Assembly (NCBI GenBank): GCA_028713575.1
Contig: JAQTOB010000001.1
Span: 70,379 to 102,378, forward strand
Direction of reading: 5' to 3'
Length of the DNA stretch: 32,000 nt
Origin: Patescibacteria group bacterium
GTDB lineage: Bacteria; Patescibacteriota; Patescibacteriia; UBA2591; UBA6264
In this document: positions 1 through 32,000 of the stretch, piece by piece
How the letters are laid out: every line of letters begins with the position of its first letter
How positions within the stretch are numbered: the first letter of the stretch is position 1
Notes under the pieces: generated by a model
What the model was told of the DNA's origin: nothing
The model's input: only the letters and a program-made list of their open reading frames with translations
Databases searched by the model: none
Made by a program: the position numbers and the translations under genes

Positions 1-725
1 GAAAAATTATCGCCTAAATTATGCGAAGTGGCGGCCTGTAAAGCCTTTCCATTGGGGATCACCAATTCAATTGAATAAGTGGTTTTAGCACCAGCAAATT
101 TTTCCTGGTCGCTTTTAATGCCTATATAAGGAGATATGGCAAAATGTTCTTTATAAAAATCTTCGTACCATTTCAAAGCCTTTAAGGCCATTGAGACTGC
201 TTCTGCTTCTGTTTGATGAACAGTGTGTCCTTCTTGCCATAAAAATTCCGTAGTTCTTAAAAAGGGATATGTTCTTTTTTCCCAACGAATTATGTTGCAC
301 CATTGATTTATTTTTAACGGCAAATCGCGATAACTATGTATCCAGTCGGCAAATGTTTTATACATAATTGTTTCTGAAGTTGGCCTTAAAACATATGGTT
401 CTGATAATTTTTCCCCTCCGGCATGGGTAACAACCGCCAATTCCGGAGAAAATCCCTCTAAGTGTTCTTTTTCTTTTTTCAAAAGATAATAAGGAATCAT
501 CAACGGGAAATAATAATTTTTGATATCATCTTCCTTAAATTTTTGGTCAAGCGTGGCCTGAACTTTTTCCCAAAGAGCATAACCATTGGCTTTAATAATC
601 ATACTTCCCTTTACTTCTGAATAATCAGCTAAATCGGCCAAAACAACAACATTATTATACCAATCAGCCATATTCTCTGACTTCTTGGTTAGTCCCTTTT
701 TCCGAAAACCTTTTTCTTGTTTCAT
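1..725 (-). CDS. proS: prolyl-tRNA synthetase, N-terminal ~241 codons (gene continues beyond the left edge)
   Basis: Absent from the ORF track because it runs off the window. Hand translation of the minus strand from ATG 725-723 gives MKQEKGFRKKGLTKKSENMADWYNNVV...YVLRPTSETIMYKTFADWIHSYRDLPLKINQWCNIIRWEKRTYPFLRTTEFLWQEGHTVH...QAATSHNLGDNF. This matches the class II ProRS (archaeal/eukaryote-like type) catalytic core. Confidence 0.8.
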   Translation of the reverse strand, partial: MKQEKGFRKKGLTKKSENMADWYNNVVVLADLADYSEVKGSMIIKANGYALWEKVQATLDQKFKEDDIKNYYFPLMIPYYLLKKEKEHLEGFSPELAVVTHAGGEKLSEPYVLRPTSETIMYKTFADWIHSYRDLPLKINQWCNIIRWEKRTYPFLRTTEFLWQEGHTVHQTEAEAVSMALKALKWYEDFYKEHFAISPYIGIKSDQEKFAGAKTTYSIELVIPNGKALQAATSHNLGDNF

Positions 726-730
726 GGTGT

Positions 731-1906
731 TTAAAATAATTGAATTATTTCTTTATAGGTTATGATAATTAAAATTAATAATAAAATATAAAATCCTAAA
801 TTAATTAAAATCATCTCTGTTCGGCGATTAATCGGCTTTCTTTTAATTCCCTCAATAAAAGAAAATAGTATTCTTGAACCATCCAAACCGGGGAACGGAA
901 TGATTTGAAAAGAACCAATGGCGATTGAGATTAATCCTAAAAATTGTAAAAAATAAACAATACCAATTTTTGCCACTTCACTGGTCATGGCGGCAATTCC
1001 GATTGGTCCTAACATTTTTCCGACAACTCTTTGATTAATTACAAGGCTTTTCAAAATCATCCATAGGCCGGAAAAAATTTGAGCAATAAGAGAAATTGTC
1101 GCCTGAAAACCAAGCCCGATTGACCTAAATAAAGGATAAGCAACAATCGCCGTTTGACTTAAAGAAACGCCAATAACTCCAGATGATTTGTTTAATTCTT
1201 CTAAATCATTAAAAATGTCTTCGGCCGCAACTATATTTACTTCTTTTACAAGCGTCTCCTTTTGTCGAATAATTTCTATATTTAAAGACTTATTAATATT
1301 TGATTTAATATAATCTTGAATCTCTTTTATGTTTTGAGACCGTTGGCCGTCCAAAGAAACAATAATATCCCCTATTTTCAACCCGGCGATATCGGCCGGA
1401 GAATCGGGCATTATCATATCAATTTGAATCCCAACTGGACGTAAAATTTTCCCTCCATTTACTTCTCCAATGTCTCGCGGAATGCCAATTAAAAAACAAA
1501 AAGTATAAATTAAAAAAGCGAGGAAAAAATTCATCAATACTCCACCTAAAGCGATTAAGGCCTTTTTCCACCATGGCTGACTAAAAAAACTATCAGAATC
1601 GTTATCTTCGTCCCCCAGCTCTCCTTTAATTTTATTAAAGCCACCAAAGGGGATTAAATTTATTGAATAAATTGTATTCTTCTCTGCTTGGGTTGGTATA
1701 TTTTTCCCTAAAAAAAATTTTATCTTTAATTTTTTCCAAAATCCCAAAAACCCTGATTTATAAAAAACAAATCCCCCCAAACGGGGCGGATAGCCAAGTC
1801 CAAATTCTTCTACCTTAACTCTAAAAATTTTGGCGAATAAAAAATGACCAAATTCATGAAAAAAAACCAAAACGCTTAGACCAATAATGGCCAAAAAAAT
1901 AGACAT
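731..1906 (-). CDS. rseP: RIP site-2 metalloprotease RseP/YaeL family (M50, with PDZ domain)
   Basis: N-terminal HEFGHF zinc motif inside a TM helix, central PDZ-like segment (SPADIAGLKIGDIIVSLDG), and C-terminal TM with LDG motif (PFPGLDGSRIL). Confidence 0.85.
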   Translation of the reverse strand: MSIFLAIIGLSVLVFFHEFGHFLFAKIFRVKVEEFGLGYPPRLGGFVFYKSGFLGFWKKLKIKFFLGKNIPTQAEKNTIYSINLIPFGGFNKIKGELGDEDNDSDSFFSQPWWKKALIALGGVLMNFFLAFLIYTFCFLIGIPRDIGEVNGGKILRPVGIQIDMIMPDSPADIAGLKIGDIIVSLDGQRSQNIKEIQDYIKSNINKSLNIEIIRQKETLVKEVNIVAAEDIFNDLEELNKSSGVIGVSLSQTAIVAYPLFRSIGLGFQATISLIAQIFSGLWMILKSLVINQRVVGKMLGPIGIAAMTSEVAKIGIVYFLQFLGLISIAIGSFQIIPFPGLDGSRILFSFIEGIKRKPINRRTEMILINLGFYILLLILIIITYKEIIQLF

Positions 1907-2145
1907 ATCAAATTTATTAAAATTTTATATCCGTTGGCTAATTTCGCCAGTCAGCAAGAAATTAAATTTTACTGTGAATTTAAGTGCCTCGTTAAATAAA
2001 CAAAAAATATAATTTATCTTTAATAAAAATAAAATAATTAATTTCTTTAAATTTTTCAAGCATCTTTCTTAATCTTTGTCTAAAAAGGCAAAAGTTTTGT
2101 TGCTGAAATTGTAATAGCCCTGTCTTTCAATTTTAAAAAAACATT

Positions 2146-2697
2146 TTAAATTGAAATTATTTCTTTCTCTTTTCTTTCGCCAATTAATTTCACCTCCTCT
2201 TGATAATCGCCTGCCATTTTGTCTAGTTTTTCAAAAAGGCGATATTTATCATCTTCACTTATTTCTTTAGATCTCTCGGATTTAACAATTTCTTCTTTTA
2301 TTGAATCGCGAATCGCTCTTAAAGATTTTCTGGCGCTCTCAAGTTTTAAGTGTAAAATTTTAACCAAATCTTTTCTTCTTTCTTCGTTTAACGGCGGCAA
2401 TGTTAAGCGAATTACTCCCTCGTTTACCATTGGTGGGGCACCAACGTCTGACTTGGATAAAGATTTTTCAATTTCTTTAATTATATTTTTGTCCCAAGGC
2501 TGGATGACAATTGTTCTCGGCTCAGGAACACTTAAAGTCGCCAATTGTTCCAAGGGGGTTTTTGTTCCATAAACTTCTATTAAAATGTGGTTTATTAATT
2601 CAGGATTAGCGCGATTGGTTCTTACGCTTTGAATATCTTTTTTTAAAAAATCAATTGTTTTAGTAAATTCTTCTTGATGTGATTCTGTTATATTCAT
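2146..2697 (-). CDS. frr: ribosome recycling factor
   Basis: 183 aa with the typical RRF pattern (IRTNRANPELINHILIEVYGTKTPLEQLATLSVPEPRTIVIQPWD...LPPLNEERRKDLVK). Confidence 0.95.
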   Translation of the reverse strand: MNITESHQEEFTKTIDFLKKDIQSVRTNRANPELINHILIEVYGTKTPLEQLATLSVPEPRTIVIQPWDKNIIKEIEKSLSKSDVGAPPMVNEGVIRLTLPPLNEERRKDLVKILHLKLESARKSLRAIRDSIKEEIVKSERSKEISEDDKYRLFEKLDKMAGDYQEEVKLIGERKEKEIISI

Positions 2698-2701
2698 AGA
2701 T

Positions 2702-3742
2702 TTATTTTGAAATATTAATTAGACCTAAATAAAGTATGTTGGTGTTAATTGGATCAATTAATATTTTATTTGGGACTCTTTTGCTAGGCAAAGACTTGGT
2801 TGTCCAATTTTCTCCGCCATCAACCGATTTATAAATTGTTTTTTGAGTCGCATAATAAATAATATCTGGATTGTGAGGATTAATTGCGACAACATAAATC
2901 TTTAACCCTCGATTGGAAGAAATTAATTTATATTCTCTCCAATTTTTTCCACCGTTTTCGGTATGAAATAATCCGTTATTTTTAACCATTAATAAGGCGT
3001 CTGAAAAATTCTGATTTAAAATAATCTGTTCTGGATTTCCCGATTGATAATTCTCTTTTAAAGAAACCCATGTTATTCCTTGGTCTTCTGAACGATAAGC
3101 CTCTTTATCTTTGGCCAATAAATAAATTATTTGAACATTATAAGGATTGATTAATATCTGTTGCACTTCTCTTCCAAAATTATATAAATTTGTCCAACTA
3201 ATGCCGTTATTTTCGCTTTTGATAAGTCGACCATCTGAAAGTCCGGCATAAATGAAATTATTAAACAAAGGATTAATCGCCAAAGATTTTATCTCCACTC
3301 CCGGCAATGATTCTAAATAAACATTTTCCCAAGTTCGATTAGCGTCCCTTGTTCTAAATATTTTTCCCTCAATGGCGACATAAACAACGTGTTTGGCCTT
3401 GGGGTCAACGGCGACAACATTGATTTTTCCATTTGGCAATCTTCTAACCCTCTCCCATGATTCTGCCGCGTCAAAACTTACAAAAAGACCATCCCTTCTA
3501 GTCCCTAAATAGATTGTTCCTGTATCTTGAGGGTCAAAACAAAGTTCGGTCACCTCAACATTATCTAAAATGTTATTTTCTTGTGGCAAACTTAAAAAAA
3601 CCGATTTCTGTCGCCAGCGCTCCATTTCGTCAACTGATTTATAAACACCGCCATCAAATGCCCCCCTCTCTATTTTAATACAACCGCCAGTAACAAATAA
3701 AATAAATAATAAAATTGCAATTGATCTTTTTTTCATAAACAA
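2702..3742 (-). CDS. secreted BNR/Asp-box beta-propeller lipoprotein (Ycf48/sialidase-like fold), function unknown
   Basis: Signal peptide plus lipobox (LFILFVTGGC). Six S/T-x-D-x-G-x-x-W Asp-box repeats: SFDAAESW, TRDANRTW, SENNGISW, SEDQGITW, TENGGKNW, SVDGGENW. Confidence 0.6.
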   Translation of the reverse strand: MFMKKRSIAILLFILFVTGGCIKIERGAFDGGVYKSVDEMERWRQKSVFLSLPQENNILDNVEVTELCFDPQDTGTIYLGTRRDGLFVSFDAAESWERVRRLPNGKINVVAVDPKAKHVVYVAIEGKIFRTRDANRTWENVYLESLPGVEIKSLAINPLFNNFIYAGLSDGRLIKSENNGISWTNLYNFGREVQQILINPYNVQIIYLLAKDKEAYRSEDQGITWVSLKENYQSGNPEQIILNQNFSDALLMVKNNGLFHTENGGKNWREYKLISSNRGLKIYVVAINPHNPDIIYYATQKTIYKSVDGGENWTTKSLPSKRVPNKILIDPINTNILYLGLINISK

Positions 3743-3804
3743 AATTTTAAATTTTTATTAACCGAAATAAATAAAATTTTATATTTATTCCAATCTAATT
3801 TTTA

Positions 3805-4764
3805 TTATAAATAATTAATCAACAAATTTTCAATCGCCATCCTGGGATTTACATTCATTGTTAAAAATAATCTTGTCTGATAAATTTCTTCAATTAAATC
3901 TTTTATTTTTTCAAATGAATAATTTTGGGATAAAATCTTCAATTGTTTAAAAAATTCTTGATTAATCGGCTCAAGGCCTAATTTTATTAACAAAATATCC
4001 CTAATAATAATCAAAAAATTTTCTAAGGCCTCTTTTTGAGGGGTCTCTGAATTTATAATCAAATCCGTTAATTTAAATTTATTGTCTGATTCATTAATGT
4101 TCAAAAGCGACAATATCTGGCTTGTTGTTTTTTTTATTTGCGTGATTTTTTCCGTATTTTTGGCAAGTTCAAGGGCTCGTCCCGGACGACCTAAAGACAA
4201 TTTTAAAATTTCTGACAACTCTAATTGACTTAAAGAATGTTTATTTTTCAAATAAGCCATTATTTCCTTTGTTCCCGGAAAATTAAATTTTAAAGCCTGG
4301 CAACGTGAACGAAGCGTAGGGATAATATTATTAAAACTTCTACTAATTAAAATAATAATTGATTTTTTCGGCGGTTCTTCTAAGGCCTTTAAAAGGGAAT
4401 TAGAAGCCTGTAAAGTAAGATTATCTGCTTCTTCTATTATAGCAATTTTATAAGGGGCTGCAAATGGGGTAGAAAAAATAAAAGACTGGATTTGACGAAT
4501 CTGTTCAACTCCTATTTTCTCTTTCTTCAAAGAACCATGAAGCCAAAAAATATCGGGATGAATTTTCTGATTAATTTGTTGACAAAGATGGCATTCGCGA
4601 AATTCTTCTTTACATAAGCAGAACAAACGAGTGATAAAATGTTCCGCTACTGTTGCTTTTCCAATATTTTCAGGTCCGTAAAATAGATAAGCATGAGCTA
4701 ATTGATTTTTGGCGATATTTTGCTCTAAAAAATAAATATTTTTTTGATGACCAATAATATTCAT
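3805..4764 (-). CDS. holB: DNA polymerase III delta-prime subunit
   Basis: AAA+ clamp-loader pattern: HAYLFYGPENIGK (Walker A-like), a Cys cluster (CLCKEEFRECHLCQQ), IIEEADNL, SNSLLKALEEPP and the SRC motif (LRSRCQ). I prefer the ATG at 4764 (MNIIGHQ...). The track start at 4830 would overlap the upstream gene. Confidence 0.8.
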   Translation of the reverse strand: MNIIGHQKNIYFLEQNIAKNQLAHAYLFYGPENIGKATVAEHFITRLFCLCKEEFRECHLCQQINQKIHPDIFWLHGSLKKEKIGVEQIRQIQSFIFSTPFAAPYKIAIIEEADNLTLQASNSLLKALEEPPKKSIIILISRSFNNIIPTLRSRCQALKFNFPGTKEIMAYLKNKHSLSQLELSEILKLSLGRPGRALELAKNTEKITQIKKTTSQILSLLNINESDNKFKLTDLIINSETPQKEALENFLIIIRDILLIKLGLEPINQEFFKQLKILSQNYSFEKIKDLIEEIYQTRLFLTMNVNPRMAIENLLINYL

Positions 4765-4795
4765 TTTAATTCCATAAATAAAAAATCCAATAAAA

Positions 4796-5914
4796 TTATT
4801 TGATTGCCTGAAAAATTTTGTAAGTTTCAAAAGCGCATTTTTCCCAAGAAAAATCTTTAACGTTTATAAATCCTTTTTGGCGCAATTGATTAACAATATT
4901 TTCATCTCTAATCACTTTTTCCATTATTCTTGCTAAATCATTGATGTCCTGAGGATAAAAATATAAAACTGCCGATTTACCTATTTCCGGTAAACAGCTT
5001 GATTTGCTGGAGATAACAGGACAACCGCAAGCCATTGCCTCAAGAAGCGGCAAACCAAAGCCTTCGTAAAGAGAGGGAAAAATGAAAGCTACTGCTCCAT
5101 TATAAAAATAAACTAAATCTTCTTCTTTAACATAACCCGGGAGAAAAAACATTTTTTTAACCAATTCTAATTCTTTTTTTATTTTCACATAACCAAAACC
5201 GCTTCTCCCGATTAAAACCATTTTAGGAACGTTTAATTTTTTTTGTTTTATTAATTTTTTATAAGCGTTAATTAACGCAATAATATTTTTTTTACTCTCA
5301 ATCCTCCCCACATAAAGAAAATACGGTTTTTCAATCTTGTAATTTTGAAGAACTGAATTTATTTTTTCCAAATCTTTTTCTTGATAAAAAACTTTTTCGT
5401 TATAGCCCTCGTGAACAACCTCTATTCTATTCTCTTTCACTTTATAAAATTTAAGGACTTCTTCTTTAGTAAATCTTGAAGGAACGATTATTTTATTTGC
5501 CTGACGAGCCGCCCGCCAATAAACCAAATTAAGATAAATTCTTTGCCAAAGAGAATAGGCCTTTTTAAAACGTTTAAAACCTAAATCATGAATGGTTATT
5601 ACTGATTTAATCGGACAAATAATCGGCAGACAATGAGCCGGAACAAATAAAATATCTGGTGGATTAAATAACATTTCTGTGGCCAGTCTTATCTGTGTCC
5701 ATAAATATTTTACCGGCCAATGCAATATTTTACTCCGCCAATTTTCAGGCAATGTTGCTAAATCATGTTTTAATTTGTCAGAAGAATATAAAATAAATTT
5801 ATCCCCTTGATTTAAAGGGATTTTTTTCAATTCTTGAATCAAATAATATGAATACCATCCAATACCTGTTTTTTGTTTTTGATTAGCCCGGGAGGCATCT
5901 ATTCCAATTACCAT
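4796..5914 (-). CDS. glycosyltransferase family 4 (GT-B fold)
   Basis: C-terminal EX7E-type motif region FIFPSLYEGFGLPLLEAMACGCPVISS. Start overlaps the mreB stop (TAATG). Confidence 0.8.
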   Translation of the reverse strand: MVIGIDASRANQKQKTGIGWYSYYLIQELKKIPLNQGDKFILYSSDKLKHDLATLPENWRSKILHWPVKYLWTQIRLATEMLFNPPDILFVPAHCLPIICPIKSVITIHDLGFKRFKKAYSLWQRIYLNLVYWRAARQANKIIVPSRFTKEEVLKFYKVKENRIEVVHEGYNEKVFYQEKDLEKINSVLQNYKIEKPYFLYVGRIESKKNIIALINAYKKLIKQKKLNVPKMVLIGRSGFGYVKIKKELELVKKMFFLPGYVKEEDLVYFYNGAVAFIFPSLYEGFGLPLLEAMACGCPVISSKSSCLPEIGKSAVLYFYPQDINDLARIMEKVIRDENIVNQLRQKGFINVKDFSWEKCAFETYKIFQAIK

Positions 5915-6921
5915 TATTTCATGGCTAAAATACTTCTTTTGTATGATTCTAAATTGTCTAAGGCCATGCCCGTTCCTCGCGCCACTGAAAGCAATGGTTC
6001 ATCGGCCAAATAAGCAGGAACGCCTATTTCTTTGGTTAATAATTTTTCAAAATTTCTCAATAAAGAACTTCCTCCGGACAAAACCATACCCTTTTCCATC
6101 ACGTCAGCGGACAATTCCGGCGGCGTTTCATAAAGCACTGATTTAACCGCTATTACAATTGCTTTTAACTCGTCTTGAATTGCCTCTGTAACGTCATCGG
6201 AATCAATGGTAATGACCCGAGGCAAACCTAAAATCATATCCCTTCCCTTAATATCTAGTTTGAGTTTTTTTTCTAATGGCAACGCTGATCCTATTTTTAT
6301 TTTAACTTCTTCGGCTGTTCTTTCTCCAATCGCCAAATTATATTTTTTTCTAATAAAAGTGGCAATAGCATAATCAAATTTATTTCCGGCGACTCTGACC
6401 GAAGTGCAAGAAACAATTCCTCCCAAAGAAATAACCGCCGCTTCGGTTGTTCCGCCGCCAATATCAATAATCATGTGGCCTGAAGCTGAACCAATTGGTA
6501 TATTTGAGCCAATGGCGGCCGCAATCGGTTCCTTAATAATATAAGCGGCCTTGGCTCCAGCCCTCATAGTAGCGTCAACCACGGCTCTTCTTTCAGAAGA
6601 AGTACAGCCGCCGGGAACAGCTACCATCACTTCTGGACGAAAAATATTAAAACGGCCAACCACTTTACCGATGAAATACTTTAACATTGCTTCTGTGGTT
6701 TTATAATCGGCAATAACTCCGTCTTTTAATGGCTTTTTCGCCACAATTGTATCCGGCGTCCGACCTATCATCTCTTTGGCCTCATCACCAACGGCTAAAA
6801 CGCTCTTATCTATAGTGGAAATGGCGACGACAGAAGGTTCATTGGTAACGATTCCCTTATTTGGCAAATAAACAAGAATATTTGTTGTTCCTAAATCAAT
6901 ACCTATTTTTTTATTAAACAT
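5914..6921 (-). CDS. mreB: rod-shape determining actin homologue MreB
   Basis: IGIDLGTTNILVY, EPSVVA, DGVIADY, IDIGGGTTE and SGGSSLLRNF are canonical MreB/actin-fold phosphate and adenosine motifs. Confidence 0.95.
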   Translation of the reverse strand: MFNKKIGIDLGTTNILVYLPNKGIVTNEPSVVAISTIDKSVLAVGDEAKEMIGRTPDTIVAKKPLKDGVIADYKTTEAMLKYFIGKVVGRFNIFRPEVMVAVPGGCTSSERRAVVDATMRAGAKAAYIIKEPIAAAIGSNIPIGSASGHMIIDIGGGTTEAAVISLGGIVSCTSVRVAGNKFDYAIATFIRKKYNLAIGERTAEEVKIKIGSALPLEKKLKLDIKGRDMILGLPRVITIDSDDVTEAIQDELKAIVIAVKSVLYETPPELSADVMEKGMVLSGGSSLLRNFEKLLTKEIGVPAYLADEPLLSVARGTGMALDNLESYKRSILAMK

Positions 6922-6957
6922 AAACTTATATTACTGTTTATATAAAACTAACATTAT

Positions 6958-8007
6958 CTATTCTATTTGATTTTCCAATGTTTTTTGGCGATATTTTGAA
7001 TAGCGTTTAATCAAAATAGAAATCATTGTAGCTGCCGGAACGGCTAAAATCATTCCGATTGGCCCCGCCAACTTTCCGCCGATTAATAAAGCAAGAATAA
7101 TGGCTAGGGGGTCAAGCCCTACGGCTCGATGCATTACATAGGGAGAAATTAAAGCATTTTCAATTTGTTGAATAGCAATATAAAAAATCAAAACGAATAG
7201 AGCCAATGTTGGCGACTGAGTAAGGGCAATTAAAACCGCCGGAATAGCCCCTAACCAAGGACCAAGATAAGGAATAACCTCTGTTAAGCCGGCTATAACC
7301 GCTAAAGTTAAAGGAAATTTTACTCCCAAAATTAACAGACCAAGATAAGCTAAAGTGCCGACAAATAAACAAAGCAAGAGCAATCCTCTAGCCCAGGCAC
7401 CTATTTCTTTTTGAGTTGATTCAATAAATTTATCTAAAAAATCTTGGTATTTGCGAGGCGTTATTGAACGAATAAAAGAGCGAACTGACTCTTTTCTCAC
7501 GGATAAATAAAAAGCCAAAACGAAAGACATCAAAATTGATATTATTTGTCCGGCCATTGTGCTTAAAAAAGAAAAAACGGACAAAGTGCTTAATGATGAC
7601 TTATCAAGCCATTTATCAATAATTTCAAAGAATTGACTTTGTGAGTCAAGCTGAATATTAGCTTCCATTTTACTAAAAATCGTTTTTAAAAAATTTGGAA
7701 TTTGGTCAATAAAAAGCCTTGTTTGTTCTCCTACGGCTGGAACAATTGCCAGGCCGATCAAAATTAAAATTAGTAAAACGCCCAAATAAATAAAAACCGC
7801 ACCCATTAAGCGAGGAATTTTTTTACGTTCAAGATAATTAACAATGGGATTAATAATCGCCGCCAATAAACCGGCAATTAAAACAATCAAAATAACGTCT
7901 CTTAATAAATATAATATCCAAATTGCGGCAATAATTAAAGTTATTTTAATGATTGACCATAAATCTATTTTAATTGTCGTCACATTGTGATGATTTTTTT
8001 CTTCCAT
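6958..8007 (-). CDS. AI-2E family transporter (PerM/YhhT-like permease)
   Basis: About 8 TM helices. Conserved C-terminal block LTEVIPYLGPWLGAIPAVLIAL...QQIENALISPYVM...GLDPLAIILALLIGGKLAGPIGMILAVP. Confidence 0.8.
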   Translation of the reverse strand: MEEKNHHNVTTIKIDLWSIIKITLIIAAIWILYLLRDVILIVLIAGLLAAIINPIVNYLERKKIPRLMGAVFIYLGVLLILILIGLAIVPAVGEQTRLFIDQIPNFLKTIFSKMEANIQLDSQSQFFEIIDKWLDKSSLSTLSVFSFLSTMAGQIISILMSFVLAFYLSVRKESVRSFIRSITPRKYQDFLDKFIESTQKEIGAWARGLLLLCLFVGTLAYLGLLILGVKFPLTLAVIAGLTEVIPYLGPWLGAIPAVLIALTQSPTLALFVLIFYIAIQQIENALISPYVMHRAVGLDPLAIILALLIGGKLAGPIGMILAVPAATMISILIKRYSKYRQKTLENQIE

Positions 8008-8035
8008 ATTTTTATATCTATAATTTATATTTTAA

Positions 8036-9310
8036 TTATATCTCCTTTTTTAAAAGACGCAAGAAAATATTTTTATCTTTAATCGGCCCAATTAATGAAA
8101 TATTAATATTTTTGAAAATATCTTGAGCGACGTTTTGAATATCTTTTCTTTGAACTTTTCTCATTTTCGCCAATTTTTCTTTCGGGGTAAAAATTTTTCC
8201 GGTTAATAGTATTTGTTTGGCATACCATCCGGCTAAATTGGCCGAATCTTCTAAATAAAGTCCAGTTGACCCTTCAATATAATCCTTTGCTCTTATTAAT
8301 TCCTCTTTTGTCACTCCTTTATCTTTTATTTTTTTAAGTTCTTTTAATATAACTTCCACTGCTTCCTGTGTTTTGTTTTTATCAACGCCGGCAAAAATGC
8401 CATAATTACCAATGTCTTGATAAATATCAAAATCCGCGTTAATGGCATAGGCCAACCCCCTTTTGACCCTTACTTCTGTAAATAAACGCGAACTCATATT
8501 CCCACCCAAAATAACTAACAATAATTTAAGGGCTTCTATTTTGGGATGATTGTAATGATAGGCCAAGCCGCCCAAAGCAATCTGTGTTTGTTTTAAGTCT
8601 TTAAATAAAATTTTAACTTTATCTTTAATTTTTATTTTTTTGCGATTAAAAATTTTAAAACTTCCTTGTTTTTTTGCTCCGTGATATGGGGCAAAATATT
8701 TTTTCATTAAATTTATAACTTGCAACTTGTCTACGCCCCCGGAAATGGCGACAACCATTTGATGCGGTTGATAAAAAATTTTTTTATATGCTAATAATTT
8801 TTGGCGATTCATTTTTTTAACATCGCTTAATTGTCCGCTGATTAATTGACCAAGGGGATGATTTTGATAAATAGTATTTTCAAAAAAATCATTAATATAT
8901 AATAAAGGATTTTCTTGATACATTTTAATTTCTTCTAAAATTACTCCCTTTTCTTGGCAAAACTCCTTTGCCTTAAAAAGCGAATTAAAAAGCATATCTG
9001 ATAAGACGTTTAAGGCCGTTTCCATTTTATTATTAACCGTTTTTATCCAATAACCCGTATGGTCTTTTCCGGTGAAGGCGTTATAATTAGCGCCAATTCC
9101 ATCCAATTCTTGAGCAATAGCCAGGCTAGTCGGACGTTTTTTTGTTCCTTTAAACATCATATGCTCTATAAAATGCGAAGCTCCATGCAGTTTTAAAGAT
9201 TCGTGCCGAGACCCTGCCGGCAATAAAACTAAGGCCGTAATTGTTTTGGAATTATTTTTAGGAATAATTACTAATTTTAAACCATTGGAAAGTTTTGTTT
9301 GATAATACAT
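8036..9310 (-). CDS. M16 family (pitrilysin-like) zinc peptidase
   Basis: Inverted zinc motif HxxEH (GASHFIEHMMFKGT) and a downstream E (ILEEIKMYQENP). I prefer ATG 9310 (MYYQTKLSNGLKLV). The track start at 9337 is a TTG. Confidence 0.85.
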   Translation of the reverse strand: MYYQTKLSNGLKLVIIPKNNSKTITALVLLPAGSRHESLKLHGASHFIEHMMFKGTKKRPTSLAIAQELDGIGANYNAFTGKDHTGYWIKTVNNKMETALNVLSDMLFNSLFKAKEFCQEKGVILEEIKMYQENPLLYINDFFENTIYQNHPLGQLISGQLSDVKKMNRQKLLAYKKIFYQPHQMVVAISGGVDKLQVINLMKKYFAPYHGAKKQGSFKIFNRKKIKIKDKVKILFKDLKQTQIALGGLAYHYNHPKIEALKLLLVILGGNMSSRLFTEVRVKRGLAYAINADFDIYQDIGNYGIFAGVDKNKTQEAVEVILKELKKIKDKGVTKEELIRAKDYIEGSTGLYLEDSANLAGWYAKQILLTGKIFTPKEKLAKMRKVQRKDIQNVAQDIFKNINISLIGPIKDKNIFLRLLKKEI

Positions 9311-9351
9311 AGTCGCTTCGCTAAATTCAAAATGCAAAAATTAAAATGTAA

Positions 9352-9371
9352 CCTGCCTGCCGGCAGGCAGG
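9352..9371 (-). terminator. GC-rich perfect palindrome, likely intrinsic terminator of glyQS
   Basis: CCTGCCTGCCGGCAGGCAGG is a perfect 20-bp palindrome in AT-rich DNA, 43 nt downstream of the glyQS stop. On the minus strand it is followed by TTACATTTTAATTTTTG. Confidence 0.5.
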
Positions 9372-9413
9372 AATGACAATTTAAAATTCAAAATAAACTC
9401 AACTTTTAATTTT

Positions 9414-10979
9414 TTATTCTAATTTTTCTTTTAAATACCCGGTTAACTCTGCTATAGCCACTCTTTTCTGTTTCATTGTGTCGCGGTCCCTGATAGTCAC
9501 TTTTTTGTCTTCCAAGCTTTCAAAGTCTATTGTTAAACAATATAAAGTGCCGATTTCATCTTGGCGACGATATCGCCGACCGATTGATCCAACCTCGTCA
9601 TATTGAGCCGTCCAATATCTTTTAATCTCTCTAGATATGTCGCGCGCTAATTTTGTTAATTTCTCTTTTTTTGCTAAAGGTAAAATCGCAATTTTAATCG
9701 GGGCCAAATCTTTATGCAGATGCAAAACAACTTCTGTTTCTTTATTTGATTCTGTGGTGGTTGTTCGGCCACCGCCAATTTCTTCATAAGCATCTATAAA
9801 AAAGGCCAATAATGGCCGGTCCACGCCGGCCGAAGGTTCAATAACATAAGGAATAAATTTCTTCCCATTTTCATCGCGACTAAATAAATTTTCTCCTGAA
9901 AATTTGCCATGTTGTTTCAAATCAAAATCACCCCGATTAGCAATGCCCTCCAGTTCCGACCAATTAAAGGGAAATTTATATTCCACATCTGAACAGGCCT
10001 GGGCATAATGAGCTAATTCATTCTTTTTATGCTCTCTAAGTCTAAGGTTCTCTTTTTTTATTCCTAATTTTACATACCAATCTAATCTTTCTTTTAACCA
10101 ATATTGATGCCATTTTTTTGCCTCTTGAGGATGAACAAAAAATTCTAATTCCATTTGTTCAAACTCTCTGGTTCGAAAAATAAAATTGCCCGGCGTGATT
10201 TCATTACGAAACGATTTGCCGATTTGGGCGATTCCAAAAGGAATTTTTGTCCTAGAAGATTGTAAAACATTATTGAAATTAACGAAAATTCCTTGAGCCG
10301 TTTCCGGTCTAAGATAAGTTTTTTGAGCCGTTGCCTGCACTGGTCCAATACTGGTGGACAACATAAGATTTGCTGAAGTCGGTTCAGAAAGCGCTTCTCC
10401 GCACAAAGGACAAGGAATAGCCGCCAGACCATCGGCTGAGGCAGCTATTCTGCCAATAAAATTTCTAAAATCCAAATCCGTCTGTTTAAATGTTTTATGA
10501 ATATCACTAATCCAAGAAAGCGTTACTTCAGGTCTCAAGACAAGCGCCAAATTAGGTGCTAAATCTTTTCCCTTAGTTTTCGCCCAGTTAAAAAGATCTT
10601 TGCTTGTTTTATGCCCTGCCATATCCTTTAATAATGACTGCCACCAATCGCCGTTCCAAATAAGATCATAAATTTGATCGCCGCGAAACTGCTTTTTACA
10701 AAAAGGACAAGAATAAAATGGATCTTTAAAACCGGCGACATGACCGCTAGCTTCCCAAACTTTTGGATTGAGTAAAATCGCGCTATCAAGTCCGACTACA
10801 TCTTCCCTTTCCTGGACTACTTTTTTCCACCAGGCTTTTTTAATATTATTTTTCAGTTCAACTCCTAGGGGGCCGTAATCATAACAAGAACCCAGCCCGC
10901 CGTAGATTTCCGAGGACCGAAAAATGAAACCGCGGCGCTTACACAAAGAAACTATTTTTTCCATTAAATTTTGATTCAT
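9414..10979 (-). CDS. glyQS: glycyl-tRNA synthetase, alpha2 dimeric type
   Basis: RRGFIFRSSEIYGGLGSCYDYGPLGVELKNNIK, FRNEITPGNFIFRTREFEQMELEFF and SAGVDR are class II GlyRS motifs 1-3. Confidence 0.9.
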   Translation of the reverse strand: MNQNLMEKIVSLCKRRGFIFRSSEIYGGLGSCYDYGPLGVELKNNIKKAWWKKVVQEREDVVGLDSAILLNPKVWEASGHVAGFKDPFYSCPFCKKQFRGDQIYDLIWNGDWWQSLLKDMAGHKTSKDLFNWAKTKGKDLAPNLALVLRPEVTLSWISDIHKTFKQTDLDFRNFIGRIAASADGLAAIPCPLCGEALSEPTSANLMLSTSIGPVQATAQKTYLRPETAQGIFVNFNNVLQSSRTKIPFGIAQIGKSFRNEITPGNFIFRTREFEQMELEFFVHPQEAKKWHQYWLKERLDWYVKLGIKKENLRLREHKKNELAHYAQACSDVEYKFPFNWSELEGIANRGDFDLKQHGKFSGENLFSRDENGKKFIPYVIEPSAGVDRPLLAFFIDAYEEIGGGRTTTTESNKETEVVLHLHKDLAPIKIAILPLAKKEKLTKLARDISREIKRYWTAQYDEVGSIGRRYRRQDEIGTLYCLTIDFESLEDKKVTIRDRDTMKQKRVAIAELTGYLKEKLE

Positions 10980-11016
10980 ATATAAATATTATCAAATTTT
11001 ATAAAAAAATAAATGG

Positions 11017-12180
<1,164 letters not shown>

Positions 12181-12252
12181 TCAAACATCAAAATGGCAAT
12201 TTTAAAAATAAAAATTCTGGGTTTTTCATTTTGATTTTTAAGTTTTAAATTT

Positions 12253-12975
12253 TTATTCAAGACGCCAATAAAAAAATTCCTTCAAAATTTTATCTGCCAT
12301 TAAAAAATTTTTGTATTCAAAGTCCTGATTAATCAAACTGTCAAAATCGCGATAAAGCAATTTTTGTAAAATATTTAGAACTTCTTGACTAATTTTAGTC
12401 CCTTTTGTTTCTGTGTCTAATTCTAATTTATGTTTTAAGCAAATTATTCCTCCCTTCTTCGGACTAAAAATAATTTCTTTTCCCTTAGGAATTTTGTTGC
12501 AAAACAAACATTTTTTTATTTCAGGACAATAACCCAAAAACGCCAAAAATTTAATTAAAAAGGCATTGCTGATAAACATGGTTTTCTGTTCTGATAAATA
12601 ATTGATTTTTTCCAAAAATTTTAATATTAACGAAAAAATTTTCTGGTCAGATTGAGTTTTAATCAATTGATCTATTCTTCTAAACAAATTATTGACTTGT
12701 ATCGTTTTTCTGTTGCTTTTAAATATCCCTTTAAATGATTTTTTCACCGCGCCGCCAATCAAATGAAAATTATTTCGCCCGGAAACGACCACTAAGTCCA
12801 ATAAAGCGAATGGTTCAGCAACGATCGGGGCCAATTTGGAATTGATTTTTCGTCCACCGCGCATTAAAATTTCAACTTTCCCCTCCTCTTGACTATAAAA
12901 AAAAATTATTTGATCATTTTCTCGGTAATTTTCTTTTTTAAAAACGATTCCGGACAAATGTCGTGTATTTGACAT
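12253..12975 (-). CDS. recO: DNA repair/recombination mediator RecO
   Basis: N-terminal OB-fold-like region (GIVFKKENYRENDQIIFFYSQEEGKVEILMRGGRK) and a C-terminal zinc-finger-like CxxC...CxxH (CLFCNK...ICLKH). The protein is divergent. Confidence 0.75.
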   Translation of the reverse strand: MSNTRHLSGIVFKKENYRENDQIIFFYSQEEGKVEILMRGGRKINSKLAPIVAEPFALLDLVVVSGRNNFHLIGGAVKKSFKGIFKSNRKTIQVNNLFRRIDQLIKTQSDQKIFSLILKFLEKINYLSEQKTMFISNAFLIKFLAFLGYCPEIKKCLFCNKIPKGKEIIFSPKKGGIICLKHKLELDTETKGTKISQEVLNILQKLLYRDFDSLINQDFEYKNFLMADKILKEFFYWRLE

Positions 12976-12989
12976 ATTGATTTAAAAAA

Positions 12990-14876
12990 TTATTCTTCTT
13001 TTTCTTCTACCGTTCCTCTGTTCTTGCCCCAAAAATCTTCGCTTAAATTTGTATCCAAAAAATCATCTTGAAGTAATACTGATTCATGAGTAAATCCGTC
13101 TTGACCAGTAAAAAAAATATTTTCTGTTAAAGGAATTATTTTGTTCAATTGATCAAATTTTGGAACCACTTCAACTTCAAACCCTGCCTCCAGCAAGGAA
13201 TAGGGACCTCCTTGATATATGTCTATAAATGGAATATCCCAGCCAACCCCTCTGTTCTTTTCTTCATAAAGAATTAATCCGTGGCTAGTTTTTGTTTTTC
13301 CCGTCCAACTGACATTGACTGGCAGTTTTGTTTTAACTGTAACATTTTTTAAAGGATTAGTTGTATTTTTTATCCCCCAAAATATCCAGAAATATGTTTT
13401 TTCGCCCACTTGAGGAGGGAGCGGTCCGCCGCCGATAATAACATGTTCTTCGTCATAATAACGAGCAGAAGATTCTAAAATTACATTTGTTTCTAATAAT
13501 AGATTTATTTTATTTCCGAAAACACTCCATGATGTTTCGTCGCCTCCTAATTTCCCCCGAGCAATAACCTGTAATTCTATACTTGCTTGAGAATAATTAT
13601 TTTTTGCGGCTTCTAAAGAATTTTTTATTGGCAAATCAAAAACAATGACCCCCTCTTCTCCTGGTTTGATTTGTTTAAAAACGGGAATTGTTCCTGAGTT
13701 CCAGCCACTATTTTCATTGGGTGAATATGTTATTGAATCGGAAATTGTATTCTTTAAAACTTTTTCGGAAATAAATTCAGGAGAATCTTGCGCCGCCCCC
13801 TGATAATAATGCCAATCTGTCTGGTAAAGTTGACCAGTATTAAGATATTGACCTCCGGTTAATTTTAAATCTAAAATTAAATCTTGAATGCTTTGTTGGC
13901 TTTGATTTTTAAAAATCAATTCTATTGGGACAACGTCTCCCCAGGTTACTATTTGATTGTCCTTAACTGAATTATTAGCTTCTAAAAAAACATTAAATTC
14001 AAACTTTTCCAAAAAAACTTTTTTTTCTTTTTCGGTCTGTAAAAAAAATTTATCTTCGTAAAAAACGCCCGCCTGTAAATTAAAATCCAACTCATTGATA
14101 GACGGGTTAGTTAAAAAACCTTCAAATTCAAGTCCTTTTTGATTTTTGATGTTCAAGTCCTCAATTTTCCATTTAAACCACCTTTGTGAATCATTTATTT
14201 CCCATTTGACCAAATCGTCATTCGCCGGGATTGATTTAATGTCCTTTAAAACAAAGTTTTTTGGCCAATTTAAAGTTAATTCTGTCTTTGGCAATATTTC
14301 TTGGCTGATATTTTCCAATGAAATCGTTGACTTTATTGATTGGCCAAAAGAAGACTGTTCAGGCATCTGCCAAGTCAAAAGAATTGACGGCTTAAGCATA
14401 ACTGATGAAGATAAACTTTTTTGAAAACTTGAAGAAAAACCGGATAAATAAAAATTTAAATTACCAGTAAACATTTGGTCTTGTTCGCTCTGTCCAAATA
14501 ATCGTCCTGTTATTTTTATCTCTTTTAATTCTCCTTTTTCTATTTTATCCAAAGACCAAAGACATCCTTGATTTAAAGATTGGTCACAGGCTGGTGAACT
14601 TGAATTCAAAACAAACCCTTGGGGAAATTTCAATATCACCTCTGCCCTTTCTAAATCGCGTTTTTCTTGATTTTTAATAAAAATAAAAAAAGTGTTTTCT
14701 TCTCCCGCCTCTTGTTCTGCGTGCCGATAAAACCAAAATTTAACGTCTTGGTCTTCGCTCTCTCTTTCTTTCTGATTGAAATAAAAAAGACTGATTAAAC
14801 TAATTATTAAAATTAAAAATAAAGAAATAAAAATTAAATTCAAAAAACTCAGACCTCTTTTTGGCCAATGTTTCAT
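12990..14876 (-). CDS. membrane-anchored surface protein with several DUF11/CARDB-like beta-sandwich repeats (function unknown)
   Basis: N-terminal TM anchor (LSFLNLIFISLFLILIISLISLFYF). At least three segments follow the pattern: short beta strands, then W-x-L/I-x-x-L/I-x-x-G/K-E, then G-x-L/F (e.g. CLWSLDKIEKGELKEIKITGRLFG). No catalytic motif found. Confidence 0.55.
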   Translation of the reverse strand: MKHWPKRGLSFLNLIFISLFLILIISLISLFYFNQKERESEDQDVKFWFYRHAEQEAGEENTFFIFIKNQEKRDLERAEVILKFPQGFVLNSSSPACDQSLNQGCLWSLDKIEKGELKEIKITGRLFGQSEQDQMFTGNLNFYLSGFSSSFQKSLSSSVMLKPSILLTWQMPEQSSFGQSIKSTISLENISQEILPKTELTLNWPKNFVLKDIKSIPANDDLVKWEINDSQRWFKWKIEDLNIKNQKGLEFEGFLTNPSINELDFNLQAGVFYEDKFFLQTEKEKKVFLEKFEFNVFLEANNSVKDNQIVTWGDVVPIELIFKNQSQQSIQDLILDLKLTGGQYLNTGQLYQTDWHYYQGAAQDSPEFISEKVLKNTISDSITYSPNENSGWNSGTIPVFKQIKPGEEGVIVFDLPIKNSLEAAKNNYSQASIELQVIARGKLGGDETSWSVFGNKINLLLETNVILESSARYYDEEHVIIGGGPLPPQVGEKTYFWIFWGIKNTTNPLKNVTVKTKLPVNVSWTGKTKTSHGLILYEEKNRGVGWDIPFIDIYQGGPYSLLEAGFEVEVVPKFDQLNKIIPLTENIFFTGQDGFTHESVLLQDDFLDTNLSEDFWGKNRGTVEEKEE

Positions 14877-14901
14877 CGTTTTTATTTATAAAATTAAGAC
14901 C

Positions 14902-15339
14902 CTATTTCTTTGGTTGCTGTTCAATACTCAGCACTACTTGAGAATCTGATTTTAATTTTTGAATGAATAAAATCTGTTGACGACTGATTTGTAATTCGCT
15001 TTCTGGTTGATGAATTTCGTCACTAACATTAACTAAAGAAATTTGAGGCTGGACTTCTTCCCGCTCTTCGGCGGAAACTTGTTGAACCTGAAGATAGTAA
15101 ACATCTTTTAGAACCAACGTCTGGGAGCTCTGTTTAATTACATGGCCAAAATAGCTGCGGCCATTAGTTAAAAAGACAGCATACCAATCTCCGCCCCTGG
15201 GAGAAACAAAAATAGTAAAAATTAAAAAAGCAACAATCATCACGATAATAATAATTCCTACAATCAACATAATAATGCTTTTTTTACTATTGGCTTTTTT
15301 TCTTTCTTGAATTTCTATTGTTTTTATTGCTTCTGTCAT
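14902..15339 (-). CDS. small single-pass membrane protein, unknown function
   Basis: 145-aa ORF with one TM helix (IIMLIVGIIIIVMIVAFLIFTIF). Tightly spaced with the upstream 628-aa gene. Confidence 0.55.
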   Translation of the reverse strand: MTEAIKTIEIQERKKANSKKSIIMLIVGIIIIVMIVAFLIFTIFVSPRGGDWYAVFLTNGRSYFGHVIKQSSQTLVLKDVYYLQVQQVSAEEREEVQPQISLVNVSDEIHQPESELQISRQQILFIQKLKSDSQVVLSIEQQPKK

Positions 15340-15383
15340 TTTAATAAAAATTAATTTTAATTAATTATTTTTTTAACCTTTAT

Positions 15384-16565
15384 TTAAGAATTCATTGTAA
15401 ATAAATTTTTATAAACATTTAATGTTTCCCTGGCGCATTTATCCCAAGAAAAATCTTTGGCTCTCTTGCTCCCCTTTTCTTTCAATTTTTTATTCAAATT
15501 TTTGTTAGTCAAAATATCATTTATGGCTTGGGCTATTTGCGCTACATTATAAGGGTCAACCAAAAAAGCGGCTTTCTGGGAAATTTCCGGCAAAGAAGAA
15601 ACATTACTGGTAATTACGGGAATTCTTTTCGCCATGGCTTCAATAATCGGCAGACCAAATCCTTCATAAAGAGAAGGGAAAATGAACGCCGTGGCGCCGC
15701 TAAAAAGACGGCCCAAATCATTTGAGGGAATATAGCCGGGGACAATAATGTCTTTTTTGTATTTTGATTTTTTAATTCTTTTTCTTATATTTTCCGACTC
15801 TTGTCCTTTCCCTCCCGCCAAAACCAACTGATAGGCAGATAAATCTTTTTTTAATGCGACCCCCCGCACTAATCCGTTTCGCCAGCGCTCATAAGCGCCG
15901 ATTAATCTAATAATATTTTTTCTTTTTTCAAATGTCCCCAAAAAAAGTAAATAATTATCGCCAATTTTATACTTCTTTTTTATTTTATTTATTTCTATTG
16001 ATTTCCTTTTTTTAAAAAAACGTTGGTCCAGTCCATGATAGATCACTTTTATTTTTTGTTTGTCCAAATGAAAAATTTCTTCTAAATCCTTGGCTGTTGC
16101 CTTAGAAACGGCAATTATTCTGTCCGTTTTTTTAAGAACATCAGGAATCGTTTTGCCGAAAATTTTTGACTCCTGTCCATTGAATAACTCTGGGAGCTTA
16201 TATCCGAACAAATCGTGAACCGTCACCACGCTTGACCCCTTGTAAAAAAGGGGCAAGGAAGGTGTTGGCGAATGGAAAACATCTAATTTTTCTCTCGCTA
16301 AAGCGGCATTAATTAAAAAATAAGTGTAATCATTCGGTAATAGTTTTTTATATTGCTTAAAGGGAAAAAATTTAATTAAAACATTTTTTTGCCTGAATTT
16401 GTCAAGCCTTTTTCTTTGAACCGAACGATCAAAAAATAAAAAATAAGTGTTTTTTTTGTCTATTTTTAATAAGTGCCTAACTAATTGATATGTATAATGA
16501 CCAAGCCCCGCTCCTTCACCCTTTTCTGGATTTAAAATTGTTCGGCAATCAATTCCAATTCTCAT
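15384..16565 (-). CDS. glycosyltransferase family 4 (GT-B fold)
   Basis: FIFPSLYEGFGLPIIEAMAKRIPVITS motif. Paralogous in layout to the 4796-5914 gene. Confidence 0.8.
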   Translation of the reverse strand: MRIGIDCRTILNPEKGEGAGLGHYTYQLVRHLLKIDKKNTYFLFFDRSVQRKRLDKFRQKNVLIKFFPFKQYKKLLPNDYTYFLINAALAREKLDVFHSPTPSLPLFYKGSSVVTVHDLFGYKLPELFNGQESKIFGKTIPDVLKKTDRIIAVSKATAKDLEEIFHLDKQKIKVIYHGLDQRFFKKRKSIEINKIKKKYKIGDNYLLFLGTFEKRKNIIRLIGAYERWRNGLVRGVALKKDLSAYQLVLAGGKGQESENIRKRIKKSKYKKDIIVPGYIPSNDLGRLFSGATAFIFPSLYEGFGLPIIEAMAKRIPVITSNVSSLPEISQKAAFLVDPYNVAQIAQAINDILTNKNLNKKLKEKGSKRAKDFSWDKCARETLNVYKNLFTMNS

Positions 16566-16611
16566 TTTATTTTTATTAATTTAATAACTAGACATTATCA
16601 TTTTACCATAT

Positions 16612-16639
16612 TTGAAAACAATCGCAATAGTGCTACAAT
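16612..16639 (+). promoter_or_regulatory. sigma70-like promoter of smpB
   Basis: TTGAAA (16612-16617), 16-nt spacer, TGc-TACAAT (16634-16639). Lies 27 nt upstream of the smpB ATG. Confidence 0.45.
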
Positions 16640-16666
16640 ATATAGGATTATTAATTTAATAAAAAA

Positions 16667-17116
16667 ATGAAAGTTGTAGCTAATAACAAAAAAGCTTATT
16701 TTGACTACGAAGTTATTCAAACCATGGAGGCCGGAATTGTTTTGTCCGGACCAGAGGTTAAATCAATAAAAAACGGCCGAGTGAATCTTGTCGGCAGTTA
16801 TGTTTATGTTGATAACAATAATGTCCCCTTGCTTATTAATGCCCACGTTGACTTTTATCCTCCGGCGGCGCAAATACAAAAAAATTACAACCCCACCCAA
16901 ACCAGAAAACTCCTTTTACATAAAAAAGAAATTTCTTCATTAGCCGGCAAACTTAAAATTAAGGGGTTATCTTTAATTCCTTTAAAAATTTACGTTGAAC
17001 ATCAAATTATTAAAGTGCAAATCGGTCTGGTTAAAGGGAAAAAAAAGTGGGACAAAAGAGAATCAATAAAAAAACGGGAAATAAAAAGAAAAATTGAACA
17101 ATCTTTAAAATACTAA
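16667..17116 (+). CDS. smpB: SsrA-binding protein SmpB
   Basis: NKKAYFDYEV...EAGIVLSGPEVKSIK...KLLLHKKEI and a basic C-terminal tail. The tmRNA partner is also in this window. Confidence 0.95.
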   Translation: MKVVANNKKAYFDYEVIQTMEAGIVLSGPEVKSIKNGRVNLVGSYVYVDNNNVPLLINAHVDFYPPAAQIQKNYNPTQTRKLLLHKKEISSLAGKLKIKGLSLIPLKIYVEHQIIKVQIGLVKGKKKWDKRESIKKREIKRKIEQSLKY

Positions 17117-17125
17117 CAATAATTT

Positions 17126-18865
17126 TTATATAGGCCTTGGGGGTAAAATTTTAATTACTCCTTTTTTCTTTTTTTTGAAAACCGTATGACAGACATCATG
17201 AATATTCTTTTCGTTGTTTAAAAATTCTTGATAAACTTTCTTAATTATCGGATTCTCGTGCGCCAATCTTATTTCTTTTTTTCGGTCAATTTGATACAAT
17301 CCTTCAGCGCGATTTTTTCTAACCATTGCATCAATGGGTAAAGGCTGGCCTCCGCCACCAACACATCCTCCGGGACAAGCCATTACTTCAAGATAATCAT
17401 AAAAATGGAGATTTTTCTTAAGTTTCATTAAAATTTTACTTACCTCTCCTGTTCCATTAATAACTGCCACTTTTAAAATTTTTTTACCGATTTTAATTTT
17501 TGCTTCTTTTACTCCTTTCATTCCCCGCACTTGTTTAAATTCTACTTTCATTCTTTTTTTACCTGTTATTATTTTCTGAACCGTTCTTAAGGCAGATTCC
17601 ATAACTCCACCAGTCGCTCCATAAATCACCCCGGCGCCAGAAGGAATACCAAAAGGCATATCTAATTCAACTGGCTTAATTCTTTTAAAATCAATTTTTC
17701 TTTTTTTGAATAAATGTATTAATTCCCTGGTAGTTAAAACATAATCAACGGGCTTTAAGCCGTTTATTTTGAGCTCGTCTCTGGTAATCTCGTATTTTTT
17801 AGCAATACAGGGCATAATGGAAACAATGATAATATTTTTTGGGTCTATTTTTTGTTTTTCTGCCCAATAAGTTTTAATCAGTCCTCCTAAAATAATATGA
17901 GGAGAACGAACCGTGGTTAAGCAAGGAATAAATTCGGGAAAATAAAACTCAATAAATTTAACCCAAGCCGGGCAACAAGAAGTAAATATGGGTAATTTTC
18001 TTTTCTTCCGCAAAGCTTCAACTAATTCATTCGCTTCTTCTATGGTGGTAAAATCCGCGCCTACACTCACGTCAAAAACATTCTTTGCTCCTAATTTTTT
18101 TATACCCGCCACTAATTTATTGGTAACAATATTGCCGACCGGCAAGCCAAACCCTTCGCCAATGCTTGTTCTAATGGAGGGAGCAAATTGTACAACTATT
18201 GTTTTACTTTTATCCAAAAATGGTTTTTCCACATCTTCAAATTCACCCACGCCTTCAAAACTCCCGGCCGGACAATGAACAAGGCATTGTCCGCAATAAA
18301 TGCAGTCTTTATTTTTATCCCGACTGGGAATAATCCTTGTTTCTAAAAATTTTTTTTCTAATTTAAGAAACCCTACGCCCTGATTTTGACAAATTTCCAC
18401 ACAGTTACGGCAATCAATACATTTTGCGCTTTCAAAAATAAAAGCCGGCCCGATTTGATATATTGGATAATCTTTTTTTCTATCCGGAAAACGATTTATT
18501 TTTATTTTATATTTCTTGGCCAACTCTAAAAGTTGACATTGATAAGACCAAACGCAATCGTGACATTCTTCCGCGTGCTGAGCGAAAAGAAGTTCTAAAT
18601 TAATTTTTCGCGCTCTTTCAATTTCCGGAGAATCAGTAATAATTTTCATTTTGGGTTGCGCTTTGAGCGAACAGGCCGTCAATAACTCTTTTTTGTTTTT
18701 TTCTTTTACCAAACAAAGCCGGCAACTTTCCAGTGGTTCCAGGTCCGAATGATAACATAAAGCGGGAATCTCTATCTTATTTTCCTTTGCAATTTCTAAA
18801 ATTGTCTGGTTAGCCTGTGCCCAATAATTCTTCCCGTTAATATTTATTTTGAATTTTTTAACCAT
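17126..18865 (-). CDS. hydA: [FeFe]-hydrogenase catalytic subunit (HydA-like, with N-terminal 2Fe-2S and 4Fe-4S ferredoxin domains)
   Basis: All three H-cluster signatures are present: L1 FTSCCPAW, L2 MPCIAKKYE, L3 EVMACPGGCVGGGGQP. Also an N-terminal plant-type ferredoxin Cys pattern and two CxxCxxCxxxCP clusters. Confidence 0.85.
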   Translation of the reverse strand: MVKKFKININGKNYWAQANQTILEIAKENKIEIPALCYHSDLEPLESCRLCLVKEKNKKELLTACSLKAQPKMKIITDSPEIERARKINLELLFAQHAEECHDCVWSYQCQLLELAKKYKIKINRFPDRKKDYPIYQIGPAFIFESAKCIDCRNCVEICQNQGVGFLKLEKKFLETRIIPSRDKNKDCIYCGQCLVHCPAGSFEGVGEFEDVEKPFLDKSKTIVVQFAPSIRTSIGEGFGLPVGNIVTNKLVAGIKKLGAKNVFDVSVGADFTTIEEANELVEALRKKRKLPIFTSCCPAWVKFIEFYFPEFIPCLTTVRSPHIILGGLIKTYWAEKQKIDPKNIIIVSIMPCIAKKYEITRDELKINGLKPVDYVLTTRELIHLFKKRKIDFKRIKPVELDMPFGIPSGAGVIYGATGGVMESALRTVQKIITGKKRMKVEFKQVRGMKGVKEAKIKIGKKILKVAVINGTGEVSKILMKLKKNLHFYDYLEVMACPGGCVGGGGQPLPIDAMVRKNRAEGLYQIDRKKEIRLAHENPIIKKVYQEFLNNEKNIHDVCHTVFKKKKKGVIKILPPRPI

Positions 18866-19865
18866 TGATAATTTTTTTTATTAAACTTTTAAAAGGCAAA
18901 CTTATGTTTTTGCCCAATGGGCAAAAACTTGTTTTTTCAAGAATAAAGACCAAATCATTAAAAATCTTATTATCAAATTTACTTGGAGTTAAAATTTCTT
19001 TGAGACGATAGACTCCTTCGCGACAACTCATACATTTGTCACAATTCTCTTGACGGAAAAAATCAATCCATTTGTTCATTAAAATAAAAGGGTCTGTTTT
19101 ATTAAAAGAATAAACAATAATCCCTCCCAGTCCTCTTGTTTTTTGTTTTAATTCATTTTCTAATAATATCTCCCCCGTTGTCCCTCCGACTTGAACAAAA
19201 AATTTAAAGCGGGGCCAATTTCCAGTCATTTTTAAAATCGTTTCTATGGTCAAATCCTCTGACAATTCATAAACACCAGAATTTTTAATTTCTCCGCCTA
19301 ATGAATAAAATCTTGTTTTTTTATATCTCCCGTCAACAATTTGAGGGACGAAATAAAACGTTTCTATGTTGTTAATTAAGGTTGGTAAATTAAAAAGTCC
19401 GTCAGTCGTTGGGTATGGGGGCTTTTTCCGCGGCTCTAAACTTTTGCCTTCAATTGCCCTGATTAAAACCGTCTCTTCTCCACTGATATATCCGCCGGGT
19501 TTTTTGAATAATTTTGTGGAAAGTTTTCTGCGTTTAATTATTTTTTCTAATAATTGTTTATATTTTTGAAAATAATCTTTCCGCAAATAAATATAAGATT
19601 CCTTACTTTTAATAACTTTAAGGGCAATTTCTATGCCCTTAATAACTTCTTCTGGATAATTTCTTAGAATAAATCCATCTTTAAAAATATTCGGGTCTCC
19701 TTCAGCTGCATTACAAATTACATATTTTTTTGTTCCGGGGGCGTTTTTAACCATCTCCCATTTTAAACCAGTAAGAAAACCAGAGCCGCTACGACCCCTT
19801 AATCCTGATTTTTTTATTTTTTCAATTATATCCAACATAAATTGTTTTTTGTTTCCGTAATACAT
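18858..19865 (-). CDS. NuoF/HydB-like flavin (NADH-binding) iron-sulfur subunit, short form
   Basis: GLRGRSGSGFLTGLKWE, ICNAAEGDPNIFKD, GEETVLIRAIEGK, PRKKPPYPTTDGLFNLPTLINNIETF and a C-terminal CDKCMSCREG cluster motif. It overlaps hydA by 8 nt. I prefer ATG 19865 because the track start at 19901 is a TTG that reads better as a -35 box. Confidence 0.8.
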   Translation of the reverse strand: MYYGNKKQFMLDIIEKIKKSGLRGRSGSGFLTGLKWEMVKNAPGTKKYVICNAAEGDPNIFKDGFILRNYPEEVIKGIEIALKVIKSKESYIYLRKDYFQKYKQLLEKIIKRRKLSTKLFKKPGGYISGEETVLIRAIEGKSLEPRKKPPYPTTDGLFNLPTLINNIETFYFVPQIVDGRYKKTRFYSLGGEIKNSGVYELSEDLTIETILKMTGNWPRFKFFVQVGGTTGEILLENELKQKTRGLGGIIVYSFNKTDPFILMNKWIDFFRQENCDKCMSCREGVYRLKEILTPSKFDNKIFNDLVFILEKTSFCPLGKNISLPFKSLIKKIING

Positions 19866-19872
19866 ATTAAAA

Positions 19873-19901
19873 ATAATACAAAAAAAATAGGATAAGGTCA
19901 A
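19873..19901 (-). promoter_or_regulatory. sigma70-like promoter placing the transcription start at or near the NuoF-like ATG (leaderless-looking)
   Basis: Minus strand reads TTGACC, 17 nt, TATTAT, TTTTAAT, ATG. The -10 box ends 7 nt before ATG 19865. Confidence 0.45.
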
Positions 19902-19968
19902 TCTTTCAAAATTTATTTTTTTATGTTATAAATAATTATGTTTTATTTTAATTTTTAAGTTTATCAAA

Positions 19969-20754
19969 ATGAATTTTATTTATGAAAACATAAATTATAA
20001 AATAGACTCTTCGGGTATTGTCCCCAGCGGCGGAGATATTGATGAGATTAACAAAACTATTCTTATTGACCGAGGTATTCCTGAAAAATTTCATCAGGGT
20101 ATTGCTGTTCACGAAATTGAAGAAAGAAAACTCCTAATGAAAGGGCATAGTTATGTTTATTCCCACAACGAAGCGCAAAAAAAAGAATTAGAATTTTATA
20201 AAAAAACCTGTGGCGAGGAAAATGCATTAAATCTGCTGGAAGAAGAAGAACTTGTTGTTTTAAGTGTTTGTTCGCGCCGAACTACGCCAAAAAAAAGTAA
20301 AATAATTTTAACCGAATCGGAAAATGCCAATCAATCGCCAATAAAACCGATTATTGAAATAAAAAACATTAAGGAAGCGTTATTTGAAAATAAGCGTTAT
20401 ATTATTGATAATTCGGAAAAACTAATTGGCGCCTTGGTTGACGTTTATGAAAAAGGCGGGATTGTTTATATTGACCGAGATGTTCCGGAGAGATTTCATG
20501 AAAGTTTGACCCTTAATGAATTAGTGACGAGAAAAAATTTAAAAAATGGAATGGGCTGGACAATGGCTCACTTAGAAGGAAATAAAACCGAAAAAGAATT
20601 TTTAGGCATTAAATATGGTCCAATGGATGGACAAAATATATTTAACGATGAAATAAAATTTCAAAACTGGAAATATAGTAATGAAAAAAAAGAACTAAAA
20701 GAACAAGGCGGGCATAAAGTTATTTATGAAAAAGGGGAAATTCTATCAAAATAA
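19969..20754 (+). CDS. orphan protein with an internal tandem duplication of a ~75-aa module
   Basis: Residues ~5-75 and ~136-212 align: (Y/F)EN..Y.ID.S...I.IDR.(I/V)PE(K/R)FH...(H/N)E(I/L)..RK.L..G......H.E....E.EF. No family recognised. Confidence 0.6.
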   Translation: MNFIYENINYKIDSSGIVPSGGDIDEINKTILIDRGIPEKFHQGIAVHEIEERKLLMKGHSYVYSHNEAQKKELEFYKKTCGEENALNLLEEEELVVLSVCSRRTTPKKSKIILTESENANQSPIKPIIEIKNIKEALFENKRYIIDNSEKLIGALVDVYEKGGIVYIDRDVPERFHESLTLNELVTRKNLKNGMGWTMAHLEGNKTEKEFLGIKYGPMDGQNIFNDEIKFQNWKYSNEKKELKEQGGHKVIYEKGEILSK

Positions 20755-20781
20755 AAAATATATTATTAAATATATTTAAAA

Positions 20782-20853
20782 TCGGGGTGCCGGGAATTGA
20801 ACCCGAATCACAGGACCCCCAGCCCTGCATAATAGCCTTTATACTACACCCCG
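20782..20853 (-). tRNA. tRNA-Pro (anticodon GGG)
   Basis: Hand fold of the reverse complement CGGGGTG-TA-GTAT..TTAT-G-CAGGG-CTGGGGG-TCCTG-TGAT-TCGGG-TTCAATT-CCCGG-CACCCCG-A. It has C1-G72, G37 and a T-loop. CCA is not encoded. Confidence 0.9.
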
Positions 20854-20872
20854 CTAAAATTATAAAGACAAA

Positions 20873-21055
20873 CTAAGAAGAATTTTCTCTTTTTTTAAAT
20901 GTTTTTAAACATTTAGTGCAAATTTTTATCCTCTTGCCAGAAATCTGTTTTGTTTGTAAGTTTATATATTGTCTCCTTTTGGTGGCCACATTAGAATGAG
21001 ATCTGGAAATTTTTGTTTGTGGACCACGGCCGCAAATTAAACAACGTTTTGCCAT
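20873..21055 (-). CDS. rpmB: 50S ribosomal protein L28
   Basis: MAKRCLICGRGPQTKISRSHSNVATKRRQYINLQTKQISGKRIKICTKCLK is the bL28 pattern. Start taken at the internal ATG (21055), not the track start at 21085. Confidence 0.9.
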   Translation of the reverse strand: MAKRCLICGRGPQTKISRSHSNVATKRRQYINLQTKQISGKRIKICTKCLKTFKKRENSS

Positions 21056-21151
21056 AAAATTTAATTTAATCCCAATAGTATCCATTTAATCGAATCTACG
21101 GAATAAACATATTATTAATTAATATTAACAGAAAAAAAATATTTAGCAAGT

Positions 21152-21757
21152 ATGAAATTTTTTATTTATATTGTTATTGTTCTTTCCGCGGTTATTCATG
21201 AATATGCGCACGGTTGGACCGCTTATCAACTAGGAGATTCAACCGCCAAAGAAGAGGGTCGCTTAACGCTTAATCCATTGGCGCATATGGATTTATGGGG
21301 AACAGTAGTCGTCCCTCTTTTTCTTTTGTTTACTTCTGGTATTTTTATCGGTTGGGCCAAACCTGTCCCTTATAACCCATATCGACTTCGCGACTTAAAA
21401 TACGGCTCTTTGAAAGTAGCCCTATCCGGCCCAATGACTAACCTTTTGTTAGCCGTTGTTTTGGGATTGATTTTAAGGTTTGGGGGAAGAATTTTAACAA
21501 ACTATAATTATAATTTGCCCTTTTTCCTCGGTTTTGTGATTTATATTAATATTTTTTTGGCCCTATTTAATCTTCTCCCCTTTTCTCCTTTAGACGGGTC
21601 AAAAATATTTGCCGACCTATTCCCTCAACAATGGTTTCATTTTATGAAGCTCGGTATAATCGGAGTTTTTATCGCTTTAATTTTTGCTTTCACATTTCTC
21701 CCGCCCGTCGCTAATTTTGTTTTCCGCCTCATCGTCGGACAAAATTTCATACTTTAA
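21152..21757 (+). CDS. M50 site-2 protease family membrane metalloprotease (small form, no PDZ)
   Basis: HEYAHGW zinc motif in TM1, NPLAHMD, and NLLPFSPLDGSKI. Confidence 0.8.
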   Translation: MKFFIYIVIVLSAVIHEYAHGWTAYQLGDSTAKEEGRLTLNPLAHMDLWGTVVVPLFLLFTSGIFIGWAKPVPYNPYRLRDLKYGSLKVALSGPMTNLLLAVVLGLILRFGGRILTNYNYNLPFFLGFVIYINIFLALFNLLPFSPLDGSKIFADLFPQQWFHFMKLGIIGVFIALIFAFTFLPPVANFVFRLIVGQNFIL

Positions 21758-21793
21758 TGCTTTAATATTTTTGTCATAAATTCGTCTTATTTA

Positions 21794-21821
21794 TTGACAA
21801 TTTTTTTTATTATGATAAAAT
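21794..21821 (+). promoter_or_regulatory. sigma70-like promoter of the rpsL-rpsG-fusA (str) operon
   Basis: TTGACA (21794-21799), 16 nt, TAAAAT (21816-21821). This predicts a leader of about 115 nt. Confidence 0.55.
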
Positions 21822-21897
21822 ACAATAATAAATCAGAATGCAAATATCAAAAATTAAAGTTATTAGATTTGGAAAATAGTCCCGAAGGGACACCTAA

Positions 21898-21932
21898 ATT
21901 TTACATTTTACATTTTGCATCTTACATTTAGC
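21898..21932 (+). repeat. five tandem heptamers in the rpsL 5' leader
   Basis: ATTTTAC ATTTTAC ATTTTGC ATCTTAC ATTTAGC, ending 9 nt before the rpsL ATG. Preceded by a small hairpin GTCCC-GAA-GGGAC (21879-21891). Confidence 0.6.
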
Positions 21933-21941
21933 AAAGCGCCT

Positions 21942-22376
21942 ATGCCAACAATTAACCAACTGGTTCATAAAAAAAGAAAAAAAACGAGTAAAAAATCAAA
22001 AACGCCTGCTTTGCAGACAACCTTTAATGTTCTAAAGAGGAGAAGAAAACATATTCCTCAGGGCCGTCCATTTTTACGTGGCGTTTGTTTAAAAGTTACT
22101 ACTCAAACCCCAAAAAAACCTAACTCTGCTCTACGTAAAATTGCTCGGGTTAGACTTTCTAATGGAATAGAAGTAACCGCCTATATTCCCGGCATTGGAC
22201 ATAATCTTCAAGAACATTCAGTAGTTCTTTTAAGGGGTGGAAGGGTTAAAGACCTGCCTGGAGTTCGTTACCATATTATTCGTGGCGTTTATGATACCAG
22301 TGGAGTAGAAAAAAGAAATCAAGGTCGCAGCCGTTACGGAGCAAAAAAACAAAAAGTTCAAAAAACAAAAGAATAA
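21942..22376 (+). CDS. rpsL: 30S ribosomal protein S12 (with a ~15-aa N-terminal-region insertion)
   Basis: MPTINQLV...[60 protein letters not shown]. Start at ATG 21942; the track start at 21915 is a TTG inside the heptamer repeats. Confidence 0.95.
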
Positions 22377-22381
22377 AAAAT

Positions 22382-22852
22382 ATGCGCGGAAAACCATTTC
22401 CTAAAAGAAAAATTAAACTTGACCCCAAATATCAAAATACTAATGTTTCCAAATTCATTAATTATATTATGAAAAAAGGGGGGAAAAATACAGCAACTAA
22501 AATTGTTTATCAATCTTTTAGTCTTATTAAAGAAAAAACAAAAAAAGACCCAATTGAAATTTTTAATAAAGCGCTTGAAAGTGTCTCTCCTCAAATTGAA
22601 GTGAGGTCTCGTCGCGTCGGAGGAGCTAATTATCAGATTCCTTTTCCCACTAACGAATCTCGTCGTTTTACCCTTGCCTCTCGTTGGATTATTGACGCAG
22701 CGAGAAAAAGAAAGGGTAAATCAATGGCGGAAAAATTAACTCAAGAATTTTTAGAAGCTTGTGAAAATCAAGGCGCAGCCATTAAAAAGAAAGAAGATGT
22801 TCATCGCATGGCCGAAGCCAATAAAGCTTTTGCTCATTTTGCCAGATATTAA
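22382..22852 (+). CDS. rpsG: 30S ribosomal protein S7
   Basis: DPKYQNTNVSKFINYIMKKGGKNTA...EVRSRRVGGANYQIPFP...AFAHFR pattern. Confidence 0.95.
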   Translation: MRGKPFPKRKIKLDPKYQNTNVSKFINYIMKKGGKNTATKIVYQSFSLIKEKTKKDPIEIFNKALESVSPQIEVRSRRVGGANYQIPFPTNESRRFTLASRWIIDAARKRKGKSMAEKLTQEFLEACENQGAAIKKKEDVHRMAEANKAFAHFARY

Positions 22853-22855
22853 ACT

Positions 22856-24943
22856 ATGGTTGAAGAATTCTCATTAGAAAAAACTCGCAACATCGGTATC
22901 ATTGCCCATATTGACGCCGGTAAAACAACTGTTTCCGAGCGTATTTTATATTATACGGGGAAAAAACACAAAATTGGAGAAGTTCATGAGGGTCAAGCGG
23001 AAATGGATTGGATGACTCAAGAAAGGGAAAGAGGAGTGACCATTACTTCTGCCGCTACGACCGTTTTTTGGACGCCTCAAGGCGGGGAGAAAACTCGCAT
23101 TAACCTTATTGATACCCCTGGACACATTGACTTCACCGCCGAGGTCCAACGCTCTTTAAGAGTTTTAGATGGGGGCGTAGTTGTTTTTGATGGCGTTGCC
23201 GGAGTGGAACCACAATCAGAAACTGTTTATCACCAAGCGGAAAAATTTAAAGTTCCTTTAATTGCTTTTATTAATAAAATGGATAGAATGGGCGCTAATT
23301 TCTATACTGATATTGATTCTATTCATGAAAGATTAACAACCCATGCTTACCCGATTCAATTGCCGATTGGCGCTGAATCTGATTTTAAAGGCATTATTGA
23401 TTTATTTCATCGCAAAGCTTTTATTTATTTAGATGAAATGGGCAAAGAAATAAAAGAAGAAGAAATTCCAACTGATTTAAAAAATCAAGCAGAAAAATTC
23501 AGACACAATCTCATTGAGGCCATTGTTGAACATGACGAAAAACTAATGAGTGAATATTTGGCCGGTCAAGAACCGGAAATCAGTGAATTAAAAAAAGTTT
23601 TACGCCAACTGGTTATTCAGGGAAAAATGATGCCTATTTTATGCGGTTCGGCTCTTAAAAATAAAGGAGTTCAACTGTTATTGGATGCTATTTGCGAATA
23701 TCTTCCTTCTCCTTTGGAAGTCCCTCCGGTTGAAGGTTTTGTCCCTGGAAGCGAAGAAAAACAAATAAAACATGCCGATTTTAAAGAGCCCTTAGCGGCC
23801 CTGGCCTTTAAAATAGCAACTGATCCTTATGTTGGTCGTTTGTGTTATCTAAGAGTATACTCTGGCATCTTAAAAGCCGGTTCATATATTTTAAACGCCA
23901 CAACAAAAAACAAGGAAAGGGTGGGAAGAATTGTGCAAATGCACGCCAATCAAAGGCAAGAAATTCAAGAAATCCGCGCTGGAGATATTGCCGCCATTGT
24001 GGGAATCAAAAATACTACTACTGGCGATACTATTTGTGACCCAGATCATCCTATTATTTTAGAATCTATTGAGTTTCCCGAGCCGGTAATTTCTGTGGCC
24101 ATTGAACCAAAAAGCAAACCTGATCAAGAAAAAATGGGATTAGCAATCAGTAAATTAACAGAAGAAGACCCCACTTTTAAGGTAAGAACCGATGAAGAAA
24201 CCGGTCAAACGATTATTTCTGGCATGGGTGAACTTCACCTGGAAATAATCGTTGATCGCTTAAATCGCGAATTTAATGTTAATGCCAACGTTGGTCAACC
24301 TCGCGTCGCCTATAAAGAAACTATTGATTCTTTGATAGAAAGCGAAGGCAAATACATTCATCAATCCGGGGGGCGTGGTCAATATGGACATTGCTGGCTC
24401 AGATTAGAACCGTTAGAGAGGGGAAAAGGATTTGAATTTGTTGATGAAATCAAAGGCGGAGTTATCCCCAGAGAATACATTCCTGCAATTAAAAAAGGCA
24501 TTATTGAAGCTATGGATTCCGGCGTATTAGCCGGTTATCCGTTGGTTGACATGAGAGTTGCTGTTTATGATGGGTCTTTTCATGAAGTTGACTCTTCTGA
24601 GGCGGCCTTTAAAGTGGCGGCTAGCCGAGCCGTTCGCGATGGAGTTCAAAGAGCCAATCCAATTCTTTTAGAACCAATAATGAAGGTAGAAGTTGTCGTC
24701 CCAGAAAAATTTTTAGGAGAAGTGATTGGCGATCTTAACTCCCGAAGGGCACAAGTCCAGGGAACTAAAAATCGCGGACAAATAAAATTAATTGATGCTT
24801 TTGTTCCTTTGGGAGAAATGTTTGGCTACACCACGGCCTTGCGATCAGTTACAGAGGGTCGAGGCAGTTCCACGATGGAATTTTCTCATTATGCGCCAGT
24901 ACCGCGAAACATTCAAGAAAATATTATTGGAAACAAAAAATAA
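22856..24943 (+). CDS. fusA: translation elongation factor G
   Basis: G1 [10 protein letters not shown]2 RGVTI, G3 DTPGH, G4 NKMD. Full five-domain length of 695 aa. Confidence 0.97.
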
Positions 24944-24986
24944 AAACTTGATTTTATTTTTAAAAAATCTATAATTGAAATACATT

Positions 24987-25334
24987 GGGGGTGAACGGCA
25001 TCGATGGAAAATTTAAATGTTAAAAATTGCTTTTTGTCCCGGGAAGACGTAAAATTTCCCAAAAAAACAATTGCCAACAAAGAGTTAGCATACGCTGTCG
25101 CTTAAATAAGCCATAGCCGCTGAAGTTGAAAATTTCTACTATTCAACCTTTGGTGTCATTCTTGTAGAATCGACGTTTTGACCTCCTGCGTCAAAATGTT
25201 TAAAAAAAGCGGGATAAGGTTATAAGATTTTGTCTGATTTTAATCTTTAAACCAAATAAACAAAGCAGACTATAAGAGTAGATATTTTTAACAGTGTTTT
25301 CTAGACGGGAGTTCGATTCTCCCCACCTCCACCA
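24987..25334 (+). ncRNA. ssrA: tmRNA (SsrA), one-piece, 348 nt with encoded CCA
   Basis: 5' GGGGGTGAACGGCATCGA pairs with 3' CACCTCCACCA, including the alanine-identity G3:U70 pair. T-arm is GGGAG-TTCGATT-CTCCC. Tag frame at 25073-25105 is GCC AAC AAA GAG TTA GCA TAC GCT GTC GCT TAA = ANKELAYAVA*. Confidence 0.9.
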
Positions 25335-25370
25335 AATAAAATTAAAAAATAATAAATTTAAACATAAACT

Positions 25371-25871
25371 TTGAAATATTATCGTCTCAACAATCAAATT
25401 ACCTCTCCTCAGGTTTGTTTAATTGATGAAAGTGGAAAATTCTTGGGCAATGTAAAAACTGATGAAGCTATAGAAATGGCTAAAGAAAAACATTTGGATT
25501 TAATTGAAATTAGCCCCAAGTCTAATCCGCCAGTGGCAAAAATTACTGATTTCGGACAATTTAAATATGATTTAAAAAAGAAAGACCGTCAGCAAAAGAA
25601 ACAGCAAAAAATAGGAATAATCAAAGGAATCCGCTTAACACCTCGCATCGGCAGGCATGACCTTGAAATTCAAATTGAAAAGGCAAAGAAATTTTTAAAT
25701 CAAAAACAAAAAATAAGAATTGAAATGATTCTTAAGGGCAGGGAAAAGGCTCATTTTGACCTGGCAGAAAAAAAGATTAAAGAATTTATTGAACAGCTTA
25801 AAGAGGTAAAAACTGAACAAGAACTAAAAAGGCAAGGAGGCACTCTAACGGCCGTTATCGCTCCTAAATAA
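25371..25871 (+). CDS. infC: translation initiation factor IF-3
   Basis: INNQITSPQVCLIDESGKFLG, LDLIEISP.SNPPVAKI.DFGQFKY, and C-domain GRHDLEIQIEKAKKFL. The start codon is non-ATG (TTG at 25371), consistent with the unusual infC starts known in other bacteria. Confidence 0.9.
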   Translation: MKYYRLNNQITSPQVCLIDESGKFLGNVKTDEAIEMAKEKHLDLIEISPKSNPPVAKITDFGQFKYDLKKKDRQQKKQQKIGIIKGIRLTPRIGRHDLEIQIEKAKKFLNQKQKIRIEMILKGREKAHFDLAEKKIKEFIEQLKEVKTEQELKRQGGTLTAVIAPK

Positions 25872-25878
25872 AATTATT

Positions 25879-26058
25879 ATGAATAAAACTCGTAAATCAA
25901 TTGCTAAGAGATTAATAAAAACCGGTGGCGGAAAAATTTTGCATCGAACTTGCGGACAAAATCATTTTAATAGTCGAGAATCGGGAAAAACGACGAAAAA
26001 TAAACGTAAAAACAGAGAATTAAGTAAAAATTTTAGAAAAACCATTAAACAATTGTAA
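25879..26058 (+). CDS. rpmI: 50S ribosomal protein L35
   Basis: At 59 aa it falls below the ORF-track cutoff. Hand translation: MNKTRKSIAKRLIKTGGGKILHRTCGQNHFNSRESGKTTKNKRKNRELSKNFRKTIKQL*. Sits in the canonical infC-rpmI-rplT position. Confidence 0.85.
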   Translation: MNKTRKSIAKRLIKTGGGKILHRTCGQNHFNSRESGKTTKNKRKNRELSKNFRKTIKQL

Positions 26059-26061
26059 TAT

Positions 26062-26412
26062 ATGCCCAGAGTAAAAAGAGGCAAATCTCATTTAAAAAAA
26101 AGAAAAAACCTTTTAAAAAAGGTAAAAGGTTATCGCTGGGGAAGAAAAAGTAAGATCAAATTAGCAAAAACCGCTTTTCGAAAAGCTGGCGCTTATGCTT
26201 ATCGCGATCGGCGGACAAAAAAAAGAAATCGCCGCAGTCTTTGGCAAATTAAAATTAACGCTGCTTGCCGTGAAAATGGATTAAGTTATTCAAAATTTAT
26301 TAATCTTCTTAAAACTAATAAAATAGAATTGGATAGAAAAATTTTAGCTGACTTGGCAGAAAAGCATCCGCAAATATTTTCTGAGATAGTTAAGTCCGTA
26401 AAAACAGATTAA
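26062..26412 (+). CDS. rplT: 50S ribosomal protein L20
   Basis: MPRVKRGKSHLKKRKNLLKKVKGYRWGRK...AYRDRRTKKRNRRSLWQIKINAA...LDRKILADLA. Confidence 0.95.
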   Translation: MPRVKRGKSHLKKRKNLLKKVKGYRWGRKSKIKLAKTAFRKAGAYAYRDRRTKKRNRRSLWQIKINAACRENGLSYSKFINLLKTNKIELDRKILADLAEKHPQIFSEIVKSVKTD

Positions 26413-26414
26413 TT

Positions 26415-26491
26415 GGTCCGTTGGTGTAGAGGCCCAACACATCTGCCTGTCACGCAGAAGATCACGGGTTCGAATCCCGTACGGACCGCCA
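26415..26491 (+). tRNA. tRNA-Asp (anticodon GTC), CCA encoded
   Basis: GGTCCGT-TG-GTGT-AGAGGCCCA-ACAC-A-TCTGC-CTGTCAC-GCAGA-AGATC-ACGGG-TTCGAAT-CCCGT-ACGGACC-G-CCA. Confidence 0.95.
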
Positions 26492-26529
26492 CTATCCTAC
26501 TCCCTTTGGGCTTCGGAATGGCAAGCCAT
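26492..26529 (+). repeat. Y block, copy 1 (38 nt immediately 3' of tRNA-Asp)
   Basis: CTATCCTACTCCCTTTGGGCTTCGGAATGGCAAGCCAT recurs at 28048-28085 with 33/38 identity, again directly after a ...GCCA end. Confidence 0.7.
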
Positions 26530-26534
26530 TGTTT

Positions 26535-26563
26535 AAAATAGAGTTATTCGTTCTATTTTTTTA
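26535..26563 (+). terminator. weak AU-rich intrinsic terminator after tRNA-Asp (Z block, copy 1)
   Basis: AAAATAGAG-TTATTCG-TTCTATTTTTTT. A homologous hairpin is at 28164-28188. Confidence 0.4.
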
Positions 26564-26575
26564 TTTAACACTTAC

Positions 26576-26591
26576 AAAAAGTTTTCCACAG
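26576..26591 (+). promoter_or_regulatory. W box copy 1 (AAAAAGTTTTCCACAG)
   Basis: One of three copies of the 16-nt motif AAAAAG-WTWT-MCACAG. This one ends 29 nt upstream of the -10 box at 26621. Confidence 0.5.
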
Positions 26592-26598
26592 TCCAAAA

Positions 26599-26626
26599 TT
26601 GACAAAATCACTATTTATGTTATAAA
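26599..26626 (+). promoter_or_regulatory. sigma70-like promoter (extended -10)
   Basis: TTGACA (26599-26604), 16 nt, TGt-TATAAA (26621-26626). Confidence 0.5.
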
Positions 26627-26632
26627 TAAATA

Positions 26633-26697
26633 GTGCTTGTGGGCGAAAGCCCCGTTCAGCTAATTATCCATAAGCTGAAAAACAGGCACTTTTTTTA
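26633..26697 (+). ncRNA. candidate ~65-nt small RNA folding as a three-way junction and ending in a U7 tract
   Basis: P1 is GTGCTTGT (26633-40) paired with ACAGGCAC (26682-89), including a G-U pair that exists only on the plus strand. P2 is GGGC-GAAA-GCCC (26641-52). P3 is TTCAGCT-11 nt-AGCTGAA (26655-79). A T7 run follows (26690-96). The predicted start is about 7 nt after the -10 box. Confidence 0.4.
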
Positions 26698-26698
26698 T

Positions 26699-27184
26699 TT
26701 ATTCTTCATTAATGCCCCGAGTTGCTAATCTTCTTATTCTATCTAAAGAATTGCCCTTTAAATCCATTGCTGGCATTATACTCCAGAATATTATTTTTCC
26801 ATCTCCCACCCTTCTAATAACAACCTTGATTCTTATCATATTTTCCTCTTTACCAACTATAGCAATAAAGCCCCAATATTCTCTAATCTTATTTATTACC
26901 AACTCGGATTTATTTTTCTTTTCTTTTATAGGAATAAAATCTTTTCTATATTCTTGTACTGTTCCGGATTTCTGAATTATTTTTATTGCCGCAGGTAAAA
27001 AGCTAAATTTAAAAATTTGCTCATTTTTGTCTCTTTCCCGGCGAGCAGAATATCTTAAATGGTGAAAACCATCGGAATTAAATGTAACCTTACAATCAAA
27101 ATAAGGGCAATAAATTTCTTTATTTTTAGAAAAAATCTCTTTAGACTTTCGAAAAAATTCTTGATATTTATTTTCGTTTTCCAT
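26699..27184 (-). CDS. orphan 161-aa protein, unknown function
   Basis: Clean ORF starting at ATG. No TM segment and no motif I can name. It has a conserved-looking N-terminal CPYFDCKVTFNSDGFHHLRYS and C-terminal IRIKVVIRRVGDGKIIFWSIMP. Confidence 0.65.
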   Translation of the reverse strand: MENENKYQEFFRKSKEIFSKNKEIYCPYFDCKVTFNSDGFHHLRYSARRERDKNEQIFKFSFLPAAIKIIQKSGTVQEYRKDFIPIKEKKNKSELVINKIREYWGFIAIVGKEENMIRIKVVIRRVGDGKIIFWSIMPAMDLKGNSLDRIRRLATRGINEE

Positions 27185-27190
27185 AAAAAA

Positions 27191-27221
27191 TTAGTTAACA
27201 TTATATTACAATATTAACTAA
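27191..27221 (-). promoter_or_regulatory. hairpin plus U6 immediately 5' of the 161-aa ORF start (attenuator, terminator or operator-like inverted repeat)
   Basis: Minus strand reads TTAGTTAATA-11 nt-TGTTAACTAA followed by TTTTTT then ATG. The 10-bp stem includes a U-G pair valid only on the minus strand. Confidence 0.4.
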
Positions 27222-27264
27222 TATTTTGGCATAAATCAACTAAAATAATAATAATTATTAATTT

Positions 27265-27280
27265 AAAAAGATATCCACAG
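27265..27280 (+). promoter_or_regulatory. W box copy 3 (AAAAAGATATCCACAG)
   Basis: Ends 29 nt upstream of the extended -10 box TGT-TATAAT (27307-27315). Confidence 0.5.
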
Positions 27281-27321
27281 ATAGAGCTACCGTAATTATT
27301 AAAATATGTTATAATAAATTC

Positions 27322-27428
27322 ATAAATCAAAAGCCTCCAAACAATCTGGAGACTCTTGATAAGTGAAAATTAATTTTCACTTTGTGCGTTTTTTGGTGAA
27401 TCGTTTTCAGAACGGTTCACTTTGTTTT
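27322..27428 (+). ncRNA. candidate ~105-nt small RNA, antisense to the 3' end of the 56-aa ORF
   Basis: Downstream of TGTTATAAT (27307-15). Contains hairpins CTCCA-7 nt-TGGAG (27335-51) and AAGTGAAAA-TTAA-TTTTCACTT (27361-82). The terminator is GTGAATCGTT-TTCAG-AACGGTTCAC (27396-420) followed by TTTGTTTT; its U-G pair works only on the plus strand. Confidence 0.35.
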
Positions 27429-27540
27429 GGAAAAAATTTCTATTATTTCCTGTTTCAAAGCAGAAAGCTCGTTTGTCATAATCTCTGGCATAAATACGAG
27501 TACCGTCTTTCAACGTAATCCACGCTCTAAAAATGAGCAT
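27370..27540 (-). CDS. possible 56-aa hydrophilic ORF (below the track cutoff)
   Basis: Hand translation: MLIFRAWITLKDGTRIYARDYDKRAFCFETGNNRNFFQNKVNRSENDSPKNAQSEN*. No obvious SD. An open frame of this length could arise by chance in AT-rich DNA. Confidence 0.3.
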   Translation of the reverse strand: MLIFRAWITLKDGTRIYARDYDKRAFCFETGNNRNFFQNKVNRSENDSPKNAQSEN

Positions 27541-27544
27541 ATGA

Positions 27545-27805
27545 TTTTTGTTTATCCGGCATTTAAAATCGTCCGGCTAAATGTTTAAAAAACCATAGAT
27601 TTTAATTGAATAAACAAAATCCACCAAAGGCAACTTCTCTGCCTCGAACCAGTGATTACAGAAAAATTAATGTAATACGAAGTTCGTCGGCAAATGTTAG
27701 GGTCTCCGACAAACCATAAAAAGTTTGGCAAAGAAGCTCCCTTTGATGGACCACCGTGGAGTTACTTGGTGTAGTAGTTGCCCCCTTGACCCTAATCAAG
27801 GTATA
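27545..27805 (-). ncRNA. structured RNA element of about 260 nt (long leader of the 56-aa ORF, or an independent ncRNA)
   Basis: No ORF, and locally higher GC. Minus-strand helices are CCUUGA-UUAGGG-UCAAGG (27784-801), GGCAA/UUGCC (27778-82 with 27727-31), GUUUGUCGG-15 nt-CCGACGAAC (27682-714, whose U-G pair becomes a C-A mismatch on the plus strand), AUUACA-10 nt-UGUAAU (27655-76) and AGGCA-7 nt-UGCCU (27628-44). Loop UUAGGGUC (27788-95) is perfectly complementary to loop GACCCUAA (27697-704). Confidence 0.45.
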
Positions 27806-27990
27806 AATTTAATAACAAAAGAACAATTATTCTTATATTTAATAGTAATGTTCCCCTCTTTATATTAGACGATAAAAACTGAATTTTGTTACACTATTTT
27901 CAACCAAAAATTAACTCATTTTAATTAAAAACCATTTAATCTTTAAATTTTTTGATTCACATTAGAACTTACAAACGAGGAAATGCCGAG

Positions 27991-28047
27991 ATTTACTGTT
28001 ATTTCCTCCCAATCAAGAATTCTGAAATCGTCCCGTAAACCCCGCCA
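27991..28047 (+). repeat. T1: decayed direct copy of the tRNA-Asp 3' half (anticodon loop to CCA)
   Basis: ATTTACTGTTATTTCCTCCCAATCAAGAATTCTGAAATCGTCCCGTAAACCCCGCCA aligns with tRNA-Asp CTGTCAC...GGTTCGAATCCCGTACGGACCGCCA. It is 46/57 identical to T2 at 29359-29415. Confidence 0.7.
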
Positions 28048-28085
28048 TTATCCTACTCCCCTTGGGCTTCGGAATGGTAAATCAT
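28048..28085 (+). repeat. Y block, copy 2
   Basis: TTATCCTACTCCCCTTGGGCTTCGGAATGGTAAATCAT; 33/38 identical to 26492-26529. Confidence 0.7.
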
Positions 28086-28139
28086 AAAATATTGCCAAAA
28101 ATAATTAGGTATTCCGTAGCTTAAAAAGCGAAGGATACT

Positions 28140-28155
28140 CGTCCGGACCGCCACT
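28140..28155 (+). repeat. third copy of the last 16 nt of the tRNA-Asp region
   Basis: CGTCCGGACCGCCACT versus tRNA-Asp CGTACGGACCGCCACT (26478-26493), 15/16 identical. Confidence 0.7.
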
Positions 28156-28163
28156 TCCTTAAA

Positions 28164-28188
28164 ATAGAGTTATCTGCTCTATCTTTTT
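28164..28188 (+). terminator. intrinsic terminator (Z block, copy 2)
   Basis: ATAGAG-TTATCTG-CTCTAT followed by CTTTTT. Homologous to 26535-26563. Confidence 0.5.
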
Positions 28189-28201
28189 ATTTATTTCTTA
28201 T

Positions 28202-28217
28202 AAAAAGTTATACACAG
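28202..28217 (+). promoter_or_regulatory. W box copy 2 (AAAAAGTTATACACAG)
   Basis: Ends 30 nt upstream of the -10 box TATTAT (28248-53). Confidence 0.5.
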
Positions 28218-28225
28218 GTTAAGTA

Positions 28226-28263
28226 TTGTAATTTCTTGTTCTTGTGGTATTATTATACCACAA
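28226..28263 (+). promoter_or_regulatory. promoter of the XRE-ImmA operon, overlapped by a perfect palindromic operator
   Basis: TTGTAA (28226-31), 16 nt, TATTAT (28248-53). The palindrome TTGTGGTAT-TATT-ATACCACAA (28242-28263) covers the -10 box. Confidence 0.5.
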
Positions 28264-28295
28264 AGGTCCTTATATTAATAAAAACTAAAAAAATT

Positions 28296-28673
28296 ATGAA
28301 AAATAACAATTTACAAAAATTTGGTCAAAAATTAAAAGAATTACGAATTAACAAAGGTTTAACTCTTAGAAAAATGTGTAAAAAGGTAGGTTATGACCCC
28401 AGTAATTGGAGTAAAATAGAAAGAGGCAGAATCCCTCCCCCTTCTAATGAAAAAATACTAAATAAATGGGCTGAAGCATTGGGATTGATAAATTCTATAG
28501 AAATTAAAAAATTTATAAGCGATGCGCAAATAGCACAAGGATTAATCCCGTCCGATATTATGAAAGAAGAAGATATTACAGAATATCTACCAGCTTTTTT
28601 TAGGTCCATAAAAAAAGAAAAAATGACCAAAAAAGATATAGAAGAATTAATAAAATTAATCAGAAAAAGTTAA
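28296..28673 (+). CDS. XRE/Cro-CI family helix-turn-helix transcriptional regulator
   Basis: FGQKLKELRINKGLTLRKMCKKVGYDPSNWSKIERGR is the canonical HTH_3 pattern. Start taken at ATG 28296; the track start at 28236 is a TTG inside the promoter/operator. Confidence 0.85.
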   Translation: MKNNNLQKFGQKLKELRINKGLTLRKMCKKVGYDPSNWSKIERGRIPPPSNEKILNKWAEALGLINSIEIKKFISDAQIAQGLIPSDIMKEEDITEYLPAFFRSIKKEKMTKKDIEELIKLIRKS

Positions 28674-29281
28674 ATGGAAATTCCGTACCTTGATGACGAA
28701 AAAATTAAAAAAATAGCGGATAGTTTTAGGGTTAAATTTTCTGACAATTCAATTCCTGTAGAAATGGAAGAGATTATAGAATTGAGACTAAAAATGTATA
28801 TTGCTCTATCGCCGGGGCTAAAATATCTCCAAGGAATAGATATGATAATAATGTCTAACTTCAAATCTATTTATGTTGACGAAAATATTTATTCTGACGA
28901 AACTCAAAAAAATAGATTAAGATTCTCTTACGCCCACGAAATAGGACATTTCGTTTTACACAAAGATATTTACAAAAAATTTGGGATAAAAGATTGGAAA
29001 AATTTTTACAACATCCAAAAAAAGAATCTTATCAAAAAAACATTAAAAGAATTGACAAACAAGCTGATATTTTTGCGGGATATCTTCTTATGCCAGAAGA
29101 TAGATTGGAAATTGAAAAAAATCAAATATTAGAATCATTAGATATAGAATTATTATCTAAAATAAAATCTATGCCGAAAGAAACACTAAATCAATTATTA
29201 GCTTCGCAGTTATCAATTATTTTTGGCGTTTCTCAGATGGCTATGTTTATAGCATTAAAAAAACTTGAAAACAAAAAATAA
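28674..29281 (+). CDS. ImmA/IrrE family (COG2856-like) zinc metallopeptidase, split by a -1 frameshift (pseudogene or recoding)
   Basis: Frame 0 carries the HEXXH motif (SYAHEIGHFVLH). The -1 frame carries the family's downstream motif (DKQADIFAGYLLMP). The frames can be joined at A AAA AAG (29018-29024), giving about 202 aa. The ATG abuts the XRE stop codon. Confidence 0.75.
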
Positions 29282-29358
29282 TTACTTAATTTTTAAAAGC
29301 CATCTCAAACATATTTAAATATTATTTAATTCCGAGAATAATTTTTTAATAAACCAAA

Positions 29359-29415
29359 ATTTACTGTCACTTCCCCTCAATTCATAGTTCTGAAATCGTC
29401 CCGTAGACCTTGCCA
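29359..29415 (+). repeat. T2: second decayed copy of the tRNA-Asp 3' half
   Basis: ATTTACTGTCACTTCCCCTCAATTCATAGTTCTGAAATCGTCCCGTAGACCTTGCCA. It retains the exact Asp anticodon-loop heptamer CTGTCAC. Confidence 0.7.
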
Positions 29416-29429
29416 GTAAAAACGTTCGG

Positions 29430-29460
29430 AATTCATAAAACAGCATGAATTTTTTTATTT
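29430..29460 (+). terminator. intrinsic terminator
   Basis: AATTCAT-8 nt-ATGAATT followed by a T run. Confidence 0.55.
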
Positions 29461-29488
29461 TCCTTGCAATAAAAATTTCAAAGATTAA

Positions 29489-29516
29489 AACCTCTCTCTT
29501 GAGGGGTTCTTTTTTA
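29489..29516 (+). terminator. intrinsic terminator between convergent units (possibly bidirectional)
   Basis: AACCTCTC-TCTT-GAGGGGTT followed by CTTTTTT. The reverse complement lies just 3' of tRNA-Arg. Confidence 0.6.
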
Positions 29517-29533
29517 TAACCGCTTTATACAAA

Positions 29534-29605
29534 TGCCCCCACCAGGAATCGAACCTGGGTCTTATCCTCCGCAAGGACACACTCTATCCATTGAGCTATG
29601 AGGGC
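29534..29605 (-). tRNA. tRNA-Arg (anticodon GCG)
   Basis: GCCCTCA-TA-GCTC-AATGGATA-GAGT-G-TGTCC-TTGCGGA-GGATA-AGAC-CCAGG-TTCGATT-CCTGG-TGGGGGC-A. Has an A20-type D-loop. CCA is not encoded. Confidence 0.85.
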
Positions 29606-29614
29606 ATTAAAATC

Positions 29615-30109
29615 TTATATTTTTAACCAATGATTTATTCTATCAATAATGTTTTCTTCTCCTCTTTCCGCGTCTTCCTCTAAATATTCTTTTAATATTT
29701 TTCTGACTTCTAAAGGATTCTGCTTCTCCAAAGAAACAGAAATATCCGGAATTAAGGCCTTCTTTAAATCAAAATAAAGTCTTTTCGTCTCCGGCGGTCG
29801 ATAAGCCAAGTGAAAATTTTTTATTTCTGTCCATTCATAAAATTTTGAACTAATCATTATTCCGTCTTCAAAAATTTTAAATTCAACATTAAGAGGAATT
29901 CTTTTTAAGTTAAGAAATATTACTAATCCTGATAAAAATAAAATTATTGCAAACAAAAAATTGGAAGTAAAAATAGCATAAATTATAAAAAATAATAACA
30001 GCGAACCGCTTATAACATGCCAAGATTTTCCTCTTTGATATTGCGGGTATTCAGGAAAATCCCATGATAAAAGAATTTGACCATAATTCTTTATTTCTTC
30101 TTCAATCAT
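29615..30109 (-). CDS. small membrane protein with two TM helices, unknown function
   Basis: 164-aa ORF. TM hairpin (SGSLLLFFIIYAIFTSNFLFAIILFLSGLVIFL) followed by a soluble acidic C-terminal domain. Confidence 0.6.
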   Translation of the reverse strand: MIEEEIKNYGQILLSWDFPEYPQYQRGKSWHVISGSLLLFFIIYAIFTSNFLFAIILFLSGLVIFLNLKRIPLNVEFKIFEDGIMISSKFYEWTEIKNFHLAYRPPETKRLYFDLKKALIPDISVSLEKQNPLEVRKILKEYLEEDAERGEENIIDRINHWLKI

Positions 30110-30313
30110 AATTGATTTATTAAATTAATTAAATATTTGAAAGAATCCTAAATAAATAAGCCCTGTTTTTTCTATGCCTGCTTTTTTAATTCTTCTGTTT
30201 TAGATAAATTAAGCGAAGTATTAGTGAAAAATGAAGACCGCGAGTGAATTTTAGGCCCCGCCGTCGCAATCTTCTAATGGACTACCTCCGGCGAAGCCCG
30301 CTATGGCGAGCAA

Positions 30314-30407
30314 GGGACAGAGGGGGCGATATTTCCTCCATCGGGCAGACATGTTTCTCGTCCTCCTGCCTTATGCCGCCAAACAATTTAACTAAATTAT
30401 TTGGCGG
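30314..30407 (-). repeat. R1: GC-rich repeat unit abutting the 3' end of tRNA-Ser
   Basis: On the minus strand the hairpin CCGCCAAAtAATTT..AAATTgTTTGGCGG (30376-30407) uses the tRNA's own CCGCCA end. It is followed by ...GCCCGATGGAGGAAATATCGCCCCCTCTGTCCC, a decayed copy of the tRNA-Ser 3' end. Confidence 0.6.
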
Positions 30408-30491
30408 AGAGGGCGAGATTCGAACTCGCGAGAGCATTTCTGCTCTAATAGTTTTCAAGACTATCCCGTTCAACCGCTCCGGCACCTCTCC
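30402..30491 (-). tRNA. tRNA-Ser (anticodon TGA), class II with long variable arm, CCA encoded
   Basis: GGAGAGG-TG-CCGGAGCGGTTGAACGG-GA-ATAGT-CTTGAAA-ACTAT-T-AGAGCA-GAAA-TGCTCT-C-GCGAG-TTCGAAT-CTCGC-CCTCTCC-G-CCA. Confidence 0.95.
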
Positions 30492-30694
30492 ATTTTAATT
30501 CTACTCTTAATGTTTTTTGCTAATTTAATTAAAAAATCTATTTGACTTACCCATTTTTAATAAAATTTCTACACCTTTTCTATAAAATTAAATAAATATT
30601 ATTTAACGAAAAAACAGTAAACTGCGCTCGCTTATTTAATTCGCTGTTTTCTTCTGTATAAAACATTGAGCAATAAAGCGTTAGTGGGTTTTAA

Positions 30695-30720
30695 TGGAGG
30701 AGAAGGCGGGGCGGTTCAAC
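30695..30720 (-). repeat. pseudo-tRNA fragment (tRNA-Ser-like T-loop to CCA)
   Basis: Minus strand GTTGAACCGCCCCGCCTTCTCCTCCA versus the tRNA-Ser 3' end GTTCGAATCTCGCCCTCTCCGCCA. No matching 5' half is present. Confidence 0.5.
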
Positions 30721-30791
30721 AGGCTCGCCGTCTTATCAACAATCTCACGGCTCTTGCTTAATTTTTAAAAGTCCCGAATTTATTGAAAAAC

Positions 30792-30879
30792 GGAGAGGGC
30801 GGGATTTCCGCCAGCGGGCGGATAAACTTCTTATCCCTCTATTTTATACCGCCAAACAATCAACTAGATTGTTTGGCGG
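30792..30879 (-). repeat. R2: second copy of the GC-rich repeat unit
   Basis: Perfect 13-bp hairpin CCGCCAAACAATC-AACTA-GATTGTTTGGCGG (30849-30879). Also GGCGGAAATCCCGCCCTCTCCG (minus strand, 30792-30813), which matches tRNA-Ser CGAATCTCGCCCTCTCCG at 16/18 positions. Confidence 0.6.
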
Positions 30880-31082
30880 GACACTCGGGTTAAGTACCCC
30901 AAAATGTTGATATTATAGAGGTATTATAGCGCTTTTTTGGCTTTCTGAATAGAGGCAAATTTAAAGCACGTGGGTCGGGGTCTGTATTTTGCAAATGGGA
31001 CAAATGGGACACTTTTTGCGGATGTCGTCCCGAGTCTCATTTGTGGTAATATCTCCCTAATCAAAAACTTTTTTTGGGAATT

Positions 31083-31964
31083 TTAGGCCTCTGGTGGGAA
31101 TCTTCGCCATTTTCCCTTCCTTTCCGATACCATATGTTCTACAAGTATACTCTGGGCTTCGTCTGAACTTCTTATAGCATTTCGATCTGTTGGCTCAGCT
31201 TCTTTTGCAAATCTTATAATTTTTTCTGTAATAACTTTATCTGTTTCTAGATTAATCCTGTCTGTATCATCAAATTTTCGGGATTTCATGTTCCTCCATG
31301 TGGATGGCATATATTTGTCCCACATACGAGTCACCAGAAAAGAAGTGTCATCAGGAGGAATAGAAGCAAAACTTACAACGCCTCTACTTTTTACGTCTTC
31401 AGGAAATGCAGAATAGTGTTGATCTAGTTTTGATAAATCATCTTTAAAGTCACTACCTTTTATAAATGATTGATCGGGCCTCAAGAAAAAAGATGAGATG
31501 CCAATATGAATTTTATCATTTGAAACAAAAATTTTACAAAAAGGTAAATAGTATAAATAAGCGATATCGACTTTGTGAGTTTGCGGGTGGCGAAAACTCG
31601 AAAAAAGATTAGAGTTAATCCCTAAATAGAAAAATAAATCGACCGACAATACATATGTAAAATAAGGCGCAAATTCTTTGATTGGTTTACTACCATCATC
31701 CTTCCATCTTTGTAAAATCTCTTTTTGAGCTTCGGGCGAGAAATCGATAAGAGAGAGGCCGAGAATCAAAATATCTTTTTTGTCTAATTCATCAATAATG
31801 CGGTCTACTTGTATCTTTAATTCGCTAAGAGATTTTGGTACACCAAACAAGCCTAAAAATCGCTGGGATATTTTATGACTTTCTACCTGGGTCATACTTT
31901 TTAAGCCCCTTCTCCATCTTTTAGCGATTTTTTGTTCAATCTCTAAAATTGATGCTCTTGCCAT
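31083..31964 (-). CDS. orphan 293-aa protein, unknown function
   Basis: ATG-initiated ORF with GC visibly above the window background (about 43% in a hand-counted 60-mer versus about 30% elsewhere). No family recognised. The segment DIAYLYYLPFCKIFVSNDK loosely resembles the last acidic strand of PIN-like nucleases (weak). Confidence 0.65.
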   Translation of the reverse strand: MARASILEIEQKIAKRWRRGLKSMTQVESHKISQRFLGLFGVPKSLSELKIQVDRIIDELDKKDILILGLSLIDFSPEAQKEILQRWKDDGSKPIKEFAPYFTYVLSVDLFFYLGINSNLFSSFRHPQTHKVDIAYLYYLPFCKIFVSNDKIHIGISSFFLRPDQSFIKGSDFKDDLSKLDQHYSAFPEDVKSRGVVSFASIPPDDTSFLVTRMWDKYMPSTWRNMKSRKFDDTDRINLETDKVITEKIIRFAKEAEPTDRNAIRSSDEAQSILVEHMVSERKGKWRRFPPEA

Positions 31965-32000
31965 CGATGGAAAGCTTCAACTTCCAGTGGTTCCTTAAAC
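31943..32000 (-). CDS. 3' end of an upstream ORF overlapping the 293-aa gene start (rest lies outside the window)
   Basis: Minus-strand frame reads ...FKEPLEVEAFHRWQEHQF*, with the stop at 31943-31945. This is 22 nt inside the next gene, so the two look like an operon. Only 18 codons are visible. Confidence 0.3.
   Translation of the reverse strand, partial: FKEPLEVEAFHRWQEHQF

Follow-up and report, generated by a model that had tools for sequence, protein, structure and literature searches.

A small-genome Patescibacteria (CPR) bacterium carries two short gene cassettes, both free of a recombinase gene, directly 3' of a tRNA-Asp gene, and the locus raises the question of how such units came to be stacked there. 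No recombinase gene is encoded anywhere in the window (the whole stretch of 32 kb analysed here, in which all positions are numbered), in agreement with the original prediction, which had found none in the units. We propose, with a probability of roughly 0.55, that this 3-kb segment is a two-cassette array at the tRNA-Asp 3' end and one example of a cassette system that some Patescibacteria possess. Its best reading is a tandem accretion of recombinase-gene-free miniature elements (CIME-like or integron-like) by site-specific recombination in trans.

Organisation of the locus

The features of the array and its flanks are the following.

26415-26491, plus strand: tRNA-Asp(GTC) with encoded CCA (ARAGORN; Rfam 67.9 bits)
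26492-26529, plus strand: Y block, an insertion of about 36 nt between the tRNA end (GCCACTATCCT) and the terminator
26533-26561, plus strand: intrinsic-terminator-like hairpin TTAAAATAGAGTTATTCGTTCTATTTTTT, conserved first part of the cassette near-end module
26576-26626, plus strand: sRNA1 promoter, with W box 1 AAAAAGTTTTCCACAG (26576-26591), -35 TTGACA (26599-26604) and extended -10 TGTTATAAA (26618-26626)
26631-26696, plus strand: sRNA1, a three-way-junction RNA of about 65 nt with its own terminator (fold z = -5.5)
26699-27184, minus strand: ORF161, cargo of unit 1, from a large uncharacterised Patescibacteria protein family
27265-27432, plus strand: W box 2 (27265-27280), extended -10 TGTTATAAT (27307-27315) and predicted sRNA2
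27370-27540, minus strand: ORF56, an orphan ORF
27610-27790, minus strand: predicted multi-branched structured RNA, upstream of ORF56
27980-28048, plus strand: T1, distal end of unit 1 (nhmmer against the T-family profile, 67.3 bits, E 3.5e-19)
28048-28139, plus strand: Y' block (28048-28085) and a spacer of about 50 nt
28140-28161, plus strand: T3, tRNA-Asp 3' end remnant and spacer (CGTCCGGACCGCCACTTCCT)
28159-28262, plus strand: unit 2 near-end module, with terminator' (28159-28187), W box 3 (28202-28217), promoter and palindrome
28296-28673, plus strand: XRE-family HTH repressor, CapH/ImmR-like (Pfam HTH_19 4e-13; PADLOC CapH 1e-9)
28674-29281, plus strand: ImmA/IrrE (M78) metallopeptidase, CapP-like, split by a 1-nt frameshift in the window
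29349-29415, plus strand: T2, distal end of unit 2 (nhmmer against the same profile, 54.7 bits, E 3e-15)
29533-29606, minus strand: tRNA-Arg(GCG), conserved distal flank of the array
29615-30109: DUF5673 gene, conserved distal flank together with tRNA-Arg

The direct repeats initially noticed in this segment lie far above chance. T1 (27986-28050) and T2 (29354-29418) share 78% identity over 65 nt, or 46/57 in local alignment, with a score of 59 against 12.9±2.3 in shuffled sequences, none of 2000 shuffles reaching 59, and their similarity is thus significant. Positions 26475-26529, which comprise the last 17 nt of the tRNA and the Y block (33/38 identical), recur at 28031-28085 with 84% identity over 55 nt, and the terminator and W box (26533-26591) recur at 28159-28217 with 83% identity over 59 nt. 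In all 32 kb there are exactly three W boxes AAAGWTWTMCACAG, each of them within the locus. The announced third copy of the tRNA end was also recovered, its core CGTCCGGACCGCCACT (28140-28155) matching the tRNA-Asp end at 15 of 16 positions, a score reached by 2 of 2000 shuffles. This copy, T3, had been treated as part of a minor insert. It is instead a genuine displaced tRNA-Asp end and the attR-like border of the unit 1 insertion: it carries the CCGGACC acceptor strand of the relatives and occupies the tRNA-end position of loci L041 and L054, and the tRNA end and T3 form a direct repeat (15/16 nt and the spacer) around unit 1. The tRNA-Asp gene itself is the proximal anchor of the array, in an attL- or attI-like position. 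The proposed stack of discrete recombinase-gene-free units stands with its two members, whose borders (given as 26592-27990 and 28048-29358) need shifting.

In unit 1, sRNA1 is convergent with ORF161 and folds into three helices (P1 GUGCUUG/CAGGCAC, P2 GGGC-GAAA-GCCC and P3 UUCAGCU/AGCUGAA). It has no match in Rfam, where it is unannotated, and it is paired with the 161-aa protein family in all 11 distinct loci examined across Patescibacteria, with covariation support from compensatory changes in P1 and a tetraloop that varies but is always GNRA; a W box (TTATCCACA-like) precedes the sRNA1 promoter in most loci with ORF161 homologues. The protein has 349 homologues and no match in Pfam, PHROG, NCBIfam or PADLOC, and its AF2 model (pLDDT 87) found no fold match in the PDB. 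Among the RNAs of unit 1, sRNA1 has the strongest support. The pair is conserved in many genomes, mostly without cassette context, and we regard sRNA1 and ORF161 as a cellular-type conserved gene pair, not phage debris. Further along, the predicted sRNA2 consists of three hairpins, the last terminator-like, and is antisense to the 3' part of ORF56 (fold z = -3.8). ORF56 matches only itself among 5.8 billion proteins, gives no tblastn match in the compared loci and is probably not a conserved gene. The minus-strand RNA at 27610-27790 folds at -70 kcal/mol against -46.6±4.3 in shuffles (z = -5.45; plus strand z = -2.2), and has neither an Rfam match nor a homologue in the compared loci. A cargo made up mostly of RNA, as originally proposed for both units, is a property of unit 1 only.

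Both XRE and ImmA were confirmed in unit 2. ImmA is intact (202 aa) in L010, and this intact copy matches PADLOC CapP at 8e-20. The near-end module is conserved in L041, L054 and L033 and includes a palindrome TGTGGTAT-N4-ATACCACA (28243-28262) that overlaps the -10 of the promoter and is likely the XRE operator. Amino acid identity among relatives is 86-90% for XRE and 72-82% for ImmA, that is, similar to or above that of EF-G (79%) and above that of L20 (77%) in the same genomes.

T elements at the cassette ends

T1 and T2 are members of a family of non-coding, unstructured elements of about 68 nt, of which 25 distinct copies from at least 15 Patescibacteria lineages align without gaps. A core of 18-19 nt is near-invariant, for copies retrieved with that core as bait, and is kept across distant lineages, GC-rich genomes included. 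T stands at cassette ends in L019, L022, L031 (five copies and two decayed ones), L033, L041, L042 (three copies), L044, L045, L054, L061 and others, and searches of IMG/VR, phage and plasmid collections gave no copy. All relevant frames contain stop codons, which, with the lack of structure, fits a protein-bound DNA site.

Only the last 30 nt or so of T imitate tRNA-Asp, from the T loop to the acceptor end, and they finish at the very position where a tRNA would. With softer gap costs, the match of the T consensus to the tRNA is limited to this T-loop-to-3'-end part (p~0.003), and the first 40 nt or so show no similarity to the anticodon/variable region (p~0.5); with strict gap costs, neither T1 (p~0.12) nor T2 (p~0.02) matches the tRNA half significantly. 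The description of T1 and T2 as tRNA 3' halves starting from the anticodon loop can thus not be upheld: the loop sequence CTGTCAC does read so in T2, but most other copies have YTGTTAT, both elements exceed the real tRNA half by 7 nt, and T has 4-5 extra nt in the T-loop region and a 5' part unrelated to the tRNA. Neither element is supported as a decayed or serially displaced tRNA half. T1 and T2 do resemble each other more than either resembles the tRNA, as first noted, because both belong to the T family.

T and tRNA-Asp are co-oriented in every locus containing both (window, L041, L054 and L061), and the T 3' end shifts towards the sequence of the resident tRNA. In L061, T reads AAGCACCGCAAA and the tRNA CAGCTCCGCAAA, neither with an encoded CCA; in the GC-rich L025, T reads GGCGCGCCACTTTTCT and tRNA-Arg GGCGCGCCACTTCTCT, and 105 nt further along there is a plain remnant of a tRNA end. 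In the lineage of the window, the acceptor-like heptamer AGACCCC of T mismatches the resident tRNA-Asp (CCGGACC or ACGGACC), so that either the crossover must be 3' of the heptamer or T must have been imported.

The Y block is missing in L041 and L054, and its core CTTCGGAATGG(C/T)AA is seen again after T elements: Y-like blocks lie 3' of T in L054 and L031 (position 12299), and a truncated Y (CGTTCGGAAT) followed by terminators lies downstream of T2. The composite of T, Y, spacer and tRNA end is also found in L054. As a separate observation, this composite with its T3-type end (window, L054 and L025) is not fully explained by one Campbell event.

Empty sites, variable arrays and rival explanations

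Empty sites, whose search in relatives had been suggested as a check, were found in related genomes, in the order L20, tRNA-Asp, terminator, W box, XRE, ImmA, T and tRNA-Arg. L041/L039/L056 and L054 show this order from L20 to T, with tRNA-Asp directly before the unit 2 cassette, and their region between the tRNA end and XRE aligns collinearly with the one between T3 and XRE in the window. This identifies unit 1 as an insertion that has the tRNA end and T3 as its borders. In further relatives, T junctions hold from one to at least five different cassettes. The expected presence/absence polymorphism exists between species but not among near-identical strains from five samples, which all have the same arrangement.

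Cassette cargos measure 0.6-4.7 kb, are often a single gene and in many cases are unrelated, and they share common end modules, T at the far end and terminator plus promoter at the near end; the hairpin at 26533-26561 also occurs 3' of tRNA-Asp in L041 and L054 and 3' of T in L031, L033 and L019. Identical cargos sit in different arrays: the ORF161/sRNA1 pair opens the array behind the tRNA in the window and L013, closes it ahead of tRNA-Arg in L022, and in L019 adjoins a PMT gene and has a T copy on each side. A gene of 187/191 aa, flanked on each side by T remnants, has 84% nucleotide identity in L042 and L031. The cargo is toxin-antitoxin and defence-like, with SocA/Panacea, PIN, SLFN-AlbA_2, an AriA/OLD-like ATPase and the CapH/CapP-like XRE-ImmA pair. 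This last cassette has three kinds of left neighbour, namely tRNA-Asp (L041, L054), T (L033) and T3 (window), all ending in GCCACT(A/T)YCC, so that the left breakpoint always lies in one stretch of ~10 nt, whichever of the three partners precedes it, whereas the sequence after its T was seen in four different versions.

Direct observation covers the repeats, the T family, the empty site, the variation in cargo and the common breakpoints. We infer site-specific joining by a recombinase whose gene lies elsewhere, probably a tyrosine integrase, as well as the exact crossover point at the junctions. Each cassette would consist of a near end with an intrinsic terminator and its own promoter (W-box type or a second, 'TGATATAYT' type), its cargo and a T far end. 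The first ~40 nt of T are element-specific, and T is best read as an element-borne, attP-derived attachment arm and core that would be kept at each internal junction and at attR and would recombine, around GCCA-YYAYCC, either with a second T or with the 3' end of tRNA-Asp. Unit 2 (XRE-ImmA-T2) would be an older, widely shared cassette and unit 1 (Y-terminator-W-sRNA1-ORF161-…-T1-Y') a later addition beside the tRNA, whose arrival would have displaced the earlier tRNA end that survives as T3. In favour of this explanation, a tyrosine integrase with XRE and ImmA lies within ~2-3 kb of a T in L044 and L068. Against it, no recombinase was found in the window or in consistent linkage to T, which is absent from the loci (L081-L084) of P0140, another member of the L044 integrase family, and no circular junction or excision product was observed. 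The uniform arrangement in the near-identical strains, the heptamer mismatch, the T-Y-spacer-T3 composite, the terminator after almost every T (which could also point to a role at the RNA level) and the negative searches of IMG/VR, phage and plasmid collections count against it as well.

A possible, though rather unlikely, explanation is that homologous recombination shuffles the cassettes with no dedicated recombinase, the repeats being its substrates and products and not att sites. DNA from relatives would be taken up and then swapped in, duplicated or deleted through RecA-dependent unequal crossover, the portable homology being the junction modules (T of ~68 nt, terminator and promoter) and the flanking tRNA genes. 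DNA-uptake machinery is common in Patescibacteria, the arrays and their surroundings contain no recombinase, and the integrase-T linkage is unproven in view of the P0140 loci. Moreover, the junction modules (~150-200 nt, 80-90% identity) are long and similar enough, and the conserved anchors L20/tRNA-Asp and tRNA-Arg/DUF5673 (the latter flank also in L039, L033, L042 and L022) enclose the array in several genomes. However, this explanation accounts neither for the near-invariant 19-nt T core in distant and GC-rich lineages, nor for the mimicry and tracking of the resident tRNA end by the T 3' end, the clustering of the XRE left breakpoint or the origin of the first T-flanked cassette of a new cargo.

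It appears improbable that T acts primarily at the RNA or expression level, as a 3'-end/terminator-associated motif or a small RNA with an anti-Shine-Dalgarno-like CCUCCC, the array being a cluster of promoter-gene-T-terminator modules reused by accessory genes near a tRNA hotspot and the likeness of T to tRNA being incidental or tied to RNA processing. In favour of such a role, T is strand-consistent and contains a conserved C-rich stretch UCCUCCCAAUC, and an intrinsic terminator, of varying sequence, comes 5-40 nt after nearly every copy. This terminator is equally well explained as the tRNA's own or as the near end of the next cassette. Against an RNA role, the T consensus secondary structure has 0 pairs and no covariation, its folding is not significant and no conserved promoter precedes it; the upstream gene lies on the opposite strand in L045, L057, L061 and at T1 of the window, so T is not generally a 3' UTR. 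T3-type tRNA-end remnants and cassette-wise variation would also be left unexplained.

Least probable are two unrelated, heavily decayed prophage or ICE remnants of large elements, lying side by side with their bodies deleted and their att scars decaying into the repeats, since, despite the typical prophage/ICE XRE-ImmA module with its frameshifted ImmA, the classical role of tRNA genes as island hotspots and the integrase-bearing relative of this module in L044, decaying scars should not keep 80-90% identity to T in many genomes, many small cargos that are unrelated to each other lie between the same end modules, no array examined holds phage or conjugation gene remnants and ORF161/sRNA1 is of cellular type. 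Of the two origins first offered, decayed prophage/ICE ends or miniature elements mobilised in trans, the latter fits better.

Comparison with known systems

Several known systems come close to the array. Acinetobacter plasmids have pdif modules which, like other Xer-dependent elements, carry small resistance or toxin-antitoxin cargos that host tyrosine recombinases move at short flanking sites. The modules described here likewise have small cargos and no recombinase of their own, but pdif sites are XerC/XerD sites of 28 bp whose inverted orientation alternates, whereas T copies measure ~68 nt, do not resemble dif, share one direct orientation and lie on the chromosome at a tRNA. Islands and prophages with tRNA-targeting tyrosine integrases share the target, a tRNA gene 3' end, and the tRNA-end direct repeat (T3), and the XRE-ImmA regulatory module is known from ICEBs1-like elements. 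They differ in that no integrase, excisionase, replication, structural or transfer gene is present here and in that T is a diverged tRNA mimic, whereas the att block of an island copies the tRNA 3' part.

CIMEs and the tandem accretion of ICE/IME-derived islands at tRNA genes have been described for Streptococcus elements related to ICESt1/ICESt3 (review PMC5704250). [quoted passage not shown] Unlike CIMEs, the units here are far smaller (often one gene) and can number five or more, they share one conserved far end and a terminator-plus-promoter near end in many genomes, and no ICE or IME parent sharing these ends was identified. No description of a comparable system in Patescibacteria was found in the searchable literature.

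Integrons (intI, attI and attC arrays, including sedentary chromosomal integrons) similarly hold one-directional small cassettes without a recombinase gene, each ended by a recombination-site-like element, with a fixed primary site at one end, a cargo rich in toxin-antitoxin and unknown-function genes, and a number and content of cassettes that differ between relatives. In contrast to integrons, no intI adjoins the array, T keeps its sequence and lacks structure where attC has a conserved hairpin and variable sequence, the cassettes appear to bring their own promoter and terminator in place of reliance on Pc, and the primary site is a tRNA 3' end. With its one to at least five different cassettes in related genomes, the tRNA-Asp site behaves like an integron-style site for gene swapping.

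The tRNA-Asp locus and the T element

The sequence of the window matches JGI contig Ga0378408_0000012 (517 kb), and the host genome is a low-GC (about 33%) genome of the Patescibacteria type. The locus lies between two housekeeping blocks, rpsL-rpsG-fusA, tmRNA, infC-rpmI-rplT and tRNA-Asp upstream, and tRNA-Arg(GCG), a DUF5673 gene and tRNA-Ser downstream. The remaining scanned ORFs of the window match housekeeping-type families, with no recombinase among them; within the window, the 26 kb before the locus and the 2.5 kb after it contain none, and the neighbours of tRNA-Asp are infC-rpmI-rplT, without a recombinase, as they are in the related locus L041 (L-numbers designate loci from other contigs). 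The repeats and motifs of the locus are the following.

27980-28048: T1, copy of the ~68-nt T element in unit 1, the cassette adjoining tRNA-Asp (T profile, E 3.5e-19)
29349-29415: T2, copy of the T element in unit 2, XRE–ImmA–T2 (T profile, E 3e-15)
26576-26591, 27265-27280 and 28202-28217: W boxes, a 16-nt promoter-associated motif that is essentially the DnaA-box consensus TTATCCACA
28243-28262: perfect palindrome TGTGGTAT-N4-ATACCACA, overlapping the -10 of the XRE promoter

The direct repeats described in the original prediction are real. T1 (27986-28050) and T2 (29354-29418) are 78% identical over 65 nt and match at 46 of 57 positions over 57 nt, an alignment score reached by 0/2000 shuffles. 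The last 17 nt of the tRNA and the 38-nt Y block that follows it recur as a 55-nt repeat at 28031-28085 (84%), and the terminator hairpin and W box recur at 28159-28217 (83%). A third copy of the tRNA end (T3) repeats the last 16 nt at 28140-28155 (15/16, score found in 2/2000 shuffles). The W box has three copies in 32 kb, all confined to the locus and each ~30 nt upstream of an extended -10. The picture of miniature recombinase-less elements stacked at a tRNA holds in outline, but not the nature then given to T1 and T2, read as 3' halves of tRNA-Asp starting at the anticodon loop. With strict gap costs this similarity is non-significant, and soft gap costs align only the part from the T-loop to the 3' end, GTTC-GAA----TCCCGTA…CCGCCA (p about 0.003); over its 5'-most 40 nt T shows no tRNA similarity (p about 0.5), and it is 7 nt longer than a true tRNA half. 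T1 and T2 thus resemble tRNA-Asp only from the T-loop to the 3' end, and with indels (p~0.003-0.02), whereas T3 is faithful over the last 16 nt. The CTGTCAC of T2 is not kept across the T family and was rejected as a conserved anticodon-loop core. Likewise, 28095-28139 is not a decayed 5' part of tRNA-Asp, its alignment being no better than shuffles (p 0.7-0.9).

The T family was collected with an 18-nt core, TTCTGAAATCGTCCCGTA, as bait, scanned through public sequence collections. Apart from chance matches, these scans gave loci in which the similarity runs over ~68 nt, and the resulting profile search yielded 25 distinct copies in a gap-free alignment, exactly two of them in the window. The hosts are Patescibacteria (Magasanikbacteria, Parcubacteria and unclassified Patescibacteria), with a few MAGs labelled otherwise. 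The reverse complement of T (M-A-G-x-T-G-R-F-Q-N…) resembles a gene start, but TAG stands at codon 9 in many copies, and ORFs end after 11, 20 or 35 codons while the nucleotide conservation runs on; the forward frames likewise hold stops. An alignment of 23 copies gave no consensus pairs, and T as a structured RNA or an attC-like hairpin was rejected on this result. T is therefore a sequence-conserved, unstructured element. Composites of T, Y block and T3 also fold no better than shuffles (z +0.9).

The conserved part of T stops where the tRNA stops (…CCCGT-N7-G(CCA)), and CCA is present at its end only in lineages whose tRNA-Asp gene encodes CCA. At L061, the 3' end of T departs from the family consensus toward the end of the resident tRNA-Asp, and at the GC-rich locus L025 two T-like copies end in GGCGCGCCACTTTTCT, which matches the end of the resident tRNA-Arg(CCG), GGCGCGCCACTTCTCT. 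Three pattern scans of IMG/VR, and searches of INPHARED phages and PLSDB plasmids, found no match to the T junction, and a phage or plasmid origin of the junction was rejected on this absence.

On four GC-rich contigs (L025, L030, L049 and L029, one from an Acidobacteriota MAG) the same 19-nt T core is fused to a different tRNA end (L025 5302-5334, 5440-5461 and 6350-6407; L030 3318-3351 and 5169-5202; L049 2813-2840; L029). This end matches locally, to tRNA-Arg(CCG) in L025; across L025, L030 and L049 the core is joined to the local tRNA-Arg end or to an unassigned tRNA end. Two T-core copies 1-2 kb apart flank VapBC, Fic/Doc and other small genes on these contigs. These cores suggest that Patescibacteria share the recombination system, or the site, with bacteria outside the group.

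Cassette arrangements in related loci

The loci compared share modules in different combinations, from the 5' to the 3' side:

L041, L039 and L056: IF3–L35–L20–tRNA-Asp–terminator–W box–XRE–ImmA–T–terminator–tRNA-Arg–DUF5673, with one cassette
L054: start as in L041; 3' of T, a tRNA-end remnant beyond a Y block and some 50 nt
L033: …143-aa gene–T–terminator–W–XRE–ImmA–tRNA-Arg–DUF5673
L042: …ImmA–T–(187, 209 and 261 aa)–T–W–(SocA/Panacea antitoxin and partner)–T–tRNA-Arg–DUF5673–RecG
L022: sRNA1–ORF161–T–tRNA-Arg–DUF5673
L019: T–W–sRNA1–ORF161–T, adjoining a PMT gene
L013: L20–tRNA-Asp–terminator–W–sRNA1–ORF160…
L061: tRNA-Asp–(196 aa)–T
L031: five T and two decayed T over 10 kb with unrelated cargos in between, including PIN, SLFN-AlbA_2/HATPase_c_4, an AriA/OLD-like ATPase and a DUF3800-like gene

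The empty site that the original prediction called for, an XRE gene directly after tRNA-Asp, was found in relatives, since the maps of L041 and L054 show this order. Indeed, window positions 28140-28300 (T3, the second terminator and W box, XRE promoter) align collinearly with L041 and L054 between the 3' end of tRNA-Asp and XRE, and thus unit 1 is an insertion adjoining the tRNA. The acceptor strand of T3, CCGGACC, is that of L041 and L054; the tRNA-Asp now in the window has ACGGACC, compensated by a change in its 5' strand. Judged by these alignments, T3 is the old tRNA-Asp end displaced by unit 1.

The left partner of the XRE cassette is tRNA-Asp, T or T3, and all of them end in GCCACT(A/T)YCC right before TAAAATAGAG; directly 3' of the T of this cassette, four different sequences are found. 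The 187/191-aa gene of L042 and L031 has 84% nucleotide identity between the two loci, with homology beginning just past T. Across the same genome pairs (window versus L041, L054 and L033), amino-acid identity of the XRE–ImmA pair (28296-29281 in the window) is 86-90% for XRE and 72-82% for ImmA, against 79% for EF-G, 77% for L20, 63% for IF3 and 54% for DUF5673. This conservation (at least that of EF-G and above that of L20) hints at lateral cassette exchange, and is also compatible with strong selection or constraint. Two stretches of the window have ~85% matches at unrelated positions in other arrays, the palindromic region upstream of ORF161 (TTAGTTAACATTATATTACAATATTAACTAA, 27185-27242) with L019 3809-3865 and the sRNA2 promoter (27295-27332) with L031 12423-12460; regulatory modules therefore also appear shuffled among cassettes.

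RNA and protein cargo and its promoters

The predicted RNAs and the main protein of unit 1 are as follows.

26631-26696, plus strand: sRNA1, small RNA of ~65 nt with its own promoter and terminator, fold z = -5.5
26699-27184, minus strand: ORF161, 161-aa protein of a family of at least 349 Patescibacteria proteins without annotation
27318-27432, plus strand: sRNA2 (predicted), with the second W-box promoter and three hairpins, the last a terminator, z = -3.8
27610-27790, minus strand: predicted structured RNA of ~180 nt, a long closing stem and three hairpins, -70 kcal/mol, z = -5.45

sRNA1 is a real, unannotated small RNA supported by covariation. It forms a three-way junction with compensatory changes in P1 (UA↔AU, UA→CG) and P3 (L079), and its tetraloop varies while staying GNRA (GAAA, GUAA, GCAA). 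It stands beside every ORF161 homologue examined (window, L013, L014, L016, L019, L022-24, L074, L076, L077, L079), at 11 distinct loci in unrelated neighbourhoods, nine convergent and two tandem. Searches of Pfam, PHROG, NCBIfam, PADLOC and PDB sequences gave no match for ORF161, and Foldseek found no PDB fold for its confident AF2 model (pLDDT 87). Together, sRNA1 and ORF161 look like a conserved RNA-protein pair of Patescibacteria. Independent short-read assemblies of the window's species break inside sRNA1 at a near-identical base (ends of L003, L004 and L006, starts of L010 and L011), as expected if an ultra-conserved sRNA1 common to co-occurring genomes collapses the assembly graph.

The rest of unit 1 (27185-27985) holds no conserved gene, ORF56 being an orphan. 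The predicted sRNA2 is antisense to the 3' part of ORF56. The 27610-27790 structure forms on the minus strand only and sits upstream of ORF56, and no counterpart of it turned up in Rfam or among the related loci compared. For both this RNA and sRNA2, the copies available for comparison are near-identical and the structures are predicted. Neither T nor sRNA1, sRNA2 or the minus-strand structure matched an Rfam family, whether in the window (E up to 5) or in eight related loci (gathering scores). The idea that the cargo is mostly RNA is therefore borne out for unit 1 (sRNA1 supported, the other two RNAs predicted) and not for unit 2, which is protein-coding with XRE and ImmA. The ImmA/CapP-like peptidase gene of the window (28674-29281) has a 1-nt frameshift, as in L011, and is intact (202 aa) in L010 (1150-1758), a near-identical contig from SRR12486999; the frameshift is either a recent pseudogenisation or a sequencing or assembly error.

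Three copies confined to the locus in 32 kb do not make the W box a genome-wide promoter motif, yet it is tied to the sRNA1 promoter elsewhere: in distant genomes (L013, L016, L019, L023/24, L074, L077, L079) it immediately precedes the -35, in either orientation. It may be bound by a transcription factor or by DnaA rather than being a mobile-element feature as such. A replication origin, considered from the DnaA-box-like W boxes, found no supporting skew signal at the locus. The palindrome of the XRE promoter, kept at the same position in L041, L054 and L033, is likely an XRE auto-operator. Its half-site and the W box both contain CCACA.

Proposed mechanism and comparison with known systems

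We propose, with a probability of about 0.3, that some Patescibacteria, possibly also other phyla, have a tRNA-based cassette-capture platform analogous to the integron, in which the tRNA-Asp 3' end would be the primary site and T the recombination site. It is just as tentative that T would be recognised by its sequence and not as a hairpin, and that a recombinase encoded elsewhere would move single-gene cassettes with their own promoters, many of them for defence or toxin-antitoxin functions. The simplest model, which we infer in its entirety, would be a Campbell-type site-specific recombination between (i) a cassette-borne T, which on the circular form precedes the terminator and promoter of that cassette, and (ii) the tRNA-Asp 3' end or the T of a resident cassette. 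Such a model would account for the common orientation of T and tRNA, for the way the 3' end of T imitates that of the tRNA (a core-type site has to look like its target), for the terminator after every T (that of the tRNA or that of the near end of the next cassette), for the shared breakpoints and the T3 remnant, and for array growth with the newest cassette adjoining the tRNA. Because AGACCCC, its own heptamer, is retained in every T and the acceptor of the tRNA stays functional, the exchange would take place at or 3' of GCCA, in GCCA-YYAYCC. The composite of T, Y block, spacer and tRNA end (window, L054, L025) would need at least one additional earlier event, or some further function.

No recombinase gene is present in the window or in the arrays of the related loci examined. 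At L044 and L068 a tyrosine integrase, XRE and ImmA lie 2-3 kb from a T, and the L044 integrase family has 765 homologues, widespread in Patescibacteria. Following this family did not lead to the recombinase: none of the 120 homologues listed of the 765 is on the 517-kb contig of the window, and the loci of another member (P0140) have no T. L044 also has two diverged T-like copies (GTTCGAATRGCGTYCCAT…GTCCCGCA, 5812-5850 and 6350-6388) after two successive single genes, downstream of a canonical T; the module of tyrosine integrase, ImmA and XRE lies upstream on the other strand, and the layout is integron-like.

Cassettes would also be shuffled, without any recombinase, if DNA that is taken up recombined homologously at the junction modules, but this leaves the conservation of T, the tRNA-end mimicry and the tight breakpoints unaccounted for. 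That T could act as an RNA is conceivable because a terminator nearly always follows on its 3' side; against this, T has neither structure nor a conserved promoter, and the gene before it is often on the opposite strand. Two unrelated decayed prophages fit poorly: a common set of end modules delimits many small cargos, and the arrays examined show no remnant of phage or conjugation genes.

Patescibacteria (CPR) have tiny genomes, and little is known of how accessory genes enter and leave them. If cassette capture at tRNA-Asp is true, the conserved end of the array would make T a concrete, searchable marker of the flexible genes of these bacteria, many of which resemble toxin-antitoxin or anti-phage defence genes. 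The locus offers a defined marker and a testable mechanism. Integron- or CIME-like accretion would extend to a new lineage with a different site, a sequence-conserved tRNA-end mimic. A by-product is the unannotated sRNA1, always paired with an uncharacterised protein family found in hundreds of Patescibacteria. Within the literature that was searchable, we came across no account of such arrays in Patescibacteria.

The array is not an integron, as all three defining features tested (intI, attC hairpin, promoterless cassettes) fail. An integron needs intI by attI, whereas no recombinase adjoins tRNA-Asp in the window or L041. Integron attC sites are imperfect inverted repeats (R''-L''/L'-R') forming a hairpin conserved in structure and not in sequence, whereas T is conserved in sequence, with no consensus pairs in 23 copies and no visible GTTRRRY/RYYYAAC pair. 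Integron cassettes are mostly promoterless and run from a common Pc, whereas each junction here has a terminator and, judged by sequence, a promoter-like module of the W box and extended -10 type or the TGATATAYT type. Xer/dif sites (pdif, IMEX) are ~28 bp with two partially palindromic 11-bp arms and a 6-bp spacer, and pdif sites alternate in orientation; all T are in direct orientation and no palindromic arm pair is seen in their alignment, so this definition does not cover them. Neither does that of MITE or IS-derived elements, with terminal inverted repeats and a fixed-length target-site duplication, because no inverted repeats bound the units, whose two ends are different modules; the inverted pairs found are AT-rich, no longer than 33 nt and 70-89% complementary. 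CIME-like features are direct repeats of att type derived from the 3' end of the target, as in unit 1, which the tRNA-Asp end and T3 enclose (15/16 plus spacer), in the 55-nt repeat (84%) and in L054 (tRNA-Asp … T–Y–T3'), with genes for integration, excision and transfer absent inside the elements. The units have att-type flanks and no recombination genes, as CIMEs do. Functionally they are closest to CIMEs (cis-mobilizable elements) with tandem accretion at tRNA genes (PMC5704250) and to integron cassette arrays.

Follow-up and report, generated by a model that had tools for sequence, protein, structure and literature searches.

A folded RNA with a covarying loop-loop contact that precedes a conserved small gene of phage type in a Patescibacteria bacterium

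On the minus strand of the 32,000-nucleotide stretch of DNA that was analysed (the window), a conserved small ORF of 56 aa (MLIFRAWITLKDGTRIYARDYDKRAF...; 27370-27540) lies directly downstream of a helix-dense region that the first-pass annotation had placed at 27545-27805. The RNA and the small ORF form a cassette that is divergent from a plus-strand gene pair (28296-29132) consisting of an XRE-type HTH gene (28296-28673), whose real start is probably the ATG at 28296, and a gene for an ImmA/IrrE-like M78 peptidase (28674-29132), which looks frameshifted in this assembly. The pair was identified with Pfam (HTH_19, 2.5e-12; Peptidase_M78, 1.5e-4) and PADLOC (capH, 1.8e-9; capP, 6.8e-11). The surroundings are phage/mobile-element DNA rich in tRNA genes, and the region, which lies in a segment that has direct repeats of the tRNA-Asp 3′ end plus flank on either side, is an insertion of about 720 nt relative to the closest syntenic relatives. 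Integrase or transposase genes adjoin the cassette in three related loci (L098, L182, and L188). The evidence supports the RNA and the small ORF as a portable cassette that occupies an integration scar at tRNA-Asp.

The small ORF is a genuine gene. It differs from its phage homologues mostly at third codon positions, and it belongs to a previously unannotated family of about 800 relatives of about 36-56 aa, many of them in phage contigs (16 remote matches by exhaustive phmmer and 793 by profile). Family members usually adjoin a pair of XRE-HTH and ImmA-like protease genes; in gut-phage contigs such a pair is likewise found upstream of the small ORF, and the whole of the window HTH protein can be aligned with its phage counterpart. 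The small protein is hydrophilic and basic, without a membrane segment, and was modelled by AlphaFold with a confident β-hairpin and a short helix (mean pLDDT, 67); Foldseek of this model against PDB returned nothing meaningful. No match to the small ORF was obtained in Pfam, PHROGs, or PADLOC, and the sole NCBIfam match was weak (NlpD model, E 0.0098, one relative). A tblastn search of deposited phage genomes with the small-protein consensus gave no match, and a full-text literature search for the small-protein motif found no paper.

The stretch of about 1 kb that had been described as free of ORFs of at least 60 aa does contain none on either strand (27185-28235); it is not gene-free, as the conserved 56-aa ORF begins 5 nt past the end coordinate originally given for the RNA. 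The reported local rise in GC was also found (0.43 at 27625-27774 compared with 0.25-0.34 nearby). For 27545-27805, the minimum free energy of the minus strand was -86.5 kcal/mol compared with -56.5 ± 4.6 kcal/mol for 200 dinucleotide shuffles (z = -6.56), none of which was as good (0/200), so that the control by shuffled folding, which had been named as a possible refutation, revealed excess stability. The plus strand reached z = -2.73 in the same comparison, and this difference, together with substitutions relative to the homologous locus L177 (about 90% identical), where 10 of 12 substituted paired positions still pair, mostly through minus-strand G-U, bears out the assignment to the minus strand. 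When the whole window was scanned (490 windows, both strands), windows over the RNA, the adjacent small ORF, and the terminator were among the most structured; the aligned minus-strand window 27561-27820 had a z of -4.5, which was equalled or bettered at 27171-27560, 30681-31070, and 6501-6760. The flagged stretch is a strand-specific folded RNA of roughly 260-310 nt with a covarying loop-loop contact.

From the sequence we infer a promoter, transcript ends, and co-transcription with the small ORF. The putative sigma-70-like promoter (27862-27891, minus strand) consists of a -35 element TAACAA (27891-27886), an 18-nt spacer, and a -10 element TAATAT (27867-27862), with the L177 equivalent TGACAA-18-TTACAT; this candidate was not listed by a promoter scan. 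The transcript start is predicted near 27858-27850, and a leader of about 310 nt would extend from the putative promoter to the AUG at 27540, the 260 nt of the first-pass annotation corresponding to P1 to P7. The 5′-most hairpin P0 (27815-27858) is AU-rich and contains the near-palindrome AAGAATAATTGTTCTT; in the consensus fold of the window, L177, and L187, its stem is retained despite many sequence differences. Overlapping P0 is an operator-like 17-nt word, TTGTTCTTTTGTTATTA (27810-27826, minus strand; conserved in L177 and L186), of which an inverted copy, TTGTTCTTGTGGTATTA, is located before the HTH gene (28236-28252, plus strand; inverted repeat I10), 15 of the 17 positions being identical. 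Judging from these words, the HTH protein may bind at both sites.

The RNA, all on the minus strand, is built from a pair of hairpins on its 5′ side, the 26-bp helix P3, which closes a three-way junction (P4, P5, and P6), and a 3′ hairpin P7. P1 (27784-27801; CCUUGA-UUAGGG-UCAAGG), whose loop L1 is one partner of the loop-loop contact, is invariant in L177 and L186/187 and has the equivalent CUCGU-UUCAUAG-ACGAG in L098. The small hairpin P2 (27752-27771; CACC-N12-GGUG) was obtained both in the minus-strand fold and in the consensus fold, and a C-to-U change in L177 leaves a U-G pair in it. The 5′ arm of P3, GGUCCAUCAAAGGGAGCUUCUUUGCC (27727-27752), and its 3′ arm, GGCAGAGAAGUUGCCUUUGGUGGAUU (27618-27643), were delineated by folding and by covariance alignment. 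Of 26 possible pairs, 25 form in the window and 24 in L098 (23-24 MFE-stacked pairs for the two), which gives an uninterrupted duplex of about two helical turns (at least 20 bp), as expected of an RNase III-type processing site. Six of the 25 window pairs are G-U on the minus strand; the asymmetry in wobble pairing noted earlier is thus real, whereas the description of the outer helix as largely G-U was overstated, and the helix joins 27752-27727 with 27643-27618 instead of forming the local AGGCA/UGCCU hairpin originally drawn.

Inside the junction, P4 (27711-27726; AAACU-UUUUAU-GGUUU), defined by the fold and the covariance model, has the counterpart AGACC-UUCG-GGUUU in L098. P5 (27686-27710; GUCGG...CCGAC), defined in the same way, carries in its loop GACCCUAA (27704-27697), the partner of L1, and the covariance model places GGAGUG-CUAUGAA-CACUC of L098 on it. 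The variable hairpin P6 (27646-27685), recognized by comparison of homologues, shows two compensatory double changes (G-C to A-U and U-A to C-G), has a loop that varies by indels of 5 and 1 nt, and is missing from L098. P7 (27546-27619), supported by the fold and by homologues, has an outer stem UUUUGUUUAU/AUAAACAAAA around a CCGG...CCGG hairpin, and its conserved CCGGAUAA(A)C stops 5-6 nt short of the AUG; L098, where an indel is compensated, and L195 both have a counterpart. The sequence after P7 is AAAAAUCAU and not a U run, and hence no terminator lies between the RNA and the ORF. Two hairpins at and after the stop codon (27324-27380, minus strand) were read from the sequence, the second of which (CUCCAGAUUGUUUGGAG followed by GCUUUUGAUUU) resembles an intrinsic terminator. 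This candidate was not listed by a terminator scan, and its position was strongly structured on both strands in the 32-kb scan.

The 8-nt complementarity between UUAGGGUC (27795-27788) and GACCCUAA is present on the minus strand as originally proposed for a kissing-loop contact, and a match of this kind was rare when the partner hairpin was shuffled (P = 0.004), an 8-nt complementarity anywhere between the 5′ region and the helix interior being less so (P = 0.07). In the distant homologue L098, the homologous hairpins have a 7-nt loop match of entirely different sequence (UUCAUAG/CUAUGAA, P = 0.005); the loops have changed completely between the window and L098 with complementarity kept, and the proposed pairing therefore covaries. 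The leaders of L188 and L182, which also have a long helix, contain analogous complementarities of 10 and 8 nt, respectively.

The search for homologues with covariation, also proposed at the outset, succeeded in two other CPR metagenome lineages (L177 and L186/187) and, in much diverged form, in the phage contig L098, which scored 167, 151, and 35 bits (E = 1.4e-7 for L098), respectively, with the core covariance model. Every homologue found with this model is followed directly by a homologue of the small ORF, and no match was obtained in 445 kb of other CPR loci. Across the four aligned core sequences, pairing holds in 98.4% of cells, and 12 of the 49 core pairs are changed on both sides, compared with 3.8 ± 1.6 in shuffles (0/500) and 1-4 for slid partners; this support comes from four distinct sequences, three of which are about 90% identical, in an alignment fitted by the model. 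P3 (helix 1) accounts for 25 of the pairs, 7 of them changed on both sides, with 98% of its cells paired. Between the window and L177, unpaired columns vary about 3.5 times more often than paired ones. Among the four distinct sequences, three of them close, the window and L098 have different junction sequences. Contigs of the same species (L088-L091) are 99.8-100% identical and hence uninformative. L182 and L188, which have analogous helices (25 stacked pairs in L188 and 27 in L182), are architectural analogues only, as their covariance scores with a second model including L098 (14-16 bits) were no better than those of unrelated terminator hairpins. DNA pattern scans of viral contigs for the kissing-loop pair, for the GGUUCGAGG word, and for the P3/P7 signature yielded only chance matches and L098's own contig, and blastn of the region against sequence databases gave no match.

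No known RNA family had been recognized in the first-pass annotation, and the Rfam search that it suggested agreed: with Rfam 15 (4227 models, including riboswitches, RNase P, SRP, 6S, tmRNA, group I/II introns, HEARO, OLE, and, as we understand the library, pRNA, ROOL, and GOLLD), 27200-28400 had no match at gathering score and only noise at E up to 10 (11-20 bits compared with thresholds of 45-114), and in 15 related loci the sequence preceding the small ORF likewise had no match. Several other identities were rejected. A tRNA or tRNA-like gene was not detected in 27200-28400 by ARAGORN (introns allowed, lowered thresholds), and the tRNA-like words nearby are tRNA-Asp 3′-end repeats or fragments on the other strand. 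A group II intron fragment is contradicted by the lack of an Rfam match, and a real intron in L086 is located elsewhere. The RNA is not the leader of the downstream 161-aa gene, because it is absent from 80 genome loci and from the closest relatives of that gene. Nor is it protein-coding or a pseudogene, since its ORFs of up to 48 aa are nonsense-like, the indels are of 5 and 1 nt, and substitutions track helices, not codon positions. The two mini-ORFs that had been singled out as a feature do exist and are not conserved, the first having AUA for AUG in L177 and the region of the second being replaced in L186.

Our preferred reading, to which we assign a probability of about 0.6, is that the RNA is a new cis-acting, highly structured 5′ leader of the conserved small phage-type gene. 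Of the two possibilities offered earlier, a cis-regulatory leader or a mobile-element ncRNA, what holds is that the RNA always lies directly upstream of the conserved small ORF and within a portable cassette; the regulatory function we infer. The last hairpin and the start codon are predicted to be paired in all four homologues, with a mean unpaired probability of 0.16-0.25 at -20 to -1 and of about 0-0.1 at the AUG, and on these models the leader probably keeps the start codon hidden. The loop-loop contact and coaxial helices may lock the leader into a compact fold in which the ribosome landing region (-20 to +3) would be base-paired and the small gene translationally silent by default. Release or turnover would probably act at the long duplex of P3, which could be the substrate of a double-strand-specific RNase (RNase III type) or a site where a protein docks. 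The neighbouring pair of XRE repressor and ImmA-like protease probably controls transcription of the cassette, in which case the small protein would be a stress- or infection-induced product of the mobile element. The arrangement suggests a small effector with two-level expression control. Gut-phage relatives of the small ORF have a different leader, which also covaries and whose final hairpin lies right against the Shine-Dalgarno sequence. Some homologues (L178) have only a short leader, so that the small gene can do without the large fold.

RNase III-processed phage leaders are known for lambda N, lambda cIII, and the T7 early mRNAs. The window RNA resembles them in its phage/mobile-element context, in a near-perfect duplex of over 20 bp within the 5′ leader that precedes a gene for a small basic protein, in an initiation region occluded by structure, and in an added repressor-level transcriptional layer. 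It differs in having no sequence or model similarity to them and no nut-like element, and they lack its three-way junction and covarying loop-loop contact; RNase III processing is here a candidate only, based on the duplex. The purine riboswitch combines a three-way junction with an L2-L3 kiss, and the window RNA likewise joins such a junction with a covarying loop-loop contact and lies just ahead of a gene, with a 3′ hairpin that could act as an expression platform, for which no conserved alternative pairing emerged. However, it is about four times larger, and its kiss links a hairpin outside the junction to one inside. In addition, no conserved ligand-pocket nucleotides are definable from the four sequences, the downstream gene hints at no metabolite, and no Rfam riboswitch matched.

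That the RNA is instead a functional ncRNA in its own right, with the small ORF merely co-transcribed or encoding an RNA-binding protein and with the loops pairing between molecules to give dimers or rings as in phi29 pRNA or ROOL/GOLLD, appears rather unlikely. L1 and the P5 loop are held apart by P3 (26 bp in the window and L098), a geometry that may disfavour an intramolecular kiss; the loop complementarity covaries; the basic small protein, with its modelled β-hairpin and short helix, could bind RNA; and, like pRNA, ROOL, and GOLLD, the window RNA is phage-linked, lies near tRNA genes, and has two complementary loops able to pair between molecules. It was, however, never found without the ORF among core covariance-model matches, being always fused to that ORF with no intervening terminator, its P7 overlaps the initiation region, it is much smaller than ROOL or GOLLD, and no pRNA, ROOL, or GOLLD model matched at gathering score or E up to 10. 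ORF relatives with quite different or short leaders fit an accessory regulator better than an obligate partner. A toxin-type small gene, type I toxin-antitoxin-like or SOS-induced, whose compact 5′ fold keeps the mRNA inert until processing and whose antitoxin is a hypothetical antisense RNA, is improbable. Small toxin mRNAs with translation-inert 5′ folds (hok, tisB, dinQ, and aapA1) also have a tiny ORF preceded by a long, compact leader in which the ribosome-binding region is hidden. They too are stand-alone cassettes on mobile DNA, as is the window cassette with its own putative terminator, and the adjacent XRE and ImmA-like pair is of the regulator kind that answers DNA damage (bioRxiv 10.1101/2022.04.27.489752). 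Against this, the window protein is hydrophilic and not the small hydrophobic, membrane-active product of most type I toxin genes, the architecture differs, neither an antisense promoter nor any conserved feature of an antisense RNA was identified, folding of the plus strand is much weaker, and the small ORF had no PADLOC match.

The tRNA-Asp 3′-end direct repeats, the insertion of about 720 nt, and the integrase or transposase genes beside the cassette in L098, L182, and L188 would also suit inverted repeats acting at the level of DNA, such as miniature mobile-element ends, a recombination/attachment site, or protein-binding palindromes. This is very unlikely, since the P3 arms as DNA are only 73% identical and reach 25 of 26 pairs only with minus-strand G-U, substitutions among homologues go via G-U and not A-C, the fold is strongly strand-asymmetric, and loop-loop covariation is meaningless for duplex DNA. 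AT-rich genomes yield many hairpins, and the 8-nt match is by itself not very rare when sought anywhere between the 5′ region and the helix interior. Nevertheless, a chance product of locally GC-richer, low-complexity intergenic sequence is hardly credible in view of the folding energy that no shuffle equalled, the substitutions that preserve structure, the covariance-model match at the homologous position in L098, and the independent loop complementarity there; the different flanks of the homologues argue against assembly duplicates of one genome.

The neighbouring genes, as distinct from the RNA itself, invite comparison with the regulatory pairs CapH/CapP, consisting of an XRE HTH protein and an ImmA/IrrE-like metallopeptidase, and ImmR/ImmA (bioRxiv 10.1101/2022.04.27.489752). 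The window neighbours match PADLOC capH and capP as adjacent XRE-HTH and M78/ImmA-like peptidase genes, such a pair adjoins the cassette in both the window and gut phages, and the 17-nt word is common to the fronts of both window transcription units. The putative window cargo differs, being a 56-aa gene about 750 nt away, past the tRNA-flank repeat, and the peptidase gene looks frameshifted.

The structured regulatory RNAs known from Patescibacteria (CPR) and the phages of this group are very few, and an RNA with a defined architecture, covariation that extends to a tertiary loop-loop contact, and an evident genetic partner could join RNA family databases. In temperate phages and integration scars, the small-protein family moves together with pairs of XRE and ImmA-like regulators. 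A bolder extension of the leader reading, which we consider doubtful, is a self-assembling or signal-responsive riboregulator, in which the two loops would be kept about 26 bp apart by the rigid helix, and loop pairing between molecules (dimers or rings) or factor-driven opening and closing would be coupled to release of the start codon of a stress-induced phage small protein. If true, it would be a new structured-RNA class common to CPR bacteria and phages, within a three-part module of XRE, ImmA, and small gene; a leader that senses a signal or self-assembles would be of considerably higher interest.

The 9-bp helix GUUUGUCGG/CCGACGAAC of the first-pass annotation can be drawn, whereas the folding and covariance models favour AAACU/GGUUU together with GUCGG/CCGAC. 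The two alternatives use common bases, and the extended P5, which competes with P4, is drawable in both the window and L098, at most a hint of alternative pairing.

The minus strand of positions 27545-27805 was folded to a minimum free energy of -86.5 kcal/mol, compared with -56.5 ± 4.6 kcal/mol for dinucleotide shuffles (z = -6.56; none of 200 as good), whereas the plus strand gave z = -2.73 only. Together with a local GC maximum of 0.43, these values confirmed the structured minus-strand RNA proposed in the first-pass annotation. When the entire window was scanned on both strands, some of the strongest structure was found in segments that overlap the RNA and the neighbouring small ORF and terminator; the minus-strand segment in register with the RNA, 27561-27820, gave z = -4.5, and segments 27171-27560, 30681-31070 and 6501-6760 scored equal to it or better. 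Rfam returned no match, whether gathering scores were required or E values up to 10 allowed; the first-pass annotation had likewise found no match to RNase P, SRP, 6S, common riboswitch cores or group I/II intron motifs. On the minus strand, the RNA consists of hairpin P1 (27801-27784), a small hairpin P2 (27771-27752), a long 26-nt helix P3 (27752-27727 with 27643-27618; 25 pairs including 6 G-U), hairpin P4 (27726-27711) within a three-way junction, P5 (27710-27686), a variable hairpin P6 (27685-27646) and a 3' hairpin P7 (27619-27546), whose outer stem of 10-11 bp is separated by 5-6 nt from the start codon (AUG, 27540).

Chance structure and DNA-level repeats were the alternatives ranked lowest. 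The locus of the closest small-ORF relative (L177, JGI metagenome) contained the flanking motif described below, an AT-rich spacer, the RNA and the small ORF at about 90% identity, and a third RNA variant was present in two ENA contigs (L186 and L187). The covariance model of the P3-P6 core (R1) scored 167 and 151 bits on close variants and 35 bits (E = 1.4e-7) on phage contig L098, where the match is flanked exactly by a tyrosine integrase gene on one side and a small-ORF homologue on the other; the P3 3' arm and P7 were visible in a truncated contig (L195), and other CPR loci, 445 kb in all, yielded no homologue of the RNA. Between the window and L177, 24 changes fell in 96 unpaired columns versus 12 in 170 paired columns, indels were located in loops, and 10 of the 12 substituted positions in paired columns stayed paired, mostly via minus-strand G-U, with one G-C to A-U double change. 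In the model alignment, which was fitted to the structure and comprised four sequences, three of them closely related, 98.4% of cells were paired and both sides had changed in 12 of 49 pairs (7 in P3 alone), versus 3.8 ± 1.6 in shuffles (0/500 reached 12) and only 1-4 when partners were slid by 1-3 columns. P0 (an AU-rich 5' hairpin), P1, P2 and the outer P7 stem were likewise kept when a consensus was folded from the three close sequences. The structure of the RNA is genuine, and its family, of which few members are known, has not been described before.

The 8-nt complementarity between two hairpin loops claimed from the sequence was present: P1 (CCUUGA-UUAGGG-UCAAGG) and the P5 loop (GACCCUAA), identical across the window, L177 and L186, gave P = 0.004 when P5 was shuffled. 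In L098, where the P5 hairpin was placed on that of the window by the covariance model, P1 (CUCGU-UUCAUAG-ACGAG) and P5 (GGAGUG-CUAUGAA-CACUC) were complementary at 7/7 nt (P = 0.005). Since the two types of loops have almost no common sequence but are complementary in both, the P1 and P5 loops (L1 and L5) show covariation of a tertiary or long-range pairing, either within one molecule or between molecules. Two further small-ORF loci, L188 and L182, had leaders built on helices comparable in length to P3 (25 stacked pairs in L188, 27 in L182) with complementarities of 10 nt (GUGGUUGUUU/AAACAACCAC, P = 0.003) and 8 nt (P = 0.03), respectively; because no homology was detectable by the covariance model, they serve as a supporting analogy only.

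The 56-aa ORF (27370-27540, minus strand) lies directly downstream. A word-indexed search matched only the ORF itself; exhaustive phmmer against 1.84 billion representatives recovered 16 small proteins with a common N-terminal region of about 30 residues (M.IFRAWITLKDGTRIYARDYGKRAF.F), and a profile search yielded 793 proteins, many on IMG/VR phage contigs. Nucleotide differences were mainly at third codon positions, so the ORF is translated; it is a real gene. The protein matched no Pfam, PHROGs or PADLOC family and was not found in the literature searched; the sole NCBIfam match of its family was a weak one of a single relative to the NlpD model (E = 0.0098). A confident β-hairpin and a short helix were modeled, with uninformative structural neighbours.

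A stand-alone or self-assembling RNA and a toxin-type mRNA fold are the remaining, also less likely, alternatives. No U-rich terminator follows the 3' side of P7, with the AUG within 5-6 nt. By partition-function folding of the leader with the ORF start, positions -20 to -1 and the AUG were predicted to be mostly paired in all four homologues (mean unpaired probability of the start region, 0.16-0.25). Gut-phage relatives of the small ORF have a different leader, comprising a long covarying hairpin and a hairpin touching the Shine-Dalgarno sequence, with double changes in 14/24 pairs, and a CPR-type relative (L178) has only a short one. The missing terminator, the predicted pairing of the start and the differing or short leaders together fit a cis-regulatory accessory of the small gene rather than an independent RNA. 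On sequence grounds, the RNA is most likely a cis-acting leader that conceals the initiation site of a small, conserved gene of phage type, the two sharing a portable cassette at the scar of an integration into tRNA-Asp. P3, at 26 bp, is long enough for an RNase III-type substrate, and such cleavage would be the most economical route to release or turnover.

The conserved gut-phage leader (L099-L176, IMG/VR contigs) maps to about 170 nt in front of the small ORF and consists, in order, of a terminator-like hairpin, a long hairpin whose arms covary strongly and whose bulges CAACUGG and AUAACAC are conserved, and a Shine-Dalgarno-abutting hairpin. It had no Rfam match and is itself a candidate RNA motif.

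The source genome is patescibacterial (CPR; GC about 30%), and a protein identical to the 161-aa neighbour is annotated 'Patescibacteria group bacterium'. Near the RNA are a tmRNA (24987-25334) with infC, rpmI and rplT, tRNA-Asp (26415-26491, plus strand), the gene for the 161-aa protein of unknown function (26699-27184, minus strand), genes for an XRE-type HTH protein and an ImmA/IrrE-like M78 peptidase (28296-29132, plus strand) and tRNA-Arg. The tRNA-Asp 3' end and the flank downstream of it are repeated directly (26475-26591 versus 28031-28217, 83-84% identical), and the 3' end occurs a third time at 28140-28155; together the copies enclose the RNA, the small ORF and the 161-aa gene. This bracketing is the signature of integration at a tRNA gene and suggests that tRNA-Asp was a target more than once; no integrase is left in the window. 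In the closest syntenic relatives, a conserved motif of about 70-75 nt (TGGCGGGGTYTACGGGACGATTTYAGAAY...GATTGGGAGGAAATAAC; 27979-28047, minus strand, in the window; also found in L082-L087 and L177) lies 70 nt before the 161-aa gene, and in the window it lies about 800 nt away; compared with these relatives, the RNA and small ORF amount to an inserted segment of about 720 nt. The unit is portable, because L177 carries all of it beside unrelated downstream genes (SLFN/AlbA_2 and KAP NTPase).

Read on the plus strand, this motif is similar to a degenerate T-arm and acceptor 3' end of tRNA-Asp with a terminal CCA; it is found on both flanks of the 161-aa gene in L082-84 and ahead of the RNA cassette in L177, and has the appearance of a scar left at an attachment site or of an integration target. 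In L086, a group II intron (5' end GTGCAGC...) occupies 843-1382, downstream of the 161-aa gene, with TTTGTGGATAACT preceding the insertion; L087, identical in other respects, lacks it. Words similar to the insertion word, of the form CTGTGGAWAWCTTTTT, occur three times on the window minus strand (26591, 27280 and 28217).

The gut-phage gene order is lysis genes, XRE HTH (about 117 aa), ImmA-like (about 170 aa), leader, small ORF and terminase genes. In the window, the HTH and ImmA-like pair adjoins the cassette in divergent orientation, the HTH protein aligns full-length with a phage HTH protein, and a 17-nt word precedes both transcription units in inverted orientation. Repressor cleavage may induce transcription of the RNA/small-ORF cassette, by analogy with CapH/CapP and ImmR/ImmA (bioRxiv 10.1101/2022.04.27.489752). 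A perfect palindrome (GTGGTATTATTATACCAC, 28244-28261) overlapping the putative HTH-gene promoter is likely an autoregulatory operator. In the window and two same-species contigs (among L088-L090), the ImmA-like gene (28674-29281) is broken into ORFs of 152 and 63 aa; it is unbroken (202 aa) in same-species contig L089, reflecting either a frameshift polymorphism or an assembly error.

Assignment of the RNA as a leader of the 161-aa gene was rejected: nothing similar was present upstream in any of 80 genome loci or in the closest relatives (68-74% identity). The 161-aa protein, which has hundreds of CPR homologues (349 matches) and no Pfam, PHROGs or PADLOC annotation, belongs to a well-conserved, CPR-restricted family with invariant DGFHHL and FWS motifs.

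A second stretch of about 430 nt (30650-31080), ORF-free and locally GC-rich between tRNA-Ser and an ORF at 31083-31964, had no Rfam match at E up to 1. It folds at z of about -5 on both strands, holds a perfect 13-bp hairpin (CCGCCAAACAATC...GATTGTTTGGCGG), and may represent a further structured RNA or else a site of recombination.
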